Position numbers and translations under genes: made by a program
Notes under the pieces: generated by a model
Told to the model about the DNA's origin: nothing
The model's database searches: none
Seen by the model: the letters and a program-made list of their open reading frames with translations, nothing else
In this document: in pieces, positions 1 through 64,000 of the stretch
How the letters are laid out: the number at the start of each line of letters is the position of its first letter
Position numbering within the stretch: position 1 is the stretch's first letter
Assembly (NCBI RefSeq): GCF_003334405.1
Contig: NZ_QOWM01000017.1
DNA: 64,000 bases
Source of the DNA: Escherichia coli
GTDB taxonomy: Bacteria; Pseudomonadota; Gammaproteobacteria; Enterobacterales; Enterobacteriaceae
Direction: 5' to 3' (one strand)

Positions 1-927
1 CTGAAACGTGCGTGGCGCACTTCTGCACTTTTTGAACAGGCACTGGCGGGCCATATTGGTATTCGCAGTGGGCGTATTGCGCGTGAGGCGGCAACTATCC
101 TGATTGAGAAAGGAATCGAAGAGAAAAAAGCCATCGAATGGGCGGCAAAAATTGCAGATTATCTTGGGAAAGCTAAAAACGACAAAAAACCAAAAGATCC
201 GCTCACTAACGCCGAAACTGAACAGTTAGTCCATATCAGCCCGGCAGAATTTGACGCCGTAAAAGTGCTGGCCCATCAGCTTGCAGAAGAAAAGCGCGCG
301 CCAAAAGAGGAAGATCTCGCGTTGTTACGCAAAGACCGTATGGCGGTAGATATTGCCATGTTTGGTCGTATGCTGGCGAATAAACCCGAGTTTAATGTTG
401 AAGCCGCCTGCCAGGTAGCGCACGCATTTGGTGTCAGTGAAACGATTGTCGAAGATGATTTTTTCACCGCCGTTGATGATTTGCGCCAGGCTTCTGAAGA
501 TGCCGGTGCCGGGCATCTTGGTGAAACCGGATTCGGTTCTGCACTGTTCTACACCTATATCTGCATTGATAAAGATCTGCTGGTCGAAAACCTTGGCGGT
601 GACGAAGCGTTAGCTAATCAGACCATACGTGCCTTTACGGAAGCCGCACTTAAAGTCTCCCCAACCGGCAAACAGAACAGCTTTGCCAGCCGTGCCTACG
701 CCTCCTGGGCGCTGGCAGAAAAAGGCACCGATCAACCGCGTTCTCTGGCGGCAGCTTTCTATGAACCCATTAATGGCACCCGTCAGTTAGAGGTGGCGGT
801 GCAGCGTATTACAACTCTTCGCGAAAATATGAATACGGTCTACGAACAGAAGACCGATTACGCAAGTTTTGACGTGATGAACAAACAGGGAAGCATGAAG
901 GACGTGCTGGACTTTATCTGCGCGTAA
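1..927 (+). CDS. casC: Cascade subunit CasC/Cas7e, C-terminal ~309 codons (5' end lies outside the window)
   Basis: Frame 1 is open from base 1 to the stop at 925-927 (the track ORF 265..927 is only its Met-initiated tail). Sits immediately upstream of casD-casE-cas1-cas2 in the canonical type I-E order. Confidence 0.75.
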   Translation: MKRAWRTSALFEQALAGHIGIRSGRIAREAATILIEKGIEEKKAIEWAAKIADYLGKAKNDKKPKDPLTNAETEQLVHISPAEFDAVKVLAHQLAEEKRAPKEEDLALLRKDRMAVDIAMFGRMLANKPEFNVEAACQVAHAFGVSETIVEDDFFTAVDDLRQASEDAGAGHLGETGFGSALFYTYICIDKDLLVENLGGDEALANQTIRAFTEAALKVSPTGKQNSFASRAYASWALAEKGTDQPRSLAAAFYEPINGTRQLEVAVQRITTLRENMNTVYEQKTDYASFDVMNKQGSMKDVLDFICA

Positions 928-937
928 GGGGCGGCTT

Positions 938-1684
938 ATGAGCCAATATCTGATTTTTCAGCTTCATGGGCCGATGGCGTCCTGGGGTGTCGATGCTCCA
1001 GGTGAAGTTCGTCATACCCATGAACTTCCTTCGCGCTCAGCATTGCTGGGGCTACTGGCTGCCGGGGTAGGGATTCGGCGTGATGATACCGAACGCTTAA
1101 ACGCGTTTAATCGCCACTATTCACTGGTGGTTTGCGCCAGCCGTAACCCGCGCTGGGCACGGGATTATCACACGGTCCAGATGCCAAAAGAGGTGCGTAA
1201 AGCACGTTATTTCAGCCGTCGCGAAGAGTTGAGCGACCCTGAGCTTTTGAGCGCGATTATCTCCCGGCGCGACTACTACACCGATGCCTGGTGGATGGTG
1301 GCGGTGGCAACAACCCCCGATGCGCCTTACAGCCTCGAACAGTTGCAGGACGGTTTACGCCATCCGGTTTTTCCGCTTTATCTGGGGCGAAAAAGTCATC
1401 CGCTGGCGTTACCACTTGCGCCGTTACTGCTCGAAGGCAACGCGTCTGATGTCTTACGTAACGCATACCAACAGTATCAGGATCGTTTCCGCGAACTGAA
1501 AGTCTCACTCCCGAAACTTCAGGATGAATGCTGGTGGGAAGGGGAGCACGATGGTTTGGTCGCAAGCAAAATATTACGCCGCCGGGATGTTCCTTTAAAT
1601 CGTCAGCAGTGGCTGTTTGGGGAACGCACCATCAATCAGGGGCCGTGGCTCAGCAAGGAGGAACCATGTACCTCTCAAGAATAA
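938..1684 (+). CDS. casD: Cascade subunit CasD/Cas5e (248 aa)
   Basis: Track ORF 938..1684; position between casC and casE; N-terminus has the Cas5e-like pattern (LIFQLHGPMASWG) but is divergent from the K-12 protein as I recall it. Confidence 0.75.
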   Translation: MSQYLIFQLHGPMASWGVDAPGEVRHTHELPSRSALLGLLAAGVGIRRDDTERLNAFNRHYSLVVCASRNPRWARDYHTVQMPKEVRKARYFSRREELSDPELLSAIISRRDYYTDAWWMVAVATTPDAPYSLEQLQDGLRHPVFPLYLGRKSHPLALPLAPLLLEGNASDVLRNAYQQYQDRFRELKVSLPKLQDECWWEGEHDGLVASKILRRRDVPLNRQQWLFGERTINQGPWLSKEEPCTSQE

Positions 1685-2312
1685 CCTTACATACCGGCCA
1701 GCTTTCGCCTGCGCAGTTGCTGCATCTGGTGGATCGCGGTGAATATGTGATGCATCAGTGGTTGTGGGATCTCTTCCCTGGCGGCAAAGAAAGGCAATTT
1801 CTTTATCGTCGGGAAGAACTCCAGGGCGCGTTTCGCTTTTTTGTCCTCTCGCAGGAACGCCCGGCGGAAAGTGAAACTTTCACCATCGAATGCCGGTCAT
1901 TTACGCCCGAGCTGAGTACCGGACAACAACTTTGTTTCAACCTGCGGGCGAATCCAACAATCTGTAAAGCGGGCAAGCGCCACGATCTGCTGATGGAGGC
2001 GAAACGGCAGGTGAGGGGACAGGCGGAAGGAAGTGATGTCTGGTTGCATCAACAACAGGCGGCGCTGGACTGGCTGGCAGCGCAGGGGGAAAGAAGTGGT
2101 TTTACACTACTGGATACCTCGGTTGATGCCTACCGACAACAACAACTCCGGCGGGAAAACTCCTGGCAACTGATCCAGTTCAGTAGTGTGGATTATACGG
2201 GGATGCTTACGGTCACCGATCCTGGGTTATTTCTGCAACGTCTCAGTCAGGGGTATGGCAAAAGCCGGGCGTTCGGTTGTGGTCTGATGCTGATCAAACC
2301 TGGAGCAGAGGC

Positions 2313-2316
<4 letters not shown>
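1666..2316 (+). CDS. casE: CRISPR repeat endoribonuclease CasE/Cas6e (216 aa)
   Basis: Track ORF 1528..2316; start moved to ATG 1666 (MYLSRITL..., the conserved Cas6e N-terminus), 19-bp overlap with casD; C-terminal GCG motif (FGCGLM); 4-bp overlap with cas1. Confidence 0.8.
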
Positions 2317-3526
<1,210 letters not shown>

Positions 3527-3622
3527 GTTATCCGTTCTTTAAAAATAAGGAAATGTTTTAATTTAGTTGGTAGATTGTTGATGCGGAATAAATTTGTTTA
3601 AAAACAGTTATGTATGCTTAGT
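3527..3622 (+). promoter_or_regulatory. CRISPR leader (AT-rich; expected array promoter and IHF/integration-proximal region)
   Basis: 96-bp AT-rich segment between the cas2 stop and the first repeat; leader identity inferred from position and composition. Confidence 0.65.
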
Positions 3623-4688
3623 GTGTTCCCCGCGCCAGCGGGGATAAACCGAACATTAAATTGCCGTGCTGGATGAATCGCGGGTGTTCCCCGCGCCAGC
3701 GGGGATAAACCCTGGATCAGCTGGTTCAATCGTTTACAGCACTGGTGTTCCCCGCGCCAGCGGGGATAAACCGTCGAAAAACTTCGTCCTGAAAAAATTC
3801 ATCATGTGTTCCCCGCGCCAGCGGGGATAAACCGGCAGTAAATTATTTGACCTCGTTGATAATCCCGTGTTCCCCGCGCCAGCGGGGATAAACCGCCGGT
3901 GCAACTGATATTGATAAACGTCGACTCGTGTTCCCCGCGCCAGCGGGGATAAACCGACACCCGACCGCTAACCGATTTCGTTACAGTAGTGTTCCCCGCG
4001 CCAGCGGGGATAAACCGTGTATCACCGAAAGAATGGTTTGACGCGCAGGGTGTTCCCCGCGCCAGCGGGGATAAACCGACGTCTATCATTTTCAGTACAA
4101 GCTGGGTTTTGTGTTCCCCGCGCCAGCGGGGATAAACCGGACGATCCCGAGATTCACAGAGTTACAACTAAGTGTTCCCCGCGCCAGCGGGGATAAACCG
4201 GAAATTTTCACATGGATTGTAGCCCTGTATATGTGTTCCCCGCGCCAGCGGGGATAAACCGGCCAGGCGGTCGGATTAGGTGCAAATCAAAATGTGTTCC
4301 CCGCGCCAGCGGGGATAAACCGCGCTGGCGGTGCGAGTGCTGGAGGCGCTGAAAGTGTTCCCCGCGCCAGCGGGGATAAACCGCAGGAGACGGCCAGCCG
4401 GAACGGCGGCGGCGTGTGTTCCCCGCGCCAGCGGGGATAAACCGATTGTTATAATTATTTATTGAAATATCATTCCGTGTTCCCCGCGCCAGCGGGGATA
4501 AACCGAATCTATTGTGAATTTGAAATGGTCCAGCACTGTGTTCCCCGCGCCAGCGGGGATAAACCGGGTAAAAACACGGTCTGAACCGACATTCATGTGT
4601 GTTCCCCGCGTCAGCGGGGATAAACCGGGCGCACTGGATGCGATGATGGATATCACTTGGAGTTCCCCCGCCCCTGCGGTAGAACTCC
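3623..4688 (+). CRISPR. Type I-E CRISPR array: 18 x 29-bp repeats, 17 x 32-bp spacers
   Basis: Repeat GTGTTCCCCGCGCCAGCGGGGATAAACCG starts at 3623, 3684, 3745, ... 4599 with exact 61-bp period; repeat 2 ends in C, repeat 17 has C>T (GCGTCAGC), and terminal repeat 4660-4688 (GAGTTCCCCCGCCCCTGCGGTAGAACTCC) is degenerate. Spacers are unique. Confidence 0.97.
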
Positions 4689-4709
4689 CAGCTCCCATTT
4701 TCAAACCCA

Positions 4710-5747
4710 TCAAGACGCCTTCGCCAGCTCCTTCACCAACGGTAGCATTATCCGCATAACGTCACGGCAGCGACGTTCTATTCTTCCAGGAAGTGCCTTA
4801 TCAATATGCTGTTGATTATCCAGTCTTACGTCATGCCAGCTATTTCCCGCAGGGAATGCGGCTGTTTTTGCGCGTTGCTGATAACCATCCTTATTCCCAA
4901 GATTCCAGTTAGTCGCTTCCACCGAAAGTACAGCAATGCCCGCTTTGTCGAATATTTCTGCGTCATTACAACACCCAGTGCCTTTCGGATAATTTTTATT
5001 CAAACCCGGATTGGTCGTTGCGGCTATTCCGTGACTGCGCGCAATTGCCAGCGCCCTGTCGCGCGTTAATTTCCTTACTGCTTCAGGGGTTTTTACACCG
5101 CTGTTGAAATACAATTTATCGCCAACAATTAAGTTATCGAGATTAATCACCAGCAGCGTATTTTTCTTTTCGGTGTCACTCATCCGCTTGAGTAAATTCT
5201 CAGCGCCTAATTTCCCTTCCTCTTCGCCGCTGGTCGCCACAAATCGAATACCATACTCGGTAGGCGTATTTTTCAGGCGTTCTGCCAATTCCAGCATGAC
5301 ACCTAAACCTGCGGCGTTATCATCCATTCCTTGTAACGTCAGCCCGCCGAGATTGGCATCGGCGTCAGCATCGCTCAGCGGGGCGTAAGTATCCAGATGC
5401 GCCATAATGATGATCTGCTGCGGCGCTTTGCCTTCATGAGCGGCAATCACCGTACTTCCTGTCACGTTATGCCAGTTCTTGCGATTATCGCGGGCGGTAT
5501 AAATATACCGACTATTAAATGTCCGAATATCACTGCGATAACCCATTTGCTGAAACTGTTGGCGAATATAATCGGCAGATAACATTTCTGCTGGAGTTCC
5601 GGTCATGCGTCCCGGAAAGAAAGTAGCAATATGTCGTGCCTGGGTATTAGCAAAATCGCCAGGTTTAGGTGACGAGGCGTGTACGGGGAGAATAAAGCAT
5701 ACGCCGAGCGCTAGGGCAGCGGTACGGTGGCGCAATGCGGAAAACAT
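4710..5747 (-). CDS. iap: Alkaline phosphatase isozyme conversion aminopeptidase (345 aa)
   Basis: Track ORF 4710..5747 (-); signal-peptide-like N-terminus, M28-type peptidase motifs; conserved position between CRISPR array and cysD. Confidence 0.9.
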   Translation of the reverse strand: MFSALRHRTAALALGVCFILPVHASSPKPGDFANTQARHIATFFPGRMTGTPAEMLSADYIRQQFQQMGYRSDIRTFNSRYIYTARDNRKNWHNVTGSTVIAAHEGKAPQQIIIMAHLDTYAPLSDADADANLGGLTLQGMDDNAAGLGVMLELAERLKNTPTEYGIRFVATSGEEEGKLGAENLLKRMSDTEKKNTLLVINLDNLIVGDKLYFNSGVKTPEAVRKLTRDRALAIARSHGIAATTNPGLNKNYPKGTGCCNDAEIFDKAGIAVLSVEATNWNLGNKDGYQQRAKTAAFPAGNSWHDVRLDNQQHIDKALPGRIERRCRDVMRIMLPLVKELAKAS

Positions 5748-5998
5748 AGTGAGTCCTTAAATACCATGCAAATTTTTTTACCGCCATAGTATGAAACTGC
5801 CGCTGCGCTAAAACAATTTCAAATCTTCCTAAACGCCCGAAATCCGGTGCCTTAAGCACTTTTTGATATTAGCTTTGCCAAATCGTTATTCCGTTAAGGA
5901 ACTACTCATTCTAATTGGTAATTTCATTCGTTCTCTTACGCTCCCTATAGTCGAAACATCTGATGGCAAGAAAATAGCGGTATTGCAAAGGAACGGTT

Positions 5999-6907
5999 AT
6001 GGATCAAATACGACTTACTCACCTGCGGCAACTGGAGGCGGAAAGCATCCACATTATTCGCGAGGTGGCGGCAGAATTCTCAAATCCGGTGATGCTCTAC
6101 TCTATCGGTAAAGATTCCAGCGTCATGCTGCATCTGGCGCGCAAGGCGTTTTATCCAGGTACGCTGCCTTTCCCGTTGCTGCATGTCGATACCGGCTGGA
6201 AATTCCGCGAGATGTATGAGTTCCGCGATCGTACGGCGAAAGCCTACGGCTGCGAGCTGCTGGTGCATAAAAACCCGGAAGGCGTGGCGATGGGGATTAA
6301 TCCATTCGTGCACGGCAGCGCGAAACATACCGATATTATGAAAACTGAAGGCCTGAAACAGGCGCTGAACAAATACGGTTTTGATGCCGCCTTCGGTGGT
6401 GCGCGCCGTGACGAAGAGAAATCCCGCGCTAAAGAGCGAATCTACTCTTTCCGTGACCGCTTCCATCGCTGGGATCCGAAAAATCAGCGCCCAGAGCTGT
6501 GGCACAACTACAACGGGCAAATTAACAAAGGCGAAAGCATCCGCGTCTTCCCGCTCTCTAACTGGACCGAGCAGGATATCTGGCAATACATCTGGCTGGA
6601 AAATATCGACATTGTGCCGCTGTATCTCGCTGCGGAACGTCCGGTTCTGGAACGCGACGGTATGTTGATGATGATTGATGACAACCGTATCGACCTGCAA
6701 CCGGGCGAAGTGATTAAAAAACGGATGGTGCGTTTCCGTACGCTGGGCTGCTGGCCGCTGACCGGTGCGGTGGAGTCAAATGCACAAACACTACCGGAGA
6801 TCATCGAAGAGATGCTGGTTTCTACCACCAGTGAACGTCAGGGCCGCGTGATTGACCGCGACCAGGCGGGGTCTATGGAGCTGAAAAAACGTCAGGGGTA
6901 TTTTTAA
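5999..6907 (+). CDS. cysD: Sulfate adenylyltransferase subunit 2
   Basis: Track ORF 302 aa; recognisable CysD sequence; followed 1 bp later by cysN. Confidence 0.95.
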
Positions 6908-6908
6908 G

Positions 6909-8336
6909 ATGAACACCGCACTTGCACAACAAATCGCCAATGAAGGCGGCGTCGAAGCCTGGATGATTGCGCAACAACATAAAAGCCTGCTGCGTTTTCT
7001 GACCTGTGGTAGCGTCGATGACGGCAAAAGTACCCTGATTGGTCGCCTGCTGCACGATACCCGCCAAATCTACGAAGATCAGCTCTCATCGCTGCATAAC
7101 GACAGTAAACGTCACGGCACCCAGGGCGAAAAGCTGGATCTGGCACTGCTGGTGGACGGCCTGCAAGCTGAGCGCGAACAGGGCATCACCATTGACGTGG
7201 CTTACCGCTATTTCTCTACCGAGAAGCGTAAATTTATTATCGCCGACACCCCAGGGCACGAGCAGTACACCCGCAATATGGCGACTGGCGCATCGACATG
7301 TGAACTGGCGATCTTACTGATCGATGCCCGTAAAGGCGTGCTCGATCAAACCCGTCGTCACAGTTTTATCTCCACACTGTTGGGGATCAAACATCTGGTC
7401 GTGGCGATCAACAAAATGGATCTGGTGGATTACAGTGAAAAGACGTTCACCCGTATTCGTGAAGATTATCTGACCTTTGCCGGGCAGCTGCCGGGTAATC
7501 TGGATATCCGCTTTGTGCCGCTCTCTGCACTGGAAGGCGACAACGTGGCTTCGCAAAGTGAAAGTATGGCGTGGTACAGCGGTCCAACACTGCTCGAAGT
7601 GCTGGAAACCGTGGAGATCCAGCGAGTGGTGGATGCTCAGCCAATGCGCTTCCCGGTGCAGTACGTTAATCGCCCGAATCTCGATTTTCGTGGTTACGCC
7701 GGAACGCTGGCATCCGGTCGCGTAGAAGTCGGGCAACGAGTCAAAGTGCTGCCCTCTGGTGTGGAATCAAACGTCGCCCGGATCGTGACTTTTGATGGCG
7801 ATCGCGAAGAAGCCTTTGCCGGAGAAGCGATCACCCTGGTGCTGACGGATGAGATCGACATCAGCCGTGGCGATCTGCTGCTGGCGGCAGACGAAGCGTT
7901 ACCAGCTGTGCAGAGCGCGTCGGTGGATGTGGTATGGATGGCGGAACAGCCGCTTTCCCCGGGCCAGAGTTATGACATCAAAATTGCCGGTAAGAAGACG
8001 CGTGCTCGTGTTGATGGCATTCGTTATCAGGTTGATATTAATAACCTTACCCAACGCGAAGTTGAAAACCTGCCGCTGAACGGCATCGGCCTGGTGGATC
8101 TCACTTTTGACGAGCCACTGGTGTTAGATCGTTATCAGCAAAACCCGGTTACCGGTGGGCTGATTTTTATCGATCGCCTGAGCAATGTGACCGTAGGTGC
8201 CGGTATGGTGCATGAGCCAGTTAGCCAGGCAACTGCTGCGCCATCTGAATTTAGTGCATTCGAACTGGAATTGAATGCCCTGGTTCGCCGCCACTTTCCA
8301 CACTGGGGCGCGCGCGATTTGCTGGGGGATAAATAA
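6909..8336 (+). CDS. cysN: Sulfate adenylyltransferase subunit 1 (GTPase)
   Basis: Track ORF 475 aa; GTP-binding motifs GSVDDGKST and DTPGH; cysDNC operon order. Confidence 0.95.
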
Positions 8337-8941
8337 TGGCGCTGCATGACGAAAACGTCGTCTGGCATAGCCATCCGGTCACTGTGCAACAACGCGAGCT
8401 ACACCACGGTCATCGTGGTGTAGTGCTGTGGTTTACCGGCCTCTCCGGGTCCGGTAAATCAACGGTCGCCGGGGCGCTGGAGGAGGCGTTACATAAACTC
8501 GGCGTCAGTACGTATCTGCTGGATGGCGATAATGTTCGCCACGGATTATGTAGCGATCTCGGTTTTAGCGATGCCGATCGTAAAGAGAATATCCGTCGCG
8601 TCGGTGAAGTGGCGAATTTGATGGTTGAAGCCGGACTGGTGGTGCTGACCGCATTTATCTCGCCACACCGCGCCGAACGCCAGATGGTTCGTGAACGCGT
8701 AGGAGAAGGGCGCTTTATCGAAGTGTTTGTCGATACGCCGCTGGCGATTTGCGAAGCCCGCGATCCAAAAGGCTTATATAAGAAAGCGCGTGCCGGTGAA
8801 CTGCGCTACTTTACGGGAATAGATTCCGTTTACGAAGCGCCTGAATCGGCAGAAATTCATCTCAATGGTGAACAATTAGTAACAAATTTGGTACAGCAAT
8901 TATTAGATCTGTTGAGACAGAACGATATTATCAGATCCTGA
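8336..8941 (+). CDS. cysC: Adenylylsulfate (APS) kinase
   Basis: Track ORF 201 aa; P-loop GLSGSGKST; start overlaps the cysN stop. Confidence 0.95.
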
Positions 8942-8990
8942 GACACCACCGGGTTTCCATGCCCGGTTCGTCAAAGTAACAGGATCAAAT

Positions 8991-9314
8991 ATGCGTAATA
9001 GCCATAACATTACACTAACAAATAACGACAGCCTTACTGAGGATGAAGAAACCACATGGTCACTGCCTGGTGCCGTGGTCGGTTTTATCTCCTGGTTATT
9101 TGCGCTGGCGATGCCGATGTTGATTTATGGCTCTAACACGCTGTTCTTCTTTATCTACACCTGGCCTTTCTTTCTTGCGCTGATGCCCGTCGCGGTAGTG
9201 GTGGGGATTGCGCTGCATTCATTGATGGACGGAAAGCTACGCTACAGTATTGTTTTCACCCTGGTGACAGTAGGCATTATGTTTGGCGCACTGTTTATGT
9301 GGCTACTGGGCTAA
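8991..9314 (+). CDS. ygbE: Small inner-membrane protein YgbE (107 aa)
   Basis: Track ORF; hydrophobic segments; conserved position between cysC and ftsB. Confidence 0.8.
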   Translation: MRNSHNITLTNNDSLTEDEETTWSLPGAVVGFISWLFALAMPMLIYGSNTLFFFIYTWPFFLALMPVAVVVGIALHSLMDGKLRYSIVFTLVTVGIMFGALFMWLLG

Positions 9315-9507
9315 TTTGTACTTTCCCGTCTCCTCTGTTCATAATTCAAACCGTAACTAATAATGAGATTATGTTCTGCACGCCCTGGGTATACGTAACA
9401 ATGGACAAATGTGGTACATTTGCCCGCGTTGTCGCGGTATCCCCAACAGAGGATGTAGAGTCGTCTTCGGATGCATGGGATGATGATGCCGTTTTTCAGG
9501 GGGCAGG

Positions 9508-9819
9508 ATGGGTAAACTAACGCTGCTGTTGCTGGCTATTCTGGTCTGGCTACAGTATTCGCTGTGGTTCGGTAAGAACGGTATACATGACTATACCCGC
9601 GTCAATGATGATGTGGCGGCACAGCAAGCTACAAACGCGAAACTTAAAGCGCGAAACGATCAACTTTTTGCCGAAATTGACGATCTCAATGGCGGCCAGG
9701 AGGCGCTCGAAGAGCGTGCGCGTAATGAACTCAGCATGACCAGGCCGGGCGAAACTTTTTATCGTCTGGTGCCTGACGCGTCGAAGCGCGCACAGTCTGC
9801 GGGGCAAAACAATCGATAA
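9508..9819 (+). CDS. ftsB: Cell division protein FtsB
   Basis: Track ORF 103 aa; N-terminal TM segment followed by coiled coil; immediately upstream of ispD. Confidence 0.9.
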
Positions 9820-9837
9820 ATCAGCCCGGGAATTAAC

Positions 9838-10548
9838 ATGGCAACCACTCATTTGGATGTTTGCGCCGTGGTTCCGGCGGCCGGATTTGGCCGTCGAATG
9901 CAAACGGAATGTCCTAAGCAATATCTCTCAATCGGTAATCAAACCATTCTTGAACACTCGGTGCATGCGCTGCTGGCGCATCCCCGGGTGAAACGAGTCG
10001 TCATTGCCATAAGTCCTGGCGATAGCCGTTTTGCACAACTTCCTCTGGCGAATCATCCGCAAATCACCGTTGTAGATGGCGGTGATGAGCGTGCCGATTC
10101 CGTGCTGGCAGGTCTGAAAGCCGCTGGCGACGCGCAGTGGGTATTGGTGCATGACGCCGCTCGTCCTTGTTTGCATCAGGATGACCTCGCGCGATTGTTG
10201 GCGTTGAGCGAAACCAGCCGCACGGGGGGGATCCTCGCCGCACCAGTGCGCGATACTATGAAACGTGCCGAACCGGGCAAAAATGCCATTGCTCATACCG
10301 TTGATCGCAACGGCTTATGGCACGCGCTGACGCCGCAATTTTTCCCTCGTGAGCTGTTACATGACTGTCTGACGCGCGCTCTAAATGAAGGCGCGACTAT
10401 TACCGACGAAGCCTCGGCGCTGGAATATTGCGGATTCCATCCTCAGTTGGTCGAAGGCCGTGCGGATAACATTAAAGTCACGCGCCCGGAAGATTTGGCA
10501 CTGGCCGAGTTTTACCTCACCCGAACCATCCATCAGGAGAATACATAA
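9838..10548 (+). CDS. ispD: 2-C-methyl-D-erythritol 4-phosphate cytidylyltransferase
   Basis: Track ORF 236 aa; recognisable IspD; stop overlaps ispF start. Confidence 0.95.
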
Positions 10549-11027
10549 TGCGAATTGGACACGGTTTTGACGTACATGCCTTTGGCGGTGAAGGCCCAAT
10601 TATCATTGGTGGCGTACGCATTCCTTACGAAAAAGGATTGCTGGCGCATTCTGATGGCGACGTGGCGCTCCATGCGTTGACCGATGCATTGCTTGGCGCG
10701 GCGGCGCTGGGGGATATCGGCAAGCTGTTCCCGGATACCGATCCGGCATTTAAAGGTGCCGATAGCCGCGAGCTGCTACGCGAAGCCTGGCGTCGTATTC
10801 AGGCGAAGGGTTATACCCTTGGCAACGTCGATGTCACTATCATCGCTCAGGCACCGAAGATGTTGCCGCACATTCCACAAATGCGCGTGTTTATTGCCGA
10901 AGATCTCGGCTGCCATATGGATGATGTTAACGTGAAAGCCACTACTACGGAAAAACTGGGATTTACCGGACGTGGGGAAGGGATTGCCTGTGAAGCGGTG
11001 GCGCTACTCATTAAGGCAACAAAATGA
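10548..11027 (+). CDS. ispF: 2-C-methyl-D-erythritol 2,4-cyclodiphosphate synthase
   Basis: Track ORF 159 aa; [14 protein letters not shown]-terminus typical of IspF. Confidence 0.95.
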
Positions 11028-12053
11028 TTGAGTTTGATAATCTCACTTACCTCCACGGTAAACCGCAAGGCACCGGGCTGCTGAAAGCCAATCCGGAAGA
11101 CTTTGTGGTGGTGGAAGATTTGGGCTTTGAGCCTGATGGTGAAGGTGAGCATATTCTGGTTAGAATCCTCAAAAACGGCTGCAATACCCGTTTTGTGGCG
11201 GATGCACTGGCGAAATTCCTGAAAATTCATGCCCGTGAAGTCAGCTTCGCTGGGCAAAAAGACAAACATGCTGTTACGGAACAGTGGTTATGCGCTCGCG
11301 TGCCGGGCAAGGAAATGCCCGATCTGAGCGCCTTTCAACTGGAAGGCTGCCAGGTGCTGGAGTATGCGCGGCACAAGCGCAAGCTGCGTTTAGGGGCGCT
11401 GAAAGGAAACGCCTTTACCCTGGTTCTGCGCGAAGTGAGCAATCGCGATGACGTTGAACAACGTCTGAACGATATTTGCGTAAAAGGTGTACCGAACTAC
11501 TTCGGTGCCCAACGTTTTGGGATTGGCGGTAGCAACTTGCAGGGGGCGCAGCGCTGGGCGCAAACCAATACTCCGGTGCGCGATCGCAATAAACGGAGTT
11601 TTTGGTTGTCGGCAGCCCGCAGTGCGTTGTTTAATCAGATTGTTGCTGAGCGCCTCAAAAAAGCAGACGTTAATCAAGTTGTTGACGGCGATGCGCTACA
11701 ATTAGCCGGACGTGGTAGCTGGTTTGTCGCAACCACCGAAGAACTGGCGGAATTACAGCGTCGCGTTAACGATAAAGAGCTGATGATAACCGCCGCATTG
11801 CCGGGCAGTGGCGAATGGGGAACTCAGCGTGAAGCGCTGGCATTCGAACAAGCAGCTGTCGCCGCAGAAACTGAATTACAAGCTTTACTGGTGCGCGAAA
11901 AAGTTGAAGCCGCGCGCAGAGCGATGCTGCTGTATCCGCAACAATTAAGCTGGAATTGGTGGGATGACGTCACCGTAGAGATCCGTTTCTGGCTTCCGGC
12001 GGGTAGTTTTGCAACCAGCGTTGTCAGGGAACTTATCAACACAACAGGTGATT

Positions 12054-12073
<20 letters not shown>
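11024..12073 (+). CDS. truD: tRNA pseudouridine(13) synthase
   Basis: Track ORF 349 aa; conserved ispF-truD-surE-pcm order. Confidence 0.95.
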
Positions 12074-13435
<1,362 letters not shown>

Positions 13436-13574
13436 AACGTGAGGAAATACCTGGATTTTTCCTGGTTATTTTGCCGCAGGTCAGCGTATCGTGAACATCT
13501 TTTCCAGTGTTCAGTAGGGTGCCTTGCACGGTAATTATGTCACTGGTTATTAACCAATTTTTCCTGGGGGATAA

Positions 13575-22674: not shown

Positions 22675-25236
22675 TTACACCAGGCTCTTCAAGCGATAAA
22701 TCCACTCCAGCGCCTGACGCGGGGTGAGTGAATCCGGATCAAGATTTTCCAGAGCTTCGACCGCAGGCGAAGTTTCTTCTGGTACTGACAGCAAAGACAT
22801 TTGCGTACCATCCACTTGCGTAGCGGCGGCGTTCGGCGAAATGCTTTCCAGCTCACGCAGCTTTTGCCGTGCGCGCTTAATAACCTCTTTTGGCACGCCT
22901 GCCAGAGCTGCAACCGCCAGGCCGTAGCTTTTGCTCGCCGCGCCATCCTGCACGCTGTGCATAAAGGCAATGGTGTCGCCGTGCTCCAGTGCATCGAGAT
23001 GCACGTTAGCGACGCCTTCCATTTTCTCCGGTAACTGGGTCAGCTCGAAATAGTGGGTAGCAAATAACGTCAATGCCTTAATCTTATTCGCCAGATTTTC
23101 CGCGCACGCCCACGCCAGCGACAGACCATCGTAGGTGGACGTTCCACGCCCGATCTCATCCATTAACACCAGACTGTATTCGGTGGCGTTATGTAAAATA
23201 TTGGCGGTTTCAGTCATCTCCACCATAAAGGTTGAGCGCCCGGACGCCAGGTCATCTGCCGCGCCTACGCGGGTAAAGATGCGATCGATAGGTCCAATCT
23301 CGACTTTTTGTGCCGGTACATAGCTGCCGATGTAGGCCATCAGCGCAATCAGTGCGGTCTGGCGCATATAGGTACTTTTACCGCCCATGTTCGGACCGGT
23401 GATGATCAACATGCGGCGCTGCGGCGACAGATTCAGCGGGTTGGCGATAAATGGCTCATTCAGTACTTGTTCAACTACCGGATGGCGACCTTCGGTAATG
23501 CGAATGCCCGGTTTATCAATGAAGGTCGGGCAGGTGTAGTTCAGGGTATAGGCCCGTTCCGCCAGGTTAACCAGCACGTCGAGTTCCGCCAGCGCGCTCG
23601 CGCTCTGTTGCAACGCTTCCAGATGCGGCAACAGCAGGTCGAACAGCTCTTCATAAAGCTGTTTTTCCAGTGCCAGTGCTTTGCCTTTTGAGGTGAGAAC
23701 TTTATCTTCGTACTCTTTTAGCTCTGGAATGATGTAGCGCTCGGCGTTTTTCAGCGTCTGGCGACGCATGTAGTTGATGGGTGCCAGATGGCTTTGCCCA
23801 CGGCTGATTTGAATGTAGTAGCCGTGCACCGCATTAAAGCCAACTTTCAGCGTGTCCAGGCCGGTACGTTCACGCTCGCGGACTTCCAGACGCTCCAGAT
23901 AATCGGTCGCGCCGTCAGCCAGCGCGCGCCACTCATCCAGCTCTTCGTTATAGCCCGATGCGATAACACCACCGTCGCGTACCAGCACCGGCGGTGTGTC
24001 GATGATTGCTCGCTCCAGCAGATCGCGCAGCTCGGCAAACTCGCCCATCTTCTCACGTAGCGCCTGTACCGGTGCACTATCGACAGTTTCTAACTGCGCA
24101 CGCAGCTCCGGCAGTTGCTGGAAAGCGTGGCGCATACGGGCCAGATCGCGTGGGCGAGCAGTTCGTAAAGCCAGACGTGCCAGAATACGTTCCAGGTCGC
24201 CGACCTGACGCAGTACCGGCTGTAGCCCGGCGGTGAAATCCTGCAATGCGCCAATAGTTTGCTGGCGCTCAAGCAACACGCGGGTATCGCGCACTGGCAT
24301 ATGCAGCCAGCGTTTCAGCATACGGCTGCCCATCGGCGTGACGGTGCAGTCGAGCACAGAAGCCAGCGTATTTTCCGCACCACCCGCCAGGTTCTGGGTG
24401 ATTTCCAGATTACGACGCGTCGCGGCATCCATAATGATGCTGTCCTGCTCACGTTCCATGGTGATGGAACGAATATGCGGCAGAGTCGTACGTTGGGTAT
24501 CTTTCGCATACTGCAACAGACAACCGGCAGCACAAAGTCCGCGCGGCGCGTTCTCGACGCCAAAACCGACCAGATCGCGGGTCCCAAATTGCAGATTCAA
24601 CTGCTGGCGCGCGGTGTCGATTTCAAACTCCCACAGCGGGCGACGGCGCAGGCCGCGACGGCCTTCAATTAACGACATTTCAGCAAAATCTTCTGCATAC
24701 AGCAGTTCCGCAGGATTAGTGCGTTGCAGTTCTGCCGCCATCGTTTCGCGGTCAGCCGGTTCGCTCAGGCGAAAACGCCCGGAACTGATATCCAGCGTCG
24801 CGTAGCCGAAACCTTTGCTGTCCTGCCAGATAGCCGCCAGCAGGTTGTCCTGACGCTCCTGCAACAGGGCTTCATCGCTGATGGTGCCTGGCGTAACGAT
24901 ACGCACAACTTTGCGCTCAACCGGACCTTTGCTGGTCGCCGGATCGCCAATTTGTTCGCAGATGGCAACGGACTCTCCCTGATTCACCAGTTTGGCGAGA
25001 TAGTTTTCCACCGCATGGTAGGGAATCCCCGCCATCGGGATCGGCTCTCCCGCCGAAGCACCGCGTTTGGTCAGTGAAATATCCAGCAGTTGCGACGCGC
25101 GTTTTGCGTCGTCATAAAACAGTTCATAAAAATCACCCATCCGGTAAAACAGCAGGATCTCGGGATGCTGGGCTTTCAGCCTGAGATACTGCTGCATCAT
25201 GGGCGTATGGGCGTCGAAATTTTCTATTGCACTCAT
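22675..25236 (-). CDS. mutS: DNA mismatch repair protein MutS
   Basis: Track ORF 853 aa; Walker [10 protein letters not shown]; full-length. Confidence 0.97.
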
Positions 25237-25482
25237 GGGGTTATGTCCGGTTCCCTGATATTAAATGGGGTGTGATGGTTTTTATTTTCGTTGTAATCAC
25301 ATAAGGCGCACATGATACCGGAGTTAATCATTTCAGGGGAAGAAGCGAACGGCGAGTTCTTGATGCTGGTTCCGGGAAAGATGCTGTTTTGCAGCTTTTG
25401 CGTGATGCTTATGAAGCAAGTACGCAAAATTGTATCGGTTGGCTAACCCTTCTTCTTTGGAGTCATAGTGCCCTTTAAGATT

Positions 25483-25505
25483 AAGATGTAATATAAATAC
25501 ATCTT
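25483..25505. promoter_or_regulatory. NsrR-type operator palindrome upstream of ygbA
   Basis: AAGATGTAATATAAATACATCTT (AAGATGTA ... TACATCTT inverted repeat) 18 bp upstream of the ygbA start; ygbA is a known NsrR target. Confidence 0.55.
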
Positions 25506-25522
25506 AATGAGGTGGAGGCAGC

Positions 25523-25876
25523 ATGTCCGGCAAGCGTATCTCTCGTGAAAAACTGACGATTAAAAAAATGATCGATCTTTATCAAGCGAAATGCCCGCAG
25601 GCGTCAGCGGAGCCGGAGCATTACGAGGCGTTGTTTGTTTACGCGCAAAAGCGGCTGGATAAATGTGTGTTCGGCGAAGAGAAACCAGCCTGTAAGCAGT
25701 GTCCGGTGCACTGTTACCAGCCTGCAAAGCGTGAAGAGATGAAACAGATTATGCGTTGGGCCGGGCCGAGAATGCTGTGGCGTCATCCGATCTTAACCGT
25801 GCGTCATCTCATCGATGACAAGCGTCCGGTGCCAGAACTGCCGGAAAAATATCGTCCGAAAAAACCTCATGAATAG
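25523..25876 (+). CDS. ygbA: NO-responsive small protein YgbA (117 aa)
   Basis: Track ORF; conserved position between mutS and fhlA. Confidence 0.85.
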   Translation: MSGKRISREKLTIKKMIDLYQAKCPQASAEPEHYEALFVYAQKRLDKCVFGEEKPACKQCPVHCYQPAKREEMKQIMRWAGPRMLWRHPILTVRHLIDDKRPVPELPEKYRPKKPHE

Positions 25877-25912
25877 TATGCCGGACAGGCAGATCTGTCC
25901 GGCAATTTGCAG

Positions 25913-27991
25913 TTAAATCAATGCCGATTTATCAATTCCCAGCCGCTTCATCCGTGACAGCAGGGTCGTGCGTTTCAGCCCCAGACGTTGCGCAGCGCCT
26001 TTAGGCCCGGCAACCACGCCGTTGGTTTCTTTCAGCACGCGCACAATCAACTGATATTCATCTTCGCCCTCCAGGGCGACAACCGTTGCGGCAGGCGGCG
26101 TTTCAGGTTCCGGTAAAACAATATCTGGCAATGACAGCTGCAGCACGTTACCGCGTGTTAGCAATACCGCGCGCTCAATGACGTTTTCCAGTTCGCGTAC
26201 GTTACCCGGCCACTCCATGTTGCTCAAGGTGCGCAGCGTCTCGGCAGGAATGCTGTCGATATTGCGCCCCAGACGACGGGCAATTTTGAAGGTAAAGGCT
26301 TTCGCCAGCAGCGGAATATCTTCCGGACGCTCGCGTAGTGGCGGCAGGTGAATCGGGAATACGTTCAGGCGGTAATAGAGATCGCTACGGAACTCACGGT
26401 CGGCGACCATTTTTTTCAGATCGCGGTTAGTCGCGGCGATTAGACGCACGTCCGTCTGAATGATTTTGTTGCTGCCGAGACGTTCAAACTCCTGTTCCTG
26501 CAATACACGCAGCAACTTCGGCTGTAACTCCAGTGGCATATCGCCCACTTCGTCGAGGAACAGGGAGCTTTTATCCGCCAGTTCAAAACGACCGATACGC
26601 TGGGCGCTGGCACCGGTAAAAGCCCCACGCTCATGACCAAACAGATCGCTTTCCAGCAATCCGGCAGGCATCGCCGCGCAGTTCATTTTGACCATGCGGC
26701 GATTATTACGCCCACTGAGATTATGGATCGCACGGGCAATCAGCTCTTTACCCGTGCCAGTTTCACCGAGGATCAGCACGGTACTGTCACTTTGCGCCAC
26801 CATTTCAACTTGTTTAAGCACGCTGTACATGGCTTCGCTGCGGCCAATAATCTCGCCAAATTCACTATCAACATTGTTGAGCTGCTCGGTCAGGGCGAGG
26901 TTTTCATCAACCAGCCGTTCTTTCAGACGATGGATTTCCTGATAGGCGAGGGCGTTATCGACAGCGATTGCCACACGTTCGGCAATCTGGCGCAGTAAAT
27001 TCAGATTGGTAGTGGTAAACACTTTCTCTTCGCATTGCGCCAGTTTCAGCACGCCCAGCATGGTGTCGCCAGACATCAGCGGTAACAGGCACAAGGTTTG
27101 AATCTGGTTGCCCCAGGTGTCGAACAACATGCGTTCATAGGGGGCTAAATCGTCCCGCTCGTGGAGATTGATCAGCAGCATCTCTTTACTTTTGAACACG
27201 CGTTCGGTGAGGGTTCCGGCTTCATCGACTTCGCTCTGTTCGTGGGCGGGATGCTGTTTATCAAGATAGTGAGTGGAGTAGATGTTGAGTTTGTTTTTAC
27301 GGTGGCTGCGTAAGACGATACTGATATCGTCAATGTCGAAATAGTAATGGATTTCTTTGGCGACTTCGCTGACCAGTTCGTCCATATCCAGGCGGGAAAG
27401 CACCGCGTTGGTGATGGCGACCAGGATGCGGAAGTTATCGCGTTCCCGGCATAACAACTCATAGTCGACATTGTTAACGACGCGGCTCTGGATTTGTTCG
27501 GTGACGACAGAAACGATCTGCGTAAATGTTTGCAGACGATTGAACTCTTTTTCGCTCCAGGGGCGATCGTCATAACGAATAAATTCACAGCCACCAAAAA
27601 TATGCCCTTCCGCCGCCAGTGGCATCAGGCAATAGTGACCAAATTTTGGGTATAGCCCACCTGCGTCCAGCTGCGGCCAGGTTTCACAAAATTCTTCGTA
27701 ACTGCAATGCAGCGTATCAGGGCGCGACAAAATGCTGCGTACCGGACCGTGTGCCAGAACAGTTTCGTCTTCATATTTAATGGGGGTGTCTTTTTCACGC
27801 GACGCGTAATAAGACGCACGTTGAGTCTGCGCTTGCCACAACACAATAGCCGCGTTGTCGGCGAGCGCAGAACGCTTTACCAGTTGCGAAAGAGCCTCAC
27901 ACAGCGAGGCCAGATCGGGCTGCTGCAATAGTGTCCGAGTGATGTCGAACAACCCTTGTTGTCCGAGATCACTCATCGGTGTATATGACAT
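25913..27991 (-). CDS. fhlA: Formate hydrogenlyase transcriptional activator FhlA (sigma54 enhancer-binding protein)
   Basis: Track ORF 25913..28027; start moved to the ATG giving MSYTPMSDLGQQGLF (692 aa); AAA+ motifs GETGTGKE and GAFTGA, C-terminal HTH. Confidence 0.95.
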   Translation of the reverse strand: MSYTPMSDLGQQGLFDITRTLLQQPDLASLCEALSQLVKRSALADNAAIVLWQAQTQRASYYASREKDTPIKYEDETVLAHGPVRSILSRPDTLHCSYEEFCETWPQLDAGGLYPKFGHYCLMPLAAEGHIFGGCEFIRYDDRPWSEKEFNRLQTFTQIVSVVTEQIQSRVVNNVDYELLCRERDNFRILVAITNAVLSRLDMDELVSEVAKEIHYYFDIDDISIVLRSHRKNKLNIYSTHYLDKQHPAHEQSEVDEAGTLTERVFKSKEMLLINLHERDDLAPYERMLFDTWGNQIQTLCLLPLMSGDTMLGVLKLAQCEEKVFTTTNLNLLRQIAERVAIAVDNALAYQEIHRLKERLVDENLALTEQLNNVDSEFGEIIGRSEAMYSVLKQVEMVAQSDSTVLILGETGTGKELIARAIHNLSGRNNRRMVKMNCAAMPAGLLESDLFGHERGAFTGASAQRIGRFELADKSSLFLDEVGDMPLELQPKLLRVLQEQEFERLGSNKIIQTDVRLIAATNRDLKKMVADREFRSDLYYRLNVFPIHLPPLRERPEDIPLLAKAFTFKIARRLGRNIDSIPAETLRTLSNMEWPGNVRELENVIERAVLLTRGNVLQLSLPDIVLPEPETPPAATVVALEGEDEYQLIVRVLKETNGVVAGPKGAAQRLGLKRTTLLSRMKRLGIDKSALI

Positions 27992-28064
27992 TTTGTTCTT
28001 CCAGGAAAGCACCGCAAAGCGGTGCAAAAGGTCATTGACTAACTATAGGAGATTTAGAATTTTA

Positions 28065-29075
28065 TTAGCATATACGCGGAAGCGGTTCGGCGTGTGGTAA
28101 ATCGAGGGTTCGTTTCACGCCATACAGACCGGCAAGACGAACACCTTTACGTTCCACCACTTCACCAATCAGCGCCGCGTCTTTCCCCAGTGGATGGGAA
28201 TGTAACGCTGCCAGCACTTGCTCTGCCGCGTTGCGTTCAACAGCTATTACTAGTTTGCCTTCGTTGGCAAAGTTCAGGGCGTCCAGTCCCAGCAATTCGC
28301 AAACGCCACGCACGGCAGGTTTAACAGGCAGTGCCGCTTCTGAAAGTTCAATACCACAACCGCAGGCTGCCGCGAACTCATGAACCACCGCGTTTACACC
28401 ACCACGGGTGGCATCACGCAGCGCTTTCACGCCGGGAATGTCACGCAGCGTCTGAATAAGCGGCGTCAGCACCGCGCAGTCGCTGACCAGTTCGCCATCC
28501 AGCCCCAGCTGCTCACGCAGGTTAAGGATAGTCGCCCCGTGGTCGCCGAGTGTACCGCTCACCAGCAATACATCGCCTGCGGTTAGCGTCTGTGCGCCCC
28601 AGTGAATATTCGCCGGAATTGCGCCCATGCCAGCGGTGTTGATAAACAGTTTATCTACCGCGCCGCGCTGCACCACTTTAGTATCGCCAGTAACGATGGC
28701 AATGCCTGCCGCGCGGGCGGTTTCTGCCATGCTGGTCACTACGGCTTTCAGTGTCTCCATCGGCAATCCTTCTTCGAGGATAAAGCCACAGGAGAGATAG
28801 CGCGGAATAGCGCCACTGACCGCAACGTCATTGGCTGTGCCGCAAATCGCCAGCTTGCCGATATTACCGCCAGGGAAGAACAGCGGGTCAATAACGTAAC
28901 TGTCGGTGGAGAACGCCAGACGGTCGCCTTCCGCTACCAGCTGCGCCAGATCAAGACGTGCCTGATCTTCCTGCTCTGCCAGCCACGGGTTGGCAAAGGC
29001 TTCCATAAACAGGCTGTTGATTAATTGCTGCATCGCCTGGCCGCCGCTACCGTGGGCGAGTTGGATATTATTCAC
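28065..29075 (-). CDS. hypE: Hydrogenase maturation protein HypE
   Basis: Track ORF 336 aa; ends in the conserved C-terminal Cys (…PRIC). Confidence 0.95.
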   Translation of the reverse strand: MNNIQLAHGSGGQAMQQLINSLFMEAFANPWLAEQEDQARLDLAQLVAEGDRLAFSTDSYVIDPLFFPGGNIGKLAICGTANDVAVSGAIPRYLSCGFILEEGLPMETLKAVVTSMAETARAAGIAIVTGDTKVVQRGAVDKLFINTAGMGAIPANIHWGAQTLTAGDVLLVSGTLGDHGATILNLREQLGLDGELVSDCAVLTPLIQTLRDIPGVKALRDATRGGVNAVVHEFAAACGCGIELSEAALPVKPAVRGVCELLGLDALNFANEGKLVIAVERNAAEQVLAALHSHPLGKDAALIGEVVERKGVRLAGLYGVKRTLDLPHAEPLPRIC

Positions 29076-30193
29076 GCTTCACTCTCCTGCTGACGATACT
29101 GATACCACGCGGCGCACGCTCCTTCGGAGGAAACCATCAGCGCACCAAACGCGGTTTGAGGATTACAGGTGTTACCAAACAGCGGGCATTGATGCGGCTT
29201 ACATTTGCCCGTTAATACCTCACCACAACGCGCGCGCGGGTCATCGCAGACCTGCTGCGGTGCCGGGCGGAAATGTGCTTCGGCATCGAATCGTTGATAA
29301 TCCGGCGTCAGGTGCACGCCAGAAGATTCAATCACGCCTAAGCCGCGCCATTCGCTGTCGCCGTTGACACAGAACACATCGGCAATCGCCTGTTGCGCCA
29401 GCAGGTTACCGGCATCCGGTACCACTCGACGATACTGATTCTCTACCTTGCTGTGGGCCGCTATTTTCTGCTGCACCAGCATGACCACGCCTTGTAGTAG
29501 ATCAAGGGGTTCGAATCCAGCAACCACCAGCGGACGATGAAAATCGCTGGCGATAAAATTATAGGCGTCGGTGCCGATAACCATACTGACGTGACCCGGC
29601 GCGAGGAACGCATCGATACCGTTATCCGGCTGTTCCAGCAAACTGCGCAACGTCGGGATAAGCGTAATGTGCTGGCAGAAGAAGTAAAAATTCTGCACAT
29701 CACGCGCTTTCGCCTGTTGCAGAGTGATAGCGGTGGTCGGCATAGTGGTTTCAAAACCTAAGCCGAAGAACACCACTTTGCGGGTTGGATTCTCCTGCGC
29801 CAGTTTCAACGCATCCATCGGCGAGTAAACGATGCGCACATCGGCACCGCGTGCTTTTGCCTGCAACAGCGATCCCTGTTTCCCCGGCACGCGCATGGCG
29901 TCGCCAAAGGTACAGAAGATGACTTCCGGATGGCTGGCAATCTCCACGCAGGTGTCGATTCTACCCATCGGCAGTACGCACACCGGGCACCCCGGACCGT
30001 GGATAAACTCAACGTTTTCCGGCAGTAACTGGTCGAGGCCGAATTTAAAGATAGCGTGGGTATGACCGCCACACACTTCCATAATCCGCAGAGGGCGTTC
30101 GGCGGTGTAAGAGAGATGTGAAGCACGTTCGCGCAGATGCTCAATTAACTGCATCACCTGTTCCGGCGCGCGATATTCATCAACAAAACGCAT
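29072..30193 (-). CDS. hypD: Hydrogenase maturation Fe-S protein HypD
   Basis: Track ORF 373 aa; CGGHTH and GPGCPVC motifs. Confidence 0.95.
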   Translation of the reverse strand: MRFVDEYRAPEQVMQLIEHLRERASHLSYTAERPLRIMEVCGGHTHAIFKFGLDQLLPENVEFIHGPGCPVCVLPMGRIDTCVEIASHPEVIFCTFGDAMRVPGKQGSLLQAKARGADVRIVYSPMDALKLAQENPTRKVVFFGLGFETTMPTTAITLQQAKARDVQNFYFFCQHITLIPTLRSLLEQPDNGIDAFLAPGHVSMVIGTDAYNFIASDFHRPLVVAGFEPLDLLQGVVMLVQQKIAAHSKVENQYRRVVPDAGNLLAQQAIADVFCVNGDSEWRGLGVIESSGVHLTPDYQRFDAEAHFRPAPQQVCDDPRARCGEVLTGKCKPHQCPLFGNTCNPQTAFGALMVSSEGACAAWYQYRQQESEA

Positions 30194-30465
30194 TATTTTT
30201 CCTCGCCATACAACAGCGCGCCGACATCCGGCTCAACGTCAAACATGTTTTGTAAGGCGTCGAGAGTGTCGCGTGCTTCGGCTTCATTAATTACGCTCAT
30301 GGCAAAGCCAACGTGTACCAGTACCCACTGGCCCACGCGCGGCTGACCGTTTTCATCGCAGCTGCCGACTAACGTTAAATCGACATCGCGCTGAATGCCG
30401 CAGACGTCGACTTTCGCCTGGTTGCCGTCAATGGTGCGGATCTGGCCGGGAACGCCTATGCACAT
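30193..30465 (-). CDS. hypC: Hydrogenase maturation chaperone HypC (90 aa)
   Basis: Track ORF 30193..30492; start moved to the ATG giving the conserved MC(I/L)GVPGQ N-terminus. Confidence 0.9.
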
Positions 30466-31328
30466 CGCTGTGTCTCCAGCCAGTTCAGCCACTGGTCCAT
30501 CCCTTCGCCGCTGGTGGCGGAAATAAGGATGATTTCAATTTCTGGATTGACTTCGCGGGCGCAGGCGATGCACTTTTCAACGTCAAAGTTGAGATACGGC
30601 AACAGGTCAACTTTGTTGAGCAGCATCAGCGAGGCGGCGGCAAACATATGCGGATATTTCAGCGGTTTGTCTTCACCTTCGGTAACGGAAAGCACCGCCA
30701 CTTTGTGTTTTTCACCGAGATCGAAGCTGGCCGGGCATACGAGGTTGCCAACGTTTTCGATAAACAGAATACCGTTATCGTCCAGTGGCAGACGCGGTGC
30801 GGCGTCGGCAATCATCTGTGCGTCAAGATGGCAGCCTTTACCGGTGTTCACCTGAATCGCTGGTGTGCCGGTAGCGCGAATGCGTGCGGCATCGTTCACG
30901 GTTTGCTGGTCGCCTTCAATAACTGCGCACGGAACGCTGTCTTTCAGGCGCATTAGGGTTTCCGTCAGCAGGGTGGTTTTACCGGAACCAGGGCTGGAAA
31001 CCAGGTTGAGCACCAGTTGCTTGCGGGCAGCAAAGCGCGCGCGGTTGCGTTCAGCCAGACGGTTATTTTTGTCCAGCACGTCAATTTCGACTTCCAGCAT
31101 CCGACGCTGGCTCATGCCCGGTGCGTGAGTGCCCGCTTCGCCATGACCGTAATGCAGGTCGCCTTCTTCAGTCTGGCTGGGGGTAAATTCAGGCGCTTTA
31201 ATGCCGGTGATTTTCATCTTCGGGCGTGCCGCCGGGGCAAATGGCGCGCTACGAAACGCGGAATGAGGGTTATGTTCATCACCCTCGATATACAGGTTGC
31301 CTTCACCGCAACCGCATGTTGTACACAT
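30456..31328 (-). CDS. hypB: Hydrogenase nickel incorporation GTPase HypB
   Basis: Track ORF 290 aa; N-terminal [10 protein letters not shown] metal-binding motif, GTPase P-loop GSGKTT. Confidence 0.95.
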
Positions 31329-31331
31329 CGC

Positions 31332-31682
31332 TCACTCCTGGTCTATTTCTATCCGCCGAATCTGTAAACCGTCGTCTGCCACAATCTGCAGCATGTCACC
31401 ATGACACTGTGGACAGCGGCGGACGCGCTGGGTCAGTAGCGTCACATACTGTTGGCATGTTTCACACCAGCATTCGGCCTCTTGTTCTTCGAGGTGCAGT
31501 TTACAACCTTCCGCCACGCTGCCGCGGCAAACCAGATCAAAACAAAAGGCAAGAGAGCTGGTTTCGACACAAGAAAATGCGCCAATTTTGAGCCAGACCC
31601 CAGTTACGCGTTTTGCGCCGTGTTTTGCGGCCTGCTGTTCGATCAATTCCAGTGCCCGTTGGCAGAGGGTTATTTCGTGCAT
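31332..31682 (-). CDS. hypA: Hydrogenase nickel insertion protein HypA (116 aa)
   Basis: Track ORF 31332..31694; start moved to MHEITLCQ (conserved HypA N-terminus); zinc-finger CxxC...CxxC. Confidence 0.9.
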   Translation of the reverse strand: MHEITLCQRALELIEQQAAKHGAKRVTGVWLKIGAFSCVETSSLAFCFDLVCRGSVAEGCKLHLEEQEAECWCETCQQYVTLLTQRVRRCPQCHGDMLQIVADDGLQIRRIEIDQE

Positions 31683-31712
31683 ATCGCCTCCCATTAACTA
31701 TTGCCAGCTACA

Positions 31713-31729
31713 AGCAATAATTGTGCCAG
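31713..31729 (-). promoter_or_regulatory. Candidate sigma54 (-24/-12) promoter of the hyp operon
   Basis: Minus-strand reading CTGGCACAATTATTGCT (GG-N10-GC) ~35 bp upstream of the hypA start. Confidence 0.5.
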
Positions 31730-31750
31730 TGTTGATTATCCCTGCGGTGA

Positions 31751-31800
31751 ATAATGTCGATGATGTCGAAATGACACGTCGACACGGCGACGAAATTCAT
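31751..31800. promoter_or_regulatory. Candidate FhlA upstream activating sequence in the hyp-hyc divergent region
   Basis: ATAATGTCGATGATGTCGAAATGACACGTCGACACGGCGACGAAATTCAT; shares TGTCGATGA / TGTCGAAATGACA elements with two other sites in the window. Confidence 0.5.
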
Positions 31801-31840
31801 CTTTAGCTTAAAAATCTCTTTAATAACAATAAATTAAAAG

Positions 31841-31858
31841 TTGGCACAAAAAATGCTT
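31841..31858 (+). promoter_or_regulatory. Candidate sigma54 (-24/-12) promoter of the hyc operon
   Basis: TTGGCACAAAAAATGCTT (GG-N10-GC) ~40 bp upstream of the hycA start. Confidence 0.55.
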
Positions 31859-31893
31859 AAAGCTGGCATCTCTGTTAAACGGGTAACCTGACA

Positions 31894-32355
31894 ATGACTA
31901 TTTGGGAAATAAGCGAGAAAGCCGATTACATCGCACAGCGGCATCGTCGCCTACAGGACCAGTGGCACATCTACTGCAATTCGCTGGTTCAGGGGATCAC
32001 GTTATCGAAAGCGCGCCTGCATCACGCCATGAGCTGCGCGCCGGACAAAGAACTCTGTTTCGTCCTTTTTGAACATTTTCGCATTTACGTCACCCTGGCG
32101 GATGGCTTTAACAGCCACACCATCGAGTATTACGTCGAAACAAAAGATGGCGAAGACAAACAGCGGATTGCGCAGGCGCAACTGAGCATTGACGGCATGA
32201 TTGATGGCAAGGTCAACATCCGCGATCGCGAACAGGTTCTGGAACACTATCTCGAAAAAATCGCTGGCGTTTACGACAGCTTATACACCGCTATTGAAAA
32301 CAATGTGCCGGTGAATTTAAGCCAACTGGTAAAGGGACAAAGCCCGGCAGCATGA
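31894..32355 (+). CDS. hycA: Formate hydrogenlyase regulatory protein HycA
   Basis: Track ORF 153 aa; first gene of the hyc operon. Confidence 0.95.
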   Translation: MTIWEISEKADYIAQRHRRLQDQWHIYCNSLVQGITLSKARLHHAMSCAPDKELCFVLFEHFRIYVTLADGFNSHTIEYYVETKDGEDKQRIAQAQLSIDGMIDGKVNIRDREQVLEHYLEKIAGVYDSLYTAIENNVPVNLSQLVKGQSPAA

Positions 32356-32403
32356 GCTGAGGCTTTGCCCGTTTTGCAGGCGTTACGCCTGTTTGGGGAT
32401 GGG

Positions 32404-32460
32404 CGTGTCGATGAGTGTCGAAAATGACATTTCATCGGCATGTTTTCGTCAAAAATGACA
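32404..32460. promoter_or_regulatory. Candidate second FhlA UAS in the hycA-hycB spacer
   Basis: CGTGTCGATGAGTGTCGAAAATGACATTTCATCGGCATGTTTTCGTCAAAAATGACA, repeating the TGTCGATGA / TGTCGAAAATGACA elements. Confidence 0.5.
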
Positions 32461-32479
32461 ATCACCTGAGGAATGCCTG

Positions 32480-33091
32480 GTGAATCGTTTTGTAATTGCT
32501 GACTCCACGCTCTGTATCGGCTGCCACACTTGTGAGGCCGCCTGTTCAGAGACGCATCGCCAGCACGGCCTGCAATCAATGCCGCGCCTGAGAGTGATGC
32601 TGAATGAAAAAGAATCTGCGCCGCAGCTCTGTCACCACTGTGAAGATGCACCCTGCGCGGTGGTCTGCCCGGTTAACGCCATCACCCGCGTCGATGGGGC
32701 CGTGCAGTTGAATGAAAGCCTGTGCGTAAGCTGCAAGCTGTGCGGCATCGCCTGCCCGTTTGGCGCAATTGAATTTTCCGGCAGCCGTCCGCTGGATATT
32801 CCGGCAAACGCCAATACCCCGAAAGCGCCACCGGCACCGCCTGCTCCGGCGCGTGTCAGCACATTGCTTGACTGGGTGCCAGGTATTCGCGCGATCGCCG
32901 TCAAATGTGACCTTTGTAGCTTTGATGAACAAGGTCCGGCCTGCGTGCGGATGTGCCCGACTAAAGCCCTGCATCTGGTGGATAACACCGATATCGCCCG
33001 CGTCAGCAAACGTAAGCGTGAGCTGACCTTTAACACGGACTTTGGCGATCTCACCTTGTTTCAGCAGGCTCAAAGTGGAGAGGCTAAATGA
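32480..33091 (+). CDS. hycB: Formate hydrogenlyase Fe-S subunit HycB (ferredoxin-like)
   Basis: Track ORF 203 aa; multiple CxxCxxCxxxCP clusters. Confidence 0.95.
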   Translation: MNRFVIADSTLCIGCHTCEAACSETHRQHGLQSMPRLRVMLNEKESAPQLCHHCEDAPCAVVCPVNAITRVDGAVQLNESLCVSCKLCGIACPFGAIEFSGSRPLDIPANANTPKAPPAPPAPARVSTLLDWVPGIRAIAVKCDLCSFDEQGPACVRMCPTKALHLVDNTDIARVSKRKRELTFNTDFGDLTLFQQAQSGEAK

Positions 33092-34914
33092 GCGCAATTT
33101 CCCTGATCAATAGCGGCGTGGCGTGGTTTGTCGCCGCCGCTGTTCTGGCATTTCTCTTTTCTTTTCAAAAAGCGTTAAGTGGCTGGATAGCTGGAATTGG
33201 CGGCGCGGTTGGTAGTCTGTATACGGCAGCCGCGGGCTTCACTGTACTGACTGGCGCGGTTGGCGTGAGCGGTGCGCTGTCGCTGGTAAGCTACGATGTG
33301 CAAATCTCTCCGCTTAACGCGATTTGGCTGATTACGCTCGGTCTGTGCGGTCTGTTTGTCAGCCTCTACAACATTGACTGGCATCGCCACGCGCAGGTGA
33401 AGTGCAACGGCTTGCAGATCAATATGTTGATGGCTGCCGCCGTCTGCGCCGTCATTGCCAGCAACCTCGGCATGTTCGTGGTAATGGCCGAAATCATGGC
33501 CCTGTGCGCGGTGTTCCTCACCAGCAACAGCAAAGAGGGCAAACTGTGGTTTGCGCTGGGGCGTCTTGGCACTCTGCTGCTGGCGATTGCTTGCTGGCTG
33601 CTGTGGCAGCGTTACGGCACGCTGGATCTGCGCCTGCTGGATATGCGTATGCAACAGCTGCCGCTCGGTTCCGATATCTGGCTGCTCGGAGTGATTGGCT
33701 TTGGCCTGCTGGCCGGGATTATTCCGCTGCACGGCTGGGTGCCGCAGGCACATGCGAACGCCTCTGCGCCAGCTGCCGCGTTGTTTTCTACGGTAGTCAT
33801 GAAAATTGGCCTGCTGGGCATTTTAACCCTGTCACTGCTGGGCGGTAATGCACCGCTGTGGTGGGGGATCGCGCTGCTGGTGCTCGGCATGATCACCGCG
33901 TTTGTCGGTGGTCTGTATGCGCTGGTGGAGCACAACATCCAGCGCCTGCTGGCTTACCACACCCTGGAAAATATCGGCATCATCCTGCTGGGGCTGGGCG
34001 CTGGCGTAACGGGTATCGCGCTCGAACAACCGGCGCTGATTGCTCTTGGCCTGGTCGGTGGTCTGTACCATCTGCTTAACCATAGCCTGTTCAAAAGCGT
34101 ACTGTTCCTCGGGGCGGGGAGCGTCTGGTTCCGTACCGGTCATCGCGATATCGAAAAACTCGGTGGTATTGGCAAGAAAATGCCGGTTATCTCCATCGCC
34201 ATGTTAGTCGGGCTGATGGCAATGGCTGCGCTGCCGCCGCTGAATGGTTTTGCCGGGGAATGGGTTATCTATCAATCATTTTTCAAACTGAGCAATAGTG
34301 GCGCGTTTGTTGCCCGTCTGCTGGGGCCGCTGCTCGCTGTGGGGCTGGCAATTACCGGTGCGCTGGCGGTGATGTGTATGGCGAAAGTCTATGGCGTCAC
34401 GTTCCTCGGCGCGCCGCGCACCAAAGAAGCCGAAAACGCCACCTGTGCGCCGCTCCTGATGAGCGTAAGCGTAGTGGCACTGGCGATTTGCTGCGTAATT
34501 GGCGGTGTTGCTGCGCCGTGGCTACTGCCGATGCTCTCTGCTGCTGTACCTCTGCCGCTGGAGCCTGCTAACACCACCGTTTCTCAACCGATGATCACGT
34601 TGCTGCTGATTGCCTGCCCGCTGCTGCCATTCATCATTATGGCGATTTGCAAAGGCGATCGTTTGCCATCGCGTTCCCGCGGTGCGGCCTGGGTGTGCGG
34701 TTACGACCACGAAAAATCAATGGTGATTACCGCTCACGGTTTTGCCATGCCGGTGAAACAGGCGTTTGCGCCGGTGCTGAAACTACGCAAATGGCTGAAT
34801 CCGGTGTCTCTGGTGCCGGGCTGGCAGTGCGAGGGGAGTGCGTTGCTGTTCCGCCGGATGGCGCTGGTTGAACTGGCGGTACTGGTGGTGATTATTGTTT
34901 CACGAGGAGCCTGA
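33088..34914 (+). CDS. hycC: Formate hydrogenlyase membrane subunit HycC (NuoL/antiporter-like)
   Basis: Track ORF 608 aa; polytopic membrane protein. Confidence 0.95.
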   Translation: MSAISLINSGVAWFVAAAVLAFLFSFQKALSGWIAGIGGAVGSLYTAAAGFTVLTGAVGVSGALSLVSYDVQISPLNAIWLITLGLCGLFVSLYNIDWHRHAQVKCNGLQINMLMAAAVCAVIASNLGMFVVMAEIMALCAVFLTSNSKEGKLWFALGRLGTLLLAIACWLLWQRYGTLDLRLLDMRMQQLPLGSDIWLLGVIGFGLLAGIIPLHGWVPQAHANASAPAAALFSTVVMKIGLLGILTLSLLGGNAPLWWGIALLVLGMITAFVGGLYALVEHNIQRLLAYHTLENIGIILLGLGAGVTGIALEQPALIALGLVGGLYHLLNHSLFKSVLFLGAGSVWFRTGHRDIEKLGGIGKKMPVISIAMLVGLMAMAALPPLNGFAGEWVIYQSFFKLSNSGAFVARLLGPLLAVGLAITGALAVMCMAKVYGVTFLGAPRTKEAENATCAPLLMSVSVVALAICCVIGGVAAPWLLPMLSAAVPLPLEPANTTVSQPMITLLLIACPLLPFIIMAICKGDRLPSRSRGAAWVCGYDHEKSMVITAHGFAMPVKQAFAPVLKLRKWLNPVSLVPGWQCEGSALLFRRMALVELAVLVVIIVSRGA

Positions 34915-34916
34915 GA

Positions 34917-35840
34917 ATGAGTGTTTTATATCCGTTAATTCAGGCGCTGGTGTTATTTGCCGTTGCGCCGCTGCTCTCCGGTATAACCCGCGTGGCGCGC
35001 GCCCGCTTGCATAACCGTCGCGGGCCGGGCGTGTTGCAGGAGTATCGCGACATTATCAAACTGCTGGGGCGTCAGAGCGTCGGCCCGGATGCCTCCGGCT
35101 GGGTGTTCCGCCTGACGCCGTATGTGATGGTGGGCGTCATGCTGACTATCGCTACTGCGCTGCCGGTGGTGACCGTCGGTTCTCCGCTGCCGCAACTGGG
35201 TGATTTGATCACCTTACTGTATCTCTTTGCCATCGCGCGTTTCTTCTTTGCCATTTCTGGTCTGGATACCGGTAGCCCGTTTACCGCTATCGGCGCGAGC
35301 CGTGAAGCGATGCTTGGCGTGCTGGTCGAACCGATGCTGCTGCTTGGTCTGTGGGTTGCCGCACAGGTTGCCGGTTCCACCAACATCAGCAACATCACCG
35401 ACACCGTTTATCACTGGCCGCTGAGCCAGAGCATCCCGCTGGTACTGGCGCTTTGTGCCTGTGCGTTCGCCACCTTTATCGAAATGGGCAAACTGCCGTT
35501 CGACCTGGCGGAAGCCGAGCAGGAGCTGCAGGAAGGCCCGCTCTCTGAATACAGCGGCAGCGGCTTTGGCGTCATGAAATGGGGTATCAGCCTGAAACAG
35601 CTGGTGGTGTTGCAGATGTTCGTCGGGGTGTTTATTCCGTGGGGACAAATGGAAACCTTCACCGCCGGTGGACTGCTGCTGGCGCTGGTGATTGCCATCG
35701 TAAAACTGGTGGTCGGCGTCCTGGTTATCGCGCTGTTCGAAAACAGCATGGCCCGTCTGCGTCTTGATATTACTCCGCGCATTACCTGGGCTGGGTTTGG
35801 CTTTGCATTTTTAGCGTTCGTCTCCTTGCTGGCGGCGTGA
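34917..35840 (+). CDS. hycD: Formate hydrogenlyase membrane subunit HycD (NuoH-like)
   Basis: Track ORF 307 aa; polytopic membrane protein. Confidence 0.95.
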   Translation: MSVLYPLIQALVLFAVAPLLSGITRVARARLHNRRGPGVLQEYRDIIKLLGRQSVGPDASGWVFRLTPYVMVGVMLTIATALPVVTVGSPLPQLGDLITLLYLFAIARFFFAISGLDTGSPFTAIGASREAMLGVLVEPMLLLGLWVAAQVAGSTNISNITDTVYHWPLSQSIPLVLALCACAFATFIEMGKLPFDLAEAEQELQEGPLSEYSGSGFGVMKWGISLKQLVVLQMFVGVFIPWGQMETFTAGGLLLALVIAIVKLVVGVLVIALFENSMARLRLDITPRITWAGFGFAFLAFVSLLAA

Positions 35841-35857
35841 TTAAAGAGAGTTTGAGC

Positions 35858-37567
35858 ATGTCTGAAGAAAAATTAGGTCAACATTATCTCGCCGCGCTGA
35901 ATGAGGCATTTCCGGGCGTCGTGCTGGACCACGCCTGGCAGACCAAAGATCAGCTGACTGTCACCGTAAAGGTGAACTACCTGCCGGAAGTGGTGGAGTT
36001 TCTTTACTACAAACAGGGTGGCTGGCTGTCGGTGCTGTTTGGTAACGACGAACGCAAACTGAATGGTCATTACGCCGTTTACTACGTGCTGTCGATGGAG
36101 AAGGGCACTAAGTGTTGGATTACGGTTCGCGTCGAAGTTGACGCCAACAAACCGGAATATCCGTCCGTGACGCCGCGCGTTCCGGCGGCGGTGTGGGGCG
36201 AGCGTGAAGTGCGCGATATGTACGGTTTGATTCCGGTTGGTCTGCCGGATGAACGTCGTCTGGTGCTGCCGGATGACTGGCCGGATGAACTTTATCCGCT
36301 GCGTAAAGACAGCATGGATTATCGTCAGCGTCCGGCACCGACCACCGATGCTGAAACCTACGAGTTCATCAACGAACTGGGCGACAAGAAAAACAACGTC
36401 GTGCCGATTGGTCCGCTGCACGTCACTTCTGATGAACCGGGCCACTTCCGTCTGTTCGTCGATGGCGAAAACATTATCGACGCCGACTACCGTCTGTTCT
36501 ACGTCCATCGCGGCATGGAAAAACTGGCGGAAACCCGTATGGGTTATAACGAAGTGACCTTCCTCTCTGACCGTGTGTGCGGGATCTGCGGCTTTGCCCA
36601 CAGCACCGCCTACACCACGTCGGTGGAAAACGCGATGGGTATTCAGGTGCCAGAACGTGCGCAGATGATCCGCGCCATTCTGCTGGAGGTAGAACGCTTG
36701 CACTCGCATCTGCTCAACCTTGGCCTGGCCTGTCACTTTACCGGCTTCGACTCCGGCTTTATGCAGTTCTTCCGCGTGCGTGAAACCTCCATGAAAATGG
36801 CAGAGATCCTTACCGGTGCGCGTAAAACCTACGGCCTGAACTTGATCGGCGGGATTCGTCGCGATCTGCTGAAAGACGACATGATCCAGACCCGCCAGCT
36901 GGCACAACAGATGCGTCGTGAAGTGCAGGAGCTGGTGGATGTGCTGCTGAGCACTCCGAACATGGAACAGCGCACTGTCGGCATTGGTCGTCTGGACCCG
37001 GAAATCGCTCGCGACTTCAGTAACGTCGGCCCGATGGTCCGTGCCAGCGGTCACGCCCGTGATACCCGCGCCGATCACCCGTTTGTCGGCTATGGCCTGC
37101 TGCCAATGGAAGTCCACAGCGAGCAGGGCTGCGACGTTATTTCCCGTCTGAAAGTGCGTATCAACGAAGTCTATACCGCGCTGAACATGATCGACTACGG
37201 TCTGGATAACCTGCCGGGTGGCCCACTGATGGTGGAAGGCTTTACCTACATTCCGCACCGCTTTGCGCTGGGCTTTGCCGAAGCGCCGCGCGGCGATGAT
37301 ATCCACTGGAGCATGACCGGCGACAACCAGAAGCTGTACCGCTGGCGCTGCCGTGCCGCGACCTACGCGAACTGGCCGACCCTGCGCTACATGCTGCGCG
37401 GCAACACCGTTTCCGATGCGCCGCTGATTATCGGTAGCCTCGACCCTTGCTACTCCTGTACCGACCGCATGACCGTGGTCGATGTGCGTAAGAAGAAGAG
37501 CAAAGTGGTGCCGTACAAAGAACTCGAGCGTTACAGCATTGAGCGTAAAAACTCGCCGCTGAAATAA
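35858..37567 (+). CDS. hycE: Hydrogenase 3 large subunit HycE ([NiFe] catalytic subunit)
   Basis: Track ORF 35837..37567; start moved to MSEEKLGQHYL (569 aa); RVCGICGFAHS Ni-binding motif and C-terminal DPCYSCTDR. Confidence 0.95.
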   Translation: MSEEKLGQHYLAALNEAFPGVVLDHAWQTKDQLTVTVKVNYLPEVVEFLYYKQGGWLSVLFGNDERKLNGHYAVYYVLSMEKGTKCWITVRVEVDANKPEYPSVTPRVPAAVWGEREVRDMYGLIPVGLPDERRLVLPDDWPDELYPLRKDSMDYRQRPAPTTDAETYEFINELGDKKNNVVPIGPLHVTSDEPGHFRLFVDGENIIDADYRLFYVHRGMEKLAETRMGYNEVTFLSDRVCGICGFAHSTAYTTSVENAMGIQVPERAQMIRAILLEVERLHSHLLNLGLACHFTGFDSGFMQFFRVRETSMKMAEILTGARKTYGLNLIGGIRRDLLKDDMIQTRQLAQQMRREVQELVDVLLSTPNMEQRTVGIGRLDPEIARDFSNVGPMVRASGHARDTRADHPFVGYGLLPMEVHSEQGCDVISRLKVRINEVYTALNMIDYGLDNLPGGPLMVEGFTYIPHRFALGFAEAPRGDDIHWSMTGDNQKLYRWRCRAATYANWPTLRYMLRGNTVSDAPLIIGSLDPCYSCTDRMTVVDVRKKKSKVVPYKELERYSIERKNSPLK

Positions 37568-37576
37568 GGAATCGCC

Positions 37577-38119
37577 ATGTTTACCTTTATCAAAAAAGTC
37601 ATCAAAACCGGCACGGCGACCTCGTCTTATCCGCTGGAGCCGATTGCGGTTGATAAAAACTTCCGTGGTAAGCCAGAGCAGAACCCGCAGCAGTGCATCG
37701 GCTGCGCGGCCTGCGTCAATGCCTGCCCGTCAAACGCCTTAACGGTTGAAACTGACCTCGCCACAGGAGAGCTTGCCTGGGAGTTTAATCTTGGGCACTG
37801 CATCTTCTGTGGACGCTGCGAAGAAGTCTGCCCGACGGCGGCGATCAAACTGTCGCAAGAGTACGAACTGGCGGTGTGGAAGAAAGAAGACTTCCTGCAA
37901 CAGTCCCGCTTCGCGCTGTGCAACTGCCGCGTCTGCAATCGTCCTTTCGCCGTCCAGAAAGAGATCGACTACGCCATTGCGCTGCTTAAGCACAACGGCG
38001 ACAGCCGCGCGGAAAACCACCGCGAAAGCTTTGAGACTTGCCCGGAATGTAAGCGCCAGAAATGCCTGGTGCCGTCCGACCGTATTGAACTGACTCGCCA
38101 TATGAAAGAGGCCATCTGA
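37577..38119 (+). CDS. hycF: Formate hydrogenlyase Fe-S subunit HycF
   Basis: Track ORF 180 aa; two 4Fe-4S ferredoxin motifs ([24 protein letters not shown]). Confidence 0.95.
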
Positions 38120-38886
38120 TGAGCAATTTATTAGGCCCCCGTGACGCCAACGGCATTCCGGTCCCCATGACGGTGGATGAATCCATCGCCAGCATGAAGG
38201 CGTCGTTACTGAAAAAAATCAAACGTTCTGCCTATGTTTACCGCGTGGACTGCGGCGGCTGCAACGGTTGCGAAATCGAAATTTTCGCCACGCTTTCGCC
38301 GCTGTTTGATGCAGAACGCTTCGGCATTAAAGTCGTTCCTTCACCGCGTCATGCGGATATTTTACTGTTTACCGGCGCGGTCACCCGTGCAATGCGATCC
38401 CCTGCGCTGCGTGCGTGGCAGTCCGCGCCGGACCCGAAAATTTGTATCTCCTACGGTGCCTGCGGTAACAGTGGCGGGATCTTCCACGATCTCTACTGCG
38501 TGTGGGGCGGTACGGATAAAATTGTCCCTGTGGATGTTTATATCCCTGGCTGCCCGCCAACGCCTGCCGCCACGCTGTACGGCTTTGCAATGGCGCTCGG
38601 CCTGCTGGAGCAGAAAATTCACGCCCGTGGGCCGGGTGAACTGGATGAACAACCGGCGGAGATCCTGCATGGTGATATGGTGCAGCCGCTGCGCGTGAAA
38701 GTGGATCGCGAAGCACGTCGCCTGGCGGGTTATCGTTACGGTCGTCAGATTGCCGATGATTACCTTACACAGTTAGGGCAGGGCGAAGAACAGGTTGCAC
38801 GCTGGCTGGAAGCGGAAAACGATCCGCGTCTGAACGAGATTGTCAGCCATCTGAATCATGTTGTTGAAGAGGCGCGTATCCGATGA
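38119..38886 (+). CDS. hycG: Hydrogenase 3 small subunit HycG
   Basis: Track ORF 255 aa; NuoB-like CGGC...GCPP motifs. Confidence 0.95.
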
Positions 38887-39293
38887 GTGAAAAGGTGGTG
38901 TTCAGTCAACTGAGCCGTAAATTTATTGATGAGAACGATGCCACGCCCGCCGAGGCGCAGCAGGTGGTCTATTACAGCCTGGCGATTGGTCACCACCTTG
39001 GGGTTATCGATTGCCTGGAAGCGGCGCTCACCTGCCCGTGGGATGAATATCTGGCATGGATTGCCACTCTGGAGGCAGGCAGTGAAGCCCGCCGCAAAAT
39101 GGAAGGCGTGCCGAAATATGGTGAGATCGTCATCGACATTAACCATGTGCCGATGCTGGCCAACGCATTCGATAAAGCCCGGGCAGCGCAAACTTCGCAG
39201 CAGCAGGAATGGAGTACAATGCTGTTAAGTATGCTGCATGATATTCATCAGGAAAACGCCATCTATTTGATGGTGAGGAGACTGCGTGACTGA
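38883..39293 (+). CDS. hycH: Formate hydrogenlyase maturation protein HycH
   Basis: Track ORF 136 aa; conserved operon position. Confidence 0.9.
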
Positions 39294-39756
39294 CGTTTTA
39301 CTCTGTGTTGGCAATAGCATGATGGGCGATGATGGCGCAGGTCCGCTGCTGGCGGAAAAGTGCGCCGCCGCGCCGAAAGGTAACTGGGTGGTGATTGACG
39401 GCGGTAGCGCACCGGAAAACGACATCGTCGCTATCCGTGAACTGCGCCCGACACGACTGCTGATTGTCGACGCCACGGATATGGGGCTAAACCCCGGCGA
39501 GATCCGCATCATCGACCCGGATGATATCGCCGAGATGTTTATGATGACTACCCATAACATGCCGTTGAATTACCTTATCGACCAGTTGAAAGAAGATATT
39601 GGCGAAGTGATTTTCCTCGGCATTCAGCCGGATATCGTCGGCTTTTACTACCCGATGACCCAGCCGATTAAAGATGCGGTAGAAACCGTTTATCAACGAC
39701 TGGAAGGCTGGGAAGGAAATGGCGGCTTCGCGCAGTTAGCGGTGGAAGAAGAGTAG
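39286..39756 (+). CDS. hycI: Hydrogenase 3 maturation endopeptidase HycI
   Basis: Track ORF 156 aa; last hyc gene. Confidence 0.95.
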   Translation: MTDVLLCVGNSMMGDDGAGPLLAEKCAAAPKGNWVVIDGGSAPENDIVAIRELRPTRLLIVDATDMGLNPGEIRIIDPDDIAEMFMMTTHNMPLNYLIDQLKEDIGEVIFLGIQPDIVGFYYPMTQPIKDAVETVYQRLEGWEGNGGFAQLAVEEE

Positions 39757-39825
39757 TTTTTCATTAAGGAATCAGGACAGGGATGTTCTTGATGGGGTGA
39801 ACCAGCTCTGATGCCAAATGCTAAA

Positions 39826-39908
39826 TTGCCCGATGCGCTGCGCTTATCGGGCCTTCATGGTTCGTGCGACATGTAGGCCGGATAAGGCGTTCACGCCGCA
39901 TCCGGCAC
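39826..39908. repeat. REP/BIME element (two inverted REP palindromes) between convergent hycI and ascB
   Basis: GCCCGATGCGCTGCGCTTATCGGGCC and GTAGGCCGGATAAGGCGTTCACGCCGCATCCGGCA, matching the E. coli REP consensus. Confidence 0.8.
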
Positions 39909-39914
39909 TGTTAC

Positions 39915-42805
<2,891 letters not shown>

Positions 42806-42888
42806 CGGATTTTATCCTGTTATCAGTAGGGTAGATGTAGTTGTTATCAGTCGACGTGACGGAAAAATGCCGATGCTGAAACGGAATT

Positions 42889-42978
42889 AAGAAACCGGTT
42901 TCACAAAATCATGAATAGTTGTCACTAAATAAGCAAGAGAGTGAATTGTTCATTTTTTATATTTGTGAAACCGGTCAC
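42889..42978. promoter_or_regulatory. Two GalR/LacI-type palindromic operators in the ascF/ascG divergent region (candidate AscG sites)
   Basis: AAGAAACCGGTTTCAC at 42889-42904 (perfect palindrome GAAACCGGTTTC) and TGTGAAACCGGTCAC at 42964-42978. Confidence 0.55.
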
Positions 42979-43061
42979 CTGAATATTTTTCCCGCCGATT
43001 GTGCAAGGACAATCGGCAAACGGTGCAGTACACTGCGTTGATTGCGTGTAAAGGGATGAAA

Positions 43062-44075
43062 ATGATGACGACGATGCTGGAAGTGGCGAAGCGCGCCGGG
43101 GTTTCAAAAGCGACCGTTTCCCGCGTGCTTTCAGGTAATGGCTACGTCAGCCAGGAGACTAAAGATCGCGTGTTTCAGGCGGTAGAAGAGAGCGGTTACC
43201 GTCCAAACTTGCTGGCGCGCAATCTGTCGGCGAAGAGTACTCAGACGCTGGGGCTGGTAGTGACCAACACGCTTTACCACGGCATTTATTTTAGTGAATT
43301 ACTCTTTCATGCCGCGCGAATGGCGGAAGAGAAAGGGCGGCAGTTGCTATTGGCAGATGGTAAACACAGCGCAGAAGAAGAGCGCCAGGCGATTCAGTAT
43401 CTGCTGGATCTGCGCTGCGACGCGATCATGATTTACCCGCGTTTTTTAAGCGTGGATGAGATCGATGACATCATTGACGCGCACAGTCAGCCGATAATGG
43501 TGCTTAATCGCCGCCTGCGCAAAAACAGCAGCCATAGCGTCTGGTGCGATCATAAACAGACCAGTTTTAACGCCGTGGCAGAGTTGATAAACGCCGGGCA
43601 TCAGGAGATTGCTTTCCTTACCGGCTCGATGGATTCCCCCACCAGCATTGAACGTCTTGCCGGGTATAAAGACGCGCTGGCGCAGCATGGTATTGCGCTC
43701 AATGAAAAACTTATCGCTAACGGTAAATGGACGCCTGCCAGCGGGGCCGAAGGGGTAGAAATGTTGCTCGAACGTGGGGCTAAATTTAGCGCGTTAGTTG
43801 CCAGTAACGACGATATGGCGATAGGTGCGATGAAAGCGTTACACGAGCGCGGCGTAGCGGTGCCAGAGCAGGTGTCAGTTATCGGATTCGATGATATCGC
43901 TATTGCCCCCTACACCGTTCCGGCGCTCTCCAGCGTAAAAATTCCGGTGACTGAGATGATTCAGGAAATTATTGGACGGCTGATTTTTATGCTCGATGGC
44001 GGGGATTTCTCACCGCCGAAAACCTTCAGCGGAAAACTGATCCGCCGCGACTCACTCATTGCTCCTTCGCGATAA
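43062..44075 (+). CDS. ascG: LacI/GalR-family repressor of the asc operon
   Basis: Track ORF 42999..44075; start moved to ATG 43062/43065 (MMTTMLEVAKRAGVSKATVSRVL HTH), ~337 aa; full-length. Confidence 0.9.
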   Translation: MMTTMLEVAKRAGVSKATVSRVLSGNGYVSQETKDRVFQAVEESGYRPNLLARNLSAKSTQTLGLVVTNTLYHGIYFSELLFHAARMAEEKGRQLLLADGKHSAEEERQAIQYLLDLRCDAIMIYPRFLSVDEIDDIIDAHSQPIMVLNRRLRKNSSHSVWCDHKQTSFNAVAELINAGHQEIAFLTGSMDSPTSIERLAGYKDALAQHGIALNEKLIANGKWTPASGAEGVEMLLERGAKFSALVASNDDMAIGAMKALHERGVAVPEQVSVIGFDDIAIAPYTVPALSSVKIPVTEMIQEIIGRLIFMLDGGDFSPPKTFSGKLIRRDSLIAPSR

Positions 44076-44076
44076 A

Positions 44077-44118
44077 CATTGTCATCACATGTCATCGTCA
44101 CTAGTGTCGATGACATCG
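44077..44118. promoter_or_regulatory. FhlA-UAS-like motif upstream of hydN-hypF
   Basis: CATTGTCATCACATGTCATCGTCACTAGTGTCGATGACATCG contains the same TGTCGATGA and TGACAT elements seen at the two hyp/hyc sites. Confidence 0.4.
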
Positions 44119-44223
44119 TTTTTCCTGCATTACAGAAATTAATTTCCTTAAATAACAGTAAATTAAAAACTGGCATGATTTGTGAATGTATCGGCGCATT
44201 AACTGTCATTGCTGGAGAATTTG

Positions 44224-44751
44224 ATGAACCGTTTCATCATTGCTGACGCGAGTAAATGTATTGGTTGCCGTACCTGTGAAGTAGCGTGCGTGGTTTCTCA
44301 TCAGGAAAATCAGGACTGTGCATCGCTGACCCCGGAAACTTTTTTACCGCGTATCCATGTCATTAAAGGTGTGAACATTTCCACGGCGACAGTTTGCCGT
44401 CAGTGTGAAGATGCACCGTGCGCTAACGTCTGCCCGAATGGTGCTATCAGCCGTGATAAAGGGTTTGTTCATGTGATGCAGGAACGTTGCATTGGTTGCA
44501 AAACCTGCGTTGTGGCTTGCCCGTATGGTGCGATGGAAGTGGTGGTACGTCCGGTGATCCGCAACAGCGGCGCGGGTCTGAATGTACGGGCTGACAAAGC
44601 CGAAGCCAATAAATGCGACCTGTGCAACCATCGTGAAGACGGCCCGGCGTGTATGGCGGCTTGCCCGACTCATGCGCTGATTTGTGTCGATCGTAATAAA
44701 CTTGAACAACTGAGCGCAGAAAAACGCCGCCGTACGGCGCTGATGTTCTAA
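44224..44751 (+). CDS. hydN: Electron transport Fe-S protein HydN (4Fe-4S ferredoxin-type)
   Basis: Track ORF 44209..44751; start moved to [15 protein letters not shown] (175 aa); paralogous to HycB. Confidence 0.9.
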
Positions 44752-44903
44752 AAATCTTACAGAACTGTTCTGGCATCAAAGGAATTCCCGGAAATATTCG
44801 TAGAATACGGAGCGGGCGGTATCGCCGACCTGTGACTGCCGGATGCGACGCTGTCGTGTCCGGCAGGGCGGGTTACGCAATTCATGATGGCGGGAATAAC
44901 TCA

Positions 44904-47156
44904 ATGGCAAAAAACACATCTTGCGGTGTCCAACTGCGTATTCGTGGCAAAGTGCAGGGCGTCGGTTTTCGTCCGTTTGTCTGGCAGCTGGCACAGCAAT
45001 TAAATCTTCACGGCGATGTCTGTAATGACGGCGATGGCGTAGAAGTCCGGCTGCGGGAAGACCCGGAAACGTTTCTTGTTCAATTGTATCAGCACTGCCC
45101 GCCGCTGGCGCGTATTGATAGCGTCGAGCGTGAGCCGTTTATCTGGTCACAACTGCCCACCGAGTTCACTATACGCCAGAGCACAGGCGGCACCATGAAT
45201 ACGCAAATTGTTCCCGATGCCGCTACTTGCCCTGCTTGCCTTGCCGAAATGAATACCCCAGGCGAACGGCGTTATCGTTATCCGTTTATCAACTGTACCC
45301 ACTGCGGCCCGCGTTTCACCATTATTCGCGCCATGCCTTACGACCGCCCGTTTACCGTGATGGCGGCGTTTCCGCTATGTCCGGCCTGTGACAAAGAGTA
45401 CCGTGACCCGCTCGATCGTCGCTTCCACGCCCAGCCGGTGGCCTGCCCGGAGTGTGGCCCGCATCTTGAATGGGTAAGTCATGGTGAACATGCGGAACAA
45501 GAGGCGGCATTACAGGCAGCTATCGCACAGTTAAAAATGGGCAAAATTGTCGCCATCAAAGGGATTGGCGGATTTCATCTTGCCTGCGATGCACGTAACA
45601 GTAACGCGGTGGCGACACTTCGGGCGCGCAAACATCGCCCGGCGAAACCGCTGGCGGTCATGTTGCCAGTGGCTGACGGTTTACCAGACGCTGCGCGCCA
45701 GTTGCTTACCACGCCCGCCGCGCCGATTGTGCTGGTGGATAAAAAATACGTTCCTGAGCTTTGTGATGATATCGCCCCTGACCTTAACGAAGTCGGGGTA
45801 ATGTTGCCTGCGAACCCGCTCCAGCATTTGCTGTTACAGGAACTGCAATGCCCGCTGGTGATGACCTCCGGCAACCTGAGCGGTAAACCACCAGCTATCA
45901 GCAACGAACAGGCGCTGGCGGATTTGCAGGGCATTGCCGACGGATTCTTGATACATAACCGCGACATCGTGCAGCGGATGGATGATTCGGTGGTGCGCGA
46001 AAGCGGCGAAATGCTGCGCCGTTCGCGGGGGTATGTGCCGGATGCGCTGGCTTTGCCTCCGGGCTTTAAAAATGTTCCGCCTGTGCTGTGTCTCGGCGCG
46101 GATCTGAAAAATACCTTCTGCCTGGTGCGCGGTGAACAAGCGGTGTTGAGTCAGCATCTGGGCGATTTAAGTGACGATGGCATCCAGATGCAGTGGCGCG
46201 AAGCGTTACGCCTGATGCAAAACATCTACGATTTTACCCCGCAATACGTTGTGCATGACGCGCATCCGGGCTATGTCTCCAGCCAGTGGGCGCGTGAAAT
46301 GAATCTGCCGACGCAAACGGTACTGCATCATCATGCCCATGCAGCGGCGTGTCTGGCAGAGCATCAGTGGCCGCTGGATGGCGGTGATGTCATTGCTTTG
46401 ACGCTCGACGGTATCGGTATGGGGGAGAACGGCGCTTTGTGGGGCGGCGAGTGCCTGCGGGTGAACTATCGCGAATGTGAGCACCTGGGCGGCTTGCCTG
46501 CAGTGGCGCTTCCGGGTGGCGATTTGGCAGCGAAGCAGCCGTGGCGAAACCTGCTGGCGCAGTGCCTGCGCTTTGTGCCGGAGTGGCAGAATTACTCTGA
46601 AACAGCAAGTGTGCAACAGCAAAACTGGAGCGTGCTGGCGCGGGCCATTGAGCGTGGAATTAACGCGCCGCTGGCGTCATCGTGTGGGCGTTTTTTCGAT
46701 GCAGTGGCGGCGGCACTGGGCTGTGCGCCAGCCACGTTAAGTTATGAAGGTGAAGCGGCTTGTGCTCTGGAGGCGCTCGCAGCCTCATGCCACGGAGTGA
46801 CGCATCCGGTGACAATGCCGCGGGTGGACAATCAACTGGATCTCGCCACTTTCTGGCAGCAGTGGCTGAACTGGCAGGCACCGGTTAATCAACGCGCGTG
46901 GGCGTTTCATGATGCGCTGGCGCAGGGTTTTGCCGCGTTGATGCGTGAGCAGGCCACGATGCGTGGTATCACTACGCTGGTATTTAGCGGCGGGGTTATT
47001 CATAACCGTTTGCTGCGTGCACGTCTGGCGCATTATCTCGCTGATTTCACATTGCTCTTTCCACAGAGTTTACCGGCGGGTGATGGCGGTTTGTCTCTGG
47101 GGCAGGGGGTTATTGCTGCGGCGCGTTGGTTAGCGGGTGAAGTCCAGAACGGATAA
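44904..47156 (+). CDS. hypF: [NiFe]-hydrogenase maturation carbamoyltransferase HypF
   Basis: Track ORF 44832..47156; start moved to [15 protein letters not shown] (750 aa); acylphosphatase domain, two CxxC zinc fingers, YrdC and Kae1-like domains. Confidence 0.95.
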
Positions 47157-47180
47157 AACGTGTTGCATTTGGACACCATT

Positions 47181-47263
<83 letters not shown>

Positions 47264-47283
47264 TTTTAGGCACAGTAGCCCAC

Positions 47284-48417
47284 CTACATCGGCAATGTTT
47301 TCAACAATCCAAATGCCTCTTTCATCCGATCCTCACTGACCACAAAGGCGCGAAGCTGGTCAGCATCGTCAACGCCGCGCGCCACCATTCCCTGGCGTTC
47401 GGTATTAATTTGCCAGCGTAAATCCTGACGCTGGGTTTCGCCTGCCAGATGCAGCGGTAATTCCGGCGTTTTGATTTTCACCAGCATCGCCGGGAGTTTC
47501 AGCGGCGTGTTATTGCCGAGAAGATTTTTTGCCAGCACCATCGCGCTAAGTTGAATCGGCTGGAGGAACGGCAATACCTGACCGTTAATTTCCGCGCAAT
47601 CGCCCAGCGCGTAAATATCGGTATTACTGGTTTGCAGATAACTATCGACGCAAACGCCGCGATTAATCGTCAGCCCGGCGCGTCGTGCCAGGGCGGTTTC
47701 CGGGCGCAGTCCGGTGGCGGCAATTACCGCATCCACTTCGATGCTACGCTGGCGGTCCAGCGTTGCCAGAATGCCAGAATCCGTTTTTTCCAGCCCCTGC
47801 AACTGAGATTTCAACAGCAGATGAACACCCATCTCCGTCAACCGATGCTGCAAGCGGCTGCTTACTTCCGGTGGCATTAACGACGCCAGAATACTGGCAG
47901 CGTTGTCGATTAGCGTGACCGCTTTGCCTGCACGACAAAAATCCATCGCCAGTTCGCTACCAATCAAACCACCGCCAACAATCAACACGCGTCGGGCATC
48001 CCGCAGTTGCGTTTCACAGGCGCGATACTCTTGCTGACTATTTAACGTCAGCATTAACTCACGCCCAGGCACAGGCGGGACAAAGGCGCTGGCACCGGTT
48101 GCCAGCACTAACTTGTCGTATTGCCACTGATTATTCTGGCTTTTCACCACATGGGCTTCGGCATCGATATCCGTCACCCAGGTGTGCGGAAACAGGCGCA
48201 GATTAAACTGCTCGGCAAATTCACCCGCCGTCTGGCGGGTAAGGTCGTCGGCACGTTGCCCCTGACTGATAACATGGCTGAGGTCAGGTTTGTTGTACTC
48301 ATCTATGCTGTCGGCGGCAATCAAGGTTAATGGAATAGTGGCGTCCTGTTTGCGAATATTTTTCACCAGTTGTCGGGCGGCGAAGCCCGAACCAATGATC
48401 ACAATGCCGTTGCTCAT
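47284..48417 (-). CDS. norW: NADH:flavorubredoxin oxidoreductase
   Basis: Track ORF 377 aa; FAD motif IIGSGFA; 4-bp overlap with norV. Confidence 0.95.
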
Positions 48418-49853
48418 TTTGCCTCCGATGCCAGTTCGTCAAAGACGTCTTTGCCGAGGGAGCATTCCGGGCACAGGAAGTTATCCGGGACTTCACTCCA
48501 CGGCGTTCCTGGTGCAACGTCCTGCATTGGCTCGCCTTTTGCCGGATCGTAAATCCACCGGCAGACGCTGCACTGCATCCGTGGGCCGAGGTCAGCCGTC
48601 GTGGCGGCAGAGGTTTCTTCTTTAACTACCGTATTCACCGTGCTCTGCGGCAGCGGCGCGAGCGCCCACTGACGGGCGATTTCGCGACCGTGTTCACGGC
48701 ATAACTCCAGAGCGTCCTGGTCTGGTCGCCATTTGGCTTTCAGGCTGAGCGACATTTCGAAACCCGCATCCTGCAGGCGCGTGGAAAGACGATCCACCGC
48801 ACCGCCGCTCCAGCCGTGAGAGCCGAAAGCACTGGCGCGTTTGTTACGGAAGCGTAAACCAGTCATCTCCTCCACCAGCCCGGCGATTTTCGGCATCATC
48901 ACGTTATTCATCGTCGAAGTGCCGACCAGCACGCCTTTTGAGCGGAAGACATTGGTCAGGATTTCGTTTTTATCGCTTCGGGCGACGTTGAAAATTTTCA
49001 CCGCCACGCGTGGGTCGGTTTCCGCAATCCCCTGGGCGATAGCGTCAGCCATCATGCGGGTGTTATTCGACATGGTGTCGTAGAAAATGGTGATTCTGTC
49101 TTCCTGATAATCAGCCGCCCATTTCAGGTACAGCTCGACAATTTGCGTCGGGTTATCGCGCCAGACCACGCCGTGGGAGGTCGCTATCATATCGACTGGT
49201 AAGTTAAAGCCCAGGATCTCGGTAATTTTCGGCGTTACCAGGCGGCTGAACGGCGTCAGGATATTGGCGTAGTAACGCTGGCACTGCTCGAAAAGCTCCG
49301 TCTGATCCACTTCATCGTTGAACAGATGCTCGTCACAGTAGTGCTGACCGAAAGCATCGTTACTGAACAGCACCGCGTCGCCTGTCAGGTAAGTCATCAT
49401 GCTGTCCGGCCAGTGCAGCATTGGTGTTTCGACAAAAATGAGCTGTTTGCCGTTGCCGATATCCAGCGTGTCGCCAGTTTTCACCACATTAAAATTCCAC
49501 TCCGGATGATGGTGATGACCATTTATCGAGTCGATAGCGTTGGCAGTACAGTAGATCGGCGTATCGGGAATTTGTGCCATCAGTTCGGTCAGCGCCCCAG
49601 CGTGGTCCTCTTCTGCATGGTTAATCACGATGTAATCGATATCCGCCAGATCGATTTCATTACGCAGGTTCTGCACAAATTCGCGGCTGAATTTATGGTC
49701 GACGGTGTCGATCAGCACGTTTTTTTCTTCGCGGATGAGGTAGCTATTGTAGCTGCTGCCGCGCAGCGTTTTATATTCCGTGCCGTGAAAATCACGCACT
49801 TCCCAGTCACGTTGACCAACCCAATGAATGTTATTTTTCACCACAATAGACAT
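48414..49853 (-). CDS. norV: Anaerobic nitric oxide reductase flavorubredoxin
   Basis: Track ORF 479 aa; metallo-beta-lactamase + flavodoxin domains and C-terminal rubredoxin (CSVC...CPEC). Confidence 0.95.
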
Positions 49854-49898
49854 AGCAACCTCAATTTATTCAGCGTGTTCTAAAAAGATGTCTTGCTA

Positions 49899-49916
49899 AT
49901 TGCAGATTGCGTGCCA
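49899..49916 (-). promoter_or_regulatory. Candidate sigma54 promoter of norVW
   Basis: Minus-strand reading CTGGCACGCAATCTGCA (GG-N10-GC) ~45 bp upstream of the norV start. Confidence 0.6.
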
Positions 49917-49971
49917 GTTTTTTATCTGATTGTTTTTACTCTATAAATAAAATTATGCCCATTAATGAGTA

Positions 49972-50027
49972 GTCAAAATGACTATCAATCAAATGGTCGA
50001 TATGACAATATCTATAGTCAAATTGAC
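49972..50027. promoter_or_regulatory. Three NorR binding sites (GT-N7-AC) in the norR/norV divergent region
   Basis: GTCAAAATGAC (49972-49982), GTCGATATGAC (49996-50006), GTCAAATTGAC (50017-50027). Confidence 0.7.
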
Positions 50028-50039
50028 AGTGAGGCAAAG

Positions 50040-51554
50040 ATGAGTTTTTCCGTTGATGTGCTGGCGAATATCGCCATCGAATTGCAGCGTGGGATTGGTC
50101 ACCAGGATCGTTTTCAGCGCCTGATCACCACGCTACGTCAGGTGCTGGAGTGCGATGCGTCTGCGTTGCTACGTTACGATTCGCGGCAGTTTATTCCGCT
50201 TGCCATCGACGGTCTGGCAAAGGATGTACTCGGTAGACGCTTTGCGCTGGAAGGGCATCCACGGCTGGAAGCGATTGCCCGCGCCGGGGATGTGGTGCGC
50301 TTTCCCGCAGACAGCGAATTGCCCGATCCCTATGACGGTTTGATTCCTGGGCAGGAGAGTCTGAAGGTTCACGCCTGCGTTGGTCTGCCATTGTTTGCCG
50401 GGCAAAACCTGATCGGCGCACTGACGCTCGACGGGATGCAGCCCGATCAGTTCGATGTTTTCAGCGACGAAGAGCTACGGCTGATTGCTGCGCTGGCGGC
50501 GGGAGCGTTAAGCAATGCGTTGCTGATTGAACAACTGGAAAGCCAGAATATGCTGCCAGGCGATGCCACGCCGTTTGAAGCGGTGAAACAGACGCAGATG
50601 ATTGGCTTGTCCCCTGGCATGACGCAACTGAAAAAAGAGATTGAGATTGTGGCGGCGTCCGATCTCAACGTCCTGATCAGCGGTGAGACTGGAACCGGTA
50701 AGGAGCTGGTGGCGAAAGCGATTCATGAAGCCTCGCCACGGGCGGTGAATCCGCTGGTCTATCTCAACTGTGCTGCACTGCCGGAAAGTGTGGCGGAAAG
50801 TGAGTTGTTCGGGCATGTGAAAGGAGCGTTTACTGGCGCTATCAGTAATCGCAGCGGGAAGTTTGAAATGGCGGATAACGGCACGCTGTTTCTGGATGAG
50901 ATCGGCGAGTTGTCGTTGGCATTGCAGGCCAAGCTGCTGAGGGTGTTGCAGTATGGCGATATTCAGCGCGTTGGCGATGACCGTTGTTTGCGGGTCGATG
51001 TGCGCGTGCTGGCGGCGACTAACCGCGATTTACGCGAAGAGGTGCTGGCAGGGCGATTCCGCGCCGATTTGTTTCATCGCCTGAGCGTGTTTCCACTTTC
51101 GGTGCCGCCGCTGCGTGAGCGGGGCGATGATGTCATTCTGCTGGCGGGGTATTTCTGCGAGCAGTGTCGTTTGCGGCAGGGGCTCTCCCGCGTGGTATTA
51201 AGTGCCGGAGCGCGAAATTTACTGCAACACTACAGTTTTCCGGGAAACGTGCGCGAACTGGAACATGCTATTCATCGGGCGGTAGTTCTGGCGAGAGCCA
51301 CCCGCAGCGGCGATGAAGTGATTCTTGAGGCGCAACATTTTGCTTTTCCTGAGGTGACGTTGCCGACGCCAGAAGTGGCGGCGGTGCCCGTTGTTAAGCA
51401 AAACCTGCGTGAAGCGACAGAAGCGTTCCAGCGTGAAACTATTCGTCAGGCACTGGCACAAAATCATCACAACTGGGCTGCCTGCGCGCGGATGCTGGAA
51501 ACCGACGTCGCCAACCTGCATCGGCTGGCGAAACGTCTGGGATTGAAGGATTAA
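50040..51554 (+). CDS. norR: NO-sensing sigma54-dependent activator NorR
   Basis: Track ORF 49965..51554; start moved to [12 protein letters not shown] (504 aa); GAF domain, AAA+ GETGTGKE / GAFTGA, C-terminal HTH. Confidence 0.95.
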
Positions 51555-52516
51555 ATAATCCCGGCCTGATAGAAATCCTGCAGGTTTATTGCGCCGGTGA
51601 GTTTGCCGTTTTCATCCACCACCGGTGCGGCAGTGATTTTGCGCTTCATCAGGATCTCTTTGGCGTCGATGGCGCGACTTTGCGATTGCAACGTGGTGCC
51701 GCCGACCGTCATCGCTTCATTGACTGGCGTGGTGAGTGCGCCGCCGCCAACCAGCCAGCGACGTAAATCGCCGTCGGTAAAGACGCCTTGTACCTGTTGT
51801 TGAGCGTCACATACCGCCACCAGCCCCAGACCGGTGCGGCTGAGTTCCAGCATCGCATCCATCACGCTGGCGGTTAACGCCACCTGTGGGATGGCATCGT
51901 CACGGCGCATCAGATGATGCACTTTATTCAGCAAGCGAGCGCCCAGTGCCCCGGCTGGGTGGGAGCGGGCAAAATCTTCTTCATTAAATCCGCGCGCCTG
52001 CATGACCGCCATCGCCAGCGCGTCACCCATCATCAGGGTATTGACGGTGCTGGAGGTCGGCGCAAGGTGCATCGGGCAGGCTTCGCGTTCTACGGAGATA
52101 TCCAGCACCGCTTTTGCCGCCAGGCCCAGCGGTGACGTCGGTTTGCCGGTCATCGCCAGCAGCGCGATAGATTTATCTTCCAGACGCGGAATAATCAGAT
52201 CCAGTTCCTTCGCGCCACCGGAGTAAGAGATAAACAGCATCACATCGCGGCTTTCGATCATCCCCAGATCGCCGTGCAGCGCTTCTGCCGGATGGACAAA
52301 AAAAGCCGGAGTGCCGGTACTGGCAAGCGTTGCGGCGATTTTCTTACCAATGTGGCCCGATTTGCCAATTCCCGAAACCACCACTTTGCCTTCACAGTGC
52401 AGGATGATATTGGCGGCGCGAACAAAATCATCGCCCAGACGTTCCGGTAAACGGCTTGCTTCCTGCAACTCCAGCATTAACGTCTGACGTCCCGCGTTCA
52501 GTAGTGCTTCACTCAT
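51551..52516 (-). CDS. gutQ: D-arabinose 5-phosphate isomerase (SIS + CBS domains)
   Basis: Track ORF 321 aa; last gene of the gut/srl operon. Confidence 0.95.
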
Positions 52517-53282
52517 TGCTCTCTCCGGTTATGATCACATCGATCCCTTTCTCTTCCAGCGCCTGACGAAACGCCGGATCGATACCTGCGTCGGTAATCA
52601 GCTTATCGACGCTTTCAAGACTGCAAACTACGTTGGGGCTTTTACGGCCAAACTTTGATGAGTCCGCCATCAAAATCACTTCGCGCGCGGCATTGCACAT
52701 TGCCTTACTGACGGTATAAACCTCGTTAAAGGTGGTTACGCCCGCATTGAGATCGATGCCGTCGGTGCCCATAAACAATTTATCGAAGGTGAAATGCTCG
52801 AAGGCATTCTCTGCCAGTTGCCCGTGAAATGAGGCCGATTTTTTGCGAAACGTTCCGCCTGGCATCAGGATAGTTTGTTCGTTATCCAGTTCGGATAGCG
52901 CATTGACGATATGCAGGCTGTTGGTCATCACCGTGATGTTATTAAAGCGCGAGAGCAGGGGAACCATCTGCAAAACGGTACTGCCAGCATCAAGAATGAT
53001 CGAATCGCCATCATGGATAAAACTAACGGCAGCTTCTGCAATCAGCTCTTTCTTGTGGGTGTTGATGAGTGTTTTATGATCGATAGGCGGATCGGATTCC
53101 TCTTTATTCAACACCACTCCGCCATAAGTACGAATGACGGTTCCGGCATGTTCCAGAATGACCAGATCTTTGCGAATGGTTGTGCCTGTGGTGTCAAAGT
53201 ATTGCGCCAATTCTTCAACCGAGCATTTACCCTGCTTTTGCAGATACTCCAGAATGGCGGCCTGACGCTGACGAGGTTTCAT
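52509..53282 (-). CDS. srlR: DeoR-family glucitol operon repressor
   Basis: Track ORF 257 aa; N-terminal HTH. Confidence 0.95.
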
Positions 53283-53348
53283 GGGCGTGATTACCTGATT
53301 TAGGTTTCAAAATGATAACTTCGCAAGCAAGTAACATTCACAACGAAA

Positions 53349-53708
53349 TTATCCACGTTTCAGTTTAAGCGCCAATGATAGAGCATTCTGTGATAGTGGA
53401 TCATGGGGAAAGATCACATCGGGCTGTAAATCACCCGCATGCATACCGGTAATTGCGGGAATTTTTTGCGGTCGGGCGAAGACGGTCAGTCCTTTCATAA
53501 ACAAGGTGTCGACGATGCGCTGCTGATCGTCCAGCGCGATGGCGACCACGACCCGCGGTTTAAAGCGCCCGCTGGAACGGCCCACGCCAACCCGCCCTTG
53601 CTGGCATAGTGTGTCGAAGGCACGGTTAAAACGAGAAATTTGCCAGCCGCCTAAGGCCAGTTGCGCACACCAGGCGATAACGGCGACGGTGATGAGTGCG
53701 GATACCAT
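53349..53708 (-). CDS. gutM: Glucitol operon activator GutM
   Basis: Track ORF 119 aa; conserved position between srlD and srlR. Confidence 0.9.
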   Translation of the reverse strand: MVSALITVAVIAWCAQLALGGWQISRFNRAFDTLCQQGRVGVGRSSGRFKPRVVVAIALDDQQRIVDTLFMKGLTVFARPQKIPAITGMHAGDLQPDVIFPHDPLSQNALSLALKLKRG

Positions 53709-53812
53709 AACTTTTCCTTAATGTAGTGGCGGAAGTCCTGTATGCCTGATGAGCGTAGCGCATCAGGCATTCTATAGTCTCACGGAGATCCTTAATGGAT
53801 CTCCGCTGTTGA

Positions 53813-54967
<1,155 letters not shown>

Positions 54968-54977
54968 GTTTCAGCCT

Positions 54978-56515
<1,538 letters not shown>

Positions 56516-56752
56516 TTATTGTTTTATTACCAAACGGCAACCTAATCTAATCAGATTGAAAGATTTAAAAGTGTTATTTTGATCGCAAAATGAAAGATAA
56601 ATATTTTAATTTGAAAGTTTGAATAAAAGGATAGCGAGGGGAATGAGTTGAGTTATGTAAAGTCCGTATCGGGCAGTGACTACCGCTTCCTTGTGCGGGG
56701 CGTGATGCTTTACCATACTTGCCCCTGGTTGAATCTGTTAAATGGACCCCTC

Positions 56753-57838
56753 ATGTTCAAGCGTCGTTATGTAACATTGCTTCCCCTTTTTGTGTTGCTT
56801 GCCGCCTGTAGCAGCAAGCCAAAACCTACTGAGACTGATACGACCACCGGAACGCCGTCTGGCGGCTTCCTGCTTGAGCCGCAGCACAATGTGATGCAGA
56901 TGGGCGGCGATTTCGCTAATAACCCGAATGCCCAGCAGTTCATCGACAAAATGGTGAACAAACACGGTTTCGATCGTCAGCAGTTGCAGGAAATTCTCTC
57001 CCAGGCGAAGCGTCTGGATTCGGTACTGCGGCTGATGGATAACCAGGCACCAACCACATCGGTGAAACCGCCATCAGGTCCGAACGGCGCATGGCTCCGT
57101 TATCGCAAAAAATTTATTACGCCGGACAACGTGCAGAACGGTGTGGTTTTCTGGAATCAGTATGAAGATGCGTTGAATCGCGCGTGGCAGGTGTATGGAG
57201 TACCGCCGGAAATTATCGTCGGGATTATCGGCGTTGAAACCCGCTGGGGGCGCGTGATGGGGAAAACTCGCATCCTCGATGCGCTGGCAACGCTGTCATT
57301 TAACTACCCACGCCGCGCGGAGTATTTCTCTGGCGAGCTGGAAACCTTCCTGTTGATGGCGCGCGACGAGCAGGACGATCCGCTCAATCTGAAAGGTTCC
57401 TTTGCCGGGGCGATGGGCTACGGACAGTTTATGCCGTCGTCTTACAAACAATATGCGGTAGATTTCAGCGGCGACGGGCATATCAACCTGTGGGATCCGG
57501 TTGATGCGATCGGTAGCGTGGCGAACTATTTCAAAGCGCACGGCTGGGTGAAAGGCGATCAGGTCGCGGTAATGGCAAACGGTCAGGCTCCAGGCTTGCC
57601 AAATGGCTTCAAAACTAAGTACAGCATTTCGCAGCTTGCCGCCGCAGGTTTAACGCCACAGCAGCCGCTGGGCAACCATCAACAAGCCAGCCTGCTGCGT
57701 CTGGATGTTGGCACCGGCTACCAGTACTGGTACGGTCTGCCGAACTTCTACACCATCACCCGTTACAACCACAGCACCCATTACGCAATGGCGGTCTGGC
57801 AGTTAGGACAAGCCGTGGCGCTGGCGCGAGTACAGTAG
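56753..57838 (+). CDS. mltB: Membrane-bound lytic murein transglycosylase B (lipoprotein)
   Basis: Track ORF 56648..57838; start moved to MFKRRYVTLLPLFVLLAACSS (lipobox; 361 aa). Confidence 0.9.
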   Translation: MFKRRYVTLLPLFVLLAACSSKPKPTETDTTTGTPSGGFLLEPQHNVMQMGGDFANNPNAQQFIDKMVNKHGFDRQQLQEILSQAKRLDSVLRLMDNQAPTTSVKPPSGPNGAWLRYRKKFITPDNVQNGVVFWNQYEDALNRAWQVYGVPPEIIVGIIGVETRWGRVMGKTRILDALATLSFNYPRRAEYFSGELETFLLMARDEQDDPLNLKGSFAGAMGYGQFMPSSYKQYAVDFSGDGHINLWDPVDAIGSVANYFKAHGWVKGDQVAVMANGQAPGLPNGFKTKYSISQLAAAGLTPQQPLGNHQQASLLRLDVGTGYQYWYGLPNFYTITRYNHSTHYAMAVWQLGQAVALARVQ

Positions 57839-57982
57839 CTATTTACAAGAGGGGGGCGTGAGCTTCCCTCTGGCTAATCAGCTTTTTTCTGAATCCTCCT
57901 CGTAAAATTGCAACGCCAACACCATCTTCCTGACGAAAGTGCTATCTTGTCCGGCATAAATTTTTGACTGACAGAGGTTGTG

Positions 57983-58480
57983 ATGACTGACAGTGAACTG
58001 ATGCAGTTAAGTGAACAGGTTGGGCAGGCGCTGAAAGCCCGTGGCGCAACCGTAACAACTGCCGAGTCTTGTACCGGTGGTTGGGTAGCGAAAGTGATTA
58101 CCGATATTGCCGGTAGCTCCGCCTGGTTTGAACGCGGATTTGTCACCTACAGTAACGAAGCCAAAGCGCAGATGATCGGCGTACGCGAAGAGACGCTGGC
58201 GCAGCATGGCGCGGTGAGTGAACCCGTCGTGGTGGAAATGGCGATAGGCGCACTGAAAGCGGCTCGTGCTGATTATGCCGTGTCTATTAGTGGTATCGCC
58301 GGGCCGGATGGCGGCAGTGAAGAGAAGCCTGTCGGCACCGTCTGGTTTGCTTTTGCCACTGCCCGCGGTGAAGGCATTACCCGGCGGGAATGCTTCAGCG
58401 GCGACCGTGATGCGGTGCGTCGTCAGGCTACTGCGTATGCATTGCAGACCTTGTGGCAACAATTTCTACAAAACACTTGA
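57983..58480 (+). CDS. pncC: NMN amidohydrolase PncC (CinA-like, competence-damage protein homolog)
   Basis: Track ORF 57980..58480; ATG at 57983 gives MTDSELMQLSEQVG (165 aa); directly upstream of recA. Confidence 0.9.
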   Translation: MTDSELMQLSEQVGQALKARGATVTTAESCTGGWVAKVITDIAGSSAWFERGFVTYSNEAKAQMIGVREETLAQHGAVSEPVVVEMAIGALKAARADYAVSISGIAGPDGGSEEKPVGTVWFAFATARGEGITRRECFSGDRDAVRRQATAYALQTLWQQFLQNT

Positions 58481-59621
<1,141 letters not shown>

Positions 59622-59640
59622 TCGTCTTGTTTGATACACA

Positions 59641-59672
59641 AGGGTCGCATCTGCGGCCCTTTTGCTTTTTTA
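59641..59672 (+). terminator. recA intrinsic terminator (leaky; recX lies downstream)
   Basis: GGGTCGC-ATCT-GCGGCCC hairpin followed by TTTTGCTTTTTT. Confidence 0.6.
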
Positions 59673-59689
59673 AGTTGTAAGGATATGCC

Positions 59690-60190
59690 ATGACAGAATC
59701 AACATCCCGTCGCCCGGCATATGCTCGCCTGTTGGATCGTGCGGTACGCATTCTGGCGGTGCGCGATCACAGTGAGCAAGAACTGCGACGTAAACTCGCG
59801 GCACCGATTATGGGCAAAAATGGCCCAGAAGAGATTGATGCTACGGCAGAAGATTACGAGCGCGTTATTGCCTGGTGCCATGAACATGGCTATCTCGATG
59901 ACAGCCGATTTGTTGCGCGCTTTATCGCCAGCCGTAGCCGCAAAGGTTATGGACCTGCGCGTATTCGCCAGGAACTGAATCAGAAAGGTATTTCCCGCGA
60001 AGCGACAGAAAAAGCGATGCGTGAATGTGACATCGACTGGTGCGCACTGGCGCGCGATCAGGCGACGCGAAAATATGGCGAACCTTTGCCAACTGTCTTT
60101 TCAGAAAAAGTTAAGATCCAGCGTTTTCTGCTCTATCGTGGCTATCTGATGGAAGATATCCAGGAGATTTGGCGAAATTTTGCCGACTGA
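59690..60190 (+). CDS. recX: RecA regulator RecX
   Basis: Track ORF 166 aa; immediately downstream of recA. Confidence 0.95.
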
Positions 60191-60317
60191 ACGCATACGG
60201 TATTTTACTTCCCAGTCAAGAAAACTTATCTTATTCCCACTTTTCAGTTACCAGCCCGGCGGTTAAGACACGCTGGAGCTGGTGGCGATATTTCGTTAGC
60301 TTGATTTCAGGATAATT

Positions 60318-62948
60318 ATGAGCAAGAGCACCGCTGAGATCCGTCAGGCGTTTCTCGACTTTTTCCATAGTAAGGGACATCAGGTAGTTGCCAGCAGCTC
60401 CCTGGTACCCCATAACGACCCAACTTTGTTGTTTACCAACGCCGGGATGAACCAGTTCAAGGATGTGTTCCTTGGGCTCGACAAGCGTAATTATTCCCGC
60501 GCTACCACTTCCCAACGCTGCGTGCGTGCGGGTGGTAAACACAACGACCTGGAAAACGTCGGTTACACCGCGCGTCACCATACCTTCTTCGAAATGCTGG
60601 GCAACTTCAGCTTCGGCGACTATTTCAAACACGATGCCATTCAGTTTGCATGGGAACTGCTGACCAGCGAAAAATGGTTTGCCCTGCCGAAAGAGCGTCT
60701 GTGGGTTACCGTCTATGAAAGCGACGACGAAGCCTACGAAATCTGGGAAAAAGAAGTAGGGATCCCGCGCGAACGTATTATTCGCATCGGCGATAACAAA
60801 GGTGCGCCATACGCATCTGACAACTTCTGGCAGATGGGTGACACTGGTCCGTGCGGCCCGTGCACCGAAATCTTCTACGATCACGGCGACCACATTTGGG
60901 GGGGCCCTCCGGGAAGCCCGGAAGAAGACGGCGACCGCTACATTGAGATCTGGAACATCGTCTTCATGCAGTTCAACCGCCAGGCCGATGGCACGATGGA
61001 ACCGCTGCCGAAGCCGTCTGTAGATACCGGTATGGGTCTGGAGCGTATTGCTGCGGTGCTGCAACACGTTAACTCTAACTATGACATCGACCTGTTCCGC
61101 ACGCTGATCCAGGCGGTAGCGAAAGTCACTGGCGCAACCGATCTGAGCAATAAATCGCTGCGCGTAATCGCTGACCACATTCGTTCTTGTGCGTTCCTGA
61201 TCGCGGATGGCGTAATGCCGTCCAATGAAAACCGTGGTTATGTACTGCGTCGTATCATTCGTCGCGCAGTGCGTCACGGTAATATGCTCGGCGCGAAAGA
61301 AACCTTCTTCTACAAACTGGTTGGTCCGCTGATCGACGTTATGGGCTCTGCGGGTGAAGACCTGAAACGCCAGCAGGCGCAGGTTGAGCAGGTGCTGAAG
61401 ACTGAAGAAGAGCAGTTTGCTCGTACTCTGGAGCGCGGTCTGGCGTTGCTGGATGAAGAGCTGGCAAAACTTTCTGGTGATACGCTGGATGGTGAAACTG
61501 CTTTCCGTCTGTACGACACCTATGGCTTCCCGGTTGACCTGACGGCTGATGTTTGTCGTGAGCGCAACATCAAAGTTGACGAAGCTGGTTTTGAAGCTGC
61601 AATGGAAGAGCAGCGTCGTCGCGCGCGCGAAGCCAGCGGCTTTGGTGCCGATTACAACGCAATGATCCGTGTTGACAGTGCATCTGAATTTAAAGGCTAT
61701 GACCATCTGGAACTGAACGGCAAAGTGACTGCGCTGTTTGTTGATGGTAAAGCGGTTGATGCCATCAATGCAGGCCAGGAAGCTGTGGTCGTGCTGGATC
61801 AAACGCCATTCTATGCGGAATCCGGCGGTCAGGTTGGCGATAAAGGCGAACTGAAAGGCGCTAACTTCTCCTTTGCGGTGGAAGATACGCAGAAATACGG
61901 CCAGGCGATTGGTCACATCGGTAAACTTGCTGCGGGTTCTCTGAAAGTGGGCGACGCGGTGCAGGCTGATGTTGATGAGGCTCGTCGCGCCCGTATTCGT
62001 CTGAATCACTCCGCAACGCACCTGATGCACGCTGCGCTGCGCCAGGTTCTGGGTACTCATGTATCGCAGAAAGGTTCACTGGTTAACGACAAGGTGCTGC
62101 GCTTCGACTTCTCACACAACGAAGCGATGAAACCAGAAGAGATTCGTGCGGTCGAAGACCTGGTGAACACACAGATTCGTCGCAATTTGCCGATCGAAAC
62201 CAACATCATGGATCTCGAAGCGGCGAAAGCGAAAGGTGCGATGGCGCTGTTCGGCGAGAAGTATGATGAGCGCGTACGCGTGCTGAGCATGGGCGATTTC
62301 TCTACCGAGTTGTGTGGCGGTACTCACGCCAGCCGCACTGGTGATATTGGTCTGTTCCGCATCATCTCTGAATCGGGTACTGCTGCAGGCGTTCGTCGTA
62401 TCGAAGCGGTAACCGGAGAAGGTGCTATCGCCACCGTTCATGCAGACAGCGATCGCTTAAGCGAAGTCGCGCATCTGCTGAAAGGCGATAGCAATAATCT
62501 GGCTGATAAAGTGCGCTCAGTACTGGAACGTACGCGTCAGCTGGAAAAAGAGTTACAACAGCTTAAAGAACAAGCTGCCGCACAGGAGAGCGCAAATCTT
62601 TCCAGTAAGGCAATTGATGTTAATGGTGTTAAGCTGTTGGTTAGCGAGCTTAGCGGTGTTGAGCCGAAAATGTTGCGTACCATGGTTGACGATTTAAAAA
62701 ATCAGCTGGGGTCGACAATTATCGTGCTGGCAACGGTAGTCGAAGGTAAGGTTTCTCTGATTGCAGGCGTATCTAAGGACGTCACAGATCGTGTGAAAGC
62801 AGGGGAACTGATTGGTATGGTCGCTCAGCAGGTGGGCGGCAAGGGTGGTGGACGTCCTGACATGGCGCAAGCCGGTGGTACGGATGCTGCGGCCTTACCT
62901 GCAGCGTTAGCCAGTGTGAAAGGCTGGGTCAGCGCGAAATTGCAATAA
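60318..62948 (+). CDS. alaS: Alanine--tRNA ligase
   Basis: Track ORF 876 aa; class II aaRS core, editing-domain HxxxH...CGGTH motifs. Confidence 0.98.
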
Positions 62949-63182
62949 TATAAGCGTCAGGCAATGCCGTGGACTCGCTTCACGGCATTCGCATTAACGC
63001 TATCGACAACGATAAAGTCAGGTTGAAGTTGTGTATATCGGCTAAACTTAGGTTTAACAGAATGTAATGCCATGACTGCTTAGATGTAATGTGTTTGTCA
63101 TTGCTTACTTTTTGGCGTTATATGATGGATAATGCCGGGATACAGAGAGACCCGACTCTTTTAATCTTTCAAGGAGCAAAGA

Positions 63183-63368
63183 ATGCTGATTCTGACTCGT
63201 CGAGTTGGTGAGACCCTCATGATTGGGGATGAGGTCACCGTGACAGTTTTAGGGGTAAAGGGCAACCAGGTACGTATTGGCGTAAATGCCCCGAAGGAAG
63301 TTTCTGTTCACCGTGAAGAGATCTACCAGCGTATCCAGGCTGAAAAATCCCAGCAGTCCAGTTACTAA
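63183..63368 (+). CDS. csrA: Carbon storage regulator CsrA (61 aa)
   Basis: Track [60 protein letters not shown] upstream. Confidence 0.98.
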
Positions 63369-63593
63369 TCTTTCCGCGTCTCATCTTTATCGGTGAGACG
63401 CACCCTCAAAATTTCTCCTTCACTCTATAGTCTTTTCGCTTTACTCCCGTTCATTCAACTTAAGTCTCCATTTTTTTGCATTACTACTATCTGTCAGACC
63501 TCCATTCTTCTGTTGATAAAACACTCTTTTTGACGTTTTTACAGACTAATTGAACGTGAAGTGTGCAAACGATAAAAGTGTAGGAAAAATTGT

Positions 63594-63621
63594 TTGACTT
63601 ATAAGTCTCAGAAAGTAATAT
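63594..63621 (+). promoter_or_regulatory. Candidate sigma70 promoter of the serV-argV tRNA operon
   Basis: TTGACT -N16- TAATAT followed by a GC-rich discriminator (GTGCGCCACGC), ~55 bp upstream of tRNA-Ser. Confidence 0.55.
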
Positions 63622-63683
63622 GTGCGCCACGCAGCGACGATGAGCGATAAACAAGTTCTTCGAAGCACTCGTAAGAGGCGTGT

Positions 63684-63776
63684 GGTGAGGTGGCCGAGAG
63701 GCTGAAGGCGCTCCCCTGCTAAGGGAGTATGCGGTCAAAAGCTGCATCCGGGGTTCGAATCCCCGCCTCACCGCCA
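63684..63776 (+). tRNA. serV: tRNA-Ser (anticodon GCU)
   Basis: GGTGAGGTGGCCGAGAGGCTGAAGGCGCTCCCCTGCTAAGGGAG...GGGGTTCGAATCCCCGCCTCACCGCCA; long variable arm, encoded CCA. Confidence 0.95.
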
Positions 63777-63779
63777 TTT

Positions 63780-63856
63780 GCATCCGTAGCTCAGCTGGAT
63801 AGAGTACTCGGCTACGAACCGAGCGGTCGGAGGTTCGAATCCTCCCGGATGCACCA
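63780..63856 (+). tRNA. argV: tRNA-Arg (anticodon ACG)
   Basis: GCATCCGTAGCTCAGCTGGATAGAGTACTCGGCTACGAACCGAGCGGTCGGAGGTTCGAATCCTCCCGGATGCACCA; 3 bp after tRNA-Ser. Confidence 0.95.
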
Positions 63857-63971
63857 TATTCTACGTACTTTCAGCGATGAAGGTATGGAAGAGGTGGCGG
63901 TAATAACCGCAGGCACCAGGGAGGATAACGTTGCTTTAGCAACGGCCCGAAGGGCGAGCCGCAAGGCGAGT

Positions 63972-63990
63972 AATCCTCCCGGATGCACCA
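63972..63990 (+). other. 19-bp duplicate of the tRNA-Arg 3' end (T-arm/acceptor/CCA) without a tRNA 5' half
   Basis: AATCCTCCCGGATGCACCA is identical to argV 63838-63856; the preceding sequence (GCGAGCCGCAAGGCGAGT) cannot form the matching acceptor or T stems. Confidence 0.6.
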
Positions 63991-64000
63991 TCTCTTAATT

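Follow-up and report, generated by a model that had tools for sequence, protein, structure and literature searches.

The CRISPR array at positions 3623-4688 of the window (the whole 64,000-nucleotide stretch of Escherichia coli DNA analyzed here) is almost certainly an ordinary E. coli type I-E array of the 'A' variant: an inherited subset of a longer array that is shared across a clade and aimed at prophages and phage-plasmids. It occupies the E. coli cas2-iap locus, which has been named CRISPR2.1, CRISPR1, or CRISPR I. The locus, the variant, and the spacer content were already known; what is new is limited to a deletion junction between spacers S13 and S14, a trivial difference between alleles. 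The features of the locus are as follows.

1-927, + strand: cas7e (casC), 3' part, truncated by the window start (NCBIfam TIGR01869, 1.4e-80, profile positions 134-325)
938-1684, + strand: cas5e (casD) (NCBIfam TIGR01868, 7.5e-47, over the curated cutoff)
1666-2316, + strand: cas6e (casE), repeat-specific endoribonuclease (NCBIfam TIGR01907, 6.6e-86)
2313-3236, + strand: cas1e (NCBIfam TIGR03638, 2e-114)
3233-3526, + strand: cas2e (NCBIfam TIGR01873, 4.4e-39)
3527-3622, + strand: leader, 96 bp, 26% GC, directly after the cas2e stop at 3526
3623-4688, + strand: CRISPR2.1/CRISPR1 array, repeats R1-R17, degenerate terminal R18 (4660-4688), and spacers S1-S17
4628-4659, + strand: spacer S17, ancestral anchor spacer, identical to the last spacer of K-12 MG1655
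4710-5747, - strand: iap, conserved distal boundary (NCBIfam NF007568, 1.1e-212)

The 29-nt repeat GTGTTCCCCGCGCCAGCGGGGATAAACCG (+ strand) occurs in 17 near-exact copies from 3623 at an exact 61-bp period, the last copy starting at 4599. Fifteen of the 17 are exact, and all have at most one mismatch to GTGTTCCCCGCGCCAGCGGGGATAAACCG. Repeat 2 (3684-3712) has C instead of G as its final base, and repeat 17 (4599-4627) carries a C>T change at repeat position 13, which sits in the hairpin loop. The 18th repeat (4660-4688) is degenerate, with 13 of its 29 positions off consensus. The chance expectation of such matches, determined from 100 dinucleotide-preserving shuffles of the window, is 0, and a mismatch-tolerant search found no further copies with six or fewer mismatches elsewhere in the 64-kb window. 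The 17 spacers are each 32 nt long and all distinct, their GC content ranging from 16% (S14) to 78% (S13). S1 lies at 3652-3683, successive spacers start 61 bp apart, and S17 ends at 4659. These results reproduce what a preliminary description of this DNA had reported, namely 18 repeats at a 61-bp period from 3623 (our 17 near-exact copies plus the degenerate 18th) with 17 spacers of 32 nt, a repeat 2 that ends in C, the C>T in repeat 17, and a degenerate repeat 18. The letters quoted there for three example spacers, S1, the GC-rich S13, and the AT-rich S14, are exact.

Both the repeats and the adjoining genes agree with the assignment to type I-E made in that description, and no finding speaks against this identity. 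The repeats match the E. coli type-2 consensus of about 29 nt and alternate with 32-nt spacers. Each repeat contains a palindromic core, the predicted Cas6e hairpin, followed by what would be the 8-nt AUAAACCG handle. For the repeat RNA, folding gave a 7-bp stem capped by a 4-nt loop (a tetraloop) at -15.2 kcal/mol (z = -3.2). A search for a CRISPR repeat family in Rfam, over the whole window at gathering thresholds and over positions 3500-4750 with E up to 0.01, returned none; no family in the Rfam copy used reached threshold.

All five cas genes in the window exceed the NCBIfam curated cutoffs. The start coordinate of cas6e was taken from the annotation of strain N18-04097, whose sequence is 100% identical here, and many E. 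coli have a cas7e that is 100% identical to the part in the window. The genes cas3, cse1 (cas8e), and cse2 (cas11) are expected upstream of window position 1. In N18-04097, whose segment from cas7e through cas2e and the leader is 100% identical to that of the window, the upstream operon is complete, with cas3, casA, casB, cas7e, and the subsequent genes present and intact. Downstream of the array, iap is annotated as such in all relatives, and it is followed by cysD, cysN, and cysC. The array is thus found at the chromosomal site between cas2 and iap. Its AT-rich leader is at the cas2 side, as the preliminary description had noted, along with the 96-bp length. Many complete E. coli genomes match the 3.6-kb cas-leader segment at 100% identity, and the same holds for the 7.3-kb distal flank.

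The array was assigned to the 'A' variant through its repeat, leader, Cas proteins, and protospacer-adjacent motifs. The repeat starts with GTG; read on the other strand it is CGGTTTATCCCCGCTGGCGCGGGGAACAC, ending in AACAC, compared to AACTC in K-12, and it equals the CRISPR-A consensus of PMC3737337. The leader is 100% identical to that of N18-04097 and other strains. The K-12 leader can be aligned to it, with many differences and a conserved block, TCTTTAA.AATAAGGAAATGTT. Cas1 has 83% identity to K-12 Cas1 over the 212 amino acids compared, and Cas2 has 86% identity to K-12 Cas2. Ten of the protospacers described below have ATG motifs. According to PMC3737337, CRISPR-A repeats are linked to leader-A and cas-EO, and the K-12 variant is CRISPR-T/leader-T/cas-EK. 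Through this published linkage to the CRISPR-A repeat, the leader and cas genes of the window would carry the labels leader-A and cas-EO.

Compared to the CRISPR2.1 'A' variant described by Diez-Villasenor et al. (2013, PMC3737337), the array has the same cas2e-iap site, 29-nt repeat, 32-nt spacers (33-nt units), AT-rich leader, and mostly CAT (=ATG) motifs. There is no difference of kind; what is particular here is which internal spacers it has lost, together with the S13|S14 junction. The comparison with CRISPR I of K-12 MG1655 (the locus of Ishino 1987) is different. The locus, the terminal spacer S17, the C>T change in the penultimate repeat, and the degenerate last repeat are the same; however, the K-12 repeats start with GAG rather than GTG, its leader is of another type, and its reported motif preference is AAG. 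The other 12 K-12 spacers are all different. It had been remarked before that the spacer set is not the K-12 reference array, and indeed K-12 shares S17 alone.

None of 5,426 complete E. coli assemblies contains an identical array, but a search with the spacers joined into one query showed that 3,947 of them have at least one of the 17 spacers in their arrays. Each spacer from S1 to S17 was found in other complete E. coli genomes, and in the 12 arrays that were fetched and compared their relative order is always kept. The nearest complete genome found is that of N18-04097 (NZ_CP047277.1), whose array reads S1 S2 u1 S3-S12 S14-S17 and therefore has 16 of the 17 spacers in the same order. N18-04097 has a spacer, u1, between S2 and S3 and is without S13, whereas the window array has S13 and is without u1. 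The 50 kb downstream of the array in N18-04097 are 99.984% identical to the window. S13 is found in SHP24, NCTC9041, NCTC9100, and IAL7250. Related arrays that share spacers with the window array are those of 1303, SHP24, NCTC9041, NCTC9100, G4/9, H1, IAL7250, and NCTC9087.

The arrays of the relatives can be combined into a pan-array that reads (u19 u20 u21) S1 S2 u1 S3-S9 u22 S10-S13, a block of about ten other spacers, and S14-S17. The window array equals this pan-array minus u1 (between S2 and S3), u22 (between S9 and S10), and the block of at least seven (about ten) spacers between S13 and S14. These losses presumably occurred through recombination between repeats. The S2|S3 junction is shared, at 100% identity, with six complete genomes. 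In contrast, the S13|S14 junction occurs in none of the 5,426 complete E. coli genomes and is the sole unique item of this allele in that collection. At the leader end, S1 and S2 are common to at least ten of the 12 arrays examined, and near the leader the arrays of H1 and B379 have three more spacers, which the window array lacks. Because S1-S17 are all shared, and S1-S2 are common to at least ten arrays, the window array contains no private, recent acquisition, and its individuality lies in internal deletions.

A reading of the 17 spacers as this strain's private record of the phages and plasmids that it met recently can be dismissed with great confidence: it could draw on the lack of an identical array or of the S13|S14 junction in the complete assemblies, and on the difference from the K-12 array, but every spacer recurs elsewhere in the same order, 16 of them in N18-04097 and the leader-end pair in at least ten arrays, the differences between arrays are internal losses rather than gains at the leader end (where H1 and B379 have three spacers more), and contamination, which might rescue it, is implausible for more than ten independent genomes. 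The preliminary description had called the spacers strain-specific and an unread record, and that part of it does not hold. The comparison of spacer order that it had proposed did succeed in placing the strain, in the clade that shares the S1...S17 pan-array. It had also stated that interest in the array would fall if the spacers turned out to be catalogued, and this is essentially the case, all 17 being present in other sequenced E. coli. A search of the full-text literature with six of the spacer strings found no paper; catalogues of spacers are kept in supplements or databases.

Targets were searched with the concatenated spacers against phage, plasmid, and E. coli genome collections and in six IMG/VR scans; each match was located, and its flank was read. 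Thirteen of the 17 spacers matched protospacers or diverged homologues, and all of the matches are to temperate elements of Enterobacteriaceae, namely prophages of two families, phage-plasmids of the P1/P7 type, and a Mu-like portal gene. Prophages of the first family (A) combine lambda-like head genes with P2-like contractile-tail genes with examples in HCP5S3_I2, W284, and SE11 and, as an induced phage, vB_EcoM-569R10. Prophages of the second family (B) have P2-type head genes (GPO, gpM, ogr), with examples in N1420 and LZSFT34. The principal matches, with positions in the window, are listed here.

3652-3744, + strand: S1 and S2, family B, P2-type head genes GPO/gpM/ogr
S1: family B, strain N1420, 2 mismatches, ATG
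S2: family B GPO scaffold gene, 1 mismatch, flank AGT
3835-4049, + strand: S4-S7, family A, all four with an ATG motif
S4: family A gp25/W gene, 2 mismatches, ATG
S5: family A tail sheath gene, 1 mismatch, ATG
S6: family A baseplate J gene, 0 mismatches, ATG
S7: family A terS fragment, 1 mismatch, ATG
4079-4110, + strand: S8, family B terminase large subunit gene, 32/32, ATG, LZSFT34 and others
4201-4232, + strand: S10, small membrane protein gene, IMGVR_UViG_2529293142_000021, 32/32, ATG
4384-4415, + strand: S13, Klebsiella phage Kp4866-3, 28/32, ATG, diverged match
4445-4476, + strand: S14, intergenic, end of a family B phage, IMGVR_UViG_3300012155_000058, 32/32, ATG
4567-4598, + strand: S16, P7 upf94.2, Salmonella phage SJ46, and more than 100 P1-like plasmids, 32/32

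The contig matched by S10, IMGVR_UViG_2529293142_000021, is 72-79% identical to the family A tail regions, and the contig matched by S14, IMGVR_UViG_3300012155_000058, is 95.7% identical to the LZSFT34 prophage. The lost spacer u1 also matches family A, with 0 mismatches and an AAG motif. Two further spacers match family B weakly, S3 (5 mismatches, AAG) and S11 (5 mismatches, ACG). The S13 match is annotated on Klebsiella plasmids as a DUF935 protein, which we take to be the Mu-like portal. The flank of S16 in P7, the sole perfect S16 target read for its flank, is CTG, and lxr of P1 matches S16 in 28 of 32 positions with an ATG motif.

An ATG motif adjoins the protospacers of ten of the 13 matched spacers (S1, S4-S8, S10, S13, S14, and S16 in P1), compared to a chance expectation of 1/64 per site. 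The flanks conform to AWG (CWT on the other strand), with the exceptions of S2 (AGT), the weakly matching S11 (ACG), and S16 in P7 (CTG). The mismatches in diverged matches fall into a single codon phase: positions 5, 17, and 20 for S4, positions 5, 8, 11, 17, 26, and 29 for S6, and three of the four mismatches for S13. The diverged matches are real homologues, because of this restriction to one codon phase and because of the excess of ATG. Weak matches with E between 2 and 10, in Enterococcus, Vibrio, Mycobacterium, Rhizobium, and others, were rejected as chance; they are partial, cross a junction in the concatenated query, or come from unrelated hosts. S9, S12, S15, and S17 had no match outside CRISPR arrays in the phage, plasmid, and E. 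coli collections or in IMG/VR, the latter searched with an N at every 6th position. A search for self-targeting found no site with fewer than 10 mismatches within the 64-kb window. The preliminary description had read the array as a record of past phage and plasmid encounters of the lineage, and had suggested searching the spacers against phage, plasmid, and Enterobacteriaceae genomes and inspecting the protospacer flanks for the type I-E motif.

These target and motif results reproduce published findings (PMC3737337, PMC10910852). Diez-Villasenor et al. (PMC3737337) found CAT (=ATG) at 34 of 55 protospacers of leader-A arrays and demonstrated by experiment that cas-EO uses CWT. Dion et al. 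(2024, PMC10910852) reported that prophages are nearly the only targets of E. coli CRISPR1 spacers, that the known phages targeted most are P1, RCS47, and SJ46, that 78% of spacer clusters are already present in sequenced genomes, and that the leader end is not enriched in rare spacers, with arrays remaining stable over years. The window array does not differ from the anti-prophage repertoire they described and is one more example of it: its targets are temperate, P1/SJ46-type matches are among them, most protospacers are found only in bacterial genomes, and the array is stable and shared.

The clusters of spacers against the same family might have arisen in bursts of primed adaptation, a process established for E. 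coli I-E (PMC3338789, PMC6568314). Six spacers fall to each family (S4-S7, u1, and S10 to family A; S1, S2, S8, S14, and weakly S3 and S11 to family B), and S4-S7 are contiguous in the array, with their targets within about 13 kb of one prophage. However, repeated independent encounters with very common prophages give the same pattern. We considered protospacer strand bias as proof of priming and rejected it, the bias being 4:2 in each phage family (S5, S10, S3, and S14 counted), which is not significant. We regard priming as unlikely to be the source of the clusters.

If the array works through the established E. coli I-E pathway, it would be transcribed from the leader on the + strand. A simple consensus scan for promoters and terminators found no sigma-70 promoter in the leader, its sole site being at chance level and inside spacer S14; the promoter function ascribed to the leader would follow from the K-12 literature. 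By analogy with the same pathway, Cas6e would cut the repeats at the 3' base of the hairpin, yielding 61-nt crRNAs in which an 8-nt AUAAACCG handle at the 5' end is followed by 32 nt of spacer and a 3' hairpin of 21 nt. Cascade with its crRNA would then find double-stranded protospacers with an AWG motif, and Cas3 would degrade the target. New 33-bp units would be inserted at the leader end by Cas1-Cas2.

The array may be an inert relic, the system being silenced by H-NS or decaying, so that the spacers provide no immunity now and change by neutral deletion alone. Several findings point in this direction. There are no private leader-end acquisitions, and the relatives vary by deletion. Four of them, 1303, G4/9, IAL7250, and H1, have kept the array despite deletions or frameshifts in cas genes, which suggests that selection on the system may be weak in this clade. 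The perfect S16 target in P7 lacks an AWG flank. Published accounts of E. coli I-E describe a system that is inactive in the laboratory, where H-NS silences it, and arrays that stay stable over years (PMC10910852). On the other hand, the cas genes in the window are intact open reading frames with full scores against the family models, and the operon of N18-04097 is complete. The extra leader-end spacers of H1 and B379 show that acquisition continued within the clade. Among the matches listed, which are a sample, there is no self-targeted prophage, that is, no genome with both these spacers in its array and the matching prophage; Dion et al. likewise call self-targeting of resident prophages rare and argue for an anti-prophage role (PMC10910852). 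Weighing both sides, we consider the inert relic a serious contender, though somewhat more doubtful than probable.

The opposite reading, that the array, given an intact cas operon, is a present-day, lineage-level barrier to lysogeny by the two prophage families, both very common in E. coli, and P1/P7 phage-plasmids, is improbable in our judgment. If it were true, the prophages and phage-plasmids that the clade is unable to acquire could be predicted from its spacers, and P1/P7 types often carry resistance genes; S9, S12, S15, and S17 would then point to temperate elements that have not been sequenced so far. The idea of a lysogeny barrier has itself been published (Dion et al. 2024), and only the specific map of spacers to prophages would be new. 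Because the array is an ordered subset shared across the clade, with no gain at the leader end and with temperate targets, it represents an inherited, population-level memory against prophages and phage-plasmids and not the personal history of the strain.

The value of the array is mainly in strain typing, since it assigns the strain to a clade with members from pigs, cattle, and humans, in which the S1...S17 pan-array is shared. It is one more allele of a well-described locus, and the map of its targets confirms the published conclusions on CRISPR1 and opens no new question.

The distal end of the array shows the same inheritance at a deeper level. K-12 and all relatives checked have the same C>T change in repeat 17, the same spacer S17, and the degenerate terminal repeat, which in K-12 differs at one position. 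Because of this sharing, the distal features are an old inheritance at the level of the species. The preliminary description was right about the polarity, with the oldest spacers beside iap, and about the repeat variants, but the decay is not particular to this array, as K-12 has it too.

The C that ends repeat 2 accompanies S2 in all of the relatives that have this spacer, and we therefore rejected the possibility that it is a recent mutation. The 33-nt unit that is inserted in E. coli I-E starts with the base counted as the last of the 29-nt repeat, and this base comes from the protospacer (PMC3737337). Because this base belongs to the inserted unit, the C was more likely brought in from the donor together with S2 than produced by decay of the repeat. 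In the closest S2 protospacers found, this base is T or G (flanks AGT and AGG), with no canonical AWG motif; the position varies among the donor homologues.

Downstream of the array, window positions 4648-54648 were compared with the corresponding region of N18-04097 (NZ_CP047277.1), the nearest complete genome found. Over these 50 kb the two are 99.984% identical, with 7 mismatches and 1 gap between them. The genes follow the usual order (iap-cysDNC-ftsB-ispDF-truD-surE-pcm-nlpD-rpoS-ygb/otn-mutS-hyp/hyc-asc-hypF-nor-srl), and neither an island nor a prophage was found within window 4648-54648. The features discussed below are as follows.

14777-15769, plus strand: rpoS, with an in-frame TAG at codon 217
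63684-63856: tRNA-Ser(GCT) and tRNA-Arg(ACG) genes at the window end
63800-63871, minus strand: additional tRNA-Arg(TCG) called by ARAGORN

The premature stop in the window rpoS occupies positions 15425-15427; around this codon the wild-type protein reads ...LRLNERITSVD.... As predicted from the sequence, the truncated RpoS would lack region 4. In N18-04097 the lesion is another one: rpoS has lost 1 nt at nt 632 and is annotated as frameshifted. Different lesions in two almost identical genomes indicate that rpoS was lost independently in each.

The tRNA pair at the window end lies where the serV-argV cluster is expected from the K-12 map. The minus-strand tRNA-Arg(TCG) call overlaps a plus-strand tRNA gene and is probably spurious.

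Long arrays of the window's lineage are retained in E. coli strains 1303, G4/9, IAL7250, and H1 despite damage to their cas operons. Strains 1303 and G4/9 each have a cas3 pseudogene fused beside a shortened cas2e; in IAL7250, a casA fragment adjoins cas2e, and in H1, cas1e is frameshifted. IS421 directly follows the array in both IAL7250 and NCTC9087; in N18-04097 it lies upstream of cas3.

Spacer S16 has protospacers in P1/P7-type phage-plasmids. The protospacer in P7 is perfect and is flanked by CTG, and an AAG lies three bases farther upstream; the one in P1 has 4 mismatches and is flanked by the canonical ATG. The flank of the perfect match was read in P7, and perfect matches also occur in more than 100 P1-like plasmids. 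If it is true that elements matching S16 perfectly have lost the PAM, this would hint at past escape.

The two targeted prophage families, represented by the prophages of strains HCP5S3_I2 (family A) and N1420 (family B), are unrelated in sequence. In different strains, one chromosomal site adjoining yecA holds either the family A or the family B prophage; the yecA-side flanks of HCP5S3_I2 and N1420 are 97.7% identical over 10 kb. In HCP5S3_I2, the annotation places a tRNA-like fragment at the end of the prophage.

Follow-up and report, generated by a model that had tools for sequence, protein, structure and literature searches.

A conserved NsrR-type palindrome upstream of ygbA in a K-12-type segment of the Escherichia coli chromosome

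The ygbA locus and its upstream palindrome

The stretch of DNA that was analysed here, which is called the window in the following, comprises 64,000 nucleotides and represents an E. coli K-12-type chromosome segment. Alignment with one MG1655 assembly gave 41 mismatches over 45 kb, the part from 25237 to 25900 shows 100% identity with MG1655 as well as with many further strains, and the ygbA region is present in 5,420 of the 5,426 complete E. coli genomes. The gene coordinates were transferred from the annotation of the matching K-12 record, with the offset verified. On one side of ygbA lies mutS (22675-25236, minus strand), while its downstream neighbor is fhlA, likewise on the minus strand, which is followed by the hyp, hyc, asc and hydN-hypF genes.

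The ygbA coding sequence itself extends on the plus strand from 25523 to 25876 and encodes a protein of 117 amino acids, as indicated by its open reading frame, the RefSeq annotation and Pfam. Its Shine-Dalgarno sequence GGAGG can be read directly at 25514-25518 (plus strand), and a G-rich block is kept at this offset in the orthologues (positions 30-34). RefSeq names the product a “nitrous oxide-stimulated promoter family protein”, and the comparison with the Pfam family PF11756 (YgbA_NO) resulted in a full-length match with E = 1.4e-40, in which residues 4-106 align to positions 1-104 of the 106 model positions. YgbA is thus a member of this family, small and rich in cysteines, with a conserved CxxCxxxC motif, for which the literature searched, newer work from 2016 onward included, did not reveal a function.

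Some variation is seen around the gene. In the E. coli strains JNE12-007, SWHEFF_68, STIN_95 and ZJ3920 (loci L004-L007), the similarity to the window stops at query position 628, ygbA has 114 instead of 117 amino acids, and the next annotated gene is not fhlA but one for a TOBE domain-containing protein, so that the ygbA-fhlA junction can be regarded as a variable insertion point within E. coli. Between mutS and ygbA, RefSeq places a hypothetical open reading frame of 44 amino acids (25312-25446, plus strand), which is extended or absent in some strains. No changes occur in the segment 25271-25342 even among the E. coli alleles that have diverged most, although the ygbA-proximal region is polymorphic; this invariance probably reflects the mutS promoter or leader. 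Only 6 nucleotides past the mutS stop codon, there is a perfect inverted repeat with the arms 22641-22651 and 22659-22669, which is probably the mutS terminator.

In front of ygbA, the sequence AAGATGTAATATAAATACATCTT occupies the positions 25483-25505, as read directly from the window. The preliminary description had called this a near-perfect inverted repeat located 18 bp upstream of ygbA, and both statements hold. When written as an 11-1-11 inverted repeat, AAGATGTAATA-T-AAATACATCTT, 9 of the 11 mirrored positions are complementary, and a repeat search found it enclosed by an extended perfect palindrome (25480-25508), whose 11-nucleotide arms 25480-25490 and 25498-25508 are 100% complementary with 7 nucleotides between them. 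The ATG at 25523 minus 25505 gives the 18 bp, which corresponds to 17 intervening nucleotides, and the distance from the end of the site to the Shine-Dalgarno sequence is 8 nucleotides. At 3 places the window contains a perfect inverted repeat whose arms measure 11 nucleotides or more and whose loop does not exceed 10 nucleotides, compared to a mean of 0.1 in shuffled sequences. Besides the repeats next to mutS and ygbA, the third of these is a longer perfect palindrome centred near 15840 (approximately 15827-15852).

NsrR sites and other NO-linked loci in the window

NsrR is an NO-sensing iron-sulfur repressor of the Rrf2 family (PMC5320621), and the assignment of ygbA to its regulon, as made in the preliminary description, is well founded in the literature. 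Repression of ygbA by NsrR in E. coli K-12 was reported by Bodenmiller & Spiro 2006, as cited in PMC5320621, PMC1274295 and PMC2884951, and binding of NsrR to the ygbA promoter in a K-12 ChIP-chip study by Partridge et al. 2009, as cited in PMC5320621. According to a personal communication in Rodionov et al. 2005 (PMC1274295), the genes hmp, ytfE and ygbA are repressed by NsrR (YjeB) of E. coli via this inverted repeat. In a Salmonella nsrR mutant, the ygbA mRNA was increased 31.8-fold (Gilberthorpe et al. 2007, PMC2884951), and in E. coli CFT073 ygbA belonged to the genes with the strongest induction by nitrate-derived NO (Mehta et al. 2015, PMC5320621). The latter study lists 27 NsrR sites of the 11-1-11 type in CFT073, ygbA included, together with the ChIP-seq peak status of each site (PMC5320621 Table 4). 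No NsrR ChIP-seq peak was obtained at ygbA in CFT073, whose allele differs from that of the window at 3 positions, and the authors regarded this as a probable false negative (PMC5320621). NsrR control of ygbA and the exact site are already known, as ygbA has been reported as a regulon member since 2005-2006 and its site stands in published tables. As a discovery the site is therefore of little value, and we regard it as a calibration point, at which regulator and genomic context were correctly named from the letters of the sequence alone.

For a comparison with an experimentally derived NsrR matrix, a symmetrised weight matrix was derived from those E. coli CFT073 sites that lie under a ChIP-seq peak (16 distinct sequences; PMC5320621 Table 4), with ygbA excluded. 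The absence of ygbA from the training set is due to its ChIP-negative status in CFT073. The training 23-mers had themselves been picked by MEME/PatSer within the ChIP peaks, which makes this an experiment-anchored matrix rather than one derived from footprints. With this matrix, the site at 25483-25505 scores 22.8 bits and ranks first of the about 64,000 positions of the window, the next match reaches 17.1 bits, and all others stay below 14 bits. The ygbA site would take the third place among the 16 training sites, above 14 of them. This result was unchanged when hycB was left out of the training, and also when all Table 4 entries except ygbA were used. In 200 mononucleotide shuffles of the window the top score was 21.4 bits, so that 22.8 bits was not reached in any of them. 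The NsrR consensus AAGATGYATTTNAAATRCATCTT (AAGATGYATTTnAAATRCATCTT) is matched by the ygbA site with 2 mismatches, which is the sole match in the window at up to 3 mismatches, and none of 100 dinucleotide shuffles of the window yielded a consensus match at this threshold. The match of the ygbA site to matrix and consensus is specific and unique in the window. The outcome that the preliminary description had named as a refutation, a missing match to an experimentally derived NsrR matrix, clearly did not occur.

A further NO-responsive module is found at a distance from ygbA. It consists of norW (47284-48417) and norV (48414-49853), both on the minus strand, and the divergently oriented norR (50040-51554, plus strand), all according to the K-12 record annotation. 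The norV promoter region (49901-50027, minus strand) was read from the sequence and contains three NorR boxes of the type GT-N7-AC, namely GTCAATTTGAC at 50027-50017, GTCATATCGAC at 50006-49996 and GTCATTTTGAC at 49982-49972. These are located upstream of a sigma-54 -24/-12 element (TGGCAC-N5-CTGCA; TGGCACGCAATCTGCA, 49916-49901) that is directed at norV. The NorR box consensus and the three-site architecture at norV have been described before (PMC1274295), and the divergent arrangement of norR and norVW with three GT-N7-AC boxes in front of a sigma-54 promoter conforms to it. The norRVW genes are 21.8-26 kb away from the ygbA operator and the norV/norR promoter region 24.4 kb, which agrees with the distance of about 24 kb that had been given. 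The preliminary description had also counted two NO-responsive loci in the window, and both are indeed present, but they are not the only ones, as an NsrR site is found upstream of hycB as well (32422-32444).

This site, AAATGACATTTCATCGGCATGTT, is the second-best matrix match of the window with the above-mentioned 17.1 bits, or 14.3 bits when it is excluded from the training. It is situated in the hycA-hycB intergenic region, 35 nucleotides upstream of the hycB GTG start codon at 32480, and it is identical to the ChIP-seq-positive hycB NsrR site of CFT073 (PMC5320621), which makes it a third NO-linked regulatory site in the window, in front of formate hydrogenlyase genes. The hypA promoter was NsrR-bound in both the K-12 ChIP-chip and the CFT073 ChIP-seq study (PMC5320621). 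In the hypA-hycA intergenic region (31683-31893), no 11-1-11 matrix match above about 10 bits was found, and the match nearest to it, with 10.3 bits, lies inside hycA (31960-31982). NsrR binding at hypA may thus involve a single 11-bp half-site, or it may belong to the same peak as the hycB site.

Conservation of the site and the readings it argues against

For the comparison among orthologues, one genome per species was searched with the back-translated ygbA coding motif CKQCPVHCY, which resulted in 120 loci, 93 of which possess an Enterobacterales-type YgbA N-terminus and enough upstream sequence. As the query consists of the coding motif only, this test of conservation is independent of the operator. 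A matrix match of at least 10 bits, located 12-24 nucleotides upstream of the start codon and most often 18 nucleotides, was found in 83 of the 93 Enterobacterales-type ygbA orthologues, and in nearly all of these 83 loci, which comprise 1-15 kb each, this operator is the single best match. In four further orthologues the site seems to lie farther from the start codon, which is probably due to the choice of a wrong start codon. Seven clear exceptions among the Enterobacterales have no site, which are four Morganella (L036, L060, L106, L127), Mixta theicola (L067), Cedecea (L045) and Klebsiella sp. BIGb0407 (L013), with best scores of -0.7 to 9.6 bits in the 250 nucleotides upstream. In these lineages, ygbA may be controlled differently or NsrR may be missing. 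Among the loci obtained by the coding-motif search, the YgbA homologues from Bacteroidetes, Enterococcus and Desulfuromonadales have no NsrR-type site upstream.

When the 83 site-anchored orthologues are compared, the flanks retain about 0.1 bit per column, in contrast to 1.4-2.0 bits at the operator positions 1-2, 6-8, 11-12, 15-19 and 22-23. Moderate conservation is seen just outside the 23-mer, with T/A at the positions 0 and 24-25. In more than 20 genera the site has thus retained both its position and its sequence while its surroundings were randomised, and this persistence of high information between diverged flanks indicates that the operator is kept by selection. The tight conservation of NO-responsive ygbA control across the Enterobacterales supports a real role of the gene in nitrosative stress.

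Within E. coli, eight alleles with 92-100% identity contain four versions of the site, which vary only at the motif positions 4, 17 and 20. These are low-information positions at which a change is tolerated by the NsrR matrix, and the scores of the four versions lie at 20.5-22.4 bits. The species thus has at least four natural alleles of the operator. The DNA that immediately flanks the operator is more polymorphic than the operator itself among these alleles. The CFT073 entry AAGGTGCATTTATATTACAACTT in Table 4 is the B2-type allele written as its reverse complement, and it is this B2/CFT073-type allele that is the version without an NsrR ChIP-seq peak. The K-12 allele of the window differs from the CFT073 allele at all three variable positions (4, 17 and 20) and is more symmetric; it is also the most symmetric of the four E. 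coli alleles. The complementary T7/A17 state of the K-12 site is a minority state among Enterobacterales, occurring in 11 of 70 distinct sites.

These comparisons bear on the question whether the palindrome acts as a nucleic-acid hairpin and not as a protein operator, such as a stem-loop in the 5' UTR of ygbA with an effect on translation or on the stability of the mRNA, or a cruciform in the DNA. The 11-bp perfect arms do fold, with a minimum free energy of -17.4 kcal/mol for a 61-nucleotide RNA (z = -2.8 relative to shuffled sequences), and a transcript could begin upstream of the palindrome. What the orthologues keep, however, is base identity and not pairing. The pair 7/17 is a non-complementary T/G in 59 of the 70 distinct sites, the pair 4/20 is complementary in only 20 and the pair 11/13 in only 26 of these 70, and the perfect stem of K-12 represents a minority state. 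Moreover, the conserved bases fit a matrix that was derived from unrelated NsrR-bound promoters, and the Shine-Dalgarno sequence (25514-25518) lies outside of the hairpin. As mirrored positions are so often non-complementary in the orthologues, we rejected a hairpin function, which we consider highly improbable.

Just as improbable is the idea that the site belongs to another regulator, such as IscR or a further Rrf2 protein, FNR or NarL/NarP, and resembles NsrR sites only by coincidence. The Rrf2 family does recognise AT-rich palindromes of comparable length, and ygbA is induced by nitrate under anaerobic conditions, in which FNR and NarL/NarP also play a part (PMC5320621). Against this stands the specific and unique match to the NsrR matrix and consensus, and also the fact that the deletion of nsrR alone derepresses ygbA in Salmonella (PMC2884951). 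The type-1 consensus of IscR, ATASYYGACTRWWWYAGTCRRSTAT, is not matched anywhere in the window at up to 3 mismatches, and a type-1 IscR operator at ygbA was therefore rejected. For FNR, four box matches with at most 1 mismatch were counted in the window, compared to 2.3 expected, and none of them falls into the ygbA promoter. An FNR box in the promoter was therefore also rejected, as the count is not above chance and the only nearby match, TCGATCTTTATCAA at 25572-25585 with 1 mismatch to TTGAT-N4-ATCAA, falls within the coding sequence of ygbA. That the element is a functionless chance palindrome, as short ones arise in AT-rich intergenic DNA, is the least probable reading and was rejected, since neither the 100 dinucleotide nor the 200 mononucleotide shuffles reached the observed match and since the persistence of the site in more than 20 genera amid randomised DNA effectively refutes such a reading.

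Promoter geometry, repression and comparison with known systems

The reading of the 23-bp palindrome at 25483-25505 as the operator by which NsrR represses ygbA is almost certainly correct. The matrix match, its uniqueness in the window, the conservation and an embedded -10 signature are direct observations, and the in vivo binding, the derepression and the induction by NO or nitrate are taken from the literature.

The orthologue profile has three features that are unexplained by NsrR binding alone, namely T12, A11 and T7/A8. The motif positions 7-12 read TATTAT in the orthologues, and T7, A8 and T12 are near-invariant among the 83, with 2.0, 2.0 and 1.9 bits, respectively. Position 12 is a T in 82 of the 83 orthologues, yet it is the free center of the motif and can be A, C, G or T among the NsrR training sites. 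Position 11 is an A in 94% of the orthologues, where the NsrR consensus has a T. The best-conserved letters of the positions 7-12 coincide with -12T, -11A and -7T of a -10 hexamer, and the sole conserved patch upstream of the operator in the 83 orthologues, T (54%), T (55%) and G (80%) at the positions -16 to -14, would place a -35 element 17 bp further upstream. From T7/A8/T12 and this TTG we infer a -10/-35 pair that overlaps the operator. In the window, the putative -10 hexamer would be TAATAT at 25489-25494 (plus strand), in the left half and the center of the operator, and the weak -35 candidate TAGTGC at 25466-25471 (plus strand), where most orthologues have TTG. A simple sigma-70 scan of 25150-25950 detected no promoter with at least 9 of 12 matches, and the -35 of E. 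coli is weak (TAGTGC). The supplements of Kim et al. 2012 contain no entry for a ygbA transcription start. The conservation among the orthologues predicts a ygbA promoter of the sigma-70 type whose -10 element and start site (about 25500-25502) are overlapped by the operator.

Such an arrangement suggests how repression could work. A dimer of NsrR would bind to the two 11-bp half-sites of the operator, with the putative -10 sequence TAATAT (25489-25494) inside the left half-site and the operator center, and with the right half-site over the predicted ygbA start around 25500-25502. Given this overlap with -10 and start, bound NsrR would exclude the RNA polymerase by occlusion. When NO damages the NsrR cluster, the repressor would leave the DNA and ygbA could be transcribed. 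The exact -10, -35 and start positions are predicted, and repression by promoter occlusion, which depends on them, is a prediction as well.

It is conceivable that the operator carries two overlapping signals, the NsrR palindrome and the -10 element in its left half-site and center, and that the natural E. coli alleles set the strength of repression by phylogroup. The overlap would explain the fixed central T and the non-consensus A11 in the Enterobacterales ygbA sites, but we consider this proposal as a whole rather doubtful, and if true it would refine a known system slightly and not represent a new one. Beyond prior knowledge, only the breadth of the conservation in the Enterobacterales and the predicted -10 overlap of the operator are additions.

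IscR is a paralogue of NsrR in the Rrf2 family, and both proteins recognise AT-rich palindromes of about 25 bp as operators within promoter regions. The consensus of the type-1 operators of IscR has no match in the window at up to 3 mismatches, as described above. The site analysed here is the same element at the same locus as the K-12 ygbA NsrR site (Bodenmiller & Spiro 2006; Partridge et al. 2009; both cited in PMC5320621), with no difference in kind. The NorR/sigma-54 control of norVW and the NsrR control of ygbA are both NO-responsive and both located in the 64-kb window, but they have neither sequence nor mechanism in common. NorR is an enhancer-binding activator that uses three GT-N7-AC boxes upstream of a sigma-54 promoter, whereas NsrR is a repressor that would act, according to the predicted geometry, on a sigma-70-type core promoter.

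The closest comparison is the ytfE operator AAGATGCATTTAAAATGCATCTT, a near-consensus sequence that is the strongest NsrR site in the CFT073 ChIP-seq (PMC5320621) and that shares the 11-1-11 architecture with the ygbA site. When the latter is read on the minus strand (AAGATGTATTTATATTACATCTT), 19 of the 23 positions are identical, the outer AAGATG/CATCTT blocks are the same, and the four differences are found at the inner positions 7, 13, 15 and 17 (minus-strand orientation). In contrast to ytfE, the inner bases of the ygbA orthologues are restricted to the hexamer TATTAT/TAATAT with its fixed central T, and the simplest explanation for this constraint is an overlapping -10 element.

Follow-up and report, generated by a model that had tools for sequence, protein, structure and literature searches.

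In the standard account of how formate hydrogenlyase is regulated in Escherichia coli, FhlA enhancers have had a place since 1989-2000. The upstream activating sequence (UAS) of fdhF was reportedly described by Birkmann and Boeck in 1989 and those of hyc and hyp by Lutz et al. in 1990 and by Schlensog et al. and Hopper et al. in 1994, while hydN-hypF is said to have been treated by Maier et al. in 1996 and the FhlA footprints by Leonhartsberger et al. in 2000. Regulon tables and reviews, which cite Lutz 1990, Schlensog 1994, Maier 1996 and Leonhartsberger 2000, give hycABCDEFGHI, hypABCDE, hydN-hypF and fdhF as FhlA- and sigma54-dependent operons, and a 16-mer FhlA consensus, CATTTCGTACGAAATG, is quoted in a review. 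A full-text literature search, beyond whose reach the primary footprinting papers lay, yielded nothing specific on FhlA UASs or on the sequences of the sites.

The NorR enhancer at norVW is built on a similar plan, with three GT-N7-AC sites upstream of a sigma54 promoter (PMC2831303). It shares with the FhlA elements the use of repeated short sites, a GAF-domain sigma54-dependent activator, a position about 100 bp upstream of the -24/-12 elements and an adjacent regulator gene; nevertheless, the recognition sequence and the activator are others, and NorR sites serve one promoter, whereas FhlA sites serve four. The hyf operon (hydrogenase 4; HyfR/FhlA-dependent) is also comparable in its ChIP-seq-confirmed sigma54 promoter, the HycB/HydN paralogue downstream and a TGTCGA palindrome, but it has a single core hexamer and no cluster, and resembles only a non-conserved distal portion of the first site described below.

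Here, we analysed a 64-kb stretch of E. coli DNA (hereafter, the window), in which a sequence-only reading had noticed a motif shared by the hypA-hycA, hycA-hycB and ascG-hydN spacers (sites 1, 2 and 3, respectively) and had matched it to the known arrangement of FhlA activating sequences. The operon set, the adjacent sigma54 promoters, the nearby fhlA gene and the conservation of the clusters bear this match out, and we consider, with a probability of about 0.9, that the three clusters represent FhlA-bound upstream activating sequences (enhancers) of the E. coli formate regulon. The organism, the loci and the operons are those of the known FhlA UASs, as is the layout from enhancer through IHF-like block to sigma54 promoter; nothing substantive differs, the review consensus CATTTCGTACGAAATG agreeing at the half-site level only. 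The elements are already known, and our description of the unit, its orientation and phasing and the hydN palindrome is a restatement that adds no new element; because these enhancers have long stood in the standard model, it carries little weight as a discovery. Its interest is that of a positive control, in which a tool-free reader recovered a genuine regulatory motif from raw sequence. Moreover, such a compact account of the element could serve as a starting point for predicting the regulon in other Enterobacteriaceae or for designing promoters in hydrogen production.

Locus identity and gene organization

The window is E. coli K-12 DNA spanning the fhlA-hypEDCBA / hycABCDEFGHI / ascBFG / hydN-hypF region, and positions 31300-33100 are 100% identical to E. 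coli K-12 MG1655 and were found in 5,426/5,426 complete E. coli genomes. Gene coordinates were taken from the RefSeq annotation of the identical MG1655 record. The gene for the cognate enhancer-binding activator is present in this genome: fhlA (25913-27991, minus strand) stands at the end of the hyp operon, about 4 kb from the motif sites. The same strand carries hypEDCB, then hypA (31332-31682), and, farther along, ascB and ascF. On the plus strand are hycA (31894-32355), hycB (32480-33091), ascG (43065-44075), hydN (44224-44751) and hypF (starting at 44904), with hycC-I extending as far as 39756. The spacers that hold the sites measure 211 bp (site 1, hypA-hycA), 124 bp (site 2, hycA-hycB) and 148 bp (site 3, ascG-hydN).

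Recognition units in the window

Motif scans covered the window together with 80 related loci and three further stretches of E. coli DNA. As had been read from the raw sequence, the word TGTCGATGA recurs on the plus strand at all three sites (31755, 32406 and 44105); it has six copies in 64 kb against 0.51 expected, a count reached by 0/100 shuffles. The remaining three copies (23997, in mutS; 39130, in hycH; and 56940) stand alone, away from the three spacers. A second word, TGTCGAAA(A)TGACA, which had been credited to every site, was found at sites 1 and 2, as TGTCGAAATGACA (31764) and TGTCGAAAATGACA (32416), with two window matches against 0.01 expected; it is missing from site 3, so that only TGTCGATGA is common to the three.

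Both words are variants of a single unit, TGWCGA (TGWCGAWRA as a 9-mer), which occurs in either orientation. TGWCGA/TCGWCA hexamers number three at site 1 (TGTCGA at 31755 and 31764, and TCGACA, in the opposite orientation, at 31779), three at site 2 (32406, 32416 and 32446) and two at site 3 (44095 and 44105). For the 9-mer, the window has 16 matches where 4.4 are expected, and six of these fall within the approximately 150 bp of the three sites. Furthermore, at least three hexamers within 60 bp are found only at sites 1 and 2 in the 64-kb window, against an expectation of 0.15 from 200 first-order Markov simulations. At only about 11-12 bits per unit, lone matches elsewhere are uninformative, and it is clustering alone, not the matrix score of a single unit, that discriminates sites in 64 kb. 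A position weight matrix derived from non-Escherichia orthologues was tried and set aside; it brought almost no gain over the hexamer, and single sites are not resolvable with it in 64 kb.

The consensus CATTTCGTACGAAATG, taken as quoted in the review, gave best matches with 5-7 mismatches as a contiguous 16-mer in all four E. coli regions, and on account of this poor fit it was not adopted as a model. Its half-site CGAAATG/CATTTCG is nonetheless recognizable, being exact at 31767-31773 and near-exact at the other regions.

Sites 1 and 3 and their sigma54 promoters

The core of UAS-1 (31755-31784) reads TGTCGATGA-TGTCGAAATGACA-CGTCGACA and forms a conserved island in 81 distinct spacer sequences. 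The sequence-only reading had extended this site to a distal part (31785-31800, CGGCGACGAAATTCAT) that is Escherichia-specific, other genera having diverged to about 10-60% identity with E. coli. On one side of the core lies the hyp sigma54 promoter (31713-31729, minus strand; CTGGCACAATTATTGCT, with -24 GG and -12 GC), an exact TGGCAYN5TTGCW match at 31713-31728 directed towards hypA that equals ChIP-seq site OS28 (hypA) letter for letter (PMC4591121) and is conserved in 80/80 loci. On the other side, the hyc sigma54 promoter (31841-31857, plus strand; TTGGCACAAAAAATGCT) is directed towards hycA, has, at 31842-31857, one mismatch to the same consensus, equals ChIP-seq site OS27 (hycA) letter for letter (PMC4591121) and is likewise conserved across loci. 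The -24 elements lie 58-88 bp (hyc) and 28-57 bp (hyp) from the core; with transcription starts inferred at about 12 nt beyond the -12 element, the centre of the core would fall near -100 for hyc and -66 for hyp.

Inside hycA, 70 bp into the coding region, there is a further sigma54-like sequence, TGGCACATCTACTGCA (31963-31978, plus strand), one mismatch away from TGGCAYN5TTGCW. In its main text, PMC4591121 names hycA once only, for the intergenic OS27, and mentions no intragenic hycA site.

UAS-3 (44080-44116) consists of TGTCATCA and a 28-bp palindrome, ATGTCATCGTCACT/AGTGTCGATGACAT, with its core at 44089-44116 and units TCATCGTCA (44092) and TGTCGATGA (44105). When the hydN-upstream regions of eight species of Escherichia, Salmonella, Citrobacter and Intestinirhabdus were compared, the core GTCATCGTCACtnGTG(T/A)CGATGAC was invariant in all eight, and the flanks were divergent. 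The core is 55-83 bp from the hydN -24 element, with a centre near -94 relative to the inferred hydN start. The hydN sigma54 promoter (44170-44186, plus strand; CTGGCATGATTTGTGAA) has, at 44171-44186, two mismatches to TGGCAYN5TTGCW, is identical letter for letter to ChIP-seq site OS26 (hydN; PMC4591121) and is conserved in the eight species. Its -12 element (44183-44186) is non-canonical in 8/8 of them, reading GTGA or GTGT against the consensus TTGC, although ChIP-seq shows sigma54 binding. The ChIP-seq sites in PMC4591121 also include fdhF and norV, and gSELEX peaks have been placed in the same spacers, including ascG-hydN.

Directly before the -24 element, the hyc and hydN upstream regions share a near-identical AT-rich, IHF-like block: TTAATAACAATAAATTAAAAG (31820-31840, plus strand), between UAS-1 and the hyc promoter, and TTAAATAACAGTAAATTAAAAA (44148-44169, plus strand), upstream of the hydN promoter. 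One-mismatch matches to the IHF consensus WATCAANNNNTTR were found at 31823-31835 (hyc) and 44151-44165 (hydN); at these two E. coli promoters there was no exact match, and other genera carry the exact consensus (AATCAATnnnTTAA) at the homologous position.

All three clusters lie within upstream or looping distance of formate-regulon sigma54 promoters. The narrower spacing proposed for them, 60-150 bp from a sigma54 promoter or operon start, holds for sites 1 and 3; at site 2 it applies only to the start of hycB, 20 bp beyond, and this gene is no operon start.

The hycA-hycB site

UAS-2 (32405-32459) comprises four 9-mer units arranged as two interleaved inverted pairs, the first formed by TGTCGATGA (32406) with TCATCGGCA (32432), and the second by TGTCGAAAA (32416) with TTTTCGTCA (32443), followed by AAAATGACA. 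Across 72 distinct sequences, TCGTCAAAAATGAC (32446-32459) is invariant or at least 90% identical, and the TT at 32444-32445 is also at least 90% conserved. The site covers the stretch 20-75 bp from the hycB start codon, and on the plus strand from here to 34299 no sigma54-like match (at most two mismatches to TGGCAYN5TTGCW) was found. The nearest confirmed promoters are those of hyc, about 550 bp away, and hyp, about 700-730 bp away. Site 2 has no nearby promoter and lies inside the hyc transcription unit, so that its sequence does not itself point to a target; it presumably acts on the hyp promoter some 700 bp off, an assignment for which Lutz (1990), Schlensog (1994), Hopper (1994) and Leonhartsberger (2000) are said to be the basis.

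The position of site 2 within the hyc message raises the alternative that its palindromes act additionally, or instead, in hyc mRNA, as hairpins affecting the stability of the message or the translation of hycB. Folding of the spacer RNA gives z = -4.0 and a long imperfect hairpin (32404-32441); the outer pairs of the 2a stem show 32 double-changed cells against 14.7 in shuffles, with 0/500 shuffles as high, and slid controls fall below the 2a stem in double changes. In addition, the distance from the beginning of TCGTCAAAAATGAC to the hycB start codon is exactly 34 bp in 67/80 loci, a spacing tighter than that of the other units. Against an RNA role, the units also occur at sites 1 and 3 and at fdhF, upstream of -24 elements and so presumably untranscribed, and Enterobacter-type spacers have lost the TCATCGGCA arm and kept every hexamer. 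The four inner pairs and helix 2 are invariant or change on one side, giving no covariation signal, and the shuffle control can be beaten by related sequences without any structure. An Rfam scan recognized no RNA family at any of the three sites. We regard a role in mRNA as unlikely, and then only as a function added to that of the enhancer; a bifunctional site 2 (32405-32459), being both DNA enhancer and mRNA hairpin module with its nested palindromes and the invariant TCGTCAAAAATGAC, is equally doubtful. If it did exist, such a module, together with the terminator-like hairpin after hycA, would fix how strongly the anti-activator HycA is expressed relative to the structural genes hycB-I.

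The latter hairpin is GC-rich, is followed by a T-run and lies directly after the hycA stop codon (32376-32397; CAGGCGTTACGCCTG TTTGGGG). In Salmonella, Citrobacter and Intestinirhabdus (L010-L027), hairpins of other sequence occupy the same position and are followed by TTT(T)AGGG, and genera with a short hycA-hycB spacer are without a post-hycA hairpin. It could be a partial terminator or stabilizer that sets the hycA : hycB-I ratio. A simple terminator and sigma70-promoter scan of 31600-32600 returned nothing beyond the shuffle expectation.

Conservation across Enterobacteriaceae

A HycA search gave 80 loci (1.44 Mb) from Escherichia, Salmonella, Citrobacter, Enterobacter, Klebsiella, Raoultella, Kluyvera, Kosakonia, Lelliottia and others. 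The hypA / hycA-hycB arrangement is retained in 80/80, and a full-length FhlA homologue is present in 70/80. Clusters of at least three hexamers occupy the hypA-hycA spacer in 74/80 loci, hexamer clusters occupy the hycA-hycB spacer in 78/80, and these two spacers account for 152 of the 159 hexamer clusters in the 1.44 Mb. The conserved islands of the hypA-hycA spacer comprise the hypA ribosome-binding site, the hyp and hyc sigma54 promoters, the AT-rich block and positions 31755-31780, and those of the hycA-hycB spacer are GTGTCGA, GTGTCGA...GACA and TCGTCAAAAATGAC. Over 72-81 distinct sequences, conservation is at least 90-100% in the motif blocks and falls to 10-50% in the flanks, which points to stronger purifying selection on the sites than on the non-coding DNA around them. 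The W of TGWCGA is T or A according to genus, and the other five positions of the hexamer are fixed.

The spacing between units is also constrained. At site 2, the first and second hexamers are 10 bp apart in 76/79 loci, and the distance from the second hexamer to TCGTCA is bimodal (17-21 or 29-30 bp). The divergent hyp and hyc -24 elements stand 91, 101-102 or 113-115 bp apart. Spacings vary in steps of about 10-11 bp, and in Enterobacter-type spacers the deletion of the TCATCGGCA arm removes about one helical turn with all hexamers kept. Such indels of about one turn, which spare all units, are as expected for protein sites on one helix face.

These data bear directly on whether the words might recur by chance, or be a functionless relic of a paralogous promoter duplication, given that hycB, hydN and hyfA are paralogues. 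The 39% protein identity between hydN and hycB and the AT-rich block common to the hyc and hydN upstream regions would fit a relic; however, the enrichment far exceeds that of shuffles, the blocks are invariant across genera whose flanking spacer has diverged past alignment, and indels keep the helical phase. By this enrichment and conservation, chance or a relic is effectively refuted.

Upstream regions of fdhF and hyf

The sequence-only reading expected its motif upstream of fdhF as well. Neither exact word, TGTCGATGA or TGTCGAAA(A)TGACA, occurs upstream of fdhF in NC_000913.3, but a degenerate hexamer cluster does: TCGTCA, TGACGA and TCGTCA fall within 38 bp in the stretch that precedes the -24 element by about 60-100 bp, and the region also holds the 9-mer TTTTCGTCA, as at site 2. 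A matrix made from non-Escherichia hyc/hyp spacers only gave three high-scoring fdhF units in 32 bp; the score of each is reached at 71 or fewer of 127,976 window positions, with about 0.26 expected in the region (P of about 2e-3). The motif is present upstream of fdhF, but it needs a looser statement than the one first given. At the relaxed level of the hexamer or 9-mer, the recognition units are common to the members of the regulon, fdhF included.

The fdhF orthologues of other enterobacteria (L084-L088) all retain the sigma54 promoter and GCCGTCAC upstream, and TTTTTCGTCAG is retained in 3/4 distinct promoter sequences (L086-L088), being degenerate in L084/L085. Enterobacterial fdhF-like genes were seen in two contexts. 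In L084-L088, they have a sigma54 promoter and FhlA-type units, beside a divergent response-regulator gene. In L089-L094, they stand directly behind a xanthine/uracil-permease gene and an ORF of 38-66 codons (no ORF in L093), and no sigma54 promoter was found at these loci. About half of the fdhF-like loci (L089-L094), with this paralogous context and without a sigma54 promoter, were dropped from the fdhF footprint. Due to the selenocysteine TGA codon, fdhF-like genes are called as 139-codon fragments, except for a Klebsiella copy (L086), for which an upstream start gave a call of 158 codons.

Upstream of hyfA, there is one TGTCGA within the palindrome CGACACGGGTGTCG, about 90 bp upstream of the -24 element. 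A hyfA-upstream palindrome, CGACACGGGTGTCGAAT (NC_000913.3, L095 730-750), resembles the non-conserved distal half of site 1 (GTCGACACGGCGACGAAAT, 31778-31796). In this context, the units could be supposed to belong to another regulator of hydrogen metabolism (HyfR, ModE or NarL/NarP) and not to FhlA. HyfR is listed beside FhlA among sigma54 enhancer proteins of one family, which makes cross-recognition plausible, and the TGTCGA in the hyfA palindrome would agree with this; yet hyfA has a single unit only, and the operons that bear clusters, hyc, hyp, hydN and fdhF, coincide exactly with those ascribed to FhlA, so that we find another regulator highly improbable. Together with the neighbouring fhlA gene, this operon set makes FhlA enhancers the best explanation for the clusters.

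Proposed mode of action

On the FhlA reading, an enhancer would consist of two to four units (core TGWCGA, extended TGWCGAWRA) in both orientations and spaced by whole helical turns. FhlA oligomers presumably bind these phased units, and IHF would bind the hyc and hydN blocks. At the hyc, hyp and hydN promoters, DNA looping would deliver FhlA to closed complexes of sigma54-RNA polymerase, probably with the help of IHF, which would bend the intervening AT-rich block; ATP hydrolysis by FhlA would then open the promoter. The hycA-hycB enhancer presumably loops in the same manner to the distant hyp promoter.

Other features of the window

Positions 3623-4627 hold a CRISPR array with 17 copies of GTGTTCCCCGCGCCAGCGGGGATAAACCG (0-1 mismatch) at a 61-bp period, the repeat being that of E. 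coli type I-E. Two adjacent tRNA genes (63684-63853, plus strand) are the sole Rfam matches in the window at gathering threshold. Finally, the norV sigma54 promoter, CTGGCACGCAATCTGCA (49901-49917, minus strand), is identical to ChIP-seq site OS25 (PMC4591121), and the NorR enhancer region should lie just upstream of it, between norV and norR.

Follow-up and report, generated by a model that had tools for sequence, protein, structure and literature searches.

The closest described system is the ascG-ascFB region of Escherichia coli K-12 (Hall & Xu 1992; Ishida, Kori & Ishihama 2009), the region that controls the divergent genes of the cryptic asc system, for which two AscG sites have been reported at ascFB. 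Two other kinds of regulation offer points of comparison. At gal (OE/OI) and lac (O1/O2/O3), repressors close DNA loops, and the resemblance to asc lies in the paired LacI/GalR-type operators within about 100 bp of the promoter. In class I CRP promoters with a repressor that overlaps the CRP site, such as deoP2 (CytR/CRP) and lac (CRP at -61.5, O1 at +11), a weak promoter has a CRP box upstream of it at a constant distance, as at asc. The likeness of the deoP2 and lac type extends to a LacI-family operator over the transcription start, which at asc is a predicted one, and to a repressor that at asc, too, would interfere with CRP.

The locus described here is the known K-12 control region itself, already characterised, and no difference from it was found. 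The window, i.e., the whole stretch of 64,000 nucleotides that was analysed, has an asc control region that is base for base that of E. coli K-12 MG1655. The identity covers about 7.5 kb, with 7501/7501 bases the same over positions 38829-46329, and an MG1655 coordinate is obtained as 2882329 minus the window position. The AscG operator of P_ascF is likewise the same. The neighbours of the locus are hycG/H/I on one side and hydN-hypF on the other, and the 311-bp control region is present at a coverage of at least 80% in 4698 of 5426 complete E. coli genomes. The genes and the probable terminator are as follows.

39915-41339, minus strand: ascB, 6-phospho-beta-glucosidase of 474 aa, intact (NCBIfam NF007356, 1088 bits, full length; RefSeq annotation of identical DNA)
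41348-42805, minus strand: ascF, PTS cellobiose/arbutin/salicin EIIBC of 485 aa, intact (NCBIfam NF007311 equivalog, 1025 bits, residues 1-485 of 485)
43065-44075, plus strand: ascG, LacI/GalR-family repressor of 336 aa, intact (100% K-12 identity; Pfam and NCBIfam matches)
44089-44123, plus strand: probable intrinsic terminator of ascG, ATGTCATCG-N10-CGATGACAT followed by CGTTTTT (perfect 9-bp stem and T-run)

A sequence-only reading of the window had described a divergent ascFB/ascG control region with all three genes full-length, genetically intact and presumably repressed. The identity of the DNA to MG1655 bears out the first part of this description. The second also stands: the open reading frames are uninterrupted, the AscG, AscF and AscB proteins are 100% identical to those of K-12 MG1655, and no stops or frameshifts were found, including in ascF and ascB on re-inspection. 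Intact but silent asc genes are the canonical cryptic state of K-12, in which the operon is presumably repressed. The value of the locus as a discovery is small, as this is a textbook cryptic operon whose operator and CRP architecture have already been published.

AscG belongs to the LacI/GalR family by its architecture, which consists of an N-terminal LacI HTH (Pfam PF00356, residues 3-48) and a periplasmic-binding-protein-like core (PF13377, Peripla_BP_3, residues 171-330; PF00532, residues 60-308). The NCBIfam models nearest to it are those of GalR and GalS. The probable ascG terminator begins 14 nt after the stop codon and likely separates ascG from hydN.

For comparison, 80 asc loci were fetched that encode AscG relatives of 66-99% identity. 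The genera represented are Escherichia, Citrobacter, Enterobacter, Klebsiella, Raoultella, Kluyvera, Leclercia, Phytobacter, Aeromonas, Sodalis and others. The divergent arrangement of ascG and ascFB is kept in all 80.

AscG operator and CRP box at the ascF promoter

The features on the ascF side of the intergenic spacer are listed below; evidence is in brackets.

42876-42881, plus strand: additional TGAAAC half-site within the ascF leader, at 14 nt from the operator's left half (GAAAC placed likewise in 47 of 80 loci; putative in function)
42890-42903, unstranded: AscG operator AGAAACCGGTTTCA, which reads TGAAACCGGTTTCT on the ascF strand (identity to the published site, conservation in the 80 loci, uniqueness in the window)
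42908-42913, minus strand: predicted ascF -10, CATGAT (in register with the operator in 80 loci, consensus atgatT.TGTG; 17 bp from the -35; score 8/12)
42931-42936, minus strand: predicted ascF -35, TTGCTT (tctTg conserved in register in 80 loci)
42964-42979, unstranded: CRP box TGTGAAACCGGTCACC, with an AscG-like 14-mer inside it at 42966-42979 (consensus match, ETEC ChIP-seq site, conservation)

The first palindrome (site 1), AAGAAACCGGTTTCAC, lies exactly at 42889-42904, where the sequence-only reading had placed it, and the 12 bp at its core, GAAACCGGTTTC, form a perfect palindrome. Compared with the consensus TGAAACCGGTTTCA (AscG box TGAAACC-GGTTTCA), the 14-mer at 42890-42903 agrees at 13 of 14 positions, and it is the sole AscG-box match with at most one mismatch in the 64-kb window. 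The palindrome is kept in every one of the 80 related loci, most commonly in the form GGAAACCGGTTCCA. The published AscG binding sequence of P_ascF is TGAAACCGGTTTCT (PMC8667592, Table S3), identical to the reverse complement of 42890-42903. AscG bound at +1 is described in the same source as a strong repressor (PMC8667592), and site 1 overlaps the predicted ascF transcription start. The claim that this palindrome is a GalR/LacI-type operator is thus supported by its identity to the known P_ascF site and by its conservation, and site 1 is a genuine LacI/GalR-type (AscG) operator of P_ascF.

A promoter scan of 42700-43200 at a threshold of 9 of 12 positions detected no promoter, and the ascF promoter, which scores 8/12, is missed at this setting. 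Since the consensus scan gave none at its threshold, the ascF and ascG promoters presented here were inferred from conservation. The predicted hexamers would put the ascF start near 42901. The operator would then span approximately -2 to +12, and the CRP box would be centred near -70.5, a class I position. An A-rich tract is present between the ascF -35 and the CRP box, at 42944-42963. The ascG/ascF spacer (window 42806-43064) is also found in a table of heat-shock sigma constitutive promoters, from genomic SELEX with four minor sigma factors (PMC5493296); no obvious sigma-32 consensus was found in the spacer sequence.

The second palindrome (site 2), TGTGAAACCGGTCAC, is found exactly at 42964-42978. 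The sequence-only reading had both its sequence and its coordinates right, but its assignment as a GalR/LacI-type operator needs correction: the site is mainly a CRP box that matches the AscG box at 11 of 14 positions. At that level of similarity to the AscG box (42966-42979), 7 matches are found in the window versus 3.2 expected, i.e., chance level. Compared with the CRP consensus TGTGA-N6-TCACA, the sequence at 42964-42979 shows one mismatch. In ETEC H10407, a strain other than K-12, the reverse complement, GGTGACCGGTTTCACA, is the CRP ChIP-seq site given with high confidence for ascG/ascF (PMC4287617, Table 1). In the alignment of site 2, G2, T3, G4, A5, T12, C13 and C15 are retained in 76-80 of the 80 loci and positions 6-9 vary freely. 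The conservation across genera is confined to the CRP positions (GTGA..TCAC).

The distance between the CRP box and the operator is nearly constant. Measured start to start it is 72-74 bp in the 80 loci (73 or 74 bp in 78 of them), which is 74-75 bp centre to centre. An AscG-like 14-mer with at most four mismatches is found inside site 2 in 12 of the 80 loci, namely in Escherichia, with the spacer AACCGG, and in Kluyvera-type lineages, mostly with AACCGA. A perfect 14-nt inverted repeat is common to sites 1 and 2 (ACCGGTTTCACAAA / TTTGTGAAACCGGT), and a passage in PMC3505978, which cites Ishida et al. 2009, states that ascFB has two AscG sites. Because of the ETEC ChIP-seq site and the conservation of the CRP positions alone in the 80 loci, site 2 is regarded primarily as a CRP activator site, with the AscG half-site within it as a lineage-specific overlay. 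In the comparison of the 80 loci an ancestral design, consisting of one AscG operator over the start and a CRP box at a constant distance of 74-75 bp, stands apart from an Escherichia-specific AscG half-site overlay.

Several minor sequences accompany the ascF leader. In 47 of the 80 loci GAAAC stands at a constant distance of 11-13 nt ahead of site 1, compared with a background of 20% of 30-nt windows, and it forms part of the extra half-site at 42876-42881. The spacer between prpR and prpB in MG1655 (348300-348900, fetched as L091) is reported as another AscG target. Positions 160-250 of that sequence hold five copies of the GAAAC half-site, of which four recur in the same orientation at intervals of about 11-13 nt (TGAAACGCGGTGAAACATTGCCTGAAACGTTAACTGAAACGC), and this TGAAAC-like run resembles the half-site of the ascF leader. 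No full AscG box was detected in the prp spacer at up to three mismatches.

Nearer to the gene, the 5′-UTR of ascF displays a direct repeat, TGTTATCAGT, at 42818-42851, with two copies 24 nt apart. Of the two, the one beside the ascF ribosome-binding site, with the sequence TTATCAGTAGGGTA, is kept across genera. In E. coli 04A19CPO007 (NZ_CM151383.1, fetched as L089), an IS1 element occupies positions 2289-2986, where it has inserted into the ascF leader some 46 nt upstream of the gene's ATG, at the equivalent of window position ~42852. The element parts ascFB from the CRP box, the promoter and the AscG operator, and its effect could be activating or silencing.

Silencing of ascFB and the question of a repressor loop

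Very probably, the cryptic asc switch of K-12 consists of AscG blocking RNA polymerase at site 1 and competing with CRP at site 2, with no loop. This is the best explanation of the operator and CRP-site identities, the conservation patterns and the intact genes. By this mechanism ascFB would be read from a weak sigma-70 promoter, with the predicted -35 TTGCTT, the predicted -10 CATGAT and a start near 42901, and transcription would depend on cAMP-CRP bound some 70 bp upstream, at 42964-42979. An AscG dimer seated on the near-perfect palindrome at 42890-42903 would block RNA polymerase. The CRP-box spacer of Escherichia has become AACCGG, a change that creates a perfect AscG left half-site (TGAAACC) inside the box, by which AscG could also displace the activator. 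Two independent occlusion events would account for the tight silence of an intact operon, and a DNA loop would be unnecessary. The repressor gene would probably be read from a conserved promoter of its own, with the -35 AGGACA at 43006-43011 and the -10 TACACT at 43029-43034. The placement of the CRP box at -70.5 and of the operator at +1 follows from the predicted starts. As for an AscG footprint on the CRP box, Ishida and co-workers in 2009 are said to have found that one AscG site overlaps this box, with repression exerted through interference with CRP and RNA polymerase.

The sequence-only reading had noted that the two palindromes lie about 75 bp apart, which is accurate (the centres are 76 bp apart), and had taken this spacing as consistent with repressor looping, a conclusion that the evidence does not support. 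In such a mechanism two AscG dimers, one per palindrome, would touch and loop out the intervening 76 bp, as at lac O1-O3 and gal OE-OI, and the loop would silence ascFB. Two AscG-type sequences with a common perfect inverted repeat are indeed present in one spacer, the passage in PMC3505978 speaks of two AscG sites at ascFB, and GalR and GalS, the closest paralogues of AscG, do loop (the gal repressosome). However only 6 residues follow the core of AscG, which ends at residue 330, and this leaves no tetramerisation helix of the LacI type. A chimera in which LacI's DNA-binding domain is joined to the AscG core, LLhA/Q55A, displayed an effect of operator spacing below 2-fold in an in vivo looping assay (PMC3505978), and the authors of that study remarked on the contrast between this result and the two annotated AscG sites. 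The centres of the AscG boxes, 42896.5 and 42972.5, are separated by 7.24 turns at 10.5 bp/turn and thus lie on different faces of the helix. The fit of site 2 to the AscG box is moreover limited to 11 of 14 positions, and 68 of the 80 related loci have a single AscG box while keeping the CRP box, a pattern by which the wider comparison further counts against a loop. On these grounds looping is improbable at asc. The tail of AscG, the chimera, the phasing and the single box together make independent occlusion of RNA polymerase and of CRP the simpler and better supported account.

The differences from the described systems follow the same lines. Unlike gal and lac, asc shows no tetramerisation domain in its repressor, no spacing dependence of the chimera, non-integral phasing, and a second site that is not conserved as an operator. 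With respect to deoP2, the repressor half-site at asc lies within the spacer of the CRP box, where AscG would compete with CRP, whereas CytR binds between CRP dimers; in a comparison with class I CRP promoters, the -70.5 position of CRP at asc is a predicted one.

A further question is whether the palindromes are also, or instead, targets of GalR or GalS, which would tie asc to the galactose regulon. Both sites are among the in silico GalR predictions of PMC5110547 (Tables 2 and 4), in which coordinate 2839356 (window 42973) has 12.7 bits and AAGAAACCGGTTTCAC is given at 2839425-2839440, corresponding to window 42889-42904. Nevertheless asc appears only in these two in silico tables and is absent from the 15 GalR-bound regions found by ChIP-chip in the same study (PMC5110547). 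GalR operators have a single central CG (GTGnAAnCGnTTnCAC) and the asc sites have CCGG, which sets their half-sites 2 bp further apart. A role of GalR or GalS at these palindromes is accordingly extremely unlikely.

Inverted repeat and conserved 14-mer at the predicted ascG promoter

On the ascG side, the following features precede the gene.

42994-43017, plus strand: inverted repeat GCCGATTGT-GCAAGG-ACAATCGGC, 9 bp (sequence and folding; Escherichia only)
43006-43011, plus strand: predicted ascG -35, AGGACA (17 bp before TACACT; falls across the loop and the right arm of the repeat)
43023-43036, plus strand: conserved 14-mer GTGCAGTACACTGC, with the predicted ascG -10 TACACT inside it at 43029-43034 (78 of 80 loci)

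The perfect 9-bp inverted repeat exists as claimed by the sequence-only reading, but its coordinates, given as 42992-43015, are wrong by 2 nt; the repeat is found to the right of them, at 42994-43017. It had also been assigned to the ascG leader, and this is probably not correct, given a predicted start that lies downstream, near 43041, and the absence of the repeat outside Escherichia. Because the predicted start is downstream of the stem, the inverted repeat would be outside the transcript, in promoter DNA.

If the repeat were transcribed, it could form a 5′-terminal or 5′-UTR stem loop of the ascG mRNA that modulates stability or translation. As RNA the sequence folds into a very stable stem, with a free energy of -15.4 kcal/mol and z = -4.6. 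The window as a whole has approximately 14 distinct perfect hairpins of at least 9 bp versus 1.8 in shuffled sequences, and the inverted repeat is one of many. The usual stem length in Escherichia is 8 bp. A ninth pair depends on the T at 43002, which is C in 9/9 of the other aligned Escherichia sequences, so that this pair is confined to the K-12 sequence of the window among those aligned. The other changes in the stem are one-sided, with the outer 3′ C replaced by T in O157 and the C at the third 5′ position replaced by T in SCPM-O-B-8794. Both result in G-U pairs in plus-strand RNA and are weakly compatible with a transcribed stem, provided that an upstream start exists; as two events they constitute weak evidence. 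The weak sequence TATTTT at 42984-42989 could be the -10 of such a start. No compensatory changes in the stem were seen among the aligned Escherichia sequences.

Outside Escherichia neither the structure nor the sequence is conserved: no conserved RNA structure was found at the position of the hairpin, the 40 nt before the 14-mer having a median z of -0.4 in 76 distinct sequences. The conserved -35 and -10 set the ascG start some 24 nt downstream of the stem, which speaks against its transcription. An Rfam search of 42700-43200 yielded no match save a chance, sub-threshold oskar element, and the Shine-Dalgarno sequence is not masked by the stem. A terminator scan of 42700-43200 found none; the stem is followed by AAACGG and not by a T-run. 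A regulatory stem loop at the 5′ end of ascG mRNA is thus very unlikely, and the inverted repeat is most likely a lineage-specific repeat without a conserved role.

The predicted ascG promoter, on the other hand, is seen well beyond Escherichia. The arrangement nnGACA, exactly 17 bp, TACACT is found in 78 of the 80 loci. Within these 78 the G of the -35 is invariant, the A after it occurs in 64, C or A stands next in every one, and the last A is kept in 75. This promoter would give the predicted start near 43041.

The predicted -10 lies in a strongly conserved 14-nt element that the 80-locus comparison exposes at the ascG promoter and that is missing from the sequence-only reading. The 14-mer, GTG(C/A)AGTACACTGC, is essentially invariant: with at most three mismatches it recurs in 78/80 loci, over a range that runs from Escherichia to Aeromonas. 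It precedes the ATG of ascG by 25-30 nt and is surrounded by unconserved flanks. It contains the short palindrome GCAGT-AC-ACTGC. No other copies were found in the window or in the prpR-prpB spacer.

Some possible roles of the 14-mer were considered and rejected. It is not coding, as an N-terminal extension of ascG from GTG 43023 or TTG 42999, since its distance from the ATG varies over 25-30 nt out of frame and its flanks are unconserved. An extended hairpin around it was also discarded: the E. coli stem is no better than those of shuffled sequences (z = -0.5), and by a reading of the flanks it is broken in Klebsiella and Aeromonas. A separate idea, that the CRP box serves both promoters symmetrically, came from its lying at equal distances from the two predicted starts of E. 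coli. It was rejected because, across the loci, the distance from the CRP box to the 14-mer varies from 59 to 73 bp whereas the distance to the operator is fixed.

The conservation of the 14-mer is stricter than that usually shown by a -10 hexamer alone, and for this reason an operator overlapping the ascG -10 is possible. The 14-mer may thus be an unrecognised operator over the ascG -10, and it is a candidate autoregulatory site for ascG. A wider proposal is tentative and on the whole rather doubtful, namely that GTGCAGTACACTGC is not just promoter core but an ascG operator, recognised either by AscG through a second binding mode or by some other factor, and that the AscG half-site of the CRP box is a recent Escherichia/Kluyvera innovation that could supplement simple occlusion with anti-activation. 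If true, anti-activation through this half-site would help account for asc being cryptic in E. coli.

In the Aeromonas loci (L069-L080) the operator, the CRP box and the 14-mer are all kept. Their AscF and AscB are 81-87% identical to those of E. coli, which suggests that the whole asc cassette moved horizontally between Enterobacteriaceae and Aeromonas.

Follow-up and report, generated by a model that had tools for sequence, protein, structure and literature searches.

The spacer between srlD and gutM in the sorbitol (gut/srl) operon of Escherichia coli is probably a 3'-end and attenuation module, in which a single REP serves as a barrier to 3' exonucleases and as a partial Rho-dependent attenuator that separates structural from regulatory expression. 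We infer that the REP is the cause of the RNA 3' end, the Rho sensitivity and the abundance drop found across the spacer. A hairpin of different origin (hairpin A) lies between srlD and the REP; judging from its stability, its position 6-7 nt past the srlD stop and its conservation pattern, it serves most likely as a second barrier, particular to this locus, that would shield the srlD reading frame should the REP be breached. The REP itself belongs to a catalogued class of elements with a known mode of action, here at a locus without an earlier description; hairpin A and the universal pattern of a hairpin after srlD are modest new observations. No description of the function of the REP or the hairpin at this locus was found in the literature searched; the 3' end is tabulated publicly without discussion, and the region was reportedly sequenced by Yamada and Saier (1988).

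Two hairpins in the srlD-gutM spacer

The operon srlAEBD-gutM-srlR-gutQ lies on the minus strand of the window (the whole 64-kb stretch of DNA analysed) and comprises srlA (55934-56497), srlE (54978-55937), srlB (54596-54967), srlD (53813-54592; stop TGA 53813-53815), gutM, the activator of the gut operon (53349-53708), srlR (52509-53282) and gutQ (51551-52516). The ORF list and translation identify srlD as the sorbitol-6-phosphate dehydrogenase gene (MG1655 b2705), and it is annotated at this locus in more than 5400 E. coli genomes. The spacer downstream of it (53709-53812, minus strand) has the 104 bp given in a preliminary description of this DNA and is identical in the window and K-12 MG1655; an 801-nt stretch around it is 100% identical to many E. 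coli strains. The copy of the K-12 MG1655 RefSeq annotation examined lists no repeat features at the locus. On the mRNA, the srlD UGA is followed by 6-7 nt, hairpin A, 11 nt, the single REP, 33 nt and the gutM AUG.

The inverted-repeat finder recovered both palindromes that the preliminary description had reported on the transcribed strand of the spacer, each 11 nt beyond the position it had given (53733-53757 and 53773-53793), so that its interval 53733-53793 cut the second palindrome in half; its REP string also carried one extra C compared to the actual 25-nt sequence. The first palindrome reads GCCTGATG-AGCGTAGCG-CATCAGGC on the plus strand (53744-53768) and forms the core of a single z2-type REP (53740-53770, minus strand), recognised by the inverted-repeat finder, folding and copy number. 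The extended stem of the REP (53742-53770) consists of two 13-nt arms (53742-53754 and 53758-53770) that are 92% complementary and enclose a 3-nt loop; the mRNA bears the iREP orientation, UGCCUGAUGCGCUACGCUCAUCAGGCAUAC, and in the order of elements along the mRNA the REP is given as AUGCCUGAUGCGCUACGCUCAUCAGGCAU. The second palindrome, GGAGATCC-TTAAT-GGATCTCC (53784-53804), extends to the perfect 9-bp stem of hairpin A, CGGAGATCC/GGATCTCCG (53783-53805, minus strand; 53797-53805 pairing with 53783-53791 around the 5-nt loop 53792-53796), detected by the inverted-repeat finder and by folding. Its mRNA form, CGGAGAUCC-AUUAA-GGAUCUCCG, starts 6-7 nt past the srlD stop. The linker between the two hairpins, GUGAGACUAUAGAA (53771-53782, minus strand), contains a weak -10-like TAGAAT/TAAAAT motif by sequence and relaxed promoter scan, and the alignment shows a 1-nt indel in it between E. 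coli alleles.

Both hairpins exceed chance expectation. The whole spacer RNA has a folding energy of -38.8 kcal/mol (z = -4.9), and the energies proposed as a check came out at -17.7 kcal/mol for hairpin A (z -7.1) and -18.2 kcal/mol for the REP (z -6.2), each folded by itself, with none of 200 shuffles as stable in either case. The neighbouring gutM-srlR spacer (66 nt) lacks such structure (z -0.17). The 64-kb window holds about 10 perfect palindromes with a stem of 9 bp or more, compared to about 2 in Markov-1 simulated sequences; those elsewhere in the window, with stems of 9-12 bp, include 15827-15854, 22641-22669, 25480-25508 and 25879-25904, and one of them, AAAAGGTCCGATGCCCATCGGACCTTTT, looks like a bidirectional terminator.

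An intrinsic terminator was ruled out: both hairpins lack a U-tract behind them, as the preliminary description had stated (their tails read GUGAGACUA and ACAGGACUU), and the terminator scan called no terminator-like site in 53300-54300. In Rfam, the only match in the spacer was a sub-threshold one to NiCo-AnGGAG (RF03164; 27.3 bits, gathering threshold 64.5), which was rejected because the alignment covers just the terminal hairpin with its flanks and marks the remaining helices as non-pairing.

The label "REP-like" in the preliminary description proved apt, as the element belongs to a dispersed REP family. The consensus allele at the locus, TGCCTGATGCGCTACGCTTATCAGGCCTAC (30 nt), which is also the allele found here in other Escherichia, occurs in at least 40 places per genome in 5426/5426 complete E. 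coli genomes. The element is an imperfect GC-rich palindrome that forms a stem-loop, its position is extragenic (within the 104-bp spacer), and its layout, GTAG...GATAAG...CGCATCAGGCA, matches the z-type REPs of E. coli, in which y, z1 and z2 types are distinguished (PMC3333891). A REP is present at the locus in 5407 of the 5426 E. coli genomes, and the exact window/K-12 allele in 2665 of them (about half). The proposed comparison with the REP consensus thus agreed in layout and copy number and failed at one point, the GTAG foot, which reads GTAT in the window/K-12 allele (53740-53743, plus strand) and is intact in the sister alleles of ATCC 25922, M160133 and other Escherichia species.

The foot is of consequence for mobility: TnpA_REP binding and cleavage need a GTAG on the 5' side of the palindrome foot (CTAC in the complementary strand), and a stem mismatch is also required for binding of the REP transposase (PMC3479197). 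This REP copy is therefore mutated and probably immobile, yet a true REP. Its stem retains the C.U mismatch; the adjacent G.U of the consensus allele is now G-C. The window/K-12 allele differs from the consensus by two substitutions, T to C and CTAC to ATAC, both derived according to the outgroups. Together they destroy the GTAG foot and close the neighbouring G.U wobble to G-C, and both add base pairs (domain energy from -12.4 to -17.2 kcal/mol). The K-12-type allele has shifted to a stronger stem and further from the motif that the transposase recognises.

The REP of the srlD-gutM spacer is an isolated copy, of which there are few (K-12 has 584 REPs, only 84 standing alone; PMC3333891). A BIME, that is, a pair of inverted REPs with a linker, was ruled out, there being only one REP-like unit in the spacer, and no second z2 copy was found within the 64-kb window. 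Elsewhere in the window there are two y-type REPs of canonical form (GCCGGATGCGGCGTRAACGCCTTATCCGGC), at 39877-39906 (minus strand) and 47181-47210 (plus strand).

Hairpin A has no similarity to the y, z1 or z2 REPs. In 5409 of the 5426 E. coli genomes it occupies a single place, and for this reason the ideas that it is a repeat family or the decayed partner of a REP were rejected. It is specific to Escherichia and absent from the same spacer in other genera. In E. coli XD35 (NZ_CP089142.1; L086, 111-248), the IS5-like ISEc68 is inserted in hairpin A after CGGAGATCCATTAAGG (about window position 53790), replacing its 3' arm and leaving srlD cut off from the REP and gutM, which makes this strain a natural mutant with the hairpin A/REP arrangement disrupted.

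RNA ends and transcript levels across the spacer

The published Term-seq data of Adams et al. (2021, PMC7815308) contain a reproducible RNA 3' end at MG1655 2828590 (plus strand), 31 nt upstream of the gutM start. Its flanking sequence, ...GCTCATCAGGCATACA|GGACTTCCGC, matches the window and puts the end at 53739 (minus strand), 3 nt downstream of the REP stem; the mapping of MG1655 coordinates to the window was confirmed on a second listed 3' end. The end has an average of 4665.7 reads (LB, OD 0.4), a Rho score of 1.91, flagged significant, and an intrinsic terminator score of 1.51, below the cut-off of 3.0; coverage upstream/downstream is 585/197 without bicyclomycin (BCM) and 309/199 with BCM (PMC7815308), a drop of about 3-fold across the site in the absence of the drug; read-through in this region rises when Rho is inhibited. 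The Rho score of 1.9 at the REP is modest: the strongest Rho-dependent position nearby lies inside srlR (2829346, score 3.7), and reporter fusions did not confirm some of the significant Rho scores (PMC7815308). In the Term-seq tables examined, the REP 3' end is listed in one condition only (LB, OD 0.4), in which the operon is poorly induced. An in vivo 3' end at the foot of the hairpin was thus found for the REP and not for hairpin A, at which the Adams 2021 Term-seq table lists none. The same data have a further 3' end within srlA, the operon's first structural gene (window 56271, minus strand; MG1655 2826058; 1412 reads; PMC7815308). It lies between the small hairpin GUGCAUUGGCAC, which directly precedes it, and GUUUGUCUUUU, and is a terminator-like site.

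The transcript abundances published by Harris et al. (2026, bioRxiv 10.64898/2026.03.23.713779; baseMean values in the DESeq2 tables) are 14816 for srlD, 590 for gutM and 2494 for srlR, and gutM is flagged in what appears to be a REP-adjacent column of the same tables. The drop from srlD to gutM computed from these values is 11.6-fold per nucleotide. Different intrinsic decay of the gutM RNA could instead account for the srlD:gutM ratio.

These data bear directly on the suggestions of the preliminary description. Its proposal that the palindromes are mRNA stability or processing elements is borne out for the REP, with its Rho-scored RNA end 3 nt past the stem, and not for hairpin A, which has neither a listed 3' end nor a repeat family; the mapping of 3' ends that it had proposed gave the same division. 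Because a 3' end was found after the REP, the REP reading stands against the possibility, raised there, that no transcript ends lie at these positions. Its idea of differential expression of structural versus regulatory genes fits both the coverage drop of about 3-fold and the roughly 11-fold excess of srlD over gutM per nucleotide.

We propose the following sequence of events, which is the established model for REPs within operons and has support from Dar and Sorek (2018) for Rho-dependent transcripts and from Harris et al. (2026) for REP325. Rho would release a fraction of the RNA polymerases downstream of the REP, the candidate release regions being the C-rich gutM leader, gutM and srlR, which has the strongest Rho signal. 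The gutM leader 3' of the mapped RNA end (53709-53738, minus strand; CUUCCGCCACUACAUU) is richer in C than in G and carries the Shine-Dalgarno AAGGA (53715-53719); 60-nt windows immediately 3' of the REP have a C/G ratio of 1.5-1.6, and this mild C>G peak amounts to a weak, rut-like composition only. The remaining downstream RNA would be cleaved, and 3'-to-5' exonucleases (PNPase, RNase II, RNase R) would trim it back and stall at the REP stem, with hairpin A as a back-up barrier for the srlD reading frame. A stable srlAEBD message would then accumulate while gutM-srlR-gutQ RNA stays scarce, and the outcome would be many transporter and dehydrogenase molecules per regulator molecule.

Several known systems resemble this arrangement. 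REPs that stabilise mRNA inside operons were reportedly described by Newbury, Higgins and co-workers in 1987 for malE-malF and hisJ-hisQ; shared with srlD-gutM are an intercistronic REP hairpin, its location on the transcribed strand and the lack of a U-tract. The malE-malF and hisJ-hisQ loci are said to be multi-REP clusters, unlike the single z2 REP at srlD-gutM, which is moreover preceded by an unrelated, unique hairpin. REP325 is also a multi-REP cluster; it gives a ladder of truncated transcripts, whereas a single REP copy with a modest Rho score of 1.9 is present at srlD-gutM, and the two share a REP between tandem operon genes, partial Rho dependence and an upstream-biased ratio. [quoted passage not shown] 2026, 10.64898/2026.03.23.713779).

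The protective 3' stem-loops of Rho-dependent transcripts (Dar and Sorek 2018, PMC6061677) share with the REP a stable stem-loop without a U-tract, a 3' end directly downstream and C-over-G enrichment after it; that class was defined at the ends of transcription units, whereas the srlD-gutM element is operon-internal and must allow read-through into gutM, srlR and gutQ. To go by its title, the study of Espeli, Moulin and Boccard (2001) concerns BIME-associated Rho-dependent attenuation; a REP-containing spacer that lowers downstream transcription in a Rho-dependent manner would be the common feature, and BIMEs (inverted REP pairs with a linker), as opposed to an isolated REP, the difference. 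The intrinsic attenuators found between the structural and regulatory genes of Serratia sp. Ag1 and Rahnella perminowiae have the same position and stem strength as the E. coli element; unlike them, neither E. coli hairpin has a U-tract, the scan was negative and the terminator score was 1.5, below 3.0. Hairpin A may possibly be a positional descendant of such an intrinsic attenuator, kept with its T-run in Serratia and Rahnella.

The spacer across Enterobacterales and within Escherichia

A scan of one genome per species gave 80 srlD loci, and the srlD-gutM spacer was extracted from 76 of them. One or more hairpin domains of -9 kcal/mol or stronger occur in every one of the 76 (median z -3.9), and the first hairpin starts a median of 5.5 nt past the srlD stop, at 15 nt or less in 89% of the 76. 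At the same loci, the gutM-srlR spacer is nearly fixed in length (62-71 nt in most) and unstructured in most (median z -1.4). The srlD-gutM spacer ranges from 41 to 612 nt, and its hairpin sequences are unrelated across genera: hairpin A and the z2 REP in the Escherichia species; other REP types or inverted REP pairs in Salmonella, Citrobacter, Klebsiella and others; a CCCTCTCCC...GGGAGAGGG repeat in several Enterobacter; and, in Serratia sp. Ag1 and Rahnella perminowiae, a hairpin with a T-run 7-8 nt past the srlD stop, called terminator-like by the scan.

Two observations were made in passing on individual loci. Where E. coli has the REP, five Enterobacter and related loci (L027-L029, L042, L043) have CCCTCACCCTAACCCTCTCCC-ACA-GGGAGAGGG, which presumably resembles the enterobacterial boxC repeat. 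In Citrobacter sedlakii NBRC 105722 (L006, 2001-3242), SrlD is 98.8% and GutM only 84.9% identical to the E. coli proteins, and the spacer is entirely different, with two other REP types; these differences suggest recombination or transfer with a boundary at the srlD stop or close to it.

Within Escherichia, the spacer diverges by 6.4% on average compared to 17.3% at the four-fold degenerate sites of srlD and gutM, that is, 2.7-fold slower than synonymous sites; gene conversion among REP copies or constraint on gutM ribosome binding could be part of the reason for this low divergence. Variable columns of the Escherichia alignment number 2/18 in the hairpin A stems, 2/5 in its loop, 3/12 in the linker (plus the indel), 3/29 in the REP and 7/33 from the REP to the ATG. 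Both changes in the hairpin A stems keep pairing only as U.G, on the mRNA strand. The alignment contains no double-sided compensatory changes in either stem; covariation therefore neither proves nor disproves the structure.

A broader reading, which we advance only tentatively and which may well not hold, is that a stable hairpin right after the srlD stop is a module of the gut operon, selected and conserved in position throughout Enterobacterales, that sets the amount of GutM/GutR relative to the structural proteins, its sequence being replaceable and mobile REPs being recruited and then "domesticated". The position would be filled by an intrinsic attenuator in Serratia/Rahnella, by REPs, BIMEs or boxC-like repeats in Salmonella, Citrobacter, Klebsiella and Enterobacter, and by the unique palindrome plus REP in Escherichia, where the K-12-type allele would have lost features of the kind that the REP transposase needs.

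The presence of a REP does not by itself prove selection, because REPs are mobile elements that accumulate in permissive spacers. The same comparison was accordingly weighed against neutral selfish DNA, with the REP deposited by a REP-associated transposase, hairpin A fortuitous and the 3' end a passive by-product without a selected effect. Complete differences in REP families between genera and spacer lengths of 41 to 612 nt are as expected for gain and loss of mobile repeats, the lack of compensatory covariation fits as well, and REP effects are context-dependent, terminal REPs not lengthening half-lives globally (Harris et al. 2026, 10.64898/2026.03.23.713779). However, stable hairpins occur in all 76 spacers, including those with non-REP and terminator-like elements, and do not accumulate in the adjacent gutM-srlR spacer; the spacer diverges 2.7-fold slower than synonymous sites; the stems of hairpin A are conserved where its loop varies; and the K-12 allele has changed toward a stronger hairpin and away from the transposase motif. 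Neutral deposition is, on this evidence, an unlikely explanation.

Other readings of the spacer, and its significance

Transcription might also start near the end of srlD, making the spacer the 5' UTR of a separate gutM-srlR-gutQ transcript, the hairpins a Rho-dependent leader attenuator or stabilising 5' stem-loops, and the 3' end a product of premature termination. An RpoD-holoenzyme binding peak is listed between srlD and gutM by genomic SELEX, in a table that gives no -35/-10 for this peak (PMC3946193), and the 3' end was retained in the 5'-UTR table of Adams et al., whose filter needs a mapped start 21-200 nt upstream (PMC7815308). Weak -10-like motifs are present (TAGAAT, 53769-53774; TG-extended GATTAT, 53912-53917), but the standard scan found no sigma-70 promoter in or near the spacer, the relaxed scan gave weak candidates only (the best 8/12 with a 15-nt spacer), and the text of the Cappable-seq supplement has no entry near the locus. 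Moreover, the upstream coverage (585) is far above the downstream coverage, which fits read-through from srlD over a new start. We regard an internal promoter as quite unlikely; it would be compatible with the exonuclease-barrier and attenuator model, the two not being mutually exclusive. Further downstream, a promoter-like TTGGCG-16-GATAAT is found at the gutM 3' end (53348-53375, minus strand), just upstream of srlR; this motif, together with a baseMean higher for srlR (2494) than for gutM (590), suggests that srlR has its own promoter.

Control might also be exerted on translation, with hairpin A lying within the footprint of the terminating ribosome, slowing termination or recycling and so lowering the SrlD yield or blocking coupling into gutM. 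REPs within about 15 nt of stop codons reportedly slow termination or recycling (Liang, Rudd and Deutscher, 2015). The stop-to-stem distance of 6-7 nt, the very stable stem of hairpin A (-17.7 kcal/mol) and the first stable hairpin at 15 nt or less from the stop in 89% of the 76 species (median 5.5 nt) are in keeping with such control; proximity to the stop is, however, equally expected of a protective 3' hairpin that keeps the whole reading frame, and we give translational control a small chance of being correct.

Protein binding sites on the DNA, the other role offered in the preliminary description, found no support for either element and are very unlikely: REPs and BIMEs are documented to bind gyrase, IHF and DNA polymerase I (PMC3479197), but gyrase binding is strong at BIME-2 and atypical BIMEs and IHF binding is at the inter-REP linker of BIME-1 (PMC3333891), while this locus has a single REP; and hairpin A, a perfect DNA palindrome that might serve as a GutR/GutM operator or, with its two GATC sites (53787-53790 and 53798-53801, 11 bp apart, one per arm), as a paired Dam/SeqA site, has half-sites in the window about as often as chance predicts (44 observed, 36 expected) and none in the srlA promoter region, an operator role being rejected on both counts. 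In Escherichia sp. E1V33, one GATC of hairpin A is lost and RNA pairing is kept through U.G, which would be a mismatch on the other strand; a constraint at the RNA level is therefore favoured.

The reading of the spacer as a 3'-end and attenuation module belongs to a class of mechanism known since the 1980s and recently re-examined genome-wide, and it opens no new field. If true, it would add one more testable case of unequal expression within one operon without extra promoters, here with many transcripts for the sorbitol transporter and dehydrogenase versus few for the activator and repressor. The comparative pattern is a useful natural test of whether REPs act as regulators under selection or are parasites that are tolerated.

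Follow-up and report, generated by a model that had tools for sequence, protein, structure and literature searches.

The second copy of a tRNA-Arg end, which lies downstream of argV near the 3' end of the window (the whole 64,000-nt stretch of Escherichia coli DNA that was analysed), is very likely the 3' end of an RtT-related spacer module in the serV-argVYZQ operon, and not an att scar.

Organization of the serV-argV region

The 3' end of the window corresponds to the csrA-serV-argV region of E. coli and contains the following features.

63594-63621, + strand: promoter-like site TTGACT-16-TAATAT, upstream of serV (consensus match only).
63684-63776, + strand: tRNA-Ser(GCU), serV (ARAGORN, Rfam tRNA model and K-12 annotation).
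63780-63856, + strand: tRNA-Arg(ACG), argV (ARAGORN, Rfam tRNA model and K-12 annotation); repeat copy 1 is formed by its final 19 nt (63838-63856).
63857-63990, + strand: whole 134-nt spacer module (115 nt plus the 19-mer), a short-form, 5'-truncated RtT-like unit (Rfam RF00391, fold and recurrence in 198-bp spacers).
63972-63990, + strand: repeat copy 2, the 3' end of the module, with 19/19 identity to the argV tail and homology to the 3' terminus of the RtT repeats of tyrT.
63991-64000, + strand: first 10 nt (TCTCTTAATT) of an inter-tRNA spacer of the ordinary 62-63-bp type, beyond which lies the next tRNA-Arg; the same continuation is found in strains H2 (L002 3570-3633) and 3908 (L001 3708-3770).

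The 19-mer AATCCTCCCGGATGCACCA was present twice, once as the tail of argV and once at 63972-63990; the interval (63857-63971) measures 115 nt. No further match was found in the 64-kb window with up to two mismatches allowed, for a chance expectation of 0.01; the repeat is real and far above chance. From its 5' end, the second copy is composed of AAU from the T-loop, CCUCC (T-stem 3' strand), CGGAUGC (acceptor 3' strand), the discriminator A and CCA. The preliminary description of this DNA had reported that the final 19 nt of tRNA-Arg recur exactly, 10 nt from the end of the window and behind a 115-nt interval with a hairpin CGTTGC-TTTA-GCAACG. All of this was borne out, with the hairpin located at 63929-63944. 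It had also stated that the rest of the tRNA is missing around the second copy; indeed, ARAGORN found no tRNA gene or pseudogene cloverleaf there, and the Rfam tRNA model gave no match at E ≤ 1 in 63850-64000.

On the minus strand, ARAGORN called a tRNA-Arg(tcg) at 63800-63871, which overlaps argV as the antisense of the real tRNA; this call is almost certainly a false positive. Weak antisense Rfam matches (Plastid-ycf2, 33 bits) were likewise observed on each tRNA-Arg.

The promoter-like site, scored at 3035-3062 of the strain 3908 locus (L001, in which position 3001 is window position 63560), was the only one on the + strand before or inside the tRNA array. Moreover, no terminator-like site was found on the + strand inside the tRNA-Arg array, and a terminator-like hairpin was located beyond the last module.

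A recurrent spacer module in the tRNA-Arg arrays of E. coli

A megablast search with 63560-64000 matched all of the 5426 complete E. coli genomes searched. Three complete genomes, those of strains 3908 (L001), H2 (L002) and K-12 (L003), shared the gene order alaS-csrA-serV-(tRNA-Arg)n-yqaB-yqaA-gshA, with three or four tRNA-Arg(ACG) genes per array. In the window, the module starts 1 nt after the CCA of argV, on the same strand; in the three genomes it likewise lies immediately behind a tRNA gene.

Two types of inter-tRNA spacer were observed: short spacers of 62-63 bp, beginning with TCTCTTA(C/A)TTGATA; and long spacers of 198 bp, which in all three strains correspond exactly to the 134-nt module followed by a short spacer. 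The module is thus bounded by a 20-nt direct repeat, AATCCTCCCGGATGCACCAT. The order of the spacers differed between strains, being module, short, module in K-12; module, module in strain 3908; short, module in strain H2; and short, short, module in locus L097. A diverged or degenerate module, with a tail starting with TCATCC and not TAATCC, was found behind the last tRNA-Arg in all arrays read.

The 115-nt part was present in 5289 of the 5426 complete genomes, with 4 places per genome as the median; the other 137 were without a match at E ≤ 1e-5. No annotated feature lay under it in any of the 25 sampled rows. One of the 18,035 matching places was on a plasmid. Since the module is missing from some spacers in many genomes, it is dispensable at any single position.

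These arrays bear on a proposal of the preliminary description, according to which the two 19-mers are the footprint of an integrase-mediated insertion (attL and attR) or of an eroded element. Spelled out, an integrase-borne element would once have inserted into the segment of argV from the T-loop to the 3' end, and the 115 nt would be its remnant. As in tRNA-gene att sites of the T-loop sublocation class, a direct repeat runs from inside the T-loop to the CCA and flanks foreign-looking, non-tRNA DNA. Many tyrosine integrases cross over in the T-loop, which duplicates exactly this 3' part of the tRNA gene. However, no integrase or other mobile-element gene, and no island, was found at the serV-arg locus of the three complete genomes, in which the neighbours are csrA and yqaB. 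The interval is just 115 nt long, without a conserved ORF, and near-universal in E. coli; and, unlike an att site, the 134-nt unit is reiterated behind several tRNA-Arg genes of one array, including the last. Nor was an attP-like copy (the orphan 19-mer) found in a scan confined to viral contigs, 2.9 million in number, where only phage-encoded tRNA-Arg genes matched.

The preliminary description had proposed to look downstream for further tRNA-Arg copies or integrase genes, and to compare the K-12 serV-argVYZQ cluster. The complete genomes contained the former without the latter, and K-12 carries the module in its 198-bp spacers and not in every spacer. It had also held that the att idea would fall if the 19-mer simply belonged to the conserved array spacer of E. 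coli, with no mobile-element genes at its sides, which is what was found. The 19-mer belongs to a spacer module that is conserved in the tRNA-Arg arrays of E. coli generally; on these terms the att reading is contradicted for this locus, and we consider it highly improbable.

The viral matches were 87-nt tRNA-Arg(TCG) genes on three IMG/VR contigs (L125 8593-8679, L126 1676-1762 and L127 4131-4217), whose last 19 nt are identical to the tail of E. coli tRNA-Arg(ACG). These phage tRNAs exhibit a UUCAAAU T-loop and a long variable region, and on two of the three contigs they belong to clusters of 19-23 tRNA genes.

A separate rearrangement was observed in E. coli XL10-Gold (L128 6221-6330, NZ_CP081008.1), where argV is cut right after the T-stem 5' strand (..GGTCGGAGG). 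The fragment is followed by about 55 nt (GGGGCTTGTAATGGGTTAAGTGATAACAGATGTCTGGAAATATAGGGGCAAATCCA), which resemble an insertion-sequence end, and then by the yaiP-yaiS-tauABCD region. We considered site-specific integration for this break and rejected it in favour of an apparent lab-strain rearrangement joining argV, the insertion-sequence-like fragment and the yaiP region; the position of the break just before the T-loop appears to be a coincidence.

Predicted structure of the module

The fold of the module had a free energy of -60.3 kcal/mol, versus -38.9 ± 4.0 kcal/mol for shuffled sequences (z = -5.4). The following elements were distinguished, from the 5' to the 3' end.

63860-63892, + strand: 5' variable hairpin A (MFE structure), different in sequence in Enterobacter and Brenneria.
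63897-63910, + strand: hairpin B, GCGGU-AAUA-ACCGC (MFE structure).
63913-63926, + strand: 5' strand of the closing helix, GCACCAG-GGAGG-AU, pairing with 63973-63986 at 12 of 14 positions.
63929-63944, + strand: core hairpin 1, CGUUGC-UUUA-GCAACG (fold; helix 1 of alignment A1, with 3 of 7 pairs changed on both sides).
63945-63955, + strand: core hairpin 2, GCCC-GAA-GGGC, which is the best-conserved motif in the family (fold, Rfam alignment and A1).
63958-63967, + strand: core hairpin 3, GCC-GCAA-GGC, between GAG...GAG flanks (helix 3 of A1, with 4 of 5 pairs changed on both sides).

Hairpin B has counterparts in Enterobacter cloacae (TGCGA-GTTAA-TCGCA) and Brenneria (ATCGTTT...AAACGAT), which, in these few sequences, are suggestive of compensation.

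In the closing helix, the partner strand is AU-CCUCC-CGGAUGC (63973-63986), and ACCA stays single-stranded. The 5' strand resembles the acceptor 5' strand of the tRNA (GCAUCCG) joined directly to the T-stem 5' strand (GGAGG), so the helix imitates the stack of acceptor and T-stem of tRNA-Arg, with the three core hairpins in place of the T-loop. This 5' strand fits the reverse complement of the 3' region of tRNA-Arg better than that of other tRNA types. More generally, when 13 module types were scored for identity of the 5' arm to the reverse complement of tRNA tails, the best match was to the tail of the module's own tRNA in 11 of them. Mismatches nevertheless build up in the closing helix of E. 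coli copies 2 and 3, which argues against strong selection on this helix. The 5' strand opens with GCACCA (63913-63918), the same hexamer as the tRNA 3' terminus, probably as a consequence of the near-palindromic acceptor sequence.

The core hairpins covary, with compensatory changes in helices 1 and 3. In alignment A1, composed of the 3' halves of 30 modules, 90% of the cells of the core helices were paired, and 42 cells exhibited changes on both sides versus 15 ± 3.1 in shuffles (none of 500 reached 42) and 0-9 for slid pairings; as these sequences are related, shared ancestry can inflate the shuffle test. Hairpin 2 was invariant, and covariation cannot be judged for it, because it is part of the search pattern. 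Hairpin length did not set hairpin 3 apart from shuffles, since short GC-rich segments fold anyway.

The resemblance of the module strands to the acceptor 5' and T-stem 5' strands, and to the T-stem 3' and acceptor 3' strands, of tRNA-Arg would also suit a decayed partial duplicate of the tRNA gene, that is, a pseudogene of unequal crossing-over with neither structure nor role of its own. Unequal recombination clearly alters the arrays, and decayed copies of the module are known (L038, L121 and L122). A pseudogene of this kind is at odds, however, with a fold far more stable than that of shuffles and with the compensatory changes in the core hairpins. Moreover, the core of about 60 nt is not tRNA-Arg sequence and is highly identical to that of modules behind tRNA-Tyr, -Lys, -Pro and -Ser genes in distant Gammaproteobacteria. 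The Yersinia nurmii form described below, which retains tRNA-like sequence, speaks for a decayed duplicate; on balance, this reading seems unlikely to us.

Relationship to the RtT repeats of tyrT

The Rfam model RF00391 (RtT), whose gathering threshold is 45 bits, matched the module of the window with 33 bits (E = 3.9e-05) at model positions 51-130, to which the 3' 70 nt of the module align. Every arg module was matched in the same way, with 23-33 bits and at model positions of about 51-130 only; for example, the three copies of strain 3908 (L001) scored 31, 29.2 and 22.8 bits. The arg modules fall below the threshold because the 5' half of RtT is missing, and no RtT match at the gathering threshold was found in the arg arrays of L097, L049 and L077. 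The tyrT repeats of K-12 scored 114-137 bits.

Side by side, the tyr and arg units share AACGTTGC, a loop and GCAACGGCCCGAAGGGYGAG, then a small GC hairpin and GA(G/A)TAATCC. Their common motif can be written as AACGTTGC..GCAACGGCCCGAAGGGYGAG..GAGTAATCC; the local tRNA end comes next and is CTTCCCCCACCACCA for Tyr and CTCCCGGATGCACCA for Arg. Like the RtT repeats and rttR, the arg module lies directly behind a tRNA gene in a tRNA operon, is repeated within that operon and ends in a copy of about the last 19 nt of that tRNA, CCA included. Both contain the core AACGTTGC..GCAACG, GCCCGAAGGGC, the small GC hairpin and GAGTAATCC, with the core hairpins and the GAGUAAUCC junction at model positions of about 60-120, and both have a closing helix formed by an upstream strand and the copied tRNA tail.

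The two differ in several respects. A full-length match of at least 45 bits, including the 5' half of the model, was not obtained for the arg module, in which unrelated 5' hairpins take the place of the T-arm-like hairpin GAUGAGAAC, the forward T-stem with UUCGA and the GAGCGnAGCGAGA hairpin. Whereas RtT forms a pure tandem run, the arg module and tRNA genes take turns along the array, and its RNA product is predicted only. On this sequence comparison, the modules of the arg operon are clearly relatives of RtT, and they are unannotated in the records examined.

The tyrT repeats with their 19-bp tRNA tail, the rtT RNA and the Rfam RtT family are already known. RtT repeats are described as 178-bp repeats distal to tyrT-tyrV in E. 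coli (Bosl and Kersten 1991, as related in PMC3318445 and PMC4986893). Matches to the family adjoin several kinds of tRNA genes (PMC4986893, PMC7542023), and its structure has covariation support (PMC8250186). No paper describing the arg-operon modules was found in the openly searchable literature. TRIP1 repeats were also considered as relatives of the module and proved to be unrelated.

In the K-12 annotation, one tyrT repeat is a 171-nt small RNA, rttR, whose 3' end is exactly the CCA of its orphan tRNA tail. To our knowledge, the sole reported effect of the rtT RNA is an altered stringent response on over-production.

The tpr ORF, for a protamine-like protein, overlaps rttR within the tyrT repeat of K-12, and by analogy the arg module could encode a small basic peptide. 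An ATG at 63885 does open a 37-codon frame to 63998 (the C-terminal part of an 89-aa ORF) with an Arg/Lys-rich product. However, module copy 2 has ATC in place of this ATG, and copy 3 has a different frame; measured against the shared core, the frame does not coincide with that of tpr, and no properly spaced ribosome-binding site precedes it. Variation in the core, moreover, follows base-pairing and not codons. Coding potential was rejected for the module, the frame not being kept among the copies, and a peptide is thus extremely improbable.

The same core behind other tRNA genes

We scanned for the core, GCRRCGNCCCGAAGGGNGA, in one genome per species, and the many chance matches in GC-rich genomes were discarded. 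Among the matches listed, the core stood 47-124 nt behind a tRNA gene for Tyr, Lys, Arg (anticodon ACG or CCG), Pro (CGG or UGG) or Ser (UGA), in Enterobacterales, Gilliamella, Marinobacterium, Halieaceae and Thioalkalivibrio. Each intact module listed finishes with 18-22 nt identical to the 3' end of its local tRNA, often with one to three trailer bases, and the module tail follows species-specific variants of the tRNA tail (e.g., L031, L041, L046 and L101). Decayed tails were observed in L038, the second copy of L121, L122 and L033.

Some intact cores carried a tail matching no nearby tRNA (e.g., ATCCTTACCGCTATAGAA), namely at L038 2748, L121 1541 and L122 (minus strand, 5449 of the reversed locus), and likewise in L011 (minus strand, 9367) and L045 (minus strand, 1585). 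These modules are decayed or relocated copies, so the tail is not maintained everywhere.

Two forms of the module were distinguished. Between the 5' strand and the core, long forms additionally contain a T-arm-like hairpin (loop AUGAGAA), the forward T-stem 5' strand of the local tRNA with UUCGA, and the GAGCGnAGCGAGA hairpin. Scores above the Rfam threshold (49-101 bits) were obtained for the long forms linked to Lys, Pro, Ser and Arg(CCG) genes and, in Yersinia nurmii (70.8 bits), to an Arg(ACG) gene; in E. coli, Enterobacter cloacae and Brenneria, the Arg short forms fell below it. In the Y. nurmii module (L101 2034-2160), about 37 nt just upstream of the core are similar to a D-stem, anticodon arm, variable loop and T-stem. 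Judging from its sequence, this module resembles a copied tRNA whose T-loop is interrupted by the core between TTCGA and ATC.

The placement of the long-form core between TTCGA and ATCC of a local T-arm copy resembles a T-loop insertion, as would be expected of an att site. Nevertheless, the core follows at least six other tRNA types, each with its own end, which a single site-specific integrase would not bring about; association with many tRNAs sets the module apart from tRNA-gene att sites. These observations are in better agreement with an RtT-related spacer module.

Short forms were also found behind tRNA-Lys genes, in the lysT-valT-lysW... operon of the E. coli group (L063, L069, L081 and L096). 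They share with the Arg short forms the identical junction AGGAT|AACGTTGC, a near-identical core, a 5' strand that can pair with the tail of the local tRNA, and a terminus copied from the 3' end of that tRNA. They differ in that tail and 5' strand derive from tRNA-Lys and that the module begins about 47 nt after the tRNA; they pass the Rfam threshold solely through the T arm of the upstream tRNA, which the alignment borrows. The junction common to the Arg and Lys short forms suggests an exchange of cores between operons, the arms staying tRNA-specific. In L063 (minus strand, core at 14085 of the reversed locus), the TTTA loop of hairpin 1 is also identical to that of the module at 63920-63971 of the window.

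Moreover, three head-to-tail modules were observed behind the last tRNA (Lys or Tyr) in L043 (1136-1680), L078 (1958-2500) and L021 (7323-7930), the hosts being Klebsiella sp., Pantoea sp. and Superficieibacter. In the Lys arrays, a terminator-like hairpin (GGCGCCCTAAAGGCGCC TTTTT) follows each module; the repeat unit there therefore includes the terminator.

Proposed processing and maintenance of the module

The module is most likely a co-transcribed spacer element with a tRNA-like end. It would lie inside a single transcription unit and be transcribed together with the tRNAs. In E. coli, tRNA 3' ends are produced by an endonuclease cut downstream, followed by exonuclease trimming. Since the end of the module is that of tRNA-Arg, this normal pathway would be expected to trim the module to CCA, through the same tRNA 3'-end enzymes. 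RNase P might cut before G63913, and a small structured RNA may be released, as is the case for the 171-nt rtT RNA of the homologous tyrT unit, from which this step is extrapolated. We are moderately confident in these predicted processing steps.

Functional spacer RNAs of tRNA operons are known from 3'ETS-leuZ, which acts as a sponge for small RNAs. As with spacer RNAs of this type, the arg module would be a segment cut from a polycistronic tRNA precursor that could persist with an activity of its own. The 3'ETS-leuZ type differs in that its members are sponges by base-pairing and lack a tRNA-like end.

At the DNA level, the 19-20-nt direct repeat may be the site at which unequal recombination removes or duplicates the module, either alone or together with a tRNA gene; here, we observed the geometry of the repeats and infer the mechanism. 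Such recombination would leave spacers of either 62-63 bp or 198 bp, and arrays and tRNA-Arg copy number that differ by strain. Exchange with the neighbouring tRNA gene would also keep the tail of the module identical to the tRNA. The preliminary description had offered, as its other explanation, a by-product of the tandem duplications of the arg genes. This holds insofar as gains and losses fall exactly between the 19-20-nt repeats and the arrays vary by strain, but it misses both the conserved, structured, RtT-related 115 nt and the occurrence of the core behind other tRNA genes.

A broader and rather doubtful proposal is that RtT-type modules, including the short arg form, are one family of tRNA-minihelix mimics, not duplication debris, with a mobile or exchangeable core and a role in the handling of tRNA ends. 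The core of about 60 nt would sit at the T-loop position of a helix made of the acceptor and T-stem strands of the local tRNA. The family would have spread among at least seven types of tRNA operon in Gammaproteobacteria, by T-loop-targeted insertion or by exchange of cores between operons. One conceivable role of its processed RNA is that of a decoy or buffer towards factors that bind tRNA ends, for example those of processing or CCA repair.

Implications for tRNA operons and the RtT family

A short repeat of a tRNA tail beside a tRNA gene is, by itself, no evidence of an integrated element. A covariance model covering the short form would annotate the modules of the arg operon. Within the family, a general rule is apparent: the 3' end of the local tRNA tips the core in every intact copy listed, and a matching 5' strand is present in most module types.
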